Shown here one piece after another: positions 1 through 64,000 of a DNA stretch of 64,000 nucleotides; the first letter of the stretch is position 1; every line of letters begins with the position of its first letter. Origin of the DNA: Macrostomum hystrix (lineage: Eukaryota > Animalia > Platyhelminthes); assembly GCA_950097015.1 (NCBI GenBank), contig CATNEN010000034.1, positions 7,068,001 to 7,132,000 on the forward strand. Reading direction: 5' to 3'. The translations under genes were made by a program, and so were the position numbers. Under the pieces are notes generated by a model. It worked only from the letters and a program-made list of their open reading frames with translations, ran no database searches and had not been told where the DNA came from.

Positions 1-1
1 G

Positions 2-160
2 TTGCCGGATGAAGACGTCGTAGCCACCTGCGGTGCTAATAGCGTAGCCAGTGATGGAATATCGTCTGAAATGGATGACGCCGAGATGCGATCGCTGCCA
101 AAAACTACGATATTCACAGAGTGCAAGTTCGAGAACTGCTCCTTTACTTTTTCCAAGTGA
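2..160 (+). CDS. Possible 3' end of a coding exon entering from upstream (LPDEDVVATC...FTECKFENCSFTFSK*)
   Basis: Frame starting at base 2 is open to TGA at 158-160 and has protein-like composition. The terminal FxNCxFxF resembles tails I recall from Crypton/DUF3504-type tyrosine-recombinase-derived proteins. This is weak pattern recall and the 5' part is outside the window. Confidence 0.3.
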   Translation: MPDEDVVATCGANSVASDGISSEMDDAEMRSLPKTTIFTECKFENCSFTFSK

Positions 161-958
161 GGGTTCACCGGCATCGAAAATTCAAACTAACTGTTTTGAA
201 AGAAAAACTCTAAACTGTTGTTGCGTTGATTATTTTACCGTCGTTTTGCTAAATACATTTACGCCCACAACTGTCTTTGATCGAGTCATCAGCGTTAAGC
301 AACCCTATGCAAATGCAAATCTATGGGACAATGTGCCATTGCCTGCAGCCCTCCTGCAATTATTATTATTGTTAAGCTATATATGTAATATTTATTCCTG
401 GAAACCCTACCTTCAGGTGGCAGCCTCTGCACGGACCAAGTCTCTCCTGAACTATACGATTGTTGATGGAACTATTTAACTTTGGCTATTAACATTTTAA
501 TTTGAATCAAAATAGGTACTGCTGGTGCCCTATAAACCGAATTGTTTAAACTATAGATATAAACTGTAAACCTCTTTATTAAAGTATTGAAATTCAGTTT
601 GGTTGAAAAAGGCCCAGTAAAAATAGTACTGTTTCTACTATTCTTAGCATTACTATATATTACTTCCAGACGCGACAGTCGACGCTCCACAATGCAGCCA
701 CTGACACATTCCAACACCTGTTTACTCTGAAACATCTCTCGAGTGTCCTGTAATTTAGCCTTATTTTATAGGGAGCAGAAAAAATCTGCCTTTCATCTGT
801 ATTTTAATCAAACCCTGTGCTTTTCTGAAATAAACTTTTTTTCTTTTATTTGCTTTAGTATTTTAGTACTTTTGGCAACCATGGTGTTGTTATATTCTTC
901 CTTCTTGAACATTTTTAGTAACAACTTACAATAGAAAATGTTGCTGAGTTACAAAAAA

Positions 959-1500
959 TGTGTCACTGTAGGATATGGCAGTGTGTCACTGTAGGATATG
1001 GCAGTGTGTCACTGTAGGATATGGCAGTGTGTCACTGTAGGATATGGCAGTGTGTCACTGTAGGATATGGCAGTGTGTCACTGTAGGGTATGGCAGTGTG
1101 TCACTGTAGGATATGGCAGTGTGTCACTGTAGGATATGGCAGTGTGACAGTGTAGGATATGGCAGTGTGTCACTGTAGGATATGGCAGTGTGTCACTGTA
1201 GGATATGGCAGTGTGTCACTGTAGGATATGGCAGTGTGTCACTGTAGGATATGGCAGTGTGTCACTGTAGGGTATGGCAGTGTGTCACTGTAGGATATGG
1301 CAGTGTGTCACTGTAGGATATGGCAGTGTGACAGTGTAGGATATGGCAGTGTGTCACAGTAGGATATGGCAGTGTGTCACTGTAGGATATGGCAGTGTGT
1401 CACTGTAGGATATGGCAGTGTGTCACAGTAGGATATGGCAGTGTCACTGTAGGATATGGCAGTGTGTCAATGTAGGATATGGCAGTGTGTCACTGTAGGA
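959..1500. repeat. 23-nt minisatellite (GTGTCACTGTAGGATATGGCAGT)n, about 23 copies
   Basis: Period of 23 read directly. The array ends about 24 nt upstream of the acceptor-like TTGTTTCAG at 1524. Confidence 0.95.
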
Positions 1501-1544
1501 TTTCTTTACACTGACTTGTTTCAGCTGCCAATCAAATCGTCGGC

Positions 1545-1733
1545 ATGGGCCTCTTTAACCCGAAAGCACCGATTGTGGAGCCGGCCCTGCCGGAGAACCA
1601 CATCAACAGGCAGGCTGTCAGGCTGGTGCAGTACGGCGCGGCACTGTTTGCCTGCGCTTTAGCTGTGCGCGGCGTCTACCGGATGCGCCTGGCCCGGCCC
1701 TACATCTACCGAATGTTCAACAAGCAGAAGTGA
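1545..1733 (+). CDS. 62-aa small protein with one hydrophobic segment (LVQYGAALFACALAVRGVY), unknown family; may be a terminal exon of a longer gene
   Basis: GC-rich island with coding-like codon usage between two satellites. It follows a pyrimidine-rich acceptor (tttctttacactgacttgtttcag|1525), and the frame is open from that acceptor to the ATG. Confidence 0.55.
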   Translation: MGLFNPKAPIVEPALPENHINRQAVRLVQYGAALFACALAVRGVYRMRLARPYIYRMFNKQK

Positions 1734-2011
1734 CTTCTGACCGCGACCTTTGCCGCTGAAGTACCGCAGACCGAACTTAGCTTAGCTATTTGCCCTCCCA
1801 ATCTGCCTGTCAAATATCTAGTTTAATCCCCGCCCTCTCTAGGTCTAGTAAAACAAATTGTATTGTGTAGCTCAAATACAAATATACTTGAATTGATGGA
1901 ATGCCTCGCTTCTTCACAGCATTCTAGTTTTCCTGTTTAATATTCATCCCACTGTGGGCCTCTGACTTCCAGCTATCCAATAACTTTTGTGAAGGACATT
2001 GTTGACACCTA

Positions 2012-5000
2012 TCAGATCCTCAGTAAATCCTCTGCCAATTCAGATCCTCAGTAAATCCTCTAACAATGCAGATCCTCAGTAAATCCTCTAACAATGCAGA
2101 TCCTCAGTAAATCCTCTACCAATTCAGATCCTCAGTAAATCCTCTGCCAATTCAGATCCTCAGTAAATCCTCTACCAATTCAGATCCTCAGGAAATCCTC
2201 AGTAAATCCTCTGCCAATTCAGATCCTCAGTAAATCCTCAGTAAATCCTCTACCAATTCAGATCCTCAGTAAATCCTCAGTAAATCCTCTACCAATTCAG
2301 ATCCTCATTAAATCCTCTAAAAATTCAGATCCTCAGTAAATCCTCTACCAATTCAGATCCTCAGTAAATCCTCTACCAATTCATATCCTCAGTAAACCTC
2401 TACCAATTCAGATCCTCAGTAAATCCTCTACCAATTCAGATCCTCAGTAAACCTCTACCAATTCAGATCCTCATTAAATCCTCTACCAATTCAGATCCTC
2501 AGTAAATCCTCTACCAATTCAGATCCTCAGTAAACCTCTACCAATTCAGATCCTCATTAAATCCTCTACCAATTCAGATCCTCAGTAAATCCTCTGCCAA
2601 TTCAGATCCTCATTAAATCCTCTACCAATTCAGATCCTCAGTAAATCCTCTTCCAATGCAGATCCTCAGTAAATCCTCTACCAATTCATATCCTCAGTAA
2701 ATCCTCTACCAATTCAGATCCTCAGTAAATCCTCTTCCAATGCAGATCCTCAGTAAATCCTCTACCAATTCAGATCCTCAGTAAATCCTCTACCAATGCA
2801 GATCCTCAGTAAATCCTCTACCAATTCAGATCCTCAGTAAATCCTCTACCAATTCATATCCTCAGTAAATCCTCTACCAATTCAGATCCTCAGTAAATCC
2901 TCTACCAATTCAGATCCTCAGTAAATCCTCTACCAATTCAGATCCTCAGTAAATCCTCTACCAATTCAGATCCTCAGTAAATCCTCTACCAATTCAGATC
3001 CTCAGTAAATCCTCTACCAATTCAGATCCTCAGTAAATCCTCTACCAATTCAGATCCTCAGTAAATCCTCTACCAATTCATATCCTCAGTAAATCCTCTA
3101 CCAATTCAGATCCTCAGTAAATCCTCTACCAATTCAGATCCTCAGTAAATCCTCTACCAATTCAGATCCTCAGTAAATCCTCTGCCAATGCAGATCCTCA
3201 GTAAATCCTCTGCCAATTCATATCCTCAGTAGATCCTCTACCAATTCAGATCCTCAGTAAATCCTCTACCAATGCAGATCCTCAGTAAATCCTCTGCCAA
3301 TGCAGATCCTCAGTAAATCCTCTGCCAATTCAGATCCTCAGTAAATCCTCTACCAATTCAGATCCTCAGTAAATCCTCTACCAATTCAGATCCTCAGTAA
3401 ATCCTCTACCAATGCAGATCCTCAGTAAATCCTCTACCAATGCAGATCCTCAGTAAATCCTCTGCCAATGCAGATCCTCAGTAAATCCTCTGCCAATGCA
3501 GATCCTCAGTAAATCCTCTAACAATTCAGATCCTCAGTAAATCCTCTACCAATTCAGATCCTCAGTAAATCCTCTACCAATTCAGATCCTCAGTAAATCC
3601 TCTACCAATTCAGATCCTCAGTAAATCCTCTACCAATTCAGATCCTCAGTAAATCCTCTACCAATTCAGATCCTCAGTAAATCCTCTACCAATTCAGATC
3701 CTCAGTAAATCCTCTACCAATTCATATCCTCAGTAAATCCTCTACCAATTCAGATCCTCAGTAAATCCTCTACCAATTCAGATCCTCAGTAAATCCTCTA
3801 CCAATTCAGATCCTCAGTAAATCCTCTGCCAATGCAGATCCTCAGTAAATCCTCTGCCAATTCATATCCTCAGTAGATCCTCTACCAATTCAGATCCTCA
3901 GTAAATCCTCTACCAATGCAGATCCTCAGTAAATCCTCTGCCAATGCAGATCCTCAGTAAATCCTCTGCCAATTCAGATCCTCAGTAAATCCTCTACCAA
4001 TTCAGATCCTCAGTAAATCCTCTACCAATTCAGATCCTCAGTAAATCCTCTACCAATGCAGATCCTCAGTAAATCCTCTACCAATGCAGATCCTCAGTAA
4101 ATCCTCTGCCAATGCAGATCCTCAGTAAATCCTCTGCCAATGCAGATCCTCAGTAAATCCTCTAACAATTCAGATCCTCAGTAAATCCTCTACCAATTCA
4201 TATCCTCAGTAAATCCTCTACCAATTCAGATCCTCAGTAAATCCTCTACCAATTCAGATCCTCATTAAATCCTCTACCAATTCATATCCTCAGTAAATCC
4301 TCTACCAATACAGATCCTCAGTAAATCCTCTACCAATACAGATGCTCAGTAAATCCTCTACCAATTCATATCCTCAGTAAATCCTCTACCAATTCAGATC
4401 CTCATTAAATCCTCTACCAATTCAGATCCTCATTAAATCCTGTACCAATTCAGATCCTCAGTAAATCCTCTACCAATTCAGATCCTCATTAAATCCTCTA
4501 CCAATTCAGATCCTCATTAAATCCTCTACCAATTCAGATGCTCAGTAGATCCTCTACCAATTCAGATCCTCATTAAATACTCTACCAATTCAGATCCTCA
4601 GTAAATCCTCTACCAATTCAGATCCTCATTAAATCCTCTACCAATTCATATCCTCAGTAGATCCTCTACCAATTCAGATCCTCAGTAAATCCTCTACCAA
4701 TTCAGATCCTCAGTAAATCCTCTACCAATTCAGATCCTCAGTAAATCCTCTACCAATTCATATCCTCAGTAAATCCTCTACCAATTCAGATCCTCAGTAA
4801 ATCCTCTAACAATGCAGATCCTCAGTAAATCCTCTACCAATTCATATCCTCAGTAAATCCTCTACCAATTCAGATCCTCAGTAAATCCTCTGCCAATTCA
4901 GATCCTCAGTAAATCCTCTACCAATTCATATCCTCATTAAATCCTCTACCAATTCAGATCCTCAGTAAATCCTCTACCAATTCAGATCCTCATTAAATCC

Positions 5001-8000
5001 TCTACCAATTCAGATGCTCAGTAAATCCTCTACCAATTCATATCCTCAGTAAATCCTCTACCAATTCAGATCCTCAGTAAATCCTCTACCAATTCAGATC
5101 CTCATTAAATCCTCTACTAATTCAGATCCTCATTAAATCCTCTACCAATTCAGATGCTCAGTAGATCCTCTACCAATTCAGATCCTCATTAAATCCTCTA
5201 CCAATTCAGATCCTCAGTAAATCCTCTACCAATTCAGATCCTCATTAAATCCTCTACCAATTCATATCCTCAGTAGATCCTCTACCAATTCAGATCCTCA
5301 GTAAATCCTCTACCAATTCAGATCCTCAGTAAATCCTCTACCAATTCATATCCTCAGTAAATCCTCTGCCAATGCAGATCCTCAGTAAATCCTCTGCCAA
5401 TGCAGATCCTCAGTAAATCCTCTACCAATTCAGATCCTCAGTAATTCCTCTACCAATTCAGATCCTCAGTAAATCCTCTACCAATTCAGATCCTCAGTAA
5501 ATCCTCTACCAATTCAGATCCTCAGTAAATCCTCTACCAATTCAGATCCTTAGTAAATCCTCTGCCAATGCAGATCCTCAGTAAATCCTCTGCCAATGCA
5601 GATCCTCAGTAAATCCTCTACCAATTCAGATCCTCATTAAATCCTCTACCAATTCAGATCCTCAGTAAATCCTCTACCAATTCAGATCCTCAGTAAATCC
5701 TCTACCAATTCAGATCCTCATTAAATCCTCTACCAATTCAGATCCTCAGTAAATCCTCTACCAATTCAGATCCTCAGTAAATCCTCTGCCAATGCAGATC
5801 CTCAGTAAATCCTCTACCAATTCAGATCCTCATTAAATCCTCTACCAATTCAGATCCTCAGTAAATCCTCTGCCAATTCAGATCCTCAGTAAATCCTCTA
5901 CCAATTCAGATCCTCAGTAAATCCTCTACCAATTCAGATCCTCAGTAAATCCTCAGTAAATCCTCTACCAATTCATATCCTCAGTAAATCCTCTACCAAT
6001 TCAGATCCTCAGTAGATCCTCAGTAAATCCTCTACCAATTCAGATCCTCAGTACATCCTCTACCAATTCAGATCCTCAGTAAATCCTCTAACAATGCAGA
6101 TCCTCAGTAAATCCTCTACCAATTCATATCCTCAGTAAATCCTCTACCAATTCAGATCCTCAGTAAATCCTCTGCCAATTCAGATCCTCAGTAAATCCTC
6201 TACCAATTCAGATCCTCATTAAATCCTCTACCAATTCAGATCCTCAGTAAATCCTCTACCAATTCAGATCCTCAGTAAATCCTCTACCAATTCAGATCCT
6301 CAGTAAATCCTCTACCAATTCAGATCCTCAGTAAATCCTCTACCAATTCAGATCCTCAGTAAATCCTCTACCAATGCAGATCCTCAGTAAATCCTCTGCC
6401 AATGCAGATCCTCAGTAAATCCTCTACCAATTCAGATCCTCATTAAATCCTCTACCAATTCAGATCCTCAGTAAATCCTCTACCAATTCAGATCCTCAGT
6501 AAATCCTCTACCAATTCAGATCCTCATTAAATCCTCTACCAATTCAGATCCTCATTAAATCCTCTACCAATTCAGATCCTCAGTAAATCCTCTGCCAATG
6601 CAGATCCTCAGTAAATCCTCTACCAATTCAGATCCTCATTAAATCCTCTACCAATTCAGATCCTCAGTAAATCCTCTGCCAATTCAGATCCTCAGTAAAT
6701 CCTCTACCAATTCAGATCCTCAGTAAATCCTCTACCAATTCAGATCCTCAGTAAATCCTCAGTAAATCCTCTACCAATTCATATCCTCAGTAAATCCTTT
6801 ACCAATTCAGATCCTCAGTAGATCCTCAGTAAATCCTCTACCAATTCAGATCCTCAGTAAATCCTCTACCAATTCAGATCCTCAGTAAATCCTCAGTAAA
6901 TCCTCTACCAATTCATATCCTCAGTAAATCCTCTACCAATTCAGATCCTCAGTAGATCCTCAGTAAATCCTCTACCAATTCAGATCCTCAGTAAATCCTC
7001 TACCAATTCAGATCCTCAGTAAATCCTCTGCCAATTCAGATCCTCAGTAAATCCTCTGCCAATTCAGATCCTCAGTAAATCCTCTACCAATTCAGATCCT
7101 CAGTAAATCCTCTACCAATTCAGATCCTCAGTAAATCCTCTGCCAATTCAGATCCTCAGTAAATCCTCTACCAATGCAGATCCTCAGTAAATCCTCTACC
7201 AATGCAGATCCTCAGTAAATCCTCTACCAATTCAGATCCTCAGTAAATCCTCTACCAATTCAGATCCTCAGTAAATCCTCTACCAATTCAGATCCTCAGT
7301 AAATCCTCTACCAATTCATATCCTCAGTAAATCCTCTACCAATTCAGATCCTCAGTAAATCCTCTACCAATGCAGATCCTCAGTAAATCCTCTACCAATT
7401 CAGATCCTCAGTAAATCCTCTACCAATTCAGATCCTCAGTAAATCCTCTACCAATGCAGATCCTCAGTAAACCTCTACCAATTCAGATCCTCAGTAAATC
7501 CTGTACCAATTCAGATCCTCAGTAAATCCTCTACCAATTCAGATCCTCAGTAAATCCTCTAACAATTCAGATCCTCAGTAAATCCTCTACCAATTCAGAT
7601 CCTCAGTAAATCCTCTACCAATTCAGATCCTCAGTAAATCCTCTACCAATTCAGATCCTCAGTAAATCCTCTACCAATTCATATCCTCAGTAAATCCTCT
7701 ACCAATTCATATCCTCAGTAAATCCTCTGCCAATTCAGATCCTCAGTAAATCCTCTGCCAATTCAGATCCTCAGTAAATCCTCTACCAATTCAGATCCTC
7801 AGTAAATCCTCTACCAATTCAGATCCTCAGTAAATCCTCTACCAATTCAGATCCTCAGTATATCCTCTACCAATGCAGATCCTCAGTAAATCCTCTGCCA
7901 ATTCAGATCCTCAGTAAATCCTCTACCAATTCAGATCCTCAGTAAACCTCTACCAATTCAGATCCTCAGTAAATCCTCTACCAATTCAGATCCTCAGTAT

Positions 8001-10305
8001 ATCCTCTACCAATGCAGATCCTCAGTAAATCCTCTGCCAATTCAGATCCTCAGTAAATCCTCTACCAATTCAGATCCTCAGTAAACCTCTACCAATTCAG
8101 ATCCTCAGTAAATCCTCTACCAATTCATATCCTCAGTAAATCCTCTACCAATTCAGATCCTCAGTAAATCCTCTGCCAATGCAGATCCTCAGTAAATCCT
8201 CTGCCAATGCAGATCCTCAGTAAATCCTCTACCAATTCAGATCCTCAGTAAATCCTCTGCCAATGCAGATCCTCAGTAAATCCTCTACCAATTCAGATCC
8301 TCAGTAAATCCTCTGCCAATTCAGATCCTCAGTAAATCCTCTACCAATTCAGATCCTCAGTAAATCCTCCGCCAATGCAGATCCTCAGTAAATCCTCTAA
8401 CAATTCAGATCCTCAGTAGATCCTCTACCAATTCAGATCCTCACTAAATCCTCTACCAATGCAGATCCTCAGTAAATCCTCTGCCAATGCAGATCCTCAG
8501 TAAATCCTCTGCCAATGCAGATCCTCAGTAAATCCTCTAACAATTCAGATCCTCAGTAAATCCTCTACCAATTCAGATCCTCAGTAAATCCTCTACCAAT
8601 TCAGATCCTCATTAAATCCTCTACCAATTCAGATCCTCAGTAAATCCTCTACCAATTCAGATCCTCAGTAAATCCTCTGCCAATGCAGATCCTCAGTAAA
8701 TCCTCTACCAATTCAGATCCTCAGTAAATCCTCTACCAATGCAGATCCTCAGTAAATCCTCTACCAATTCAGATCCTCAGTAAATCCTCTGCCAATGCAG
8801 ATCCTCATTAAATCCTCTACCAATTCAGATCCTCATTAAATCCTCTACCAATTCAGATCCTCAGTAAATCCTCTACCAATTCAGATCCTCAGTAAATCCT
8901 CTGCCAATGCAGATCCTCAGTAAATCCTCTACCAATTCAGATCCTCATTAAATCCTCTACCAATTCAGATCCTCAGTAAATCCTCTACCAATTCAGATCC
9001 TCAGTAAATCCTCTACCAATTCAGATCCTCAGTAAATCCTCTACCAATTCAGATCCTCAGTAAATCCTCTACCAATTCAGATCCTCAGTAAATCCTCTAC
9101 CAATTCAGATCCTCAGTAAATCCTCAGTAAATCCTCTACGAATTCAGATCCTCAGTAGATCCTCAGTAAATCCTCTACCAATTCATATCCTCAGTAGATC
9201 CTCTGCCAATTCAGATCCTCAGTAAATCCTCTACCAATGCAGATCCTCAGTAAATCCTCTGCCAATTCAGATCCTCAGTAAATCCTCTACCAATGCAGAT
9301 CCTCAGTAAATCCTCTGCCAATTCAGATCCTCAGTAAATCCTCTACCAATTCAGATCCTCAGTAAATCCTCTACCAATTCAGATCCTCAGTAAATCCTCT
9401 ACCAATTCAGATCCTCAGTAAATCCTCTACCAATTCATATCCTCAGTAAATCCTCTACCAATTCAGATCCTCAGTAAATCCTCTGCCAATTCATATCCTC
9501 AGTAGATCCTCTACCAATTCAGATCCTCAGTAAATCCTCTGCCAATTCATATCCTCAGTAAATCCTCTACCAATGCAGATCCTCAGTAAATCCTCTACCA
9601 ATTCAGATCCTCAGTAAATCCTCTACCAATTCAGATCCTCAGTAGATCCTCTACCAATTCAGATCCTCAGTAAATCCTCTACCAATTCAGATCCTAAGTA
9701 TATCCTCTACCAATGCAGATCCTCAGTAAATCCTCTAACAATGCAGATCCTCAGTAAATCCTCTGACAATGCGGATCCTCAGTAAATCCTCTAACAATTC
9801 AGATCCTCAGTAAATCCTCTAACAATTTAGATTCTCAGTAAATCCTCTACCAATTCAGATCCTCAGTAAACCTCTACCAATTCAGATCCTCAGTAAATCC
9901 TCTACCAATTCAGATCCTCAGTAAATCCTCTACCAATTCAGATCCTCAGTAAATCCTCTACCAATTCAGATCCTCAGTAAATCCTCTGCCAATTCAGATC
10001 CTCAGTAGATCCTCAGTAAATCCTCTACCAATTCAGATCCTCAGTAAATCCTCTACCAATTCAGATCCTCAGTAGATCGTCAGTAAATCCTCTACCAATT
10101 CAGATCCTAAGTAGATCCTCTACCAATTCAGATCCTAAGTAAATCCTCTACCAATTCAGATCCTAAGTAAATCCTCTACCAATTCAGATCCTAAGTAGAT
10201 CCTCTACCAATTCAGATCCTCAGTATATCCTCTACCAATGCAGATCCTCAGTAAATCCTCTAACAATGCGGATCCTCAGTAAATCCTCTAACAATGCAGA
10301 TCCTT
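2012..10305. repeat. 8.3-kb array of a 28-nt unit (TTCAGATCCTCAGTAAATCCTCTACCAA), about 295 copies, with higher-order structure
   Basis: Period of 28 read directly. The same variant string recurs at 3181 and 3825 (offset 644 = 23 x 28). Confidence 0.97.
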
Positions 10306-10384
10306 AGGTAATCCTTTACCAAGTCAGTTCCTGCTCAAGCAATAGTTAGTAAATGTTGCCCCGCCATCCAGTTGCAGCCGCAAC

Positions 10385-13300
10385 ATGAGCACAGGAAGCC
10401 AAGCCAATCCGCTGGGTAGCGTTGGCAACAATTGGTCGGTTGAGTCAGGCCTGCCTTACGAAGGCGGTGTGCAGGATCTGAGCTTCTTGTTCAATGTACC
10501 TGTGGCTTCGCCTGGAGATGCTGAGATGCTTGAAGAGCTGGGCCTCACCGAGGCCAACACTGCGCAAGTTGAGTCAACTCCTGTCGACTACTTCCCCGGC
10601 TTGAGCTCTGGCGACTTCACCGAAGTTGAGCAGTGCCTGGCTAGGGCCCCGTCGCAGGAAGATCTCCTGGCCTACCTGGACGCGCCGGATAATGACAGTG
10701 CAAAGGCTATTTCTGCCCTGGACAGTTGCCTCACTAAAGAATCTTCTCAGGTAGACCTGCTTGTTCTGGCTGAGAAGCCAGCTGATGATGCGGCCAGCTT
10801 CAGTCTAGATGCCTGTCAGGCTATTGAAGGAGCATCAGCTCATGTCAGCCTATTTCACCTGCCGACTAAAATCAACAATAATTCCACAGCTGACGCCTCA
10901 CATGACCCTTCATTCGATGTACTGCTCTGCCAGATGGGTCATCCCGAAACTGTAGCTATGGAGGTGGACCTTGAGGTGTGGATTGCTCTTAATGGCTTGA
11001 ACTTTTTACCTTTCAACTTTTAAACTATTTTCAAACTAAATGTTTATTACATTTACATTTGTAACACTTGATTTTTACGACTGAACAACAAAAAAAATGG
11101 CTGCATTAGACTGTTACATTGGTCACAAAACACGGCTGCATTAGACTGTTACATTGGTCACAAAACAGGGCTGCATTAGACTTACATTTGTCACAAAACA
11201 GGGCTGCATTGGACTGTTACATTAGTCACAAAACACGGCTGCATTAGACTGTTACATTAGTCACAAAACACGGCTGCATTAGACTGTTACATTGGTCACA
11301 AAACACGGCTGCATTAGACTGTTACATTAGTCATAAAACAAACTTGGCCTCCAATTAGTTTCGGAAGCTTTGAATCCCGACCCTCTTCAACTCTGACCAG
11401 GACTTGATGGAGTACGTGAAGGAAGCGCAGGAGAAGGGTTATCCCGATGGTTTCGCCCTTTCGGTCCTGCCAAGCGCGCTCAGCGGCCTCGCCCTCTCGC
11501 CTGGCACGCCAGCCGAGGCCGTGGATCAATCTGCCACGACTCCGCAGCTTCCATCGCTGCCAGTGCTTAACCTAGTAAAGCAAAGGCCGCAGCAGCAGCA
11601 GCTCCGATCAGCCGCCTGCCCGCCTCTGTTGAACAGTTTCGAAACAATGTTGGAGGCAGCCGATAGTCGCGACCAAGAATACGAAGAGGAAGAGACTGCA
11701 GCTTCGCTTAGTGCCGCCGCCGCCACGGCCCGCACCGGTAAGTCCAAGCCGCCCGCTGTCCGTCGTCGCAACACGCCGGCTTCTTCATCTGGTGGCAGTG
11801 GCCGTAGCGGCCGCAGCAGCGTCGCTGATCATCAGCAGCAAGAAAAATCCTACGCTGCTATTTGTCAGAAGAACCGCATCTTCGATTGCAGCGCAAAGCT
11901 GCGGTATCAGATGGAGCAGCATCTTGAGCGGGACAGCATCGTCAATGAAATTGTTCAATACGTTAAGACCTGCCTGGATCCCGGTGGGTTTGAGTTTGGG
12001 TCGTTTTGTGATAAAGTACCATATCTGGAATCGCAGCAGGGACTGTAGATCGAGCATTCGTGTACCATAGCTGGAATCGCAGCAGGGACTGTAGAGCATT
12101 CGTGTACCATATCTGGAATCGCAGCAGGGACTGTAGAGCATTCGTGTACGATAGCTGGAATCGCAGCAGGGACTGTAGAGCATTCGTGTACGATAGCTGG
12201 AATCGCAGCAGGGACTGTAGAGCATTCTTGTTTTGTGCTCGTGTTATGTGCTCAATCAAACCGCATGCATCCTCACACTCAGAGCGCGATCGGGTCCATC
12301 GCTTCCTCATGGTGATGCTGGTGGACGGCCAGCTTGAGCGTGGACCATTTTGGCGCTTCTTTCAGGACGCCGTGTACTTTTGCGACTCGCGCAAGGAGCG
12401 GCTGGTTAGCGAGCCGGGGCCTATGTTTCACATTCGCCAGTCGGCCTACGTAGGCCTGCTCTGGGGTCGCTACAAGGGCAACGAGTGCTTCGACTATGCC
12501 ACTTTGGGCGATGCCATTAAGTCAGTGTTTGTTCCTTAGCATTGAAGTGGCTCTAATATTTATTAATTACAATTTTTATGTTGTTGATGTAATTAGATGT
12601 AAATATAATTGTGTCAGTGACTGGCTGTAAATATGTTTGTGTCAGTGACTGGCTGTAAATATGTTTGTGTCAGTGACTGGCTGTAAATATGTTTGTGTCA
12701 GTGACTGGCTGTAAATATGTTTGTGTCAGTGACTGGCTGTAAATATGTTTGTGTCAGTGACTGGCTGTGAATATGTTTGTGTCAGTGACTGGCTGTGAAT
12801 ATGTTTGTGTCAGTGACTGGCTGTGAATATGTTTGTGTCAGTGACTGGCTGTAAATATGTTTGTGTCAGTGACTGGCTGTAAATATGTTTGTGTCAGTGA
12901 CTGGCTGTGAATATGTTTGTGTCAGTGACTGGCTGTGAATATGTTTGTGTCAGTGACTGGCTGTGAATATGTTTGTGTCAGTGACTGGCTGTAAATATGT
13001 TTGTGTCAGTGACTGGCTGTAAATATGTTTGTGTCAGTGACTGGCTGTAAATATGTTTGTGTCAGTGACTGGCTGTAAATATGTTTGTGTCAGTGACTGG
13101 CTGTGAATATGTTTGTGTCAGTGACTGGCTGTGAATATGTTTGTGTCAGTGACTGGCTGTGAATATGTTTGTGTCAGTGACTGGCTGTAAATATGTTTGT
13201 GTCAGTGACTGGCTGTAAATATGTTTGTGTCAGTTACTGGCTGTAAATATGTTTGTGTCAGTGACTGGCTGTAAGCAACCTCGCCCTTGTTCGCAGGTCC

Positions 13301-13444
13301 GTCAAGTCCAAGCCGAACGGCGATCGCTACTTCGTTGACCCGGACTTTGGCAGCCTGAATGGCAAGCCGAAACGGCTTTTCCAGTTCGGCGAGGGCGCCT
13401 TTGACGAGGTCTGCCGCTACATGACCACCTGCCGCATTGCCTAG
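10385..13444 (+). CDS. 519-aa protein with acidic/low-complexity N-terminus and divergent C-terminal ETS-like winged-helix domain; exons 10385-10975, 11401-11983, 12283-12520, 13297-13444
   Basis: Junctions GAG|gtgtgg..ctgaccag|GAC (phase 0), CCG|gtgggt..cacactcag|AG (phase 1) and AA|gtcagt..ttcgcag|G (phase 2) sum to 1560 nt = 520 codons. Motifs VHRFLMVMLVD, FHIRQSAYVGLLWGRYKGNECFDYATLGDAIK and KRLFQFG align by eye with ETS LWQFLLELL, FKL.DPDEVARRWG.RK....NY.KLSRALR and KRYVYRF. Confidence 0.78.
11099..11340. repeat. 35-nt minisatellite (GGCTGCATTAGACTGTTACATTGGTCACAAAACAC)n in intron 1 of the ETS-like gene
   Basis: Period of 35, about 7 copies. Confidence 0.92.
12018..12226. repeat. 42-nt minisatellite (CTGGAATCGCAGCAGGGACTGTAGAGCATTCGTGTACCATAG-like) in intron 2 of the ETS-like gene
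   Basis: About 5 copies; the first copy has 4 extra nt. Confidence 0.9.
12611..13272. repeat. 28-nt minisatellite (GTGTCAGTGACTGGCTGTAAATATGTTT)n in intron 3 of the ETS-like gene
   Basis: Period of 28, about 23 copies, ending about 24 nt before the acceptor at 13296. Confidence 0.95.
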
Positions 13445-13485
13445 GCTCGTGGCCACTTAGTGAATATGACAAAATTAAAGGAGAG

Positions 13486-13491
13486 AATAAA
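13486..13491 (+). promoter_or_regulatory. AATAAA polyadenylation signal of the ETS-like gene
   Basis: Canonical hexamer about 42 nt after the TAG stop. Confidence 0.5.
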
Positions 13492-16476
13492 ACTTAAAGG
13501 AAATGAGGACGCTGGTAAAATACTACTTTTTCATATCGTCAGTATCACATTTTTACCACATTTAAATCGTAACTTCTGTACTCCCTTCTAACAATCTAAC
13601 TAACCGCCTTCAGTTTGAGTAACAGTCGCTTGCTCTTGGTCGTTTTTACTCTAGAGGTGAGGCACATTTTGTTTATTTAACACATCTCAATCAACCCTAT
13701 ATTAAACTCTCTTTACTGTGTGTACACTAGCTATATTTTCTTGAGCTCGTAGCTCACCAAAAAATGTAAGTATTTTTTAAAATCGATTTTAGTGAAACAA
13801 TAACTATCACTGCCGATTAAACGGTCGATAATTTTTCTCGCATACTCGTAGGATAGGGGAATTTTAATCATTTTACGGGTTTTGGTGTTCATGGCTTTGG
13901 GCAAATTTAAAACTTGGTACACTCCGTAATTTATAAAATATCGTTAACTTTTTCTACCTGTTAATTCCGCTGCGAAACTAAATAATGTGTTTTATTCTTA
14001 ATTTTGTATAGAAATGTTTCTATTTTTCCTGCTTACTCCAGATTAACAAAGTGAGCTCTTTTGTCGGTGTTGATTTATTTTTTATTAGTCATCATGTCCT
14101 TTGTGCGCTACTAACTAGTAGCGAGCAGTAGCGTGGTAAGCAAAAACTAAAGATTTCTATTTTAGAACTGTTCCGAAAGTTGACTTTAAAGCGCTTTTGT
14201 GTTGGAAAACGCCCACCTCAGTGTGTGTGAATTAAGCTTTTTATTTTTACGGATTAGTTTTTCGTGAAACAATACACTTTTTACTTTTGCGCACTTTAAA
14301 AGTGATATTTTTTACTTCCAAATGTTTAGATTTCAATATTATCATCTTTCATACAAAATTGTTGCGCTTACAGTTTATGATTATCTTAGTTTTTTCTTCA
14401 CTTTATTTTCGGATTTGTATTATAGCTACTGAATCTAATCAGCAGTCTAAAAAAGTGGCTACTGTTAAAAGTCCAAAAGTTAGAATGTACTTTAAAACGT
14501 CTCGCTTTCGGGTAAACGACGGGTGTAACTATACCTTAGATGGTAAAGTTAATTGCTTCGCCATCTAATTAGTGACGACATAAAAGTAAATATTAAGGCT
14601 TAAGGTGGCGGATTAGCAGGGCCGAGATTAGGAAGAAGGAAGGCGACTGCAGTTTGCGAGATGCCAGTATGGTCAGTGGGAAGCGGAGAGACTGCAGCGG
14701 AGGGCCTTCCCAGTCTGACCTTGGACCGATCGATAATAGCCAGACAGACGGGAACTTGCTATAGAGGAGTGAGGGATGTCTGCAGGCCGGGGACGAGAGG
14801 GGAGCGAGCCAAAAGTGCAGACGGGTGAAGCGGGGGTTGGCTGATGTGGCGGCCAGTGTGTGGGACTGCGAATCCGGGTGAGAAGGAACTGGAACCGCAC
14901 CTCATCTTTTCTCCTTACTGCCGTTGTCTGTCTGTCTGACTGCGTGTCACTTCCCAGAGTCTGACGCCGGGATTGGGAATCCAGACTCACGCTCTGCCTC
15001 TGCCACTTTATAGCTTACTATTGCGACAATTTATAGGGCTGCGCTGTAGTAGGTGAGGATGTTACATGTGCTTCCGTGATGTCATAATTTAGTCCGTCTA
15101 TCAATCGGATTTTGTCAATCAATCGGTGAATTAGTTAAAAAAAATTACAGAAAAAAGCAGAGTGAAATTAATGTAATTCGGTCATTTTTTAATATCCCGT
15201 CGGCATTGGAAGACTGGGAATTTGGATTAGATGTATCAGCAGAAGTCACATCCTTGAGATGCCAACCTGCCAAACTGCTAGTTGGTTAATTAACAAATTG
15301 TTAACTTCACGGCTGAGCTGCCTGTCTGCGTTGGCAAAGTTAACGTCTCAGGGATTAGACAGAACCTGCTGCCACTGTTTGCACTTTAGGGCGAGTAAAA
15401 TGATATAAGATAAAATCTCAATCTGTCAGTAGTTAGATCCTAGATGGCTAGAAAGAGATATTTCAATTTACATGAAAATTTAAACTTTGAGGTGCAATAA
15501 ATTTGCACAATTTAGATTTATATTATATAGTCAGACATGTCAGCAATGGACATACCTTTTACGTTCTTTTGGGTCCAGACAGCGTGACCCCGCCTGATAC
15601 AGGCACCGCTAGCCGGCTCGGGTAGGACAAAAATGAAAAAAGTGTGCGGAGGCGGCGGACGATAGAGACGGGAGTAGGGCGGGACTCACTCAACGTGCCC
15701 TGCCATTTTTATCTGGGGCTTAAGGGGCCGGCGGGGGTGGTCGCAGTCGTTCTTTCCACTCTCCTCCCCTTGCAGTGAGAGACCCAGACAGACACGAGAG
15801 AGAGAGGCCCACGGGGAGAGAAGGAACGTATTAGACATAATAAACGGCCACAGTATTAGTAAACTGTGTATGATCGTATACTTTACAAAAGGCTGGGCGG
15901 CGCAGCGGGTGGCCTGGGGTTTTAGGCGTTAGAAAGGAGTTTGGAAGGAGGCTAGAGGGGCCATAAAAGTGAATGGAAAGGCAACTGCTCTCTGAATCTA
16001 ATTGGACGGGGGGGTGGTAGGTTGGGAATAGGCCCCAGTGCAGAGTAAAAAGAGTACAGGCGCACTCAAGGCAGTGCGCTTGTTCTGTCTGCCCAACCCT
16101 GTCTGTCTGGCTGTCTAGCTGGCTGACATGCTTACATTCTAAGCATAACGGTTTTTATCGCATTAACGAAATCAGTTTAATGTGTAACCGCTTTATTAAT
16201 ATCTGCTAATGCTATTTTTTTCCCGGAGTAGCAAGAATTAACCACGGAAAAAAGAATAGAATGGAGTGCTATTCTGAGCCAGCATTTTTTGTTTCGCTTT
16301 ATCTTCACTTTTGGCATCCTTGCCCCCGCGTTCCTTCCTATTGGCTCGTGAATGACATAGACGAACGCGTTTTATTATTTTATATTCTAATTAAATATAT
16401 ATGTAGATTAAATGCCTGCGTCTCTGGCAGCATAGGGCATGTTGAGCTGGTTTCTCGCAAATACGTTCGTCTATGG

Positions 16477-19400
16477 CTGGGGTCGGCAAACTCCGGCCCA
16501 CGGGCCAGATGCTCCCAAATCCGGCCCGTTGCCCCTTCCGGCACCTCTTAGTATACAGTTTCATCTTTCACTTGTCTCATCTCTTCCGTGTGTCATCTCT
16601 CCCGTGTCCCACCTCTTCCGTGTCTTATCTCTCCCGTGTCTCGTCTCTCCCGCGTCTTGTCTCTCCATTGTCTCGTCTCTCCCGCGTCTTGTCTCTCCCG
16701 TGTCTCGTCTCTCCCGCGTCTTGTCTGTCCATTGTCTCGTCTCTCCCGTGTGTCATCTCTCCCGTGTCTCGTCTCTCCCGCGTCTTGTCTCTCCCGCGTC
16801 TTGTCTCTCCATTGTCTCGTCTCTCCCGTGTGTCATCTCTCCCGTGTCCCACCTCTTCCGTGTCTTATCACTCCCGTGTCTCGTCTCTCCCGTGTTTCGT
16901 CTCTCCCGTGTCTTGTCTCTCCATTGTCTCGTCTCTCCCGTGTGTCATCTCTCCCGTGTCTCGTCTCTCCCGCGTCTTGTCTCTCCATTGTCTCGTCTCT
17001 CCCGTGTGTCATCTCTCCCGTGTCTCGTCTCTCCCGCGTCTTGTCTCTCCCGCGTCTTGTCTCTCCATTGTCTCGTCTCTCCCGTGTGTCATCTCTCCCG
17101 TGTCTCGTCTCTCCCGCGTCTTGTCTCTCCCGCGTCTTGTCTCTCCATTGTCTCGTCTCTCCCGTGTCTCGTCTCTCCCGCGTCTTGTCTCTCCATTGTC
17201 TCGTCTCTCCCGTGTGTCATCTCTACCGTGTCCCACCTCTTCCGTGTCTTATCTCTCCCGTGTCTCGTCTCTCCCGTGTCTCGTCTCTCCCGCGTCTTGT
17301 CTCTCCCGCGTCTTGTCTCTCCATTGTCTCGTCTCTCCCGTGTGTCATCTCTCCCGTGTCTCGTCTCTCCCGCGTCTTGTCTCTCCCGCGTCTTGTCTCT
17401 CCATTGTCTCGTCTCTCCCGTGTGTCATCTCTCCCGTGTCCCACCTCTTCCGTGTCTTATCACTCCCGTGTCTCGTCTCTCCCGTGTCTCGTCTCTCCCG
17501 TGTCTTGTCTCTCCATTGTCTCGTCTCTCCCGTGTGTCATCTCTCCCGTGTCTCGTCTCTCCCGCGTCTTGTCTCTCCATTGTCTCGTCTCTCCCGTGTG
17601 TCATCTCTCCCGTGTCTCGTCTCTCCCGCGTCTTGTCTCTCCCGTGTGTCATCTCTCCCGTGTCTCGTCTCTCCCGCGTCTTGTCTCTCCATTGTCTCGT
17701 CTCTCCCGTGTGTCATCTCTCCCGTGTCTCGTCTCTCCCGCGTCTTGTCTCTCCCGCGTCTTGTCTCTCCATTGTCTCGTCTCTCCCGTGTGTCATCTCT
17801 CCCGTGTCCCACCTCTTCCGTGTCTTATCACTCCCGTGTCTCGTCTCTCCCGTGTTTCGTCTCTCCCGTGTCTTGTCTCTCCATTGTCTCGTCTCTCCCG
17901 TGTGTCATCTCTCCCGTGTCTCGTCTCTCCCGCGTCTTGTCTCTCCATTGTCTCGTCTCTCCCGTGTGTCATCTCTCCCGTGTCTCGTCTCTCCCGCGTC
18001 TTGTCTCTCCCGCGTCTTGTCTCTCCATTGTCTCGTCTCTCCCGTGTGTCATCTCTCCCGTGTCTCGTCTCTCCCGCGTCTTGTCTCTCCCGCGTCTTGT
18101 CTCTCCATTGTCTCGTCTCTCCCGTGTCTCGTCTCTCCCGCGTCTTGTCTCTCCATTGTCTCGTCTCTCCCGTGTGTCATCTCTCCCGTGTCCCACCTCT
18201 TCCGTGTCTTATCTCTCCCGTGTCTCGTCTCTCCCGTGTCTCGTCTCTCCCGCGTCTTGTCTCTCCCGCGTCTTGTCTCTCCATTGTCTCGTCTCTCCCG
18301 TGTGTCATCTCTCCCGTGTCTCGTCTCTCCCGCGTCTTGTCTCTCCCGCGTCTTGTCTCTCCATTGTCTCGTCTCTCCCGTGTGTCATCTCCCGTGTCCC
18401 ACCTCTTCCGTGTCTTATCACTCCCGTGTCTCGTCTCTCCCGTGTCTCGTCTCTCCCGTGTCTCACCTCTTCCGTGTCTTATCTCTCCATTGTCTCATCT
18501 CTCGTGTGTCATCTCTCCCGTGTCTTATCTCTCCATTGTCTCGTCTCTCCCGTGTCTTATCTCTCCATTGTCTCGTCTCTCGCGTGTCTTGTCTCTCCAT
18601 TGTCTCATCTCTCCCGTGTCTCATCTCTCCCGTGTCTCACCTCTTCCGTGTCTTATCTCTCCCGTGTCTCACCTCTTCCGTGTCTCATCTCTCCCGTGTC
18701 TTGTCTCTCCATTGTCTCGTCTCTCCCGTGTCTTGTCTCTCCATTGTCTCGTCTCTCCCGTGTCTTATCTCTCCCGTGTCTCATCTCTCGTGTGTCATCT
18801 CTCCCGTGTCTTGTCTCTCCATTGTCTCGTCTCTCCCGTGTCTCATCTCTCCCGTGTCTCACCTCTTCCGTGTCTCATCTCTCCCGTGTCTCATCTCTCG
18901 TGTGTCATCTCTCCCGTGTCTTGTCTCTCCATTGTCTCGTCTCTCCCGTGTCTTGTCTCTCCATTGTCTCGTCTCTCCCGTGTGTCATCTCTCCCGTGTC
19001 TCATCTCTCCCGTGTCTCACCTCTTCCGTGTCTCATCTCTCCCGTGTCTCACCTCTTCCGTGTCTTATCTCTCCCGTGTCTCGTCTCTCCCGTGTCTTAT
19101 CTCTCCATTGTCTCGTCTCTCGCGTGTCTTGTCTTTCCATTGTCTCATCTCTCCCGTGTCTCATCTCTCCCGTGTCCCACCTCTTCCGTGTCTCATCTCT
19201 CCCGTGTCTCGTCTCTCCCGCGTCTTGTCTCTCCCGCGTCTTGTCTCTCCATTGTCTCGTCTCTTCCGTGTCTTATCTCTCCATTGTCTCGTCTCTCGCG
19301 TGTCTTGTCTCTCCATTGTCTCATCTCTCCCGTGTCTCATCTCTCCCGTGTCTCACCTCTTCCGTGTCTTATCTCTCCATTGTCTCATCTCTCCCGTGTC

Positions 19401-19904
19401 TCATCTCTCCCGTGTCTCACCTCTTCCGTGTCTCATCTCTCCCGTGTCTCACCTCTTCTGTGTCTTATCTCTCCCGTGTCTCGTCTCTCCCGTGTCTTAT
19501 CTCTCCATTGTCTTGTCTCTCCCGTGTCTTGTCTCTCCATTGTCTCGTCTCTCCCGTGTGCCATCTCTCCCGTGTCTCATCTCTCGTGTGTCATCTCTCC
19601 CGTGTCTCATCTCTCCCGTGTCTCATCTCTCCATTGTCTCGTCTCTCCCGTGTCTTATCTCTCCATTGTCTCGTCTCTCCCGTGTCTTGTCTCTCCATTG
19701 TCTCATATATCCCGTGTCTTATCTCTCCTGTGCCTCATCTCTCCCGTGCCTCATCTCTCCAGTGCCTCATCTCTCCCGTGTCTTATGTCTCCCCTATCTC
19801 TGATATACGAGCTATTACCCATATATTTACACAGTTAATGCGGCCCGCTGTCGTCTTTTAGGTTCTCTTTTTTGCCCGCAAGCTAATAAGTTTGCCGACC
19901 CCTG
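16477..19904. mobile_element. Non-autonomous hAT (Charlie-like) DNA transposon, 3.4 kb, interior replaced by a minisatellite
   Basis: TIRs are CTGGGGTCGGCAAACT (16477) and AGTTTGCCGACCCCTG (ends 19904), a 15/16 match. A perfect 8-bp TSD GTCTATGG flanks it at 16469-16476 and 19905-19912. Subterminal GGCCC motifs are present. An 8-bp TSD and CAGGGGT-type ends are established hAT traits. Confidence 0.9.
16570..19800. repeat. Complex minisatellite of about 16 nt (GTGTCTCGTCTCTCCC / GTCTTGTCTCTCCATT variants) with a 960-bp higher-order duplication
   Basis: Identical translated blocks at 17009-17236 and 17969-18196 (offset 960). Confidence 0.95.
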
Positions 19905-21164
19905 GTCTATGGCATTGACTAGCCAATAGGAAGGAACGGAGGGACAAGGATGCAAAAAATCAAAATTGAGCGAAACAAAAATAGCTGGTTCAGAATAGCA
20001 TTCCATTCTGTTCTTTTTCCATGGAATTTACTCGTTGGGTTGGTCTGGAGTGGAGTATGACTATGAGCCGTGGGTGTCGTTACGACAATTCCGTAATGAA
20101 TCCTTATTTTTCAGAGAACATTAAGTTTTTTCTGGCAATTGTAGCTTTAACACACTGATTTATAGAGCCTTCTTAATCTCGGGACTTCTTGGAGGTCTCT
20201 TTAGGTTTGTGTCTGTGTGAATACAGAATACCAAACAAACGAGTCAACGATTGACCAACCTAGAGAGACAATTAAAGGACGGAGACTAGACCACAAATAG
20301 AGCTCATGAGTTCGATATCGTACGATTGCATGTAGTTAGCACGCTCTGAACGCGTGCCTATATCTACATGAACATTGACACAGCTTGGCCTTTCTCATAT
20401 TTGACTTAACAAAAAAACTGCAGAAATATTGTTCTGCTCCTGAATGCTCTACTTCAAGTAAAGTGGTGAACATATGGGCAAAATGTTTTAATAGAGCAAA
20501 AATTCAAGCTAACTTTTTGTTGTAATGGTCGGTCAAAGGCGTTGCAAAGCATGGCTTCTGGAGATTATAGTTTCACCTCTAACTGCATGCTTCTGTGAAG
20601 CTTTATTCTAAATAAAACTCCAATCAAATTTCACAAGCAGATAAGCCAGCTTTGGCTTTCGCTCGTCCGGCATGTACAAATTTAGACGGCAAAGCTGCGT
20701 TGTCTTATACGAACGATTTGCACTAATGACAGTCAGTCAGTGCCAGAAAAAAAATTATGATCTAACTGTGACTCGAGAAGCCTTTCGAGAAGTCAGATTT
20801 CAAGGCCTTGATGCTCACTATTTAAACTCGAGCTTAAGAAATAAAAGCTCGTGTAATAATCCCAGCACGATTCTCGAACCCGATCTAGATTCACCTTCTC
20901 ACCTTCTCAACTACGGCGCGTTCTCGCTGTGTTCATTACGAGCTTACTGTGGCATAATGCACTTTGGCTTGACAGTCTCTGCATTTCGCGCATCAGTCAG
21001 CATTCGCCCGACGTCTTTCTGTGTCTCTATACTCTGATAGCGTGCACCTGCACGAAGGCTCGGGCTGAACTGATGAGCATTAATTCTAATTCTAATTCTA
21101 ATTTCCCACAGGTCTCACACTGAATTACCTAAGATGTAACTACCGACCCTATGTCAGACTGATA

Positions 21165-22730
21165 CTAACATCCCACTCCTCCCACTGAAATCCCACTCCT
21201 ACCACTGATATCCGACTGAAATCCCACTCTGACCACTGATATCCCACTCCTCCCACTGAAATCCCACTCCTCCCACTGAAATCCAACTCTGACCACTGAT
21301 ATCCCACTCCTCCCACTGAAATCCCACTCCTCCCACTGATATCCTATTCCTCCCACTAAAATCCCACTCTGACCACTGATATCCCATTACTCCCACTGAT
21401 ATCCCATTACTCCCACTGAAATCCCACTCTTTCCACTGGATATCCCACTGATATCCCACTCTTCCCACTGGATATCCCACTGATATCCCACTCCTCCCAC
21501 TGACATCCCACTCCTCCCAATTCATATTATCCTACTGATATCCAACTCCTCCCACTGATATCCTACTCCTCCCACTGATATCCTACTCCTCCCACTGATA
21601 TCCTACTCCTCCCACTGATATCCTACTCCTCCCACTGATATCCTACTCCTCCCACTGATATCCAACTCCTCCCACTGATATCCTACTCCTCCCACTGATA
21701 TCCAACTCCTCCCACTGATATCCAACTCCTCCCACTGATATCCAACTCCTCCCACTGATATCCTACTCCTCCCACTGATATCCAACTCCTCCCACTGATA
21801 TCCTACTCCTCCCACTGATATCCTACTCCTCCCACTGATATCCTACTCCTCCCACTGATATCCTACTCCTCCCACTGATATCCAACTCCTCCCACTGATA
21901 TCCAACTCCTCCCACTGATATCCTACTCCTCCCACTGATATCCTACTCCTCCCACTGATATCCTACTCCTCCCATGGATATACTACTCCTCCCACTGATA
22001 TCCTACTCCTCCCACTGATATCCTACTCCTCCCACTGATATCCTACTCCTCCCACTGATATCCAACTCCTCCCACTGATATCCTACTCCTCCCACTGATA
22101 TCCCACTCCTCCCACTGATATCCTACTCCTCCCACTGATATCCTACTCCTCCCACTGATATCCTACTCCTCCCACTGATATCCTACTCCTCCCACTGATA
22201 TCCTACTCCTCCCACTGATATCCTACTCCTCCCACTGATATCCTACTCCTCCCACTGATATCCTACTCCTCCCACTGATATCCTACTCCTCCCACTGATA
22301 TCCAACTCCTCCCACTGATATCCAACTCCTCCCACTGATATCCTACTCCTCCCACTGATATCCAACTCCTCCCACTGATATCCTACTCCTCCCACTGATA
22401 TCCTACTCCTCCCACTGATATCCTACTCCTCCCACTGATATCCAACTCCTCCCACTGATATCCTACTCCTCCCACTGATATCTAACTCCTCCCACTGATA
22501 TCCAACTCCTCCCACTGATATCCAACTCCTCCCACTGATATCCTACTCCTCCCACTGATATCCAACTCCTCCCACTGATATCCTACTCCTCCCACTGATA
22601 TCCTACTCCTCCCACTGATATCCTACTTCTCCCACTGATATCCTACTCCTCCCACTGATATCCTACTCCTCCCACTGATATCCTACTCCTCCCACTGATA
22701 TCCTACTCCTCCCACTGATATCCTACTCCT
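21165..22730. repeat. 20-nt minisatellite (TCCTACTCCTCCCACTGATA)n with a degenerate 5' flank
   Basis: Period of 20 is visible as identical columns in the listing. Confidence 0.96.
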
Positions 22731-23636
22731 CCTTCGGGCCATCCAACTATTCCCCCAGTTGTATTCAGCTCCTCTTACAATTCACTATTCCTATTGGGAT
22801 GAATATCCCTTCGCGACAATATTCCACCCTCGGGCTGAAAAATGAGGCATGCATTAATTCGGACTCTCGTACAGGAGTGAGCGGGAGGGTGGACTGGGGC
22901 TGTATTCACTGGGGAGTCTTAGAGGTTTCCGTTTTTTTTCGTCGGGCTTTTTATGAGTTACTTTTTATAGCGGTCGAGAAAAGTCATTACGCAGTAATTA
23001 TCAGCCTGGGGTACCCGCTCGGAACACACCACTACATGCAACTTACTTTAACTGCTTACGAGATAAAGGAGGCCAACTGATGATAAAAGCTTTCCCTCAA
23101 ACTGAAATTCCTTTGAAGAAAATTCCAATGTGATCAGAACGCTTAAATTTATTTCTACTTATACATTCTTACAACATTTACTTCTGCAATGTCGTTCCCT
23201 ATAACCTATAGTCACAGTGTGTCCTTCATTACCGACAATATCTTTTCTTTAAAACCTATAGTGTGTCATTCATTGCCGACAAGTTCGTTCCTTATAACCT
23301 ATAGTGGATTATTTATTACCAACAATTTCGTTTCCTATAACCCAGTTTTTAATTTTTCCCATTTTTCGAACAAGCCGCACGAAGATACGCATTGGTAATT
23401 ATTCACACTCACACTCCACGCCAGTGTTTCACTTCCTTTTCATCCGGAACTTATTTGAAAATGTATCCGCTCCCAGTCAGTAAGACCTGCAAAAATAGGA
23501 TTTACAGTAGGAAACACTGCTCAAATTTGTATCAGCGCACAGGAATTGAAACGGAAAGTGAGCAGGAAAAGGTATTGTCATGTGAGTCATGTGATCAGGA
23601 CTGAGTATGGCATAGTGCAGAGCTCCCTCCCACAGC

Positions 23637-24978
23637 CTGATGTCTGCCTGATGTCTGCCTGATGTCTGCCTGATTTCTGCCTGATGTCTGCCTGATGTCT
23701 GCCTGATGTCTGCCTGATGTCTGCCTGATGTCTGCCTGATGTCTGCCTGATGTCTGCCTGATGTCTGCCTGATGTCTGCCTGATGTCTGCCTGATGTCGG
23801 CCTTATGCCTGCCTGATGTCTGCCTGATGTCGGCCTTATGCCTGCCTGATGCCTGCCTGATGTCGGCCTTATGCCTGCCTTATGCCTGCCTGATGTCTGC
23901 CTTATGCCTGCCTGATGTCTGCCTTATGCCTGCCTGATGTCTGCCTGATGTCTGCCTGATGTCTGCCTGATGTCTGCCTGATGTCTGCCTGATGTCTGCC
24001 TGATGTCTGCCTGATGTCGGCCTTATGCCTGCCTGATGTCTGCCTGATGTCGGCCTTATGCCTGCCTGATGCCTGCCTGATGTCGGCCTTATGCCTGCCT
24101 GATGTCTGCCTGATGTCGGCCTTATGCCTGCCTGATGTCTGCCTGATGTCTGCCTGATGTCTGCCTGATGTCTGCCTGATGTCTGCCTGATGTCGGCCTT
24201 ATGCCTGCCTGATGTCTGCCTGATGTCGGCCTTATGCCTGCCTGATGCCTGCCTGATGTCGGCCTTATGCCTGCCTTATGCCTGCCTGATGTCTGCCTTA
24301 TGCCTGCCTGATGTCTGCCTGATGTCTGCCTGATGTCTGCCTGATGTCTGCCTGATGTCTGCCTGATGTCTGCCTTATGCCTGCCTGATGTCTGCCTTAT
24401 GCCTGCCTGATGTCTGCCTTATGCCTGCCTGATGTCTGCCTGATGTCTGCCTGATGTCTGCCTGATGTCTGCCTGATGTCTGCCTGATGTCGGCCTTATG
24501 TCGGCCTTATGCCTGCCTGATGTCTGCCTGATGTCGGCCTTATGTCTGCCTGATGTCGGCCTGATGTCGGCCTTATGCCTGCCTGATGTCGGCCTGATGT
24601 CTGCCTGATGTCTGCCTGATGCCTGCCTGATGTCTGCCTGATGTCGGCCTTATGTCTGCCTGATGTCGGCCTGATGTCGGCCTTATGCCTGCCTGATGTC
24701 GGCCTGATGTCTGCCTGATGTCTGCCTGATGTCGGCCTGATGTCTGCCTGATGTCTGCCTGATGTCGGCCTGATGTCTGCCTGATGTCTGCCTGATGTCT
24801 GCCTGATGTCGGCCTTATGCCTGCCTGATGTCGGCCTGATGTCGGCCTTATGCCTGCCTGATGTCGGCCTGATGTCTGCCTGATGTCTGCCTGATGTCGG
24901 CCTGATGTCTGCCTGATGTCTGCCTGATGTCTGCCTGATGTCGGCCTTATGCCTGCCTGATGTCGGCCTGATGTCTGC
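23637..24978. repeat. 11-nt minisatellite (TGTCTGCCTGA)n with variants
   Basis: Period of 11, about 120 copies. Confidence 0.96.
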
Positions 24979-25429
24979 TGTGCAGTTTTGCGCTGAGCCA
25001 GTGATCCATTCTACTTTGTTGGCTAGAATCCCTTTTTGTTTAATTACCCTAACCTCAGATCTAAAGAGAGCCACATTGCATTCACCCATTTCACTAAGTG
25101 CAGCGTTGCATTACGCTAGTTTCAGCGAGTGCATTTGCAAACATGACTTTGTCGGCCATTTTTCCGCCCTTAACGAGCTGTATTACTCGCTTATTTCGTG
25201 AATCTGACAAGAAAGATAGGCTGTGTTGTGAGATCAGGAAAAGAACGAAGGCGCTTGTTATCTTAATAAACAATTAGATGGACATAATTTTGTTTTTGCA
25301 TCTCTAGGTGGGCGTGTTCTAGGCTTGCGAATGCAATGTTTAGCTCAGTGAACATTTCAGCATCTGCCAGGGGCACCACTGATTCCTGCCAGCGGGATTG
25401 CCATTGCCTAAAATGGTCTACAAATTATC

Positions 25430-26695
25430 CCTCTGCCTGAGGTCTCTCTTCCTCTGCCTGAGGTCTCTCTCTATGCCTGAGGTATCTCTTCCTCTGCCTG
25501 AGGTCTCCCTCCCTCTGCCTGAGGTCTGCCTCCCTCTGCCTGAGGTCACCCTCCCTCTGCCTGAGGTCTGCCTCCCTCTGCCTGAGGTCTCCCTCCCTCT
25601 GCCTGAGGTCTCCCTCCCTCTGCCTGAGGTCTCCCTCCCTCTGCCTGAGGTCTCCCTCCCTCTGCCTGAGGTCTCCCTCCATCTGCCTGAGGTCTCCCTC
25701 CATCTGCCTGAGGTCTGCCTCCCTCTGCCTGAGGTCTCCCTCCCTCTGCCTGAGGTCTCCCTCCCTCTGCCTGAGGTCTCCCTCCCTCTGCCTGAGGTCT
25801 CCCTCCATCTGCCTGAGGTCTCCCTCCATCTGCCTGAGGTCTGCCTCCCTCTGCCTGAGGTCTCCCTCCCTCTGCCTGAGGTCTCTCTCTATGCCTGAGG
25901 TCTCCCTCCCTCTGCCTGAGGTGTCTCTCTCTGCCTGAGGACTCTCTCCCTCTGCCTGAGGTCTCTCTCTCTGCCTGAGGTCTCTCTCTATGCCCGAGGT
26001 CTCCCTCACTCTGCCTGAGGTGTCTCTCTCTGCCTGAGGACTCTCTCCCTCTGCCTGAGGTCTCTCTCTATGCCCGAGGTCTCCCTCACTCTGCCTGAGG
26101 TGTCTCTCTCTGCCTGAGGACTCTCTCCCTCTGCCTGAGGTCTCTCTCTCTGCCTGAGGTCTCTCTCTATGCCTGAGGTCTCCCTCCCTCTGCCTGAGGT
26201 GTCTCTCTATGCCTGAGGTCTCTCTTTCTCTGCCTGAGGTGTCTCTCTCTGCCTGAGGACTCTCTCCCTCTGCCTGAGGTCTCTCTCTCTGCCTGAGGTG
26301 TCTCTCTCTGCCTGAGGTCTCCCTCCCTCTGCCTGAGGTGTCTCTCTCTGCCTGAGGACTCTCTCCCTCTGCCTGAGGTGTCTCTCTATGCCTGAGGTCT
26401 CTCTTTCTCTGCCTGAGGTGTCTCTCTATGCCTGAGGTCTCTCTTTCTCTGCCTGAGGTTTCTCTCTCTGCCTGAGGTCTCTCTTTCTCTGCCTGAGGTC
26501 TCTCTCTCTGCCTGAGGTCTCTGTCCCTCTGCCTGAGGACTCCCTCCCTCTGCCTGAGGTGTCTCTCTCTGCCTTAGGACTCCCTCCCTCTGCCTGAGGT
26601 GTCTCTCTCTGCCTTAGGACTCCCTCCCTCTGCCTGAGGTGTCTCTCTCTGCCTGAGGACTCTCTCCCTCTGCCTGATGTGTCTCTCTCTGCCTA
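25430..26695. repeat. 21-nt minisatellite (CTCTGCCTGAGGTCTCCCTCC)n
   Basis: Period of 21, about 60 copies. Confidence 0.95.
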
Positions 26696-27818
26696 TGGTT
26701 AGCGCTTGCTACAATTAGCGCATCACTAAACAACAATGCTACGAGCGCTAGTTTCCTACTCTATGAGAGTCGCAAGCACTTTAAGGACATTCGTAATGAG
26801 AAATTAGAAAGAACCATGAACTCTATATATCTATCAAATATCAAAATACTAGAGATTTCAATCTGTCTTGTGCACTGTATGTGCCAGGCAATCAGCCAAT
26901 TACGCCTTTCGCTCCATTGAGTCAGTGTGCTCAATAGTAGCCCAGTCCCCAATACAATGAATGAATGAATGAAATGCATTGCAAATGTCACACACAATAT
27001 TCCTGAGATCTGCTGCCGAATGGATTATTAGTGAAATATCCAATGGATTTTACTCTCTTCTCCAGCTGAATTGTGCATGAACCGGACTACAATCTATTCA
27101 CCATAAAGATTTAAAGGAAAGTGAAGCAGGACTGCTCCAGGACCATTCCTCTTAGTCCCCTGCCCATTGTTGTCTGCCCGAGCTGGGTGGCTAGGCGGGG
27201 GTATTAGCGATAATCCTTAGGGAGATTATCCGCGATGCTTTCCCGTCGAGCGAGTAAAAAAGAAACTGCTTCACTGGCCGTCTACTAAGCGGAAATCGTT
27301 ACAATGGCAGTGAGCTCTTTGGAAACTCACTCCAGCTGTCAGTAAATTGAGCTCCGTTCTTGACGGGAACGCCAAATTTAAAGAAAATTTTTACTAAACT
27401 CGCTATTTATGTCTATATATTTAATTATGAACAGATGAGAGAAAAAAGACATAAAAAGATATGAGATTTGATGAGAGAGATTTTTTAGATGAGATTGCAG
27501 GTGAAGAGAGAGATTATGCTGTTTGGAACAGAGAAAAGGGATGAGATACTTCAAATGGATTAACGAGAGTAGAGAAAAATGATAAAATGCTGTTCAAACT
27601 AAAACTTCGACTTCGGCGACCAACCAAAGAACAGCTGAGTAGACTGGCAACTAACTCTGGCCTCCATGCCATTGTTAGGCCCCGATCTGATTGGTCCGTA
27701 GTCGTCCCTAAGAAAAGAAGCTGACCAGTAGCTTGTCAGTGTATCTAGCCAAACCAGTCGCTCTGAAGGGAAAACTATAAGCACCTTTATACAGCTATAC
27801 TCGCTTACCTTCACCTTA

Positions 27819-27854
27819 CCCTAACCCTAACCCTAACCCTAACCCTAACCCTAA
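27819..27854. repeat. Interstitial telomeric-type repeat (CCCTAA)6
   Basis: Six perfect CCCTAA units. The last A is the A of the GPCR ATG. Confidence 0.9.
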
Positions 27855-30514
27855 TGTCTTGCCTGAATCACAGCATTCACAATCTGCATCAGGTGGGCAG
27901 TCGGTCCCGACTGGCTCTTGGCGCCGTCGCCTGCGCGGTGATGTCACTATCACCATGGAAACGGTGGCTGGCAACCTGCTGGTCATCGCCTCCGGTGGTG
28001 AAATTTCGCCGCCTTCACTCACGCAACTGCTTTCTGCTGCTGGCGTCGCTGGCGTCAGCCGATGTGGCCATCGGCCTTCTGGTGATGCCCTACTCGACCC
28101 TGTACAGCTTCCTGGGCTGCTGGCCCCTGGGTGACTTCTACTGCAAGTTCTTTTTATCGGCCGACATCATGTGCTGCACTTCCAGCATCCTGCACCTGTG
28201 CCTCATCAGCTTGGACAGGTACATTGCCGTCACGAATCCGTTGCACTACAAGTCGGCCGTGCGGCCTCGACGAATCTGGACGGCCGTCGCCCTTGTCTGG
28301 TCTATCAGCATCGGCCTGAGCTTCGGGCCCGTCTTCTCCGGCACGTTCAGATTCGATGACGAAGTCACCGAGGAGGCCTGGGTCGCCGGAAATGCCACCG
28401 CCGTTGCCGCCGCTGTCGGCAAGTGCCACATGTCCGTGAATCGCATCTACGCCGTCGTCTCGGCTCTGACATCGTTCTTCCTACCGCTGCTGGTGATGAC
28501 GGCCGCCTACGTGCGTGTTCACCGCATCGCTGCCGAGCACTCGCAAGGCGCCAGACAGCGGAAGGCGGCGACGGCGGGCGGCTCCGCCTCAGCGGCCGTT
28601 TCCAGACAGATCAACAGCGAGTCCAAGGCCACGAAGACCCTGGGACTGATACTGGGTGCGTCTGACACAATTCCCAATGTCCGTATGTCATCCTTCCCAA
28701 TGTCTCTGTGACATCCTTCCCAAATTCTCTGCGACATCCTTCCGAATGTCTATGGGACATCCTTCCCAATGTCTCTGTGACATCCTTCCCAATGTCTCTG
28801 TGACATCCTTCCCAAATTCTCTGCGACATCCTTCCGAATGTCTATGGGACATCCTTCCCAATGTCTCTGCGACATCCTTCCCAATTTCTCTGTGACATCC
28901 TTCCCAATGTCTCTGTGACATCCTTCCCAATGTCTCTGTGACATCCTTCCCAATGTCTCTGCGACATCCTTCCCAATGTCTCTGTGAAATCCTTCCCAAT
29001 GTCTCTGTGACATCCTTCCCAATGTCTCTGTGACATTCTTCCCAATGTCTCTGTGACATCCTTCCCAATGTCTCTGTGACATCCTTCCCAATGTCTCTGC
29101 GACATCCTTCCCAATGTCTCTGTGACATCCTTCCCAATGTCTCTGTGACATCCTTCCCAATGTCTCTGTGACATCCTTCCCAATGTCTCTGTGACATCCT
29201 TCCCAAATTCTCTGCGACATCCTTCCGAATGTCTATGGGACATCCTTCCCAATGTCTATGGGACATCCTTCCCAATGTCTCTGTGACATCCTTCCCAAAT
29301 TCTCTGCGACATCCTTCCGAATGTCTATGGGACATCCTTCCCAATGTCTCTGCGACATCCTTCCCAATGTCTCTGTGACATCCTTCCCAATGTCTCTGTG
29401 ACATCCTTCCCAATGTCTCTGTGACATCCTTCCCAATGTCTCTGCGACATCCTTCCCAATGTCTCTGTGACATCCTTCCCAATGTCTCTGGGACATCCTT
29501 CCCAATGTCTCTGTGACATCCTTCCCAATGTCTCTGTGACATCCTTCCCAATGTCTCTGGGACATCATTCCCAATGTCTCTGGGACATCATTCCCAATGT
29601 CTCTGGGACATCATTCCCAATGTCTCTGTGACATCCTTCCCAAATTCTCTGCAACATCCTTTCGAATGTCTATGGGACATCATTCCCAATGTCTCTGGGA
29701 CATCTTTCCCAATGTCCTTGTGCAATCATTCCAAATTTCTAAGCTGTCTGAGACAATAGTTAATTTCCAGCGAGACATTTCAATTTCCGTGAGTAGGATT
29801 GGTCTCCTGTAATCCCTGTTTGCTAAGGTTAATTAGTGTTCGCACTCTAGGCAAGCATATTACTATTACTTAGCTGAAGTTAAATTACCTTCTGTACAGG
29901 CTGTAATTAAGAGCTATTTATTCGCTACGCAATTTTTTTTCGAAAAGACTTCTAAGAGTTGACACGAGAGAAAACAGCGGCATTTCGTCATTCTTATCGT
30001 AGGCTGTTTCTACGCCTGCTGGATACCGTTCTTCCTCATGTACATCGCCTGCCCCTTCACTCTGGACAACTGCGCCCGCCTGCCTGACTGGGCGGTGTCG
30101 CTGATCACGTGGATCGGCTATGCCAACTCTGGAATCAACCCTCTGCTGTACGGCTCCAACCAGCGCGAGTTCCGCCTGGCCTATCTTCGCCTGCTGGGCT
30201 GCCGGCGTCAGTCCGATCTGCGCTACCTGCGATCGGACCGGCGCACCGTGCTCAGCCTGTACAGGCGCTCCGGCGCTGCCGCAGCCGCAGCTAGACCGTC
30301 TGGCCCCGCCGACCTGCAGCTGCGCCGGCCGGCCGTCATCGCCACCTGGGGTGTCGGCGGCAGCGGCGGAGGCGGCAGCTGCGGAGTCGTGGCAGGCGGA
30401 TGCGACATCGTTGCGCCTCCACCGAGACGGCTGCGGGCAGCTGCGGTGGCGACTACAACAACGACAGTGACGACGAGTTCGCTGACTGCTAGAAACGGCG
30501 AGACAATTGTCTGA
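27854..30514 (+). CDS. Aminergic class A GPCR (D1-like dopamine / beta-adrenergic-like octopamine type), about 437 aa; exons 27854-28655 and 30003-30514; TM1 has two compensating frameshifts
   Basis: Motifs: TM2 SLASAD, TM3 ADIMCCTSSILHLCLISLDRY (Asp3.32), TM5 YAVVSALTSFFLP, TM6 CWIPFFLMY, TM7 WIGYANSGINPLLY. N-terminal NHS sequon. Phase-1 intron G|gtgcgt..atcgtag|GC joins LILG-CFYACW. Confidence 0.93.
28670..29720. repeat. 23-nt minisatellite (GACATCCTTCCCAATGTCTCTGT)n filling the GPCR intron
   Basis: Period of 23, starting about 15 nt after the donor. Confidence 0.95.
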
Positions 30515-30902
30515 GCTGACTCAAACGACAAGCTTTGCAAACGGCTGTGACTATTAACCAATTACAATTTTGCGTGATGGTATTATGATGGCTAACAAAT
30601 TATGTTAAATCTGTGTTCTTGACCTGACAAAAACACGAGCCAGCGCAATTCACAACCAAAATTAATTATCTGGGTACCGTGTTAGCACTCCGTCTCTCGT
30701 AAAGCTGCATGTTGTGTCTCTGATTCTTGTCATTTCTTATCATTTAGTCTCGACATTCGAATAATTAAATGAATCCCCTTAAATGCCTGCGCCTATTCAG
30801 TTGTCTTTGACGAAAATAGATAGATAGATAGATAGACGAATGTAAAGAAACCACGCACACAGAGTAGGAATCTCTCTTAATTGCAAGTTGAATCTGTCGA
30901 CC

Positions 30903-30903
<1 letters not shown>

Positions 30904-30943
<40 letters not shown>

Positions 30944-30944
30944 C

Positions 30945-30987
<43 letters not shown>

Positions 30988-31004
30988 CAGACAGATAGAC
31001 AGAC

Positions 31005-31052
<48 letters not shown>

Positions 31053-31068
31053 GGATAGATAGATAGAC

Positions 31069-31116
<48 letters not shown>

Positions 31117-31117
31117 G

Positions 31118-31160
<43 letters not shown>

Positions 31161-31161
31161 G

Positions 31162-31219
<58 letters not shown>

Positions 31220-31248
31220 CAGATAGATAGATAGACAGATAGACAGAC

Positions 31249-31299
<51 letters not shown>

Positions 31300-31316
31300 C
31301 AGACAGATAGACAGAC

Positions 31317-31360
<44 letters not shown>

Positions 31361-31361
31361 G

Positions 31362-31400
<39 letters not shown>

Positions 31401-31401
31401 G

Positions 31402-31444
<43 letters not shown>
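30904..31444. repeat. (GATA)n microsatellite with GACA/GATG variants
   Basis: Directly visible; a short satellite block also lies at about 30817-30836. Confidence 0.97.
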
Positions 31445-31892
31445 TCACTGTTGCAGCTCATAAATCAGGGTAGATATTTGTCAAAACGTCATATCAGCAA
31501 CAATGGATGAGAAGGCAGCTTCCCGCCCGGCCGCATTGGCAGCCAAGCTTGACTTCCTCTTCATCAATTTTCTGCAACTCTTTTATCCCCATTTCTTAGC
31601 CTCCAATTTTCACCAACCCTAAAAATCGCTTTCATTCTCCCACGCTTATATGCTTGGCCCGTCACGTGATTTCTAGTCTACAATTTGCTTGATTTCAAGG
31701 GCGCAGGCCACATTTTCAATTAGTGACTTTATCGGCCAACTCTTGCACCTCAATTAGCGACTGGCTTCCCCCAAAGCCCGGGCAACGTCGAAGTCAAATG
31801 CAGCCGCTCAAATGAAAGCACTTTCTTTGTCTAAAGCAGCGCAACAAGCACCATCACCAACAATCTATGCACTTTTAAATTATTGTAATAAC

Positions 31893-32163
31893 CGCATCGC
31901 CCACCTTGATTTCCTTATCTCAATCCGCATCGCTCACCTTGATTTCCTTATCTCAATCCGCATCTCTCACCTTGATTTCCTTATCTCAATCCGCATCTCT
32001 CACCTTGATTTCCTTATCTCAATCGCATCGCTCACCTTGATTTCCTTATCTCAATCCGCATCTCTCACCTTGATTTCCTTATCTCAATCGCATCTCTCAC
32101 CTTGATTTCCTTATCTCAATCGCATCGCTCACCTTGATTTCCTTATCTCAATCGCATCGCTCA
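31893..32163. repeat. 33-nt minisatellite (CGCATCTCTCACCTTGATTTCCTTATCTCAATC)n
   Basis: Period of 33, about 8 copies. Confidence 0.92.
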
Positions 32164-32507
32164 TCCTTATTTTTTCTATCGTTCTCATCTGCCTTCTATA
32201 AGAATTCAGTTTTCTGATTCCTATCGGAATAGTGTTATAGAAATCAATATTTAATTAAAAAATTATCTTCGCAAAGTGCATAATAAGTGCTTTTAGCTTA
32301 AGGCAAAGCTGATTTCGTATCTGATCATATCCTCTAAAACATTTACAATGCCCTTTTGCACTCAGCCATGCACTCAGTCGTGAGTTCCCTATGGAAAATA
32401 TCACGGGTCGTTTCCCTGGATGAAAGTTATTTTATTAACACCCCGATAACTGGAGCAAGTGAAGCTGGCACCGATTACATTTCTTCAGTTCAATAGATAA
32501 TTGTCTT

Positions 32508-33600
32508 TGATCAGCATCACATTCTCTATGATCTGCATCACATTCTCTATGATCTGCATCACATTCTCTATGATCTGCATCACATTCTCTATGATCTGCA
32601 TCACATTCTCTTTGATCTGCATCAGATTCTCTTTGATCTGCATCAGATTCTCTTTGATCTGCATCACATTCTCTTTGATCTGCATCAGATTCTCTTTGAT
32701 CTGCATCACATTCTCTTTGATCTGCATCAGATTCTCTTTGATCTGCATCACATTCTCTTTGATCTGCATCAGATTCTCTTTGATCTGCATCACATTCTCT
32801 TTGATCTGCATCAGATTCTCTTTGATCTGCATCAGATTCTCTTTGATCTGCATCACATTCTTATTGATCTGCATCACATTCTCTATGATCTGCATCACAT
32901 TCTCTTTGATCTGCATCAGATTCTCTTTGATCTGCATCAGATTCTCTTTGATCTGCATCACATTCTTATTGATCTGCATCACATTCTCTATGATCTGCAT
33001 CACATTCTCTTTGATCTGCATCAGATTCTCTTTGATCTGCATCACATTCTCTTGATCTGCATCACATTCTCTTTGATCTGCATCAGATTCTCTTTGATCT
33101 GCATCACATTCTCTATGATCTGCATCACATTCTCTATGATCTGCATCACATTCTCTTTGATCTGCATCACATTCTCTTTGATCTGCATCACATTCTCTTT
33201 GATCTGCATCACATTCTCTTTGATCTGCATCACATTCTCTATGATCTGCATCACATTCTCTATGATCTGCATCACATTCTCTTTGATCTGCATCAGATTC
33301 TCTTTGATCTGCATCACATTCTCTATGATCTGCATCACATTCTCTATGATCTGCATCACATTCTCTTTGATCTGCATCACATTCTCTTTGATCTGCATCA
33401 CATTCTCTTTGATCTGCATCACATTCTCTTTGATCTGCATCAGATTCTCTTTGATCTGCATCACATTCTCTTTGATCTGCATCAGATTCTCTTTGATCTG
33501 CATCACATTCTCTTTGATCTGCATCAGATTCTCCTTGATCTGCATCACATTCTCTATGATCTGCATCACATTCTCTATGATCTGCATCCCATTCTCTTTG
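32508..33600. repeat. 21-nt minisatellite (TGATCTGCATCACATTCTCTW)n
   Basis: Period of 21, about 52 copies. Confidence 0.95.
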
Positions 33601-33815
33601 ATCTCCTCTACACCCTCCCAATGATCTTCTCTACACCCTCCCAATGATCTCCTCTACACCCTCCCAATGATCTCCCCTACACCCTCCCAATGATCTCCTC
33701 TACACCCTCCCAATGATCTCCTCTACACCCTCCCAATGATCTCCTCTACACCCTCCCAATGATCTCCCCTACACCCTCCCAATAATCTCCTCTACACCCT
33801 CCCAATGATCTCCTC
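33601..33815. repeat. 23-nt minisatellite (ATCTCCTCTACACCCTCCCAATG)n abutting the 21-mer array
   Basis: Period of 23, about 9 copies; shares TGATCT with its neighbour. Confidence 0.92.
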
Positions 33816-34611
33816 TGCACTGGTGTTCTCTGCACTCGCGCAGATTCTCAACAATCGGTACCCATTAGCTAGTTAGACCCCCGCGCTGCTTCCCACTCGC
33901 ACTAACTGTAATTTCTGAGACAACCAGAAAGCGTAGGCAACATCGCCTTCCTATTGATTCGGTTTCCGAAGCCCGGCTTGTCCGGAGAGTCTATAATATT
34001 GTATAGGCGTTCATTTCCTTTGGCTTTTTTCAGTGCCAGCAGTTTGCTTGCAGCCTATATTCCTTTTGGTTAGTTGTTTTGATGAAGCATCGGGGAACGA
34101 CAGGCTTGACTGGCTTCAACCAGTGCGAGACTAAGGAGATGGGGGAGAAAATACTTTCTTTTTTGTGGGATTAAATTTACACGGAGCACCGCCGCACTAA
34201 GAGGCAAAGTGGAGCTCCTTATTTCGTCCAATTTGGTCTTTTAAATAACAAGGACGAGAGCTGCTCGCGAGCAAAGTGGATCTCCCTGTTCCTAAATACT
34301 CCCAATTCCCAAACAAGTAGCTTTGAGGGAGTTGGTTCTGGTTGTCAGTATGGTTCCAGGCCCGAATGACGCGTGACTTACGAATTTCGGTGACGTTTTT
34401 ACTAAAAAAATATGAAAATGGGAACATCCGACAAAGCAAAACGACAGGAGTTCAAACTGATTGTAAAACTTGCTTGAAGAAGCGGCACGTCTGTTTCTAG
34501 TGCATATCAAGAAAATGTACTGAAATTTCACCTTAAATTCGTGCTAATAACCTGATTAACCCGCCTTTCTAACGATTCATTTTTAATGAGGGCGCGACAA
34601 TGACGGATTCT

Positions 34612-35868
34612 ATGACGGATTTCCAGAGTGAGAAAGAGCGGATTTCCAGAGAGAGAAAGAGCGGATTTCCAGATTGAGAAAGAGCGGATTTCCAGATTGA
34701 GAAAGAGCGGATTTCCAGGGTGAGAAAGAGCGGATTTCCAGAGAGAGAAAGAGCGGATTTCCAGAGAGAGAAAGAGCGGATTTCCAGGGTGAGAAAGAGC
34801 GGATTTCCAGAGAGAGAAAGAGCGGATTTTCAGATTGAGAAAGAGCGGATTTCCAGAGAGAGAAATAGCGGATTTCCAGAGAGAGAAAGAGCGGATTTCC
34901 AGGGTGAGAAAGAGCGAATTTCCAGAGAGAGAAAGAGCGGATTTCCAGATTTAGAAAGAGCGGATTTCCAGGGTGAGAAAGAGCGGATTTCCAGAGAGAG
35001 AAAGAGCGGATTTCCAGATTGAGAAAGAGCGGATTTCCAGATTGAGAAAGAGCGGATTTCCAGAGAGAGAAAGAGCGGATTTCCAGAGGAGAAAGAGCGG
35101 ATTTCCAGATTGAGAAAGAGCGGATTTCCAGATTGAGAAAGAGCGGATTTCCAGAGAGAGAAAGAGCGGATTTCCAGATTGAGAAAGAGCGGATTTCCAG
35201 AGAGAGAAAGAGCGGATTTCCAGAGGGAGAAAGAGCGGATTTCCAGGGTGAGAAAGAGTGGATTTCCAGAGAGAGAAAGTGCGGATTTCCAGAGAGAGAA
35301 AGAGCGGATTTCCAGAGAGAGAAAGAGCGGATTTCCAGATTGAGAAAGAGCGGATTTCCAGGGTGAGAAAGAGCGGATTTCCAGAGAGAGAAAGAGCGGA
35401 TTTCCAGAGAGAGAAAGAGCGGATTTCCAGGGTGAGAAAGAGCGGATTTCCAGAGAGAGAAAGAGCGGATTTCCAGATTGAGAAAGAGCGGATTTCCAGA
35501 TTGAGAAAGAGCGGATTTCCAGAGAGAGAAAGAGCGGATTTCCAGAGGAGAAAGAGCGGATTTCCAGATTGAGAAAGAGCGGATTTCCAGATTGAGAAAG
35601 AGCGGATTTCCAGAGAGAGAAAGAGCGGATTTCCAGAGAGAGAAAGAGTGGATTTCCAGAGAGAGAAAGAGCGGATTTCCAGGGTGAGAAAGAGCGGATT
35701 TCCAGAGAGAGAAAGAGCGGATTTCCAGATTGAGAAAGAGCGGATTTCCAGAGTGAGAAAAAGCGGATTTCCAGAGTGAGAAAGAGCGGATTTCCAGAGT
35801 GAGAAAGAGCGGATTTCCAGAGTGAGAAAGAGCGGATTTCCAGAGTGAGAAAGAGCGGATTTCCAGAC
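34612..35868. repeat. 23-nt minisatellite (GAGCGGATTTCCAGAGAGAGAAA)n
   Basis: Period of 23, about 54 copies. Confidence 0.95.
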
Positions 35869-36599
35869 TAATTTCAAGCAGTTATATTTCTATAATTTCC
35901 AAATATTATTTTGTTTGCTTACAATATACTATGTACTATTGATAGTGAAGCCTTCCAAACCATCACAGGCATGTTTACAGTTCATGGCAGTTATTTCGTG
36001 TGTTACTCTAGTAGTAATTACCAGTCATGTCGCTCAACCTAAAATAAATAGGGAGAGTAAAAAACTGTTCTCAAATTGTCAGTTTTACTTCCAAGATAGG
36101 TGGAATAATTAGATTAGCTCTGCTTTAAAATTGAGCATTAATGTTTGGCGCGAGACGTCACGCAGGCCGCCCACGTGCCAAAAGGCATCGAATTGCCGAG
36201 GCCGCCGTGGCCATGTTTACAGCTCAGCGATAAAACCTGACTCCGGGTTGAGCTCCTCGAAGTGGAACAGAATCTAGGCGGCAGGTGATGGATTTTCGTT
36301 TTCACTGACAAAGTCTTAAGCCAGCTTTCTTCTAATGGATTATTAGTTTTACCTTTTGCTTTGAAACAGCTTAAGCAGCTAAAATTGGCTAGTTTTTTAG
36401 TTTTTAAGCTCTGAATTAATTTATGGTGGAAAGATAAAGAAGTTGGGTGTGATAAGCTTTGAATGGACATTGAAAAAGGAGGGAGCGAGTGTATGCGTGG
36501 GCAGCGAATGGGTGGCTGGAAGACGGATGGAAGGTTGGGCTGAGAATGATGTGGGAGGAGGAGGGAGGTCGGTGCTCGGGGACGAAATGAGGTGGAAAG

Positions 36600-36950
36600 A
36601 GGAGGGAGGTTGAGATTGTATGTTTAGGCGGCGAATGGGGTAGCTTGAAGGAGGGAGGTGGGTGCTCGGGCAGGGAATGGGGTGGCTGGAAGGAGGGAGC
36701 TGGGTGCTCGGGCAGGGAATGGGGTGGCTGTAAGGAGGGAGGTGGGTGCTGGGCAGGGATTGGGGTGGCTGGGGCAGGGAATGGGTGGCTGGAAGGAGGG
36801 AGGTGGGTGCTAGGCAGGGAATGGGGGCTGGGGCAGGGAGTGGGGTGGCTTGAAGGAGGGAGGTGGGTGCTCGGGCAGGGAATGCGGTGGCTGGAAGGAC
36901 GGAGGTGGGTGCTGGGCAGGGAATGGGGTGGCAGGAAGGAGGTGGATGCT
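36600..36950. repeat. Degenerate G-rich repeat (GGCAGGGAATGGGGTGGCTGGAAGGAGGGAGGTGGGTGCT-like)
   Basis: About 7 imperfect copies with dense G-runs (G-quadruplex potential, inferred). Confidence 0.75.
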
Positions 36951-37684
36951 GAGGCAGCGAATGTAGTGGTTGCAGGAGGGTCAACGAGAGCAATGTACGA
37001 GCGTACAAGCAAAATTAGAATTGACAGTGAGTAGGAAACTGTCCGGTTAGAGTTTTTTGCCAAAACTCCAATACATCAGAGCAACTCAATGGTACATTTC
37101 AGTGGAGAGATGAGCGGCCAGTGAATCATACAAATATTTTTTAAGTGTTTTTATGTCGCTGCCAATTTAGCATCGAATTCAAAGCTGCGACACCGTCGAT
37201 ACCCTCAGAGTGACTTTCAAACTTCCACTTTGCGTCACCCGTGCGTCAGTGTGTAGAGAGCTCGCACTTCAGACCCAACATGGCAGGCCCCTGCTTAGCA
37301 CTTGCAGATGTAAATGCAAATGAAATCTGGCAGCGGAGAGCTCCGGGGTAATACGGCTTGCAAGTAAGACTGACTAGAAGGAGACCCAGGCCATCATCTA
37401 CTTAATTCAATTGCTCCCTCCGAGACGTCCAGGCTAGGGCTCGAGGAGGGATTAGGGATGCCGAGAAACTCGCGGCAGATTAGTTCCGAAGCGCCGACGG
37501 TAACACCAGCGCATCACTCAGTTCTTAAACTCTGGATGTGAGCCAAGGGACAGAGAACAGGTCCCGGGGACACTTTCACTATAAATCCAAATTGCAATAG
37601 CCGAAATATATTCACGGAATAGTCGAGGCAGGGTTCACGGAGTCAAGGGACACTGAAGTTCTGCTATGAGCGGGTCATGAAATA

Positions 37685-39840
37685 TTTCAGGAATGGGTCA
37701 CAGGCAGTTCCTGGAATGGGTCACAGGCAGTTCATGGAATGGGTCACAGGCAGTTCCTGGAATGGGTCACAGGCAGTTCCTGGAATGGGTCACAGGCAGT
37801 TCCTGGAATGGGTCACAGGCAGTTCCTGGAATGGGTCAGGGGCAGTTCCTGGAATGGGTCAGGGGCAGTTCATGGAATGGGTCAGGGGCAGTTCATGGAA
37901 TGGGTCAGGGGCAGTTCATGGAATGGGTCCGGAGCAGTTCATGGAATGGGTCAGGGGCAGTTCATGGAATGGGTCAGGGGCAGTTCATGGAATGGGTCAG
38001 GGGCAGTTCATGGAATGGGTCACAGGCGGTTTATGGAATGGGTCAGGGGCAGTTCATGGAATGGGTCAGGGGCAGTTCATGGAATGGGTCCGGAGCAGTT
38101 CATGGAATGGGTCAGGGGCAGTTCATGGAATGGGTCACAGGCGGTTTATGGAATGGCTCAGGGGCAGTTCATGGAATGGGTCCGGAGCAGTTCATGGAAT
38201 GGGTCAGGGGCAGTTCATGGAATAGGTCAGGGGCAGTTCATGGAATGGGTCCGGAGCAGTTCATGGAATGGGTCACAGGCAGTTCATGGAATGGGTCAGG
38301 GGCAGTTCATGGAATGGGTCACAGGCAGTTCATGGAATGGGTCCGGAGCAGTTCATGGAATGGGTCAGGGGCAGTTCATGGAATGGGTCACAGGCAGTTC
38401 ATGGAATGGGTCCGGAGCAGTTCATGGAATGGGTCAGGGGCAGTTCATGGAATGGGTTCGGAGCAGTTCATGGAATGGGTCACAGGCGGTTTATGGAATG
38501 GGTCAGGGGCAGTTCATGGAATGGGTCAGGGGCAGTTCATGGAATGGGTCAGGGGCAGTTCATGGAATGGGTCACAGGCGGTTTATGGAATGGGTTAGGG
38601 GCAGTTCATGGAATGGGTCAGGGGCAGTTCATGGAATGGGTCCGGAGCAGTTCATGGAATGGGTTCGGAGCAGTTCATGGAATGGGTCACAGGCGGTTTA
38701 TGGAATGGGTTCGGAGCAGTTCATGGAATGGGTCACAGGCGGTTTATGGAATGGGTCAGGGGCAGTTCATGGAATGGGTCAGGGGCAGTTCATGGAATGG
38801 GTCAGGGGCAGTTCATGGAATGGGTCACAGGCGGTTTATGGAATGGGTCAGGGGCAGTTCATGGAATGGGTCAGGGGCAGTTCATGGAATGGGTCCGGAG
38901 CAGTTCATGGAATGGGTCAGGGGCAGTTCATGGAATGGGTCACAGGCGGTTTATGGAATGGCTCAGGGGCAGTTCATGGAATGGGTCAGGGGCAGTTCAT
39001 GGAATGGGTCACAGGCAGTTCATGGAATGGGTCAGGGGCAGTTCATGGAATGGGTCCGGAGCAGTTCATGGAATGGGTCACAGGCAGTTCATGGAATGGG
39101 TCAGGGGCAGTTCATGGAATGGGTCACAGGCAGTTCATGGAATGGGTCCGGAGCAGTTCATGGAATGGGTCAGGGGCAGTTCATGGAATGGGTCACAGGC
39201 AGTTCATAGAATGGGTCCGGAGCAGTTCATGGAATGGGTCAGGGGCAGTTCATGGAATGGGTTCGGAGCAGTTCATGGAATGGGTCACAGGCGGTTTATG
39301 GAATGGGTCAGGGGCAGTTCATGGAATGGGTCAGGGGCAGTTCATGGAATGGGTCAGGGGCAGTTCATGGAATGGGTCACAGGCGGTTTATGGAATGGGT
39401 CAGGGGCAGTTCATGGAATGGGTCAGGGGCAGTTCATGGAATGGGTCCGGAGCAGTTCATGGAATGGGTCAGGGGCAGTTCATGGAATGGGTCACAGGCG
39501 ATTTATGGAATGGGTCCGGAGCAGTTCATGGAATGGGTCAGGGGCAGTTCATGGAATGGGTCACAGGCAGTTCATGGAATGGGTCAGGGGCAGTTCATGG
39601 AATGGGTCCGGAGCAGTTCATGGAATCGGTCACAGGCAGTTCATGGAATGGGTCAGGGGCAGTTCATGGAATGGGTCCGGAGCAGTTCATGGAATGGGTC
39701 AGGGGCAGTTCATGGAATGGGTTCGGAGCAGTTCAATGAATGGGTCAGGGGCAGTTCATGGAATGGGTTCGGAGCAGTTCATGGAATGGGTCACAGGCGG
39801 TTTATGGAATGGGTCAGGGGCAGTTCATGGAATGGGACAG
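37685..39840. repeat. 23-nt minisatellite (GGGTCAGGGGCAGTTCATGGAAT)n with an 805-bp higher-order duplication
   Basis: Period of 23. The rare variant GGCTCAGGGG occurs at 38156 and 38961 (offset 805 = 35 x 23). Confidence 0.96.
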
Positions 39841-40482
39841 GGCAGTAAATTTCATGCGATAATAAAAAGTCAATAGTTTTGTTAAGTAGCGTTTCAGTTC
39901 AAGTTGTTCGCCCTGGGTCTATTTCATAAGTACAGTAAAATAAGCATATTTTTTTAGAGGACAGACAAAATGGGATCGACAACGAGAGAAAGGAAAATTC
40001 AGAACAAAAATGCGGAGAAACGCAAAAAACGACAATAAACTCGCACAATGGTACTTAACAGTCCTCCCTGTGGGTTATAGGAATATTTAGTGACAATCTC
40101 ATTGCTGTATAATAAACTGGAATCATTTTAAAGAGTCCGTAAATTTATCTGAAGTTAAGAAGTAAAGAAACACAAAAATGGTTGTAATATTTGTCTAATA
40201 GAGTATACTACTTAGATCACAACAAAAACAGTAGTAAAAATGTATATAGTGTTCACGTTTTTGTAATGGAATAATATAGGAAACATAAAAACATAAAGTA
40301 CAATGCACGTCTACGACATGAAATTATATGTGAGTAAATTTTTGTTGTAAAATTTGTTACCAACAAAATTATGACCAGTAAAACACAAAACACGAGTTAA
40401 AATATCTTAAATAGCTATAATGAAATCTGCTTCAACAATGCATGCTCGGCAAACAGGCATGCAAACAACTAAAATCTAAAAG

Positions 40483-40885
40483 GTGGGTCAGAGCAATCCT
40501 GCAGTCTGGGAATGGGTCAGAGCAATCCTGCAGTCTGGGAATGGGTCAGAGCAATCCTGCAGTCTGAGGAATGGGTCAGAGCAATCCTGCAGTCTGGGAA
40601 TGGGTCAGAGCAATCCTGCAGTCTGGGAATGGGTCAGAGCAATCCTGCAGTCTGGGAATGGGTCAGAGCAATCCTGCAGTCTGGGAATGGGTCAGAGCAA
40701 TCCTGCAGTCTGGGAATGGGTCAGAGCAATCCTGCAGTCTGAGGATGGGTCAGAGCAATCCTGCAGTCTGGGAATGGGTCAGAGCAATCCTGCAGTCTGG
40801 GAATGGGTCAGAGCAATCCTGCAGTCTGGGAATGGGTCAGAGCAATCCTGCAGTCTGGGAATGGGTCAGAGCAATCCTGCAGTCT
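40483..40885. repeat. 29-nt minisatellite (GGGTCAGAGCAATCCTGCAGTCTGGGAAT)n just past the PICK1 stop
   Basis: Period of 29, about 14 copies. Confidence 0.94.
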
Positions 40886-40923
40886 TGATTAGTTATAAAA
40901 CCGAGCAGAAAAGCCGGAAGAGG

Positions 40924-43900
40924 CTAGCCCAGTCGCAGCAGCGGCTCCTCGCCAGTGCTGGCTGACTGATCCTCGTCGGCTGCAGATGCGGCGGCCGCTT
41001 CGTCCCAAGCTGCGAAGATCGAATGCGGTGGCGGCTGCTGCGGCGTCTCATCGTCGAGGAAGTCGCGGAATTCTCGAACGCCGGTCGCAGCTGGCGCTGT
41101 GTTGTCGTCGTCTTCTTCCTCGTGCAGCGGGGTGGTACTCTCGTACTGGAAGCTGGTCTTGTTCAGGTCCATCTCGATTGGGAAGATTCGGCAGCCGCGC
41201 ATCACCTCGCAGCAGTCGTTGTGGTACTTGCTCATGGCCTGGACTAGGCGCTGCAGCTGGGACACTGTGTCCTGCACTGGACAGGTGGCAACAGGGTGAG
41301 ACTCTTTAGTGAGATGGGTGAGACTCCACTGTGAGATGGGTGAGACTCTGGTGAGATGGGTGAGACTCCACTGTGAGATGGGTGAGACTCTGGTGAGATG
41401 GGTGAGACTCTGGTGAGATGGGTGAGACTCTGGTGAGATGGGTGAGACTCTAGTGAGATGGGTGAGACTCTGGTGAGATGGGTGAGACTCTACTGTGAAA
41501 TGGGTGAGACTCTGGTGAGATGGGTGAGACTCTGGTGAGATGGGTGAGACTCTGGTGAGATGGGTGAGACTCTGGTGAGATGGGTGAGACTCTGGTGAGA
41601 TGGGTGAGACTCTGGTGAGATGGGTGAGATTCTTTAGTGAGATGGGTGAAATATCAGGTTGAGATGGATGAGATATCATGTTGAGATGGGTGAGATATCA
41701 TGTTAAGATGGGTGAGATATCATGTTGAGATGGGTGAGATTTAACGGTGAGGTGAGATTGGATTATTAGATAGGAGATATGAATGATGAGGTATAAGCAG
41801 AATTTATTCAGTCACATTTGTATCAGTTGGAATCCAATCACTAGTTTACTTAGTATTTACACTAGGCCGTGCGGGAGGCATATATGGTAAATGCTGCAGT
41901 GTTTGAACAAATACACTCCCATGGTTGAAGGCGCCAAATAATTTGAAAGCAAATGGACTAAGGACTAAGAATGAAGCCCGGTAATGGCATTTGTCAAACA
42001 AATCGAGGAATAATTTAAAATCGCCCTGCCAGACTGCACCAACCTGCCAAATTTTATTTGGCAATAAAGTCACGTAGTGCAAATACTTAGTGAGGGGAAG
42101 GACTAGAGAAGATGGGATTTGAGAACACTGGGATGGAATAGGGAAGATGGGATTTGAGAACACTGGGATGGAATAGGGAAGATGGGATTTGAGAACACTG
42201 GGATGGAATAGGAAAGATGGGATTTGAGAACACTGGGATGGAATAGGGAAGATGGGATTTGAGAACACTGGGATGGAATAGGAAAGATGGGAATTGAGAA
42301 CACTGGGATGAAAAAGAGAAAATGGGATTTGAGAACACGGGATGAAAAAGAGAAAATGAGATTTGAAAACACTGGGATGGAATAGGGAAAATGGGATTTG
42401 ACAACACTGGAATGGAAAAGAGAAAATGTGATTTGACAACACTGGGATGGAAAAGAGAAAATGGGATTTGAAAACACTGGGATGAAATAGGGAAAATGGG
42501 ATTTGAGAACACTGGGATGGAATAGGGAAAATGGGATTTGACAACACTGGGATGGAATAGGGAAAATGGGATTTGACAACACTGGGATGGAATAGGGAAA
42601 ATGGGATTTGAAAACACTGGGATGAAATAGGGAAAATGGGATTTGAAAACACTGGGATGGAATAGGGAAAATGGGATTTGACAACACTGGAATGGAAAAG
42701 AGAAAATGTGATTTGAGAACACTGGCATGGAAAAGAGAAAATGGGATTTGAAAACACTGGGATGAAATAGGGAAAATGGGATTAGAGAACACTGGGATGG
42801 AACAGAGAAGATGGGAATTGAGAACACTCGGATGGAATAGGGAAGATGGGATTTGCGAACACTTGGATGGAATAGGGAAGATGGGATTTGACAACACTGG
42901 GATGGAAAAGAGAAAATGGGATTTGAAAACACTGGGATGGAAAAGAGAAAATGGGATTCGAAAACACTGCGATGGAATAGGGAAGATGGGATTTGACAAC
43001 ACTGGGATGGAATAGAGAAAATGGGATTTGAGAAAACTGGGATGGAATAGGGAAAATAGGATTTGAGAACACTGGGATGGAATAGGGAAGATGGGAATTG
43101 AGAACACGGGGATGGAATAGGGAAGATGGGAATTGAGAACACGGGGATGGAATAGGGAAGATGGGAATTGAGAACACGGGGATGGAATAGGGAAAATAGG
43201 ATTTGAGAACACTGGGATGGAATAGGGAAGATGGGAATTGAGAACACGGGGATGGAATAGGGAAGATGGGAATTGAGAACACGGGGATGGAATAGAGAAA
43301 ATGGGACTTAAGAACAGAGGTTGTTTTACAGAGAAATGCAGAGATTACCTAAAGCATTTTTGGCGATAGGTAACCAGTCAGTTATATTGGGAATTTTTCA
43401 GCATCTGCTCACCGTGCTTATTGTCCAGCAGTTCAATCTTCACCAAAACATCGTTGCGCATTTTAGCGAATCGGCTGCGAGCTTCCTGACGGCAGCGCAA
43501 GATAAGCCTGCGAGGGATCAGAACAAATAGGAGAGGATTTAACGTTGTTATTGTAAAAATCCCTATTAGTAACACTTGCACTACTGATTAACTAGCCACT
43601 CACAAACAGTCTCACCTGTACTCACAAACAGTCTCACCTGAACTCATAAACAGTCTCACCTGAACTCACAAACAGTCTCACCTGAACTCACAAACAGTCT
43701 CACCTGAACTCATAAACAGTCTCACCTGAACTCATAAACAGTCTCACCTGTACTCACAAACAGTCTCACCTGAACTCACAAACAGTCTCACCTGAACTCA
43801 TAAACAGTCTCACCTGTACTCATAAACAGTCTCACCTGTACTCACAAACAGTCTCACCTGAACTCATAAACAGTCTCACCTGAACTCATAAACAGTCTCA

Positions 43901-46900
43901 CCTGTACTCACAAACAGTCTCACCTGAACTCATAAACAGTCTCACCTGAACTCATAAACAGTCTCACCTGTACTCACAAACAGTCTCACCTGAACTCACA
44001 AACAGTCTCACCTGAACTCATAAACAGTCTCACCTGAACTCATAAACAGTCTCACCTGTACTCATAAACAGTCTCACCTGAACTCACAAACAGTCTCACC
44101 TGAACTCATAAATAGTCTCACCTGTACTCAAAAACAGTCTCACCTGTACTCACAAACAGTCTCACCTGAACTCATAAACAGTCTCACCTGAACTCATAAA
44201 CAGTCTCACCTGTACTCACAAACAGTCTCACCTGTACTCACAAACAGTCTCACCTGTACTCACAAACAGTCTCACCTAAACTCATAAACAGTCTCACCTA
44301 AACTCATAAACAGTCTCACCTGTACTCACAAACAGTCTCACCTGAACTCATAAACAGTCTCACCTGAACTCATAAACAGTCTCACCTGTACTCATAGTTG
44401 CCACTCTCCACCCGGTAGAGAGGTTCCTGCATCGCCGCAAAGCTGTACTCTTCGTCATCCATTTCCTTCACTTTCAGACAGTAAGACTAAAAGCAATTAA
44501 AAATCCGAGTTGCTAATATCATAAATACTACAATGCCACTGTAAATGAGATAGCAAAATTCACTACCCACCAGATACTCAAACTTGCAGTCCAGGTATTT
44601 CTTAATTGTCAGGCGCGTATCTGGCACCACCTTCGTCAGGAATGTGTTCATATCGCTAATCATCTGCAAGCGATGACGTGTGGGATACATACTGGTTAGA
44701 ATTGACTGTGTCAGAGACATCTGACTGTGTCAGAGACATCTGACTGTGTCAGAGACATCTGACTGTGTCAGAGACATTTGAATGTGTCAGAGACATCTGA
44801 CTGTGTCAGAGACATCTGACTGTGTCAGAGACATCTGGCTGTGTCAGAGACATCTGACTGTGTCAGAGACATCTGACTGTGTCAGAGACATCTGACTGTG
44901 TCAGAGACATCTGGCTGTGTCAGAGACATCTGACTGTGTCAGAGACATCTGACTGTGTCAGAGACATCTGACTGTGTCAGATACATTTGACTGTGTCAGA
45001 GACATTTGAATGTGTCAGATACATCTGTCTGTGTCAGAGACATTTGACTGTGTCAGAGACATTTGAATGTGTCAGATACATCTGTCTGTGTCAGAAACAT
45101 CTGTCTGCGTCAGAGACATCTGTCTGCGTCAGAGACATCTGACTGTGTCAGAGACATCTGACTGTGTCAGAGACATCTGACTGTGTCAGAGACATTTGAC
45201 TGTGTCAGAGACATCTGACTGTGTCAGAGACATCTGACTGTGTCAGAGACATCTGACTGTGTCAGAGACATCTGGCTGTGTCAGAGACATCTGACTGTGT
45301 CAGAGACATCTGACTGTGTCAGAGACATCTGTCTGCGTCAGAGACATCTGACTGTGTCAGCGAAATCTGTCTGCGTCAGAGACATCTGACTGTGTCAGCG
45401 AAATCTGTCACCGTGTCAGTCAGAGACATCGCTGAATTCAGTAGTACACAATGTCAGTGAGCTGATTGTTAGCAATCCATGCCCAACCAATGAAGCGATG
45501 ACAATTAAACATTCGCTGCTATTGGCTGGGCCTCAGAAAGAAAATAAGATAATAAAACAGCGCAACAGAAAGGAATGAATGCAAAAGACAAAGCTAGAAC
45601 CAACCGGTTTGACAGTCTTCAAGCATTCAATGGCCGCCTGCTCCATCCTGCGGTGAGTGCCACCAAACTGGGTGAAGGCCTCGGAGGCTCGCGGCTGCGG
45701 CTCCTTGACGCCAATCTCGGACAAGATCTCGCCGAAGACGCGTTGTACCTGGCTGAGCCGGTAGAAGGCCTTGATGAGACACTTAGTCTGGTTCATCAGG
45801 CCGAAAAACATGCCGGCTGTCCGGTTCATCTCGTCCAGTTTCTTAAGCAGGCCGTCTGCGGGATAACACGGACAGGAAGACATGATTTTAGTGAATAGGC
45901 GCGGCTAGGCATAAATTAGGTGGCATAGGATAACACAGACAGTAAGCATTTGTTACACAAATCAGGTACGACACTAAACGACAACACTTAGATATACGCT
46001 ATCGATCACTAAGTGACTAACTCACAAAGTCACTGAGTCACTAATTAGATCAGGTATGACCAAGACCTGACTAGATCAGACATGACCAAGATCTGACTAG
46101 ATCTGGTATGACCAAGATCTGACTAGATCAGGCATGACCAAGATCTGACTAGATCAGGCATGACCAAGATCTGACTAGATCGGGTATGACCAAGATCTGA
46201 CTAGATCAGGTATGACCAAGATCTGACTAGATCAGGTATGACCAAGATCTGACGATTATCATATTGAGTAAATTTTATGATTGGATCATGATCTGATCGA
46301 AACGAGCATGACGGGGGGAGTTAACACGATTGGTCCTGACATCTAACTTTGCACCTCTGACACCCTTAAGAACCGTGGCGAGGTCGGCAGGTCGTCACTA
46401 CCTGGCCTGGCTTCTGCTTCTAGTTGCAGCAGCGTCTCCAGCAAGGTGTGTCACATTGCAGTTTATCAACTGCACGCAAAACAGCGTCGATTTTGACGCT
46501 GTCTGCCAACGAGCCATCGACGGAGTGAAGGATGGCAGTTTCTATCGTGGCAGCTGCAGCCATACTACGCGAAAAGTTTACGGCGGCTGGTGGACCGGCT
46601 ACTTTGGGGCAAGTCTTGGCGAAGTTTCACACCTTTCTAGATTGCTCTCTTGTGGAAAAGAGCCATGGATTACAATGCGCCGTGTTGTGTATTTTCGTCG
46701 CTATAGTAGCACGAGTCTCAAACATTATGTGACACCTGAAGTAAAACTCATCGTTGCAGACCAAAGCGGCTGTGCGCAATGTGACAATCTGGAACAGGCA
46801 GGACTGCTGCTCAGACAGGCTTAACAATTTCGATCTGAAAGTTGGCGACACCCTTTGCCAAAGTGCCGCCTCGCTTGGAGGCCAGGCTAGCGCCACGCTC

Positions 46901-49900
46901 GACTGCCGAGGCATTAGTGGCGCTAGCGTTACCATAGCAACCAGGCTTGGCGAGGCTCTGACACTTTGCGAAGTGGAAGCGACGGGAGACTACATTAATC
47001 CAGGTGAAATTATAGTCGATTCCCGGCTTGTTTAAAAATCTAGCAAATGTTTTTAAGGAACTCAACTTTGGTAAGTCGCTGGTAGGTCCACAGATACTAT
47101 AACAGTGTTTTATTATATGTGTGTCCACGAGTTCAAACGAAGCGACACCCATTCGGCTGCATACTTTTCCCAGCGACGATGTGGTTGCCAGTGAATGACA
47201 ACGTCTGCCTTAACTAGAATTCATTGAGCTGGCACTCATCCACAAAAGAGGCTTGCGTTTCTGCAACACTTTTCGTCGACGAAGCCTACAGCTGCCCTGC
47301 TTTGCGAGACAAACCGCACTTGAGATTGCGGTGGAATGCTGTTACTGACAAGCAGCGGCTGGCCGCCCGCCCTGACGTCCTACATCAGACCCTGGCCGCC
47401 CGACCTGACGTCCTACATCAGACCCTGGCTGCCCGACCTGACGTCCTACATCAGACCCTGGCCGCCCGACCTGACGTCCTACATCAGACCCTGGCTGCCC
47501 GACCTGACGTCCTACATCAGACCCTGGCTGCCCGACCTGACGTCCTACATCAGACCCTGGCCGCCCGACCTGACGTGCTACATCAGACCCTGGCCGCCCG
47601 ACCTGACGTCCTACATCAGAGCCTGGCCGCCCGACCTGACGTCCTACATCAGAGCCTGGCCGCCCGACCTGACGTCCTACATCAGACCCTGGCCGCCCGA
47701 CCTGACGTCCTACATCAGACCCTGGCCGCCCGACCTGACGTCCTACATCAGAGCCTGGCCGCCCGACCTGACGTCCTACATCAGAGCCTGGCCGCCCGAC
47801 CTGACGTCCTACATCAGAGCCTGGCCGCCCGACCTGACGTCCTACATCAGACCCTGGCCGCTCGTCCTGACGCCTTACAGCACCAAGACAAGCGCCAAGA
47901 CAGACTTAGAAAGGAAACAGTTATCAACTTGTTATTAAAGCTCCAACTCTTTAGCCATCAAGTTCCTTCGTTTTGACCATAAATGAGAGTGCACTCAACT
48001 TTGATAATTTGAAAGCCTACATGTAGGGATGATTTCGTGACTAAGCTGACACGAAAACGCCAATACGTCACTTTTGCAATCTATTTTTAGATCGTTTGAC
48101 GCATCCGTGCTCGTTCACGCTACTAACCAAAGACTAAAAATCTAAATAAAAGTGAACTATCTAGGGTTAAAGTATCTGTGGGTAGGTCTGCGAGATTAAA
48201 AACAAGCATGCACTTTTAAAGAATTGTCTATGCAAAAAAACTGATATAAATAAAAATAGGTGATGCTAAAGGTATTACACCTTTTCCCATTCAATTTCAA
48301 CAAATCTGCGCTGCAATTTAGACAACTTGACATTCATTTTCAATACTCTATTTTTATACCTTCAGTTGGACGTTCAAATTAGACAAAGCTGACTTCAATT
48401 TAAACAGCAGATATTCGATTTAGACAGTGGATATTCAATTTAAACACTTCCTCATTGAGAGCGATTTGTCTATGGTAAAATTCTAGTTCTGAGGCAAAGC
48501 ACGTATTCAATTTAGACACGCTCAGCTTCAGACCCTTGCTTTCCTGTCGCCTCTGCTTCTGACTTTCGGAGAGAGAATTGGAGAGACTAATGTACATTCT
48601 GTAAGATACATATACTCAGTTTATTGTCTATGGAAAGATTGAAAACCGAGATTGAGACTGTAAAGGAAAATGATTTCTGGCCTTGTGGCATTGAATTTAG
48701 CACAGATAAAACGGCGGTCGTTGAACAAGAGAGAAGGCTACTTCTGAGAATTGCTTCTTTCGTGAAGAATATCTGTCTACTGATCTAACGCACGAACATG
48801 GAGGAAGAGGTGAACGGACCGGAGTCAGAAGCGACCGGAAGCGACGTTGATGGCCGCGGCCCGTACGTGCGAATCACGAATCAGGATCGAGCGCGCCTGC
48901 TGGATGCTCATAACAACGGCGAGGACTTCCTGAATTTGGCGGCACTGATGAACATCAAAAGGACGACGGCATACTCAATGCCACAAGGCCAGAAATCATT
49001 TTCCTTTACAGTCTCAATCTCGGTTTTCAATCTTTCCATAGACAATAAACTGAGTATATGTATCTTACAGAATGTACATTAGTCTCTCCAATTCTCTCTC
49101 CGAAAGTCAGAAGCAGAGGCGACAGGAAAGCAAGGGTCTGAAGCTGAGCGTGTCTAAATTGAATGATGGGTGTCTAAATTGAATACGTGCTTTGCCTCAG
49201 AACTAGAATTTTACCATAGACAAATCGCTCTCAATGAGGAAGTGTTTAAATTGAATATCCACTGTCTAAATCGAATATCTGCTGTTTAAATTGAAGTCAG
49301 CTTTGTCTAATTTGAACGTCCAACTGAAGGTATAAAAATAGAGTGTCGAAAATGAATGTCAAGTTGTCTAAATTGCAGCGCAGATTTGTTGAAATTGAAC
49401 GGGAAAAGGTGTAAGACTTGGATACGACACTGTTTAAAATTGGAATTCCTACTTTTTTTCTACTATGAGTAGTTAAGACAAGACTTTCATTTAAGTTAAT
49501 TTAACAACATCGAATGATAAGACGACTAAGAAAGCATTAATATAAAGCATTAGCAACTAGACGAGTCCAAACCATTGCATAGGATGGCCCGGCTAAGGCC
49601 GAGAGCGTCGGCAGTATCGTTGGACATACTTTCAACCACCTTGTGCTTAACCTTCTTCAGTACTATTGAGAATGGTAGTAATTAAATTGCAGAGGTAGGG
49701 TGGGCTAGTTGTGAGTAAAGCATCTATAAACTACAGTAACCATACAGCAGTACATTGTAAAGTTCACCAACTCAAATTTCGCTTCAGCAATTTACTAAGC
49801 AATTGTTTAGTCTAATGGTGTAAAATTAGCAGAAAATCATTTTAGAGGATTACCAGAAAAAAACTGACTGCTTTGATCCGATCAAAATTGGTATTTAGCC

Positions 49901-52900
49901 TACACGCGCGGAAAAAAAGCGACAAAATTTGTTAGAAAACATTTCAAATGGAAATTATAATCACTGCATGTTGCTGGTCAAATTCTCAGAGACTGACCAA
50001 ACAAAAGCCTTACCATTGACGAGAACCGCTCTGGATAGGCCCAGACCGTCCGCTGTAGAACTGGACATGGACTCAACAACTCTGTGCTTGGCCTTCTTCA
50101 GTACTTTAATAATTTTTTTAATAATTTTTTAATTGCGAAATCGTTCCAGAATTTAACGGAACTAGCGAAGATAGGGAGGCGAGGCGATATAGAGACGGCA
50201 GGGGACAATTGAGTAGAGGAAGCAGTCTGCGGGAAAACCAAAGGACAGTGTAGGCTCGAGCTGAGAGTAAAGTAGATAGCAGAGTAAAGCAGGTCATAGT
50301 GTTGTAAAGTAGGTCATAGTGTTGTAAAGTAGGTCATAGTGTTGTAAAGTAGGTCATAGTGTTGTAAAGTAGGTCATAGTGTTGTAAAGTAGGTCATAGT
50401 GTTGTAAAGCAGGTCATAGTGTTGTAAAGCAGGTCATAGTGTTGTAAAGTAGGTCATAGTAGGTTAGAGAAGGTCATAGTAGGTTAGAGTAGGTCATAGT
50501 AGGTTAGAGAAGGTCATTGTAGGTTAGAGTAGGTCATTGTAGGTTAGAGAAGGTCATAGTAGGTTAGAGAAGGTCATAGTAGGTTAGAGTAGGTCATTGT
50601 AGGTTAGAGTAGGTCATAGTAGGTTAGAGTTGGTCATTGTAGGTTAGAGTTGGTCATTGTAGGTTAGAGTTGGTCATTGTAGGTTAGAGTAGGTCATTTT
50701 AAGTTAAAGTTGTGTGAGTAGGTCATTGTAAGTTAGAGCAGGTTAGAGTAGATCATGGAAGGGTGGAGTATGTCATAGCAGGGTAGAGTAGGTCATGGCA
50801 GGGTAGAGTAGGTCATAGCAGGGTAGAGTAGGTCATAGCAGGGTAGAGTAGGTCATAGCAGGGTAGAGTAGGTCATGGCAGGGTAGAGTAGGTCATAGCA
50901 GGGTAGAGTAGGTCATAGCAGGGTAGAGTAGGTCATGGCAGGGTAGAGTAGGTCATGGCAGGGTAGAGTAGGTCATGGCAGGGTAGAGTAGGTCATAGCA
51001 GGGTAGAGTAGGTCATAGCAGGGTAGAGTAGGTCATGGCAGGGTAGAGTAGGTCATGGCAGGGTAGAGTAGGTCATGGCAGGGTAGAGTAGGTCATAGCA
51101 GGGTAGAGTAGGTCATAGCAGGGGTGCCTGTAGCTCAGACGGGGTGAGTAAGAGCTAGAGAGCGGTTAATTCGTTTCCCTTTCGTGCCAAGGTCCCTGAG
51201 CTCGATTCCGCGGCGAGGCCACATTAATTTGGGGCGCAGTCGCGGAGAGAAGGTTTGGGGGCTTGCTGTGCAATTTACGTCTTTGGGGGCCAACCTCCAA
51301 GGCACAGTGAGAGTGTGCACTGCCAGACAACGAGAAAGTCAGGGCAGATGTACAAACCTGAGTGTGTGAAAGTGTGTGCCTGCGTACAGTATCTGTCTGT
51401 GTGTGTGCTCAGGAATCAGCGGAATGGGCAGAATTGCCTCCTCGATGGCTGCAGTCACCAAACGTTGAGTTGCAGTTGAGAGCTTGCTAGCAGAAAAAAG
51501 ATTATAATTGACAAAAAATACAATATAGAGGCATTGCATCAGACATTAGCTGAAAATAACAGATAAAAAAGGAAAAAGCATGTAAAGTGGCAGCATCAAA
51601 GTGAGCATTAATTATGCATTACAAAATTAACTGTAATAGAGCTTATAGCTGATTCACTAGCTAAGAAACAAAAAACTATTTTCTAATTTCAAATACTTTT
51701 TTCAAATACAGTCCACCGTGTGTGGACTGTAACCTCATGGTCTATAGACTGTAACCTCATGCTCTATAGACTGTAACCTCATGGTCTATAGACTGTAACC
51801 TCATGCTCTATAGACTGTAACCTCATGCTCTATAGACTGTAACCTCATGCTCTATAGACTGTAGCCTCATGCTCTATAGACTGTAGCCTCATGGTCTATA
51901 GACTGTAGCCTCATGGTCTATAGACTGTAACCTCATGGTCTATAGACTGTAACCTCATGGTCTATAGACTGTAACCTCATGGTCTATAGACTGTAGCCTC
52001 ATGGTCTATAGGCCGTAATCTCATGGTGTGTGGACAGTAATCTCATAGTGTGTGGACAGTAATCTCATGGTCTGTAGACGTCTGACGACGTGATCGATAG
52101 GCTATGACATGAAAACAATGAGTAATAAGTATAATAATTTTCACTTACTTATATCTAAGCTCTTGCCCTGCTTTGGATCGGCGTGCAAGCAGTTGTATCC
52201 GATGGTGACTGTGCCCTGTCAGATTAAAACAAACTTTTAAATTGCATTTGCTACCAACACAACTGCAACCTACCAACACAACTGCAATGTACTGCTAGCG
52301 GTTGCCCTCACCTTGAAGCTCTGGATGAGTCTGGCCACTTCCACTTTGCTCCTGGACTTGACGCTCTGACCATTGACGCTGACAATTTCATCGCCGCTCT
52401 TCAGCGTGCCCTCCTTGGCGGCTGGCGTGTTGTCGAAGATCTGCACGACATACAGGCAGGGGCAGTAGGGTGCACCGCCTCCTATGCTGATTCCGATGAG
52501 GTTCTGGGCGTCCTTCTCTAGTGTCACCACGCCTGAGGTGACCCGCATACCCCTGAATGAATATGTGTGAATGAAACTATTTTAATGGTCTGGTAAATGT
52601 GCTGATCTCAAATTATTATTAGGTAAATTAATTTTAAGAACTAGCAAAGATATATTAATCGCACTTACAAATGTTCTATCACGTTATTCAGTTAAATTTG
52701 TTAAACTATTAGCCAGAGAAAATATCAATGTTTCAATGTTTGTTATAGTGTGTCACTCTTGTTAGAATTAAAGTAAAGTAGCAATAATTACTGTGTTTTG
52801 CATCACCATGGGTTACCTCATGTCATGACGAACAGTGATGAGTTCTTTGGGATCAGTTGCATCATCACAAAATGTACTCAGAGGTAGATAGCCTTTATAA

Positions 52901-54157
52901 TCCTCAGATTTCTCCATTGGAGTTTATCTAAGCAATGAACACAATTATAAAGTAGTTTAAAAATGAAATTTACCTGCCTTTTATTGGCAATTTAAATTTT
53001 TTTTTCTAAAGTATTGTCTCATTAATATGTTAGGTAGTAAAAGTGACCTCTTGTCAATTTTTATAGCCCTTAGACCTTTTAATAGCTAAATTGAACTAAA
53101 CTAAAAGGCATCAATTCATTATAGAATTAATAATATATTTCTATAAATGTACAATGTGTCAAGATAATTTTTCTTGTTATTAATTTTGTATGCTTCTCAC
53201 TTTGAAAATATTTTTATTATAAATTAATGTTCCTTCAAAATGAATAATGTTTATTTTTTTACTAATTTGCAATAATATCATCTAACAAAGTTATAAGATT
53301 AATACAATCCAATTAGATAATTATTTGCTCATAATGTTATTTATATTACAAACCTCTAACTTTTTACATATTGTCATAAAATTTATAAAAATGTAAATAA
53401 TTAATCTTAGACAATGAAAAATAACTTATGCATGTTAATTTAAGTTTTCATTATTAGCAGCAAGTTTGCAGCATAGTGATAGAACAGCTAGCATTCTCCT
53501 TAGTCAATTAGAAAAATTAAATAGAAAATTCAACACCAAACATTATGGTTGTTAAGTTAGTTTTTGCAAGGTAGCAAGGTAGTTCAAAGCTACCAAAGTC
53601 TCTAATAAGACCAAATCCAAGGTTTAGCAAGTGTATACTAATAAGGGGCACAGTTTTGTATGGACATATTATGGCTTGTCAATAACCTGATCTATAGCAA
53701 GTCACATTAGGTAATATATAATATATAACAAGTCATCTTAGGTTATAGAAACCTACCCTATAGATTTGTGCATACATATATGTGTGCTCCAGAGTTATTT
53801 AAAATGGCATACAAATTAAGAATGTCTTATATAAAAATGGATCCTTTAAGGTCTTTTTACTCTTTGTTAGCATTGTTTACTTGTTTTATATAAACTTGCC
53901 TTTTTGTAGACAAAGATTTTTTGGCTTTTGGCTAACTTAATAGGAACATCAAATAAGCTAGCTATTATATGAAAAAAAATAATATTAAAATACCACTTTT
54001 TTCTGCAAATTTTGAAACAAGTAATATTTCTTTAAAGTCTAGTCTCCAGTAGTTTAAACACAAACAGTAAAAACGTGGTTTCGACTGTTAATCGTGGCAC
54101 AAAAATACCCACTTACATTTTATCTTCTTCAACTGGATATCCATAATCGTCATACAT
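40924..54157 (-). CDS. PICK1: PICK1 (PDZ + BAR + acidic tail), 443 aa; exons in transcript order 54157-54117, 52552-52312, 52215-52149, [50103-50014 or 49662-49573], 45855-45605, 44663-44571, 44486-44386, 43507-43413, 41276-40924
   Basis: Motifs: PDZ NLIGISIGGGAPYCPCLYVVQIFDNTPAA, linker HADPKQGKSLDIILKK.KH..VESMS..TAD.LGLSRA, BAR segments GVKEPQPRASEAF, DTRLTIKKYLDCKFEYLSYCLKVKEMDDEE and YRLILRCRQEARSRF. All introns are GT-AG, phases are consistent, and the total is 1332 nt. Confidence 0.97.
41295..41740. repeat. 20-nt minisatellite (TGGGTGAGACTCTGGTGAGA)n in the last PICK1 intron
   Basis: Period of 20; it ends about 18 nt from the acceptor. Confidence 0.93.
42107..43318. repeat. 35-nt minisatellite (GAGAACACTGGGATGGAATAGGGAAGATGGGATTT)n in the last PICK1 intron
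   Basis: Period of 35, about 34 copies. Confidence 0.95.
43598..44392. repeat. 22-nt minisatellite whose unit contains the PICK1 5' splice site (minus strand GTGAGACTGTTTATGAGTWCAG)
   Basis: Period of 22, about 36 copies. The terminal copy overlaps the exon end TATGAGTACAG|GTGAGA at 44386. Confidence 0.95.
44702..45410. repeat. 19-nt minisatellite (GACTGTGTCAGAGACATCT)n in a PICK1 intron
   Basis: Period of 19, about 37 copies. Confidence 0.95.
46045..46252. repeat. 26-nt minisatellite (GACTAGATCAGGTATGACCAAGATCT)n
   Basis: Period of 26, about 8 copies. Confidence 0.92.
46375..47035 (+). CDS. Secreted F-type (fucolectin/FTP domain) lectin, about 169 aa, nested antisense in a PICK1 intron; exons 46375-46608 and 46760-47035 (3' end may splice onward at 47004)
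   Basis: Signal-peptide-like ARSAGRHYLAWLLLLVAAASPA. F-type lectin motifs RAIDG, GSCSHT, WW, NRQDCCSDRL and LTLCEVE. Joining the exons gives H-X27-R-X-D-X4-R versus the canonical H-X26-R-X-D-X4-R. The join needs a GC-AG intron (GGG|gcaagt..gttgcag|ACC). No in-frame ATG is present. Confidence 0.8.
47358..47862. repeat. 33-nt minisatellite (CTGGCCGCCCGACCTGACGTCCTACATCAGACC)n
   Basis: Period of 33, about 15 copies. Confidence 0.94.
48278..49411. mobile_element. Non-autonomous Tc1/IS630-like element with about 417-bp TIRs (foldback-like deletion derivative), TA TSD
   Basis: 48278-48694 is a near-perfect reverse complement of 48975-49411. Ends read TA|CACCTTTTCCC...GGGAAAAGGTG|TA. TTCAATTTAGACA-like motifs are repeated inside the TIRs. 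Confidence 0.88.
48798..48975 (+). pseudogene. Truncated transposase N-terminal HTH remnant (RITNQDRARLLDAHNNGEDFLNLAALMNIKRTTAYS)
   Basis: The ATG-initiated ORF lies in the spacer between the TIRs and has an HTH-like pattern. It is cut exactly where the right TIR starts, and no DDE domain remains. Confidence 0.65.
49573..49662 (-). CDS. PICK1: PICK1 alternative exon 4B (ILKKVKHKVVESMSNDTADALGLSRAILCN)
   Basis: 90 nt, phase 1-1, acceptor ccattctcaatag and donor gtttgg. This copy is the closer match to human VLKKVKHRLVENMSSGTADALGLSRAILCN. Confidence 0.92.
50014..50103 (-). CDS. PICK1: PICK1 alternative exon 4A (ILKKAKHRVVESMSSSTADGLGLSRAVLVN)
   Basis: 90 nt, phase 1-1, strong donor gtaagg and an A-rich AAG acceptor. 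23 of 30 aa are identical to 4B, with many synonymous differences and no stops or indels. Confidence 0.85.
50285..51120. repeat. Compound 20-nt minisatellite with three successive variants sharing an AGGTCAT core
   Basis: Units change from AGGTCATAGTGTTGTAAAGT to AGGTCATAGTAGGTTAGAGT to AGGTCATAGCAGGGTAGAGT. Confidence 0.93.
51718..52075. repeat. 22-nt minisatellite (GACTGTAACCTCATGGTCTATA)n
   Basis: Period of 22. Unit junctions form the palindrome GTCTATAGAC. Confidence 0.92.
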
Positions 54158-56081
54158 TTTACTGCGGCTTTTTAAACTAAAATTCTTAAGAAAGTTCAAG
54201 TGCTAACAATGAAATTATAAAATTTTAAAAATAACTTTACAAGGTTAACCAATTTTACTGTCAAAATATAGCTGAAATTACACAGAAATTTCGAAATCTT
54301 TTTAGAACTGCTATTTAATACACACGTATAGCTGATAAAATTTGCCTGCAAGATGTACTATATGTGTTTACTTGTCAGGTAATTCCGAGTATTCCATCTT
54401 AGAAAATAATTATTTCAAGTTCTGTTGTTGTTTTGTCAGTAAAACAAAAACGCAGGTCTTTTGTTCTAAGAAAGGACGCAAACAATATGTTTGTTTTCAA
54501 GACTTATAGGATTCTGATAAAAATTAGGCATTAAAGAGTAACGTCTTTTGTGCCTGTTATTCGTCGGATTCGTTTTTAGGCATATATGCGTTGTTTGTAA
54601 CTGCCAGCAATGAGAAATTGCGCAAACTGTTAACAACCCAATTAGCATTTTGAGTTAGCATAATAAGGCACTTTAGTACGCATATTCGATTTAAGCTCCA
54701 AAGATACTGTCAATCCAGGAACTTCAGTAAGTTTTTTCAGATGAAATAGCTGAACTAGGCCCCTATTATTATATTTACTACGATCCACTAGACAAATGTT
54801 TAAACTAGAAGAACTGTCAAGAAACTTAATAGTCTACTCCTCCAACAACAAATTGGTTTTGAATACAAAATAGCTTCGTATAAATAATTCTTGCAGAGAA
54901 TAATTGCAAATAACTGCATAGAATTGAGTGCGCGAATATAGAATTCACCATATTTCTGACTGCACAAAGGTGTATTGAGTGAACAAAATTGCCCAATTGC
55001 CCAAATTGGTCAAATTGCTTACCCGAATGTTACCCGAATGTTACCCAAATCATAAGCACAAACAGCAATTCACGCGAAATTGTTAAATCCGCCGAGCAAA
55101 TGATTTTTTATGCAAACCTTGTGCTCAACAAATCGAGTTTGCTGTAGCCGCCAAGCCTTAATGAATTTGAATTTGGTGGCATTTATTTTTTATATATAAT
55201 ACGCTTTTATACGACAAAAGACAGGTTAAAAAACACAACTGAACGATCAAACAATGCTTTAATATAATGCTGTTGCAATATCCGGGCTGTTTGCAAATAT
55301 CTAAGCAGGGGCTAAGATTAATACATTTAAATATAATACGTACCATTCACGCGAGCGGCATACAGAACGATTGAAAATTTATATATAAATTACACATGGC
55401 CTATAAAACATTGCAAATGCTTGGTAACAGGCAAACAGCTGCCAGTTAGGGAACAAGTGCGAGAATTTGTGTTTATTTTAAAAGTATTTTCGCTTTTTTC
55501 AGTACTTTCAATAAGTACTTGGCAGACTCAAACTTTACAAATATGTATGTAACAAGAATGGCTATAAAAAACTGGGTGGATAGCTACAAAGTAGACAAGA
55601 GGAAAACACTTGGTTTCCAGTTTAGTTATTAAACAAACAATGCACGGATTTAAAAAAATGGGCAAACAGTCAGAGACGCTTCGAACAAACAACTGGAGTT
55701 GTCAATGGGCAGGTTAAAATAAACAAATGCACAGGTGGGCGGGTTTCTGGCTTGTGCTGGCATTATTAGGAATGAAAAACTCTGATTGGGTGCAAGCCAA
55801 TCGAATCGGACACTGGGATTTTTCGGTTAGAAGACAGACAATGCCATCGTTCAGGATTAAAACTTGAACAGAGCCTACGATAATGTGTAACTATGAAAAT
55901 TATTAAACTAGCAACTATGCTTAGATAAAGATTTGATTTACTCAATCCGATGCCCCAAATTTGTGTCTGGTGCCCCAAATTAGCAAACCAGATCTTCTAT
56001 TATTTTTCTACTCCACTGTTTTTGCATTACATTTTTATTTTCTAATTTATTTATTTTCCGCTACATATCGGCTTAACCAGT

Positions 56082-59000
56082 CTAGGCCAGATCGCCTACG
56101 CATTGGCCAATAATGAGGCCGGCCTCGCTGCCAGACAGGCAGATCTCGGCGAGGCTGTCCGCGTGGCCGGACACGAACAGTCGGGCCGGTTGAGCGTGCC
56201 GCAGCAGGTTGCGCAGAGCCAGTGCCGCTGTCAGGCGGATGTGCTTCGTCACGGGACCTTCGCGACCGACGCCGCCGCCTCCAGGGGAAGAAGCGTTTCC
56301 GACGCCGGAGACAACATCCCGAGACGCCAGCCGATGAATGGCGTGCCTGGCTGCGTCCTCCGGGAGGCGCAACATCGATCCTCCGGGATTGTCGGCTGCC
56401 GCGGCTGCGGATGACGGCGACAAAGCTACAGCTCGCCGACGTTGCAGTGAGGCTCGCAGGGCCCGCTCGGAGCAGTGCGACTCCTGCACGTGAGCTAGAA
56501 GTGAGTAGGCGCCTCGGGGTGACGGATCGCAGCCGCGCCAAAGGCAGCGGGCCGGTGCTGCAGTGCCGTCAGAGCATAGGTGGCGAGTATAAACATGGTG
56601 AAGCACTCGAGCCGGAGTGTCCGAACAGTGCCAGCATCCGTCCCATTCGCATAGGAGGCCGAGAGGGGGTTGCTGCGGTTGGTGCGGAGTTGAAGGGGGC
56701 CCAACTATACGGATCAGTTGTTGCTGCTGTGGCTGCGGCTGAGGCTGACCATGCGGCGGCGGCGGCGGTGTCTGCGGCAGCTCGTGACCGTTTGGTATAA
56801 TTGATACTGTAGCACCGTTCGGCAGCTGCTTTGGTACGGCCGGATGATGATGATGGTGATGATGATGTCCGTTGACCATGAGCTGCTGCTGTTGCTGAAT
56901 TTTTGCCTTGGCAGCCGCGTCACCTGGCCTGAGATGATTAAGAACCCGCTCGATCACAGCCTCGTGGCCAATTGTGGCCGCGGTATCGGAGTTTGCCGGA
57001 GCGGGAGCAGTTGTTGCTTCTATTGCCGCTGCTGAGTCGGCTCTGGTCGCTGTCTGAGGCTCAGCGGCGGTCATCAGGCGACCAGCAACGCCGCTGTCGG
57101 GGACAGCATTGCCGACAACGACACCAGCAGCAGCTGCCGAGGAAGAGTCGTCACTGGAAGACACTGACGAGCAGGAGTTCCGTCGACGTGGCTGTCGCGG
57201 CTGCTGTTGCTGTTGCTGCGATTCAGGCGTCTGTTTTGCTTTTCCGGCCAGCTTCTTTTTAGTAGGAGACGCCTCATCAAGCAGCTTTTTAGACTCGCCG
57301 CCATTGTCCAGAATGGTTGTTGGTACGGCTTGGGCCAATTGGGGAACAAGGCCGTTCAAAAATGGTTCGGCTGCGGCTGTGAAACCAAGCTCACTGCGGA
57401 TAGATATTATTGGTTATTGTTCAAGTAAAAATGGGCTATCATATAGACTAGTTAAAGAGCATTCTATAAATGGCTCCCAGTGTGGCCTCACCCGAGCAAA
57501 GCGCAGAAGTCTGGAAACGGAAGAAATTGCGCCCCGTTGAACTGGGCAGCGAATGCTCTGCCGCAGTCGGCGTGCAACAGTGGCAGCCGGTGAGGCCCAG
57601 GAACCACTCGGCGACTCCGCAGCCACCACAGGGTGTAATCGCGAAGGCTTGGTGGTTGCTGCTGCTGCTGATGATGATGATTTTGATGCTGAATATGATT
57701 GGAATGCGACATAGGAGTTAGCTGTTGCTGTTGCTGCTGAGAAGGAGGTCGGACTAAAGCAACCTGTGGTGGCGGTGGCGGAGGCGGCATGCCTCCGTCG
57801 ATTGAAATAGCCGATGCCGCTTGTGCTGCTGCTGTTGCTGCTGCAGTGGCGGCCGAAGCCGGAGCAGCGGAACTGCCGGATGCGCCGGGTCCCTGGAAGA
57901 TCTTGATGCCGACAATGCCGGCGCTGCCAACCTGGGAGGCTTCGAAGGTTAGCAGGGAGACGAGCACGCGCAGCAGCTCAGGCGACGGAGAACAGAGCCG
58001 TACAGAGCAGTCGCCGCCGACTGCGGACAGTCGGTGGGCGGCCTCCAATGCGGCCAGCATCAGCTGGAGATCTTTCAATAGTAGCCAAGCGGCGAGAGAG
58101 TCGGGTAGGTCGGCAGGCAGAAAGTCTGCGTCGGACTGCAGTTGCTGCCAGTTTTCTGACTGACCGGCCAGGCAGCAGATCAGCTCTAGGCCTGTATGGG
58201 CGGGTTGCAAACACATAATAAAATCTTCAACCGCCTACTTAGATTGGCACAAAAGTAGTGTTGCGCGAATAAAAAAACTAAATATAGTTATATAACTTGG
58301 GTAAACGGCTTGGGTAAATATGCGACTCAAAAAAGGTTAAGGTTACTCGTCATCTTATTTAATTATTTTAATAAAGGTTCACTTACCCCGCACAATCAAC
58401 TGCCGGTCCAGGACTAGACAGGCAGCGACTGAGCAGCAGCCGCAGTGCTCTGCTGAGCCTAGCTGAGTGAAGCACAACAGGCATGAAAGCCAGCGCGTCT
58501 AACGCCAGATGCTGCAGAACAGCGTGCCGGCTAGCTGAACACAGCAACAAGAGGCGCAGAGCTGGCGGCGACCGGGTCACAGCGATAGCGTTCGGCCGGT
58601 CCTCCATCACCAGATTGCGCAGCGCTGTTGCTATGAGGATAACCCGCTGGCCGGGTAGGTCGCGCAGTCCTAAATCAGGCGTCAGGTTCAGTAGGCGCCA
58701 GGCTGGATCGGGTTCCGGCATGACAATAGACGAGTCGGCGTCAGGGGCTTCGTGGGCGAGCCATTCGGGGTTGAGCATGTTACGCAACTCGCTGTCCCAC
58801 ACAGATTCGTACCAGAACTGGGGAGAACGAAGAGAAATAAGTCCTGTTCTTTGCATATCAGAATTTAATTCATTCTGCATCATTCTACTGTCGTAAGTAG
58901 AATGTTTTGCGCATTAAAAAAATCTATGAATCCAGAAAGAAATTAAATAAACTGATATAAACCACTTACCCTTAGCATGTTAACTTTATTTTGGCTAAAC

Positions 59001-61662
59001 CATTCCTCCATTAAAGGAAAGTACGATCGAGGACCTGAAAAATGGTGTGCCATGTATTTAATATGTTCCACCGTAATTGTATAACACAAATTTTATTACA
59101 AAGCTTTGAAGCGAAAGAAGACTAAACAACAATACAAGAAGAGGAAGCAAGACGGATAGAACAAAAGAGGGGCAGATGAAATGGTATAGAAAACAGGTGG
59201 GGAATAAGACAAAATGAGTAGAAAACAGGTGCGGAAGAAGACAAAATGGGTAGAAACCTGGTGGGGAAGAAGACAAAATGGGTAGAAAACAGGTGGGGAA
59301 GAAGACAAAATGGGTAGAAAACAGGTGGGGAAGAAGACAAAATGAGTAGAAAACAGGTGGGGAAGAAGACAAAATGAGTAGAAAACTGGTGGGGAAGAAG
59401 ACAAAATGAGTAGAAAACAGGTGGGGAAGAAGACAAAATGAGTAGAAAACAGGTGGGGAAGAAGACAAAATGAGTAGAAAACTGGTGGGGAAGAAGACAA
59501 AATGGGTAAAAAACAGGTGGGGAAGAAGACAAAATGGGTAGAAAACAGGTGGGGAAGAAGACAAAATGAGTAGAAAACTGGTGCGGAAGAAGACATAATG
59601 GGCAAAAAACAGGTGGGGAAGAAGACAAAATGAGTAGAAAACTGGTGGGGAAGACAAAATGGGTAGAAAACAGGTGGGGAAGAAGACAAAATGAGTAGAA
59701 AACTGGTGCGGAAGAAGACAAAATGGGCAAAAAACTGGTGGGGAAGAAGACAAAATGAGTAGAAAACTGGTGGGGAAGAAGACAAAATGAGTAGAAAACT
59801 GGTGGGGAAGAAGACAAAATGGGCAAAAAACTGGTGGAGAAAAAGACAAAATGGGTAGAAAACAGGTGGGGAAGAAGACAGGAAAGGTAGATGAGCGGTG
59901 GAGTTGTGAAAAGTCTTCAAGATGAAGGGTTAGATGATACGAGGAGCAGAAGAAAACAGTCGCCAAGACTAGACAATGACGGGAACACATCCTTACCGCA
60001 GTCAAACACGCCGGCGTGGGCGGCAAGCAATTCAAGAATTCTAGTATTAGACTGCAACTGAAATCCGCCAGGTTGATAAGACATCAGCAGGCAGGCGTTG
60101 ATGGCAAAGTCTACTTCGTTTGGCAGGCCGCACAGCAGGGCCTTCTCCAGAGCCGACAGTTCGATAGTTTCAACCAGGTCGCAGGACAGGCCCCACTTGT
60201 TCGCGCATGTGAGCCGGCAGAATGTGATTCTGGACATTATAGACGCCGGTTGTATTAGCCGCAACTCCGGGGTCAGCCGACAAGCCGCAGCCGGCTGTTC
60301 CGGATGCCCCAGTTGGGCCTGACGCCTCTTGTGCGGCACTGAAGCTCTGAGAGCGCTTGAATCTGGATAGAGAGGATTCGCCCTCGTTGCTATCTTCATC
60401 GTAGTTGCGTACTAAGCCAGCAGATGAAGAGTCTTTGTCGTCGCGATGCTGCTGGTGCCGCTCGTAAGGCTCCAGATAGCGCAGATAGATCTGTCTGATT
60501 GCCAGTTCTGCGTTTGCGCAGTATTTGTACAGGCCCATGGACTCCAGGACTCGGTACCAGTCCTCCGCATCGCTCACCTGCGACAGGAAACGACAGGGCG
60601 AGGATAATTAGCATAGACTGCGATTTGGACGAAAGGAAGGATTCAGGGTGAAGGGACTGAGGTTCGAGGAATCATTACAGTAGGGAATGGGTTGGGTGGG
60701 AGTGATCAAGGATGTACGGAGTGGAGTGGGCGAGATTAGGGATGTAGGGGCTGGATTGGGAGGGATCTGGGATGTAGTGGGAGGGACAAGAGATGTAGGG
60801 ACTGGGGTGGGAGGGATCAGGGATGTAGGGACTAGGGATCAGGGATCAGGACTTAGGAATCTCGTCAGGGTCTGGAGTGGGAGAGCTCTGGACTGCTTGG
60901 GCTAGGATCGTGGTAATGGATGCGAATCAGAAATCTGAACTCGAATTGCGATCGAGTCGCAGACCAAGACTAAGATTGAAGACGAAGTCTTCTGGCTTAA
61001 ATCCACTAATGAAATTGCACAGATAATTATTCGAGCCAAGAACGCTTTAAGAAGACAATATATATTTAGAAGTAAAAACGCAGTTGCAGTGCTCAGCGCT
61101 CACCCTCCGATAGCCGCCAAGAGACAGCACGGTATTGTACAGGCGCAGAAAGTCGACGCGTCTGCCAAGCACCACCGGGGCGTGCAGGAAGGGAGTTCTA
61201 AAAATAGCGTTAAACAGCGAATGCATTTTTTCAAGTTCTAGTACAAAGCGCCGATATTATTAGTCATAATAGAGAGGGGGTCAAATAAGTGCGCAAGTAC
61301 ATGGGTCTGGGGAAGCAGTGGAGGCAGCAGCGACGGCAGCAGCAGCAGGGCTTACATAAGAATGGCGCGGGAATCAGCAACCAACCCACCCTCCTCCAGC
61401 TCTCAGCTGAGCGGTGGACAAGACAAGGGTAAATAAATACTGTTGGACACAGTACACACGAATATGGTAGTGAGGAAGCATTAAGATCAATGAGTATTTT
61501 TAGGTAGCCTAAACACAAAAATGAGTTGACTCACTTTCTAGCGCTGTGGAAGTCCCTCAGCTTGGTGGCGAACGTGTGGCGATCCTGCTCGGTTGACACG
61601 ACTGGCAAATCGGTGGACAATGTAGCCGCTGAAGCTGCTGTTGCTAGCTTTCGCTTGCTCAT
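56082..61662 (-). CDS. ARID2: ARID2/BAF200 (PBAF subunit): ARID, ARM-like core, RFX-like segment, two C2H2 fingers; about 1102 aa; exons 61662-61535, 61197-61104, 60577-59997, 59034-58970, 58817-58387, 58191-57492, 57393-56082; two +1 frameshifts as assembled
   Basis: Motifs: ARID VDFLRLYNTVLSLGGY..V.....W...Y..YL..YE, LLCGLPNEVDFAINAC, CEWDGC..H/CLWRGC..H, and EGPVTKHIRLTAALALRNL. Exon phases close only if one base is removed near 60197 and one near 58408. Confidence 0.94.
59150..59885. repeat. 32-nt minisatellite (GTAGAAAACAGGTGGGGAAGAAGACAAAATGR)n in ARID2 intron 3
   Basis: Period of 32, about 22 copies. Confidence 0.94.
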
Positions 61663-61672
61663 AATAATTTGA

Positions 61673-62452
61673 CTAAAACGGATTGCGATGACAAGGTCGA
61701 TGTGAATCGGAGTCGTGTATGTTAACTTTAAAGGTCAACTTTGGCCACCGGGGCTTTAGGCCGGTGGCAACAAAAATTGCACCCCGCGAAAGTAAGCGAG
61801 ATGCTCAATTCTGGTTTTCTGTTGAAAGAAAACCAAAAACAATTATCGGGTAGGCAATCTTGTCCTCGGTAGTTCCTCACTGGACAAGTTAACTCCCCTG
61901 GCAGAGACGGTAAGGAATTCTCTAAATCTGCCCAACTCACTTTTACCTCATTCATATTGGCCTGCATATAGACGAAAAACATTGTTTTCTTAGAGTTAGT
62001 ACATTTCCTGAATTGTTGCTAAATAAAACTCAGCCAGAAAACGATTAGCATTGATATTTGACACTTTTAGCACCGACTAAGTAAAGATAAATGAATAATA
62101 TTAACTTTTAAGATGTCATTTGTCTATTTTAGTCATTCAACAGTTCATTAGAGCGGAAAAATATCAGCGTTTAACTAAACTCTGCACTGAAATGCCAGTT
62201 CCGAGGTCATACTCGGTTATTGTCAATTAACAAAGGAGTTTCGCTGACAAACAAAATAAAGCAGAACTTTTTTAAGAAAGCTAAGTGCTACGTTTTCTCA
62301 TACTCGTACTTTTTATATAACAGTCCTGCAAAGCGACAAATAAGAAACAGATTAAGAAACAAATAAGAATAAGAAGCAAAAAAACAAAAAATAGAAAATA
62401 GAAAATTTCCTATTTCTCTATTTTTTATGTATAGAAAAGAGCAGAAGCTTAC
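61673..62452 (-). other. Probable 5'-UTR intron of ARID2
   Basis: Minus-strand donor AAACAG|GTAAGC at 62452 and acceptor CCGTTTTAG| at 61673, 10 nt upstream of the ATG. Confidence 0.4.
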
Positions 62453-64000
62453 CTGTTTTGTACTCGAATTCGACAGTTTAATTTCAAAAGAATACTACTC
62501 GAGTCAGTGTCTTGCATCCATCCGACTGAGCAGAGTCGGATAGTCGAGTCCAAACAAGTTCGAAAATTCGGTTTGTTATGAATAAAATAGCCCACTTGCT
62601 AAACAAAGAACGTGTATTATTAAATGCCGGGATTTCAACACAACACACTGTGCGTATGAATCCTGTCAATTTATATAGGCGCAAAACTGCTAGTAGAGAA
62701 AAATATTAGCCTGTCTAATTCAGGCTTGATTCCAACAGAATGAGTGGCCTGGCCCGCAGTTGAGGGGTGGGTGCTGGAAATCAGCCAGTCCTGAGTACGC
62801 CTATGTCCTGGGCGTATAGGGTGAAGGGAGGTACACAGACCAACTGTATAAAGCTAGTGTGCAAGAAAGACGCAGTCGGGCTGTATCTTCTTCTGAGGCT
62901 GAACGCAAGAGGGAAATAAGAGACTAATGTAAAGCAAAAGGCAAGGCGCAGCTAGCTTAGCTAGCTAGCAAGGCAGAAGAGCTTGGTTTTGGCCTGAATC
63001 TTCCTCTGCTTCTCTTCTCGTGTGTGCAGAGGTATAGCAGAAGGCCTTAGTAGATAGGAAAGAGAGTAGGCAGTTTCTCCGCTTTAGGCTTTTAGCTTTG
63101 GTTGTATTGGCTGGTCCCAAACATGCCTTTCCTTTCTATCGTTGGAGGTCCTCCTGCCTTGGCTGTCCAACAAGAGAGAAGCGGGGGGTTCTCCGGGTGT
63201 ACATTCGAGGAAAGAGGGGCGGAGGGGGGTGGATGACAGTCGGGGGACAGACAGGCGAATAAGGTGTATGAAAGGATAGAAAAACGGAAAGACTATGGGG
63301 TTCATATAGTGTAGAGGGAATAAGGGTAGAGCGGAGAGAGGGAGTGAGTCAAAAAGGAGGGCGCGCGCCTTGCTATTGATTACTCACGAGGGCATCATAT
63401 AGAATGCAATGCAAGGGCAGTTCTGAGGGCTATAGAATATGGAACCCAAACAAAAAACTTGCTTTCTGCAAACCTAACGTTTTTTACTAACATTATCGTG
63501 GGACTATCAGTAGTATGTAAAGAGACTTTCAATATATATATTTTATTTAGCAACCAGTACAGTAATTAGAGTTGTAATCACAGAACAAGAACAAGGTTAG
63601 AGATTAAAATGCAAACAAAACTTACAGTAATTCCAGAAACCGCTATCAACAAATTGAGACGCCAGTGTAGAAAATAGTAGAAAATCGTCTGGTTCTTTTT
63701 GCACAGGCCAAATTCCCACTTTCAAACGGAAGCAGAGCCCCTCAGATTCACTTTTTGATACGAAAGGCTCCCAATCAAAAGCCAGCCATAGACAAACACC
63801 GTAACACGTATGCTTTTAGCATACTTAACATGCGAGAGAGAGCCATAGATAAATTTCAAGCACAAATAAGCCTAATCAGGTCTTTACCATAGACCTTCAA
63901 CTCGACACCATGTTTTAAGCAATCCAGCAATAATCTATGGCTCAAATGTTTGACTCTTAGGCTGCAAATGTTGCATTCTATTCAGCTTCCGTTAATAATC

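Follow-up and report, generated by a model that had tools for sequence, protein, structure and literature searches.

A gene on the minus strand of the window, the 64,000-nucleotide stretch of the Macrostomum hystrix genome analyzed here, encodes an orthologue of PICK1. Its protein has a PDZ and an Arfaptin/BAR domain, and the linker between the two is specified twice, by adjacent 90-nt exons designated a and b. We favor, with moderate confidence, the reading that an old tandem exon duplication occurred in one of the two Macrostomum PICK1 paralogues, that both copies were kept, and that exon 2 is joined to either. The two copies are probably used as alternatives, and they differ within the amphipathic helix through which PICK1 acts on membranes.

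The identity of the gene was established from both of its domains. The PDZ exon matched solved PICK1 PDZ structures in the PDB (E 7e-34), including the CPC motif region, as well as Pfam PDZ, and Pfam Arfaptin matched three later exons, exon 5 among them. Analysis by tblastn revealed that the locus is collinear with the M. lignano PRKCA-binding protein P0124, which is ~74% identical to mollusc, nemertean and brachiopod PICK1. The gene therefore has the two defining features of PICK1, a PICK1-type N-terminal PDZ domain and an Arfaptin-type BAR domain following a conserved linker. Database searches with the C-terminal exon and M. lignano PICK1 as queries did not retrieve a full-length product of this gene, and therefore no isoform with a or b; a query with the exon a peptide found no Macrostomum transcript fragments, its sole matches being two single-exon ORFs from eukaryote contigs (L001 and L002). 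The exon layout is given in Table 1.

Table 1 Features of the PICK1 gene in the window. Positions are those of the whole stretch.
Feature	Position	Strand	Evidence and remarks
Exon 1, MYDDYGYPVEEDKM...	54118..54157	-	Start codon at 54157; tblastn with M. lignano P0124 residues 1-14; donor AAAAT/gtaagt
PDZ-domain exon	52312..52552	-	PDB PICK1 PDZ, Pfam PDZ; spliced to exon 2 in X2-X4 contigs
Exon 2, GTVTIGYNCLHADPKQGKSLDI	52149..52215	-	End ...GATATAA/gtaagt; supplies first base of the Ile codon opening a and b
Linker/amphipathic-helix exon a, …KKAKHR…ADGLGLSRAVLVN	50014..50103	-	Acceptor A-rich (attattaaag), donor strong (gtaagg)
a-b intron, 351 nt	49663..50013	-	Unspliced coverage, depth 7-8 in X2-X4
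Candidate RNA-pairing arm (weak) within the a-b intron	49895..49922	-	Partner 51197-51224, upstream of exon a; RNAduplex
Linker/amphipathic-helix exon b, …KKVKHK…SND…ADALGLSRAILCN	49573..49662	-	Acceptor ttctcaatag, donor weak (gtttgg)
Exon 5, Arfaptin/BAR start, DGLLKKLDEMNRTAG…	45605..45855	-	Pfam Arfaptin E 6e-15; reads DGLLKKLDEM... from 45855
Remaining BAR and C-terminal exons	40927..44663	-	tblastn with P0124, Pfam Arfaptin
Approximate blocks	44663-44571, 44486-44385, 43509-43414, 41277-40930 (to stop)	-	tblastn; borders approximate

Exons a and b sit between exon 2 and exon 5. Both are stop-free, are in the same phase, and are preceded by AG and followed by GT. With one base contributed by exon 2, a reads ILKKAKHRVVESMSSSTADGLGLSRAVLVN and b reads ILKKVKHKVVESMSNDTADALGLSRAILCN, and the reading frame of each stays open into exon 5. 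Seven of the 30 residues and 28 of the 90 nt are different (62 identical, 69%), with no indel; the first 12 nt are common to both (TACTGAAGAAGG), and divergence starts at exon position 13. Re-reading of the coordinates thus upheld the earlier note, which had described a 90-nt exon pair of equal length and phase with seven amino acid differences and neither stops nor indels. The alignment score of a with b was 11.9 sd over shuffles, and that of the adjoining 150 nt on each side was at shuffle level; the likeness ends exactly at the exon borders. Neighboring homologous exons that match in length and phase and have intact splice sites are what is expected of a mutually exclusive pair.

The substitutions separating the copies bear on their age. 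In a pairwise comparison of a with b alone (NG86), dS was about 1.7–2.0 (saturated) and dN was 0.22, with omega about 0.13. When 28 substitutions were placed randomly on exon a, none of 100,000 runs kept the number of residue changes at seven or below, and a stop arose in 47%; so conservative a pattern lies well outside chance expectation. Judged by this dN/dS comparison, which the earlier note had proposed, a and b are an old duplication with both copies preserved by purifying selection, as that note had supposed. Exon a most resembles the only linker exon of the paralogue P0124 from M. lignano (dN 0.066); the corresponding value for exon b is 0.20, so ~3 times more residue change has accumulated in the b lineage than in a. 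Among the five b-specific residues, four (V5, K8, N15 and C29) are found at or next to the same positions in working PICK1 of other animals, a pattern that neutral decay would not yield.

The exon coincides with a functionally characterized helix. In the numbering of the mammalian P0095 protein, V121 and L125 fall at exon positions 5 and 9. In PMC8884907, PICK1 V121E-L125E is given, citing Herlo et al. 2018, as a helix mutant, and mutation of V121/L125 is stated to abolish fission activity; to that extent the assignment of the membrane-binding helix to this segment is borne out. The V121 position is Ala in a and Val in b, and the hydrophobic moment of the first helix was 0.29 for a, 0.35 for b and 0.34 for a mammal. 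Exon a ends …LVN, as is typical of flatworms, and b ends …ILCN, as is general among animals. The earlier note had also listed loss of the ILCN cysteine among the differences: the cysteine is indeed absent from a, which has Val, but its absence is flatworm-wide rather than peculiar to a, and the Cys of b is the general animal state.

To place the pair among relatives, other PICK1 loci were compared. A single copy was found in three M. lignano P0124 loci (which represent the second PICK1 paralogue, the closest M. lignano relative of the present gene being P0003), in the parasitic flatworms Taenia, Schistosoma and Calicophoron, in the nemertean Tubulanus, and in L001 and L002. Among 120 PICK1 proteins, 119 have one linker of fixed length; the sole exception is a Tupaia gene model with two identical linker copies. 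The exon pair is absent from the relatives sampled, and the expectation of one copy in vertebrates, and in other animals, agrees with these data. Our literature search found no paper tying PICK1 to mutually exclusive exons or exon duplication, and no paper on Macrostomum alternative exons of this tandem-duplicated kind.

Whether the pair could stem from misassembly, either as a spurious tandem duplication or through collapse of a homeologue, was also considered. Macrostomum genomes are duplicated and repeat-rich, and the Tupaia gene model has its two identical linkers; here, however, identity between the copies is just 69% and their flanks are unrelated. Independent RNA contigs from runs X2–X4 run mismatch-free through b, the a-b intron and a, and organism A supplies a contig that spans a and its flanks. 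We rejected this explanation as hardly credible. The organism A contig (run X1) is unspliced and covers exon a, and its four listed differences all lie in the flanking introns.

Evidence for use of the exons came from RNA in the form of assembled contigs (k=31 graph), of which the informative runs, X2, X3 and X4, all belong to one study. In these contigs the PDZ exon is joined to exon 2 (joint 52214>52311, depth 36–44). Depth bookkeeping over the same contigs revealed that exon a exceeds its flanking introns, at roughly 7–12x above intron level, and in all three runs contigs break at a's acceptor, at a's donor and at b's acceptor (49662/49633). Exon a is in use. The spliced PDZ–exon 2 contig stops 12 nt beyond exon 2 in each run, matching the length over which a and b are the same; for splicing of exon 2 to a alone, the k=31 graph would be expected to extend ~30 nt into a. 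Given this stop together with the break at b's acceptor, exon 2 is read as joining b as well as a. We infer an exon 2-to-b junction, use of the b donor, and transcripts that would not carry a and b together.

The joint listing is dominated by a high-copy repeat at about 51160–51450, and none of the 15 joints listed, of 30, links a to b or exon 2 to either copy; 18-nt anchors may escape placement. No junction out of exon b, b-to-exon 5 included, was seen in the contigs. For these contigs the extra letters are available as a count of 12, and the branch that they mark could in principle reflect variation between alleles or homeologues at exon position 13.

In X2, a single contig of depth 5.3 carries exon b and continues without a break into the intron downstream; this depth is no higher than intron level, so that use of the b donor is not seen in that run. 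This observation would fit a gene that yields the a form only, with b a recently silenced relic or never an exon here, as would the weak donor gtttgg, the greater residue change in the b lineage (dN 0.20 vs 0.066 to P0124), and the fact that the other M. lignano paralogue manages with a single a-like exon. Such disuse is hard to reconcile with an open frame, intact AG/GT borders and the lack of any indel despite saturated synonymous divergence, with b-specific residues that are states allowed in other animals, and with contig breaks at b's acceptor in three runs accompanied by the branch 12 nt past exon 2. We regard it as distinctly unlikely.

How strictly the choice between the copies is made was considered next to the architecture of the locus. 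Because transcripts with both copies or with neither stay in frame, and the a-b intron of 351 nt is too long for the copies to block one another sterically, some other mechanism would have to enforce exclusivity. The two introns are of the U2 type (GT-AG), and the search for an enforcing device in the sequence found no frame shift/NMD, short intron, U2/U12 mismatch or clear docking/selector pairing. An inverted-repeat scan of the locus returned only a foldback element and chance-level 16-mers, and neither Rfam nor tRNA searches gave a hit in the locus or in the high-copy repeat. One marginal pairing, between the arm in the a-b intron and its partner upstream of exon a, had an RNAduplex energy of -29.4 kcal/mol, about 3.3 sd beyond 48 shuffles (mean -23.1, sd 1.9, best -27.0), with the partner arm falling in the high-copy repeat. 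As a lead from this folding model, such a pairing would loop out exon a.

The same architecture would also accommodate alternative but non-exclusive splicing, in which b is a cassette added to a, or all four combinations (a, b, a+b and neither) are produced. Frame is kept in the both-in and both-out forms, a-to-b splicing is possible across a 351-nt intron, no convincing exclusivity mechanism was found, and an a-to-b junction would likewise give the contig break at b's acceptor. However, the stop of the PDZ–exon 2 contig 12 nt past exon 2 in three runs points to a direct exon 2-to-b junction, an a-to-b joint present in three runs should outrank single-run joints among those listed, and PICK1 proteins have one linker of fixed length in all of 120 but the model with two identical copies. 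We consider combined or optional inclusion rather unlikely.

For alternative use of a and b, we propose the following pathway. Tandem duplication of the 90-nt PDZ–BAR linker/amphipathic-helix exon would have taken place in one of the two Macrostomum PICK1 paralogues, with both copies retained since as coding sequence. In the pre-mRNA, exon 2 would be joined to one copy or the other. The main form in the RNA at hand would be copy a, whose helix is of the flatworm type, with Ala at V121 and the ending …LVN, and copy b would be a minor or condition-specific form with a general animal-type helix (Val, …ILCN end). The outcome would be two PICK1 proteins that are unlike on the hydrophobic face of the membrane-inserting helix.

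A bolder extension, which we regard as doubtful, is that the duplication predates the split of the Macrostomum PICK1 paralogues, that b preserves the ancestral animal helix from which a and the other flatworm genes drifted, and that the worm switches between a strong and a weak membrane-inserting helix in particular cells. This switch might be driven by the RNA loop hiding exon a. If true, a BAR protein would have its curvature sensing tuned naturally at the level of isoforms.

Within PICK1, it is the linker helix that detects membrane curvature and inserts into the curved bilayer. A natural exon pair differing at the membrane-inserting face would be a ready-made experiment, providing two accepted helices in one protein background, and Macrostomum can be bred and also made transgenic. 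The weight of the pair is limited because it occurs in a single paralogue within a single genus and its splicing pattern is deduced from contigs.

Mutually exclusive exons that arose by tandem exon duplication include the exon pairs of tropomyosin, ion channels and receptors, and those of Drosophila 14-3-3zeta. The PICK1 exons resemble these in being adjacent homologues with the same length and phase and separate splice sites, under purifying selection and encoding a swappable structural element. Unlike textbook exclusive exons, they lack an evident enforcing device and are candidates for exclusive use. In comparison with vertebrate PICK1, the exons encode the same protein segment, the linker amphipathic helix, with exon positions 5/9 equivalent to V121/L125; whereas that helix is encoded once in vertebrates, as in all other animals sampled, the present gene holds two versions, differing by Ala/Val at V121 and at six other residues. 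The pair thus joins the known class of tandem-duplicated alternative exons, to which PICK1 itself is a new addition.

The PICK1 gene was modelled from exon borders read directly on the sequence and from translation of the joined exons (see the table). An open stretch on the minus strand (52581-52273) matched solved PICK1 PDZ domains (E 7e-34), and Pfam Arfaptin matched exon 5 and exons near 44700 and near 43500. The two tandem 90-nt linker exons proposed in an earlier note, designated a and b, held to the base in coordinates and peptides when borders and translation were read. The copies are alike in phase, each taking one base from exon 2 and giving one base to exon 5, and their peptides differ at 7 of 30 residues.

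Exons of the PICK1 gene model
Feature	Position	Strand	Remarks
PICK1 exon 1	54157-54118	-	
PICK1 PDZ exon	52552-52312	-	
PICK1 exon 2	52215-52149	-	
PICK1 exon a	50103-50014	-	90 nt, AG before, GT after
PICK1 exon b	49662-49573	-	90 nt, AG before, GT after
PICK1 exon 5	45855-45605	-	Pfam Arfaptin
PICK1, four more exons downstream	stop near 40930	-	

Exons a and b are identical at 62 of 90 bases, with 12 codons showing a synonymous difference only; the synonymous pairs TCC/AGT and TCC/AGC (Ser) and AGA/CGG (Arg) are each two or three steps apart. Nei-Gojobori estimates gave a saturated dS of 1.7-2.0, dN of 0.22 and omega of about 0.13. When 28 random substitutions were placed on exon a (100,000 trials), 7 or fewer residue changes resulted in 0 trials and a stop arose in 47%. 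The alignment score of the two exons was 11.9 sd above shuffles, and the 150 nt flanking them on either side aligned no better than shuffled sequence. The duplication is ancient on these grounds, and nothing but the 90 coding nt has been retained. Free drift of one copy over much of that time would be expected to leave far more replacements, stops or indels, although a brief recent disuse of b may be compatible with one pairwise comparison. The suggestion of purifying selection on both copies is thus borne out by the pairwise omega at saturated dS and by the simulations.

The linker exon corresponds to residues 117-146 of a mammalian PRKCA-binding protein (P0095, Tupaia chinensis), with V121 and L125 at exon positions 5 and 9, so that the pair carries the PICK1 amphipathic helix, as had been proposed. 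V121E-L125E is described as a fission-incompetent helix mutant in a passage of PMC8884907 citing Herlo et al. 2018. At position 5, a has Ala and b has Val; the other differences are Arg/Lys at position 8, a variable Ser-rich turn, Gly/Ala at 20, Val/Ile at 27 and Val/Cys at 29. A simple estimate gave hydrophobic moments of 0.29 for a and 0.35 for b; the mammalian helix scored 0.34 and the other M. lignano paralogue 0.28. We infer that b may be a more strongly membrane-inserting helix of general animal type, and a a weaker one of flatworm type.

The C-terminal exon of the gene recovered M. lignano proteins including P0003, a damaged model closest to the window gene, and P0004, which clusters with the 440-residue PRKCA-binding protein P0124. 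Between the window gene and P0124, dS in the flanking exons is 0.5-1.0, and both types are present in M. lignano; PICK1 therefore has two paralogues in Macrostomum. In M. lignano GCA_002269645.1 the P0124 type occupies three loci (L007, L008 and L009) encoding the same protein, each with one linker exon and lacking a second. The upstream neighbour of P0124-type loci in M. lignano is an RRM gene, of which no counterpart was noticed beside the window gene. A single linker was also found in Taenia solium, Schistosoma guineensis, Calicophoron daubneyi, the nemertean Tubulanus and two further eukaryote contigs. The expectation of one copy in other animals was confirmed in these loci and in 119 of the best 120 PICK1 proteins, the exception being the Tupaia model P0095, in which residues 117-176 hold two identical tandem copies of the 30-residue linker exon, probably an assembly or model artefact. 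Within the sample, the pair appears confined to one Macrostomum PICK1 paralogue.

Two of the other loci showed further features. At the C. daubneyi locus, a weak linker-like match at 15899-15973 (VLMKFKAR...SALGLSRMFL, E 0.14, 3-residue gap), lying roughly 2 kb upstream from the true linker exon (17896-17985), could be either chance or a decayed duplicate. A 2.6-Mb eukaryote contig with very short introns (ENA ERZ25072076) has a single linker exon at 10082-10171, ending AVLVN as in a.

The linker ends in ILVN in all other flatworm PICK1 sampled and in ILCN in every other animal sampled; a ends in AVLVN and b in AILCN, and b is the sole flatworm sequence among the proteins compared with Cys at exon position 29. 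Exon a lies at dN 0.066 from the P0124 exon, and b at 0.20. These ends and distances, over the 90 bases compared, thus suggest one of two origins: either the duplication is older than the paralogue split and b was lost from the other gene, or b changed faster and reverted to Val and Cys, Val-to-Cys being two base changes.

RNA data were assembled Logan contigs. Those of X2, X3 and X4, all runs from a single study of organism B, agree with the window without mismatch and behave like RNA that includes some pre-mRNA: a contig of depth 36-44 lacks the intron of 96 nt that separates the PDZ exon from exon 2, and unique intron depth is about 5-8. In all three runs this spliced contig extends 78 letters past the joint, 66 on exon 2 and 12 placed on nothing nearby. 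Since a and b are identical over their first 12 bases and then diverge, these lengths suggest a fork between a and b, because in a k=31 graph splicing of exon 2 to a only would take the contig some 30 nt further, into a. The same pattern would arise from a near-identical gene copy carrying a variant at exon position 13. Unspliced contigs break at 50074 and 50043 (30 nt inside the acceptor and donor of a) and at the b acceptor (49662/49633), where spliced and unspliced paths are expected to meet. By our own bookkeeping of bin depths, exon a stands roughly 7-12x above the accounted-for contigs, and in X3 its adjoining introns are bare, so a is clearly used as an exon. Exon b is less clear: in X2 a single unbroken contig spans it together with 89 nt of the intron downstream, and the depth of 5.3 does not exceed that of introns; in X3 and X4, coverage includes b but not the following intron. 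Among the 15 of 30 joints listed, no joint left the b donor and none ran from a to b; the listing was dominated by a high-copy repeat at about 51160-51450. In X1 (organism A), an unspliced contig covers exon a, with 4/4 listed differences in the flanking introns.

Both-in and both-out transcripts keep frame, so NMD would be unable to police the choice, and with 351 nt between a and b steric exclusion does not apply. The introns of both are ordinary GT-AG. Exon a has an odd A-rich acceptor and a strong donor (gtaagg), b a fair acceptor and a weak donor (gtttgg), a mix typical of regulated exons. An inverted-repeat scan for docking/selector pairing returned a foldback element and chance-level matches alone. 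The best duplex, between 49895-49922 (a-b intron) and 51197-51224 (intron upstream of a), reached -29.4 kcal/mol, a value attained by 0 of 48 shuffles (mean -23.1, sd 1.9), several intron pairs having been tested. By looping out exon a, such pairing would favour b; because one arm falls in a high-copy repeat and several pairs were tested, we treat it only as a lead.

The large foldback (48272-49417), in the intron 156 nt downstream of the b donor, has arms of about 420 nt (48272-48694 and 48975-49417; 98-100% complementary) flanking a loop of 280 nt. It resembles a young palindromic or MITE-like insertion and would make a very long hairpin in pre-mRNA. Four tandem arrays occur within PICK1 introns, at 50276-51123 (20 nt x 42), 51725-52079 (22 nt x 16), 47359-47879 (33 nt x 16) and 46046-46253 (26 nt x 8). 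The exon 2-a intron holds a dispersed high-copy repeat (51160-51450), on which the summed depth of X2-X4 contigs reaches thousands, with numerous variants and joints inside the repeat; Rfam and tRNA scans of it found nothing.

The sequence comparisons indicate that the exon pair is real, old and under selection. Alternative use of a and b is likely, a being the predominant form in the available RNA; by analogy, strict mutual exclusivity is plausible, with no visible enforcing device. No comparable pair in PICK1 was found in the literature searched; exon pairs of this kind are already known.
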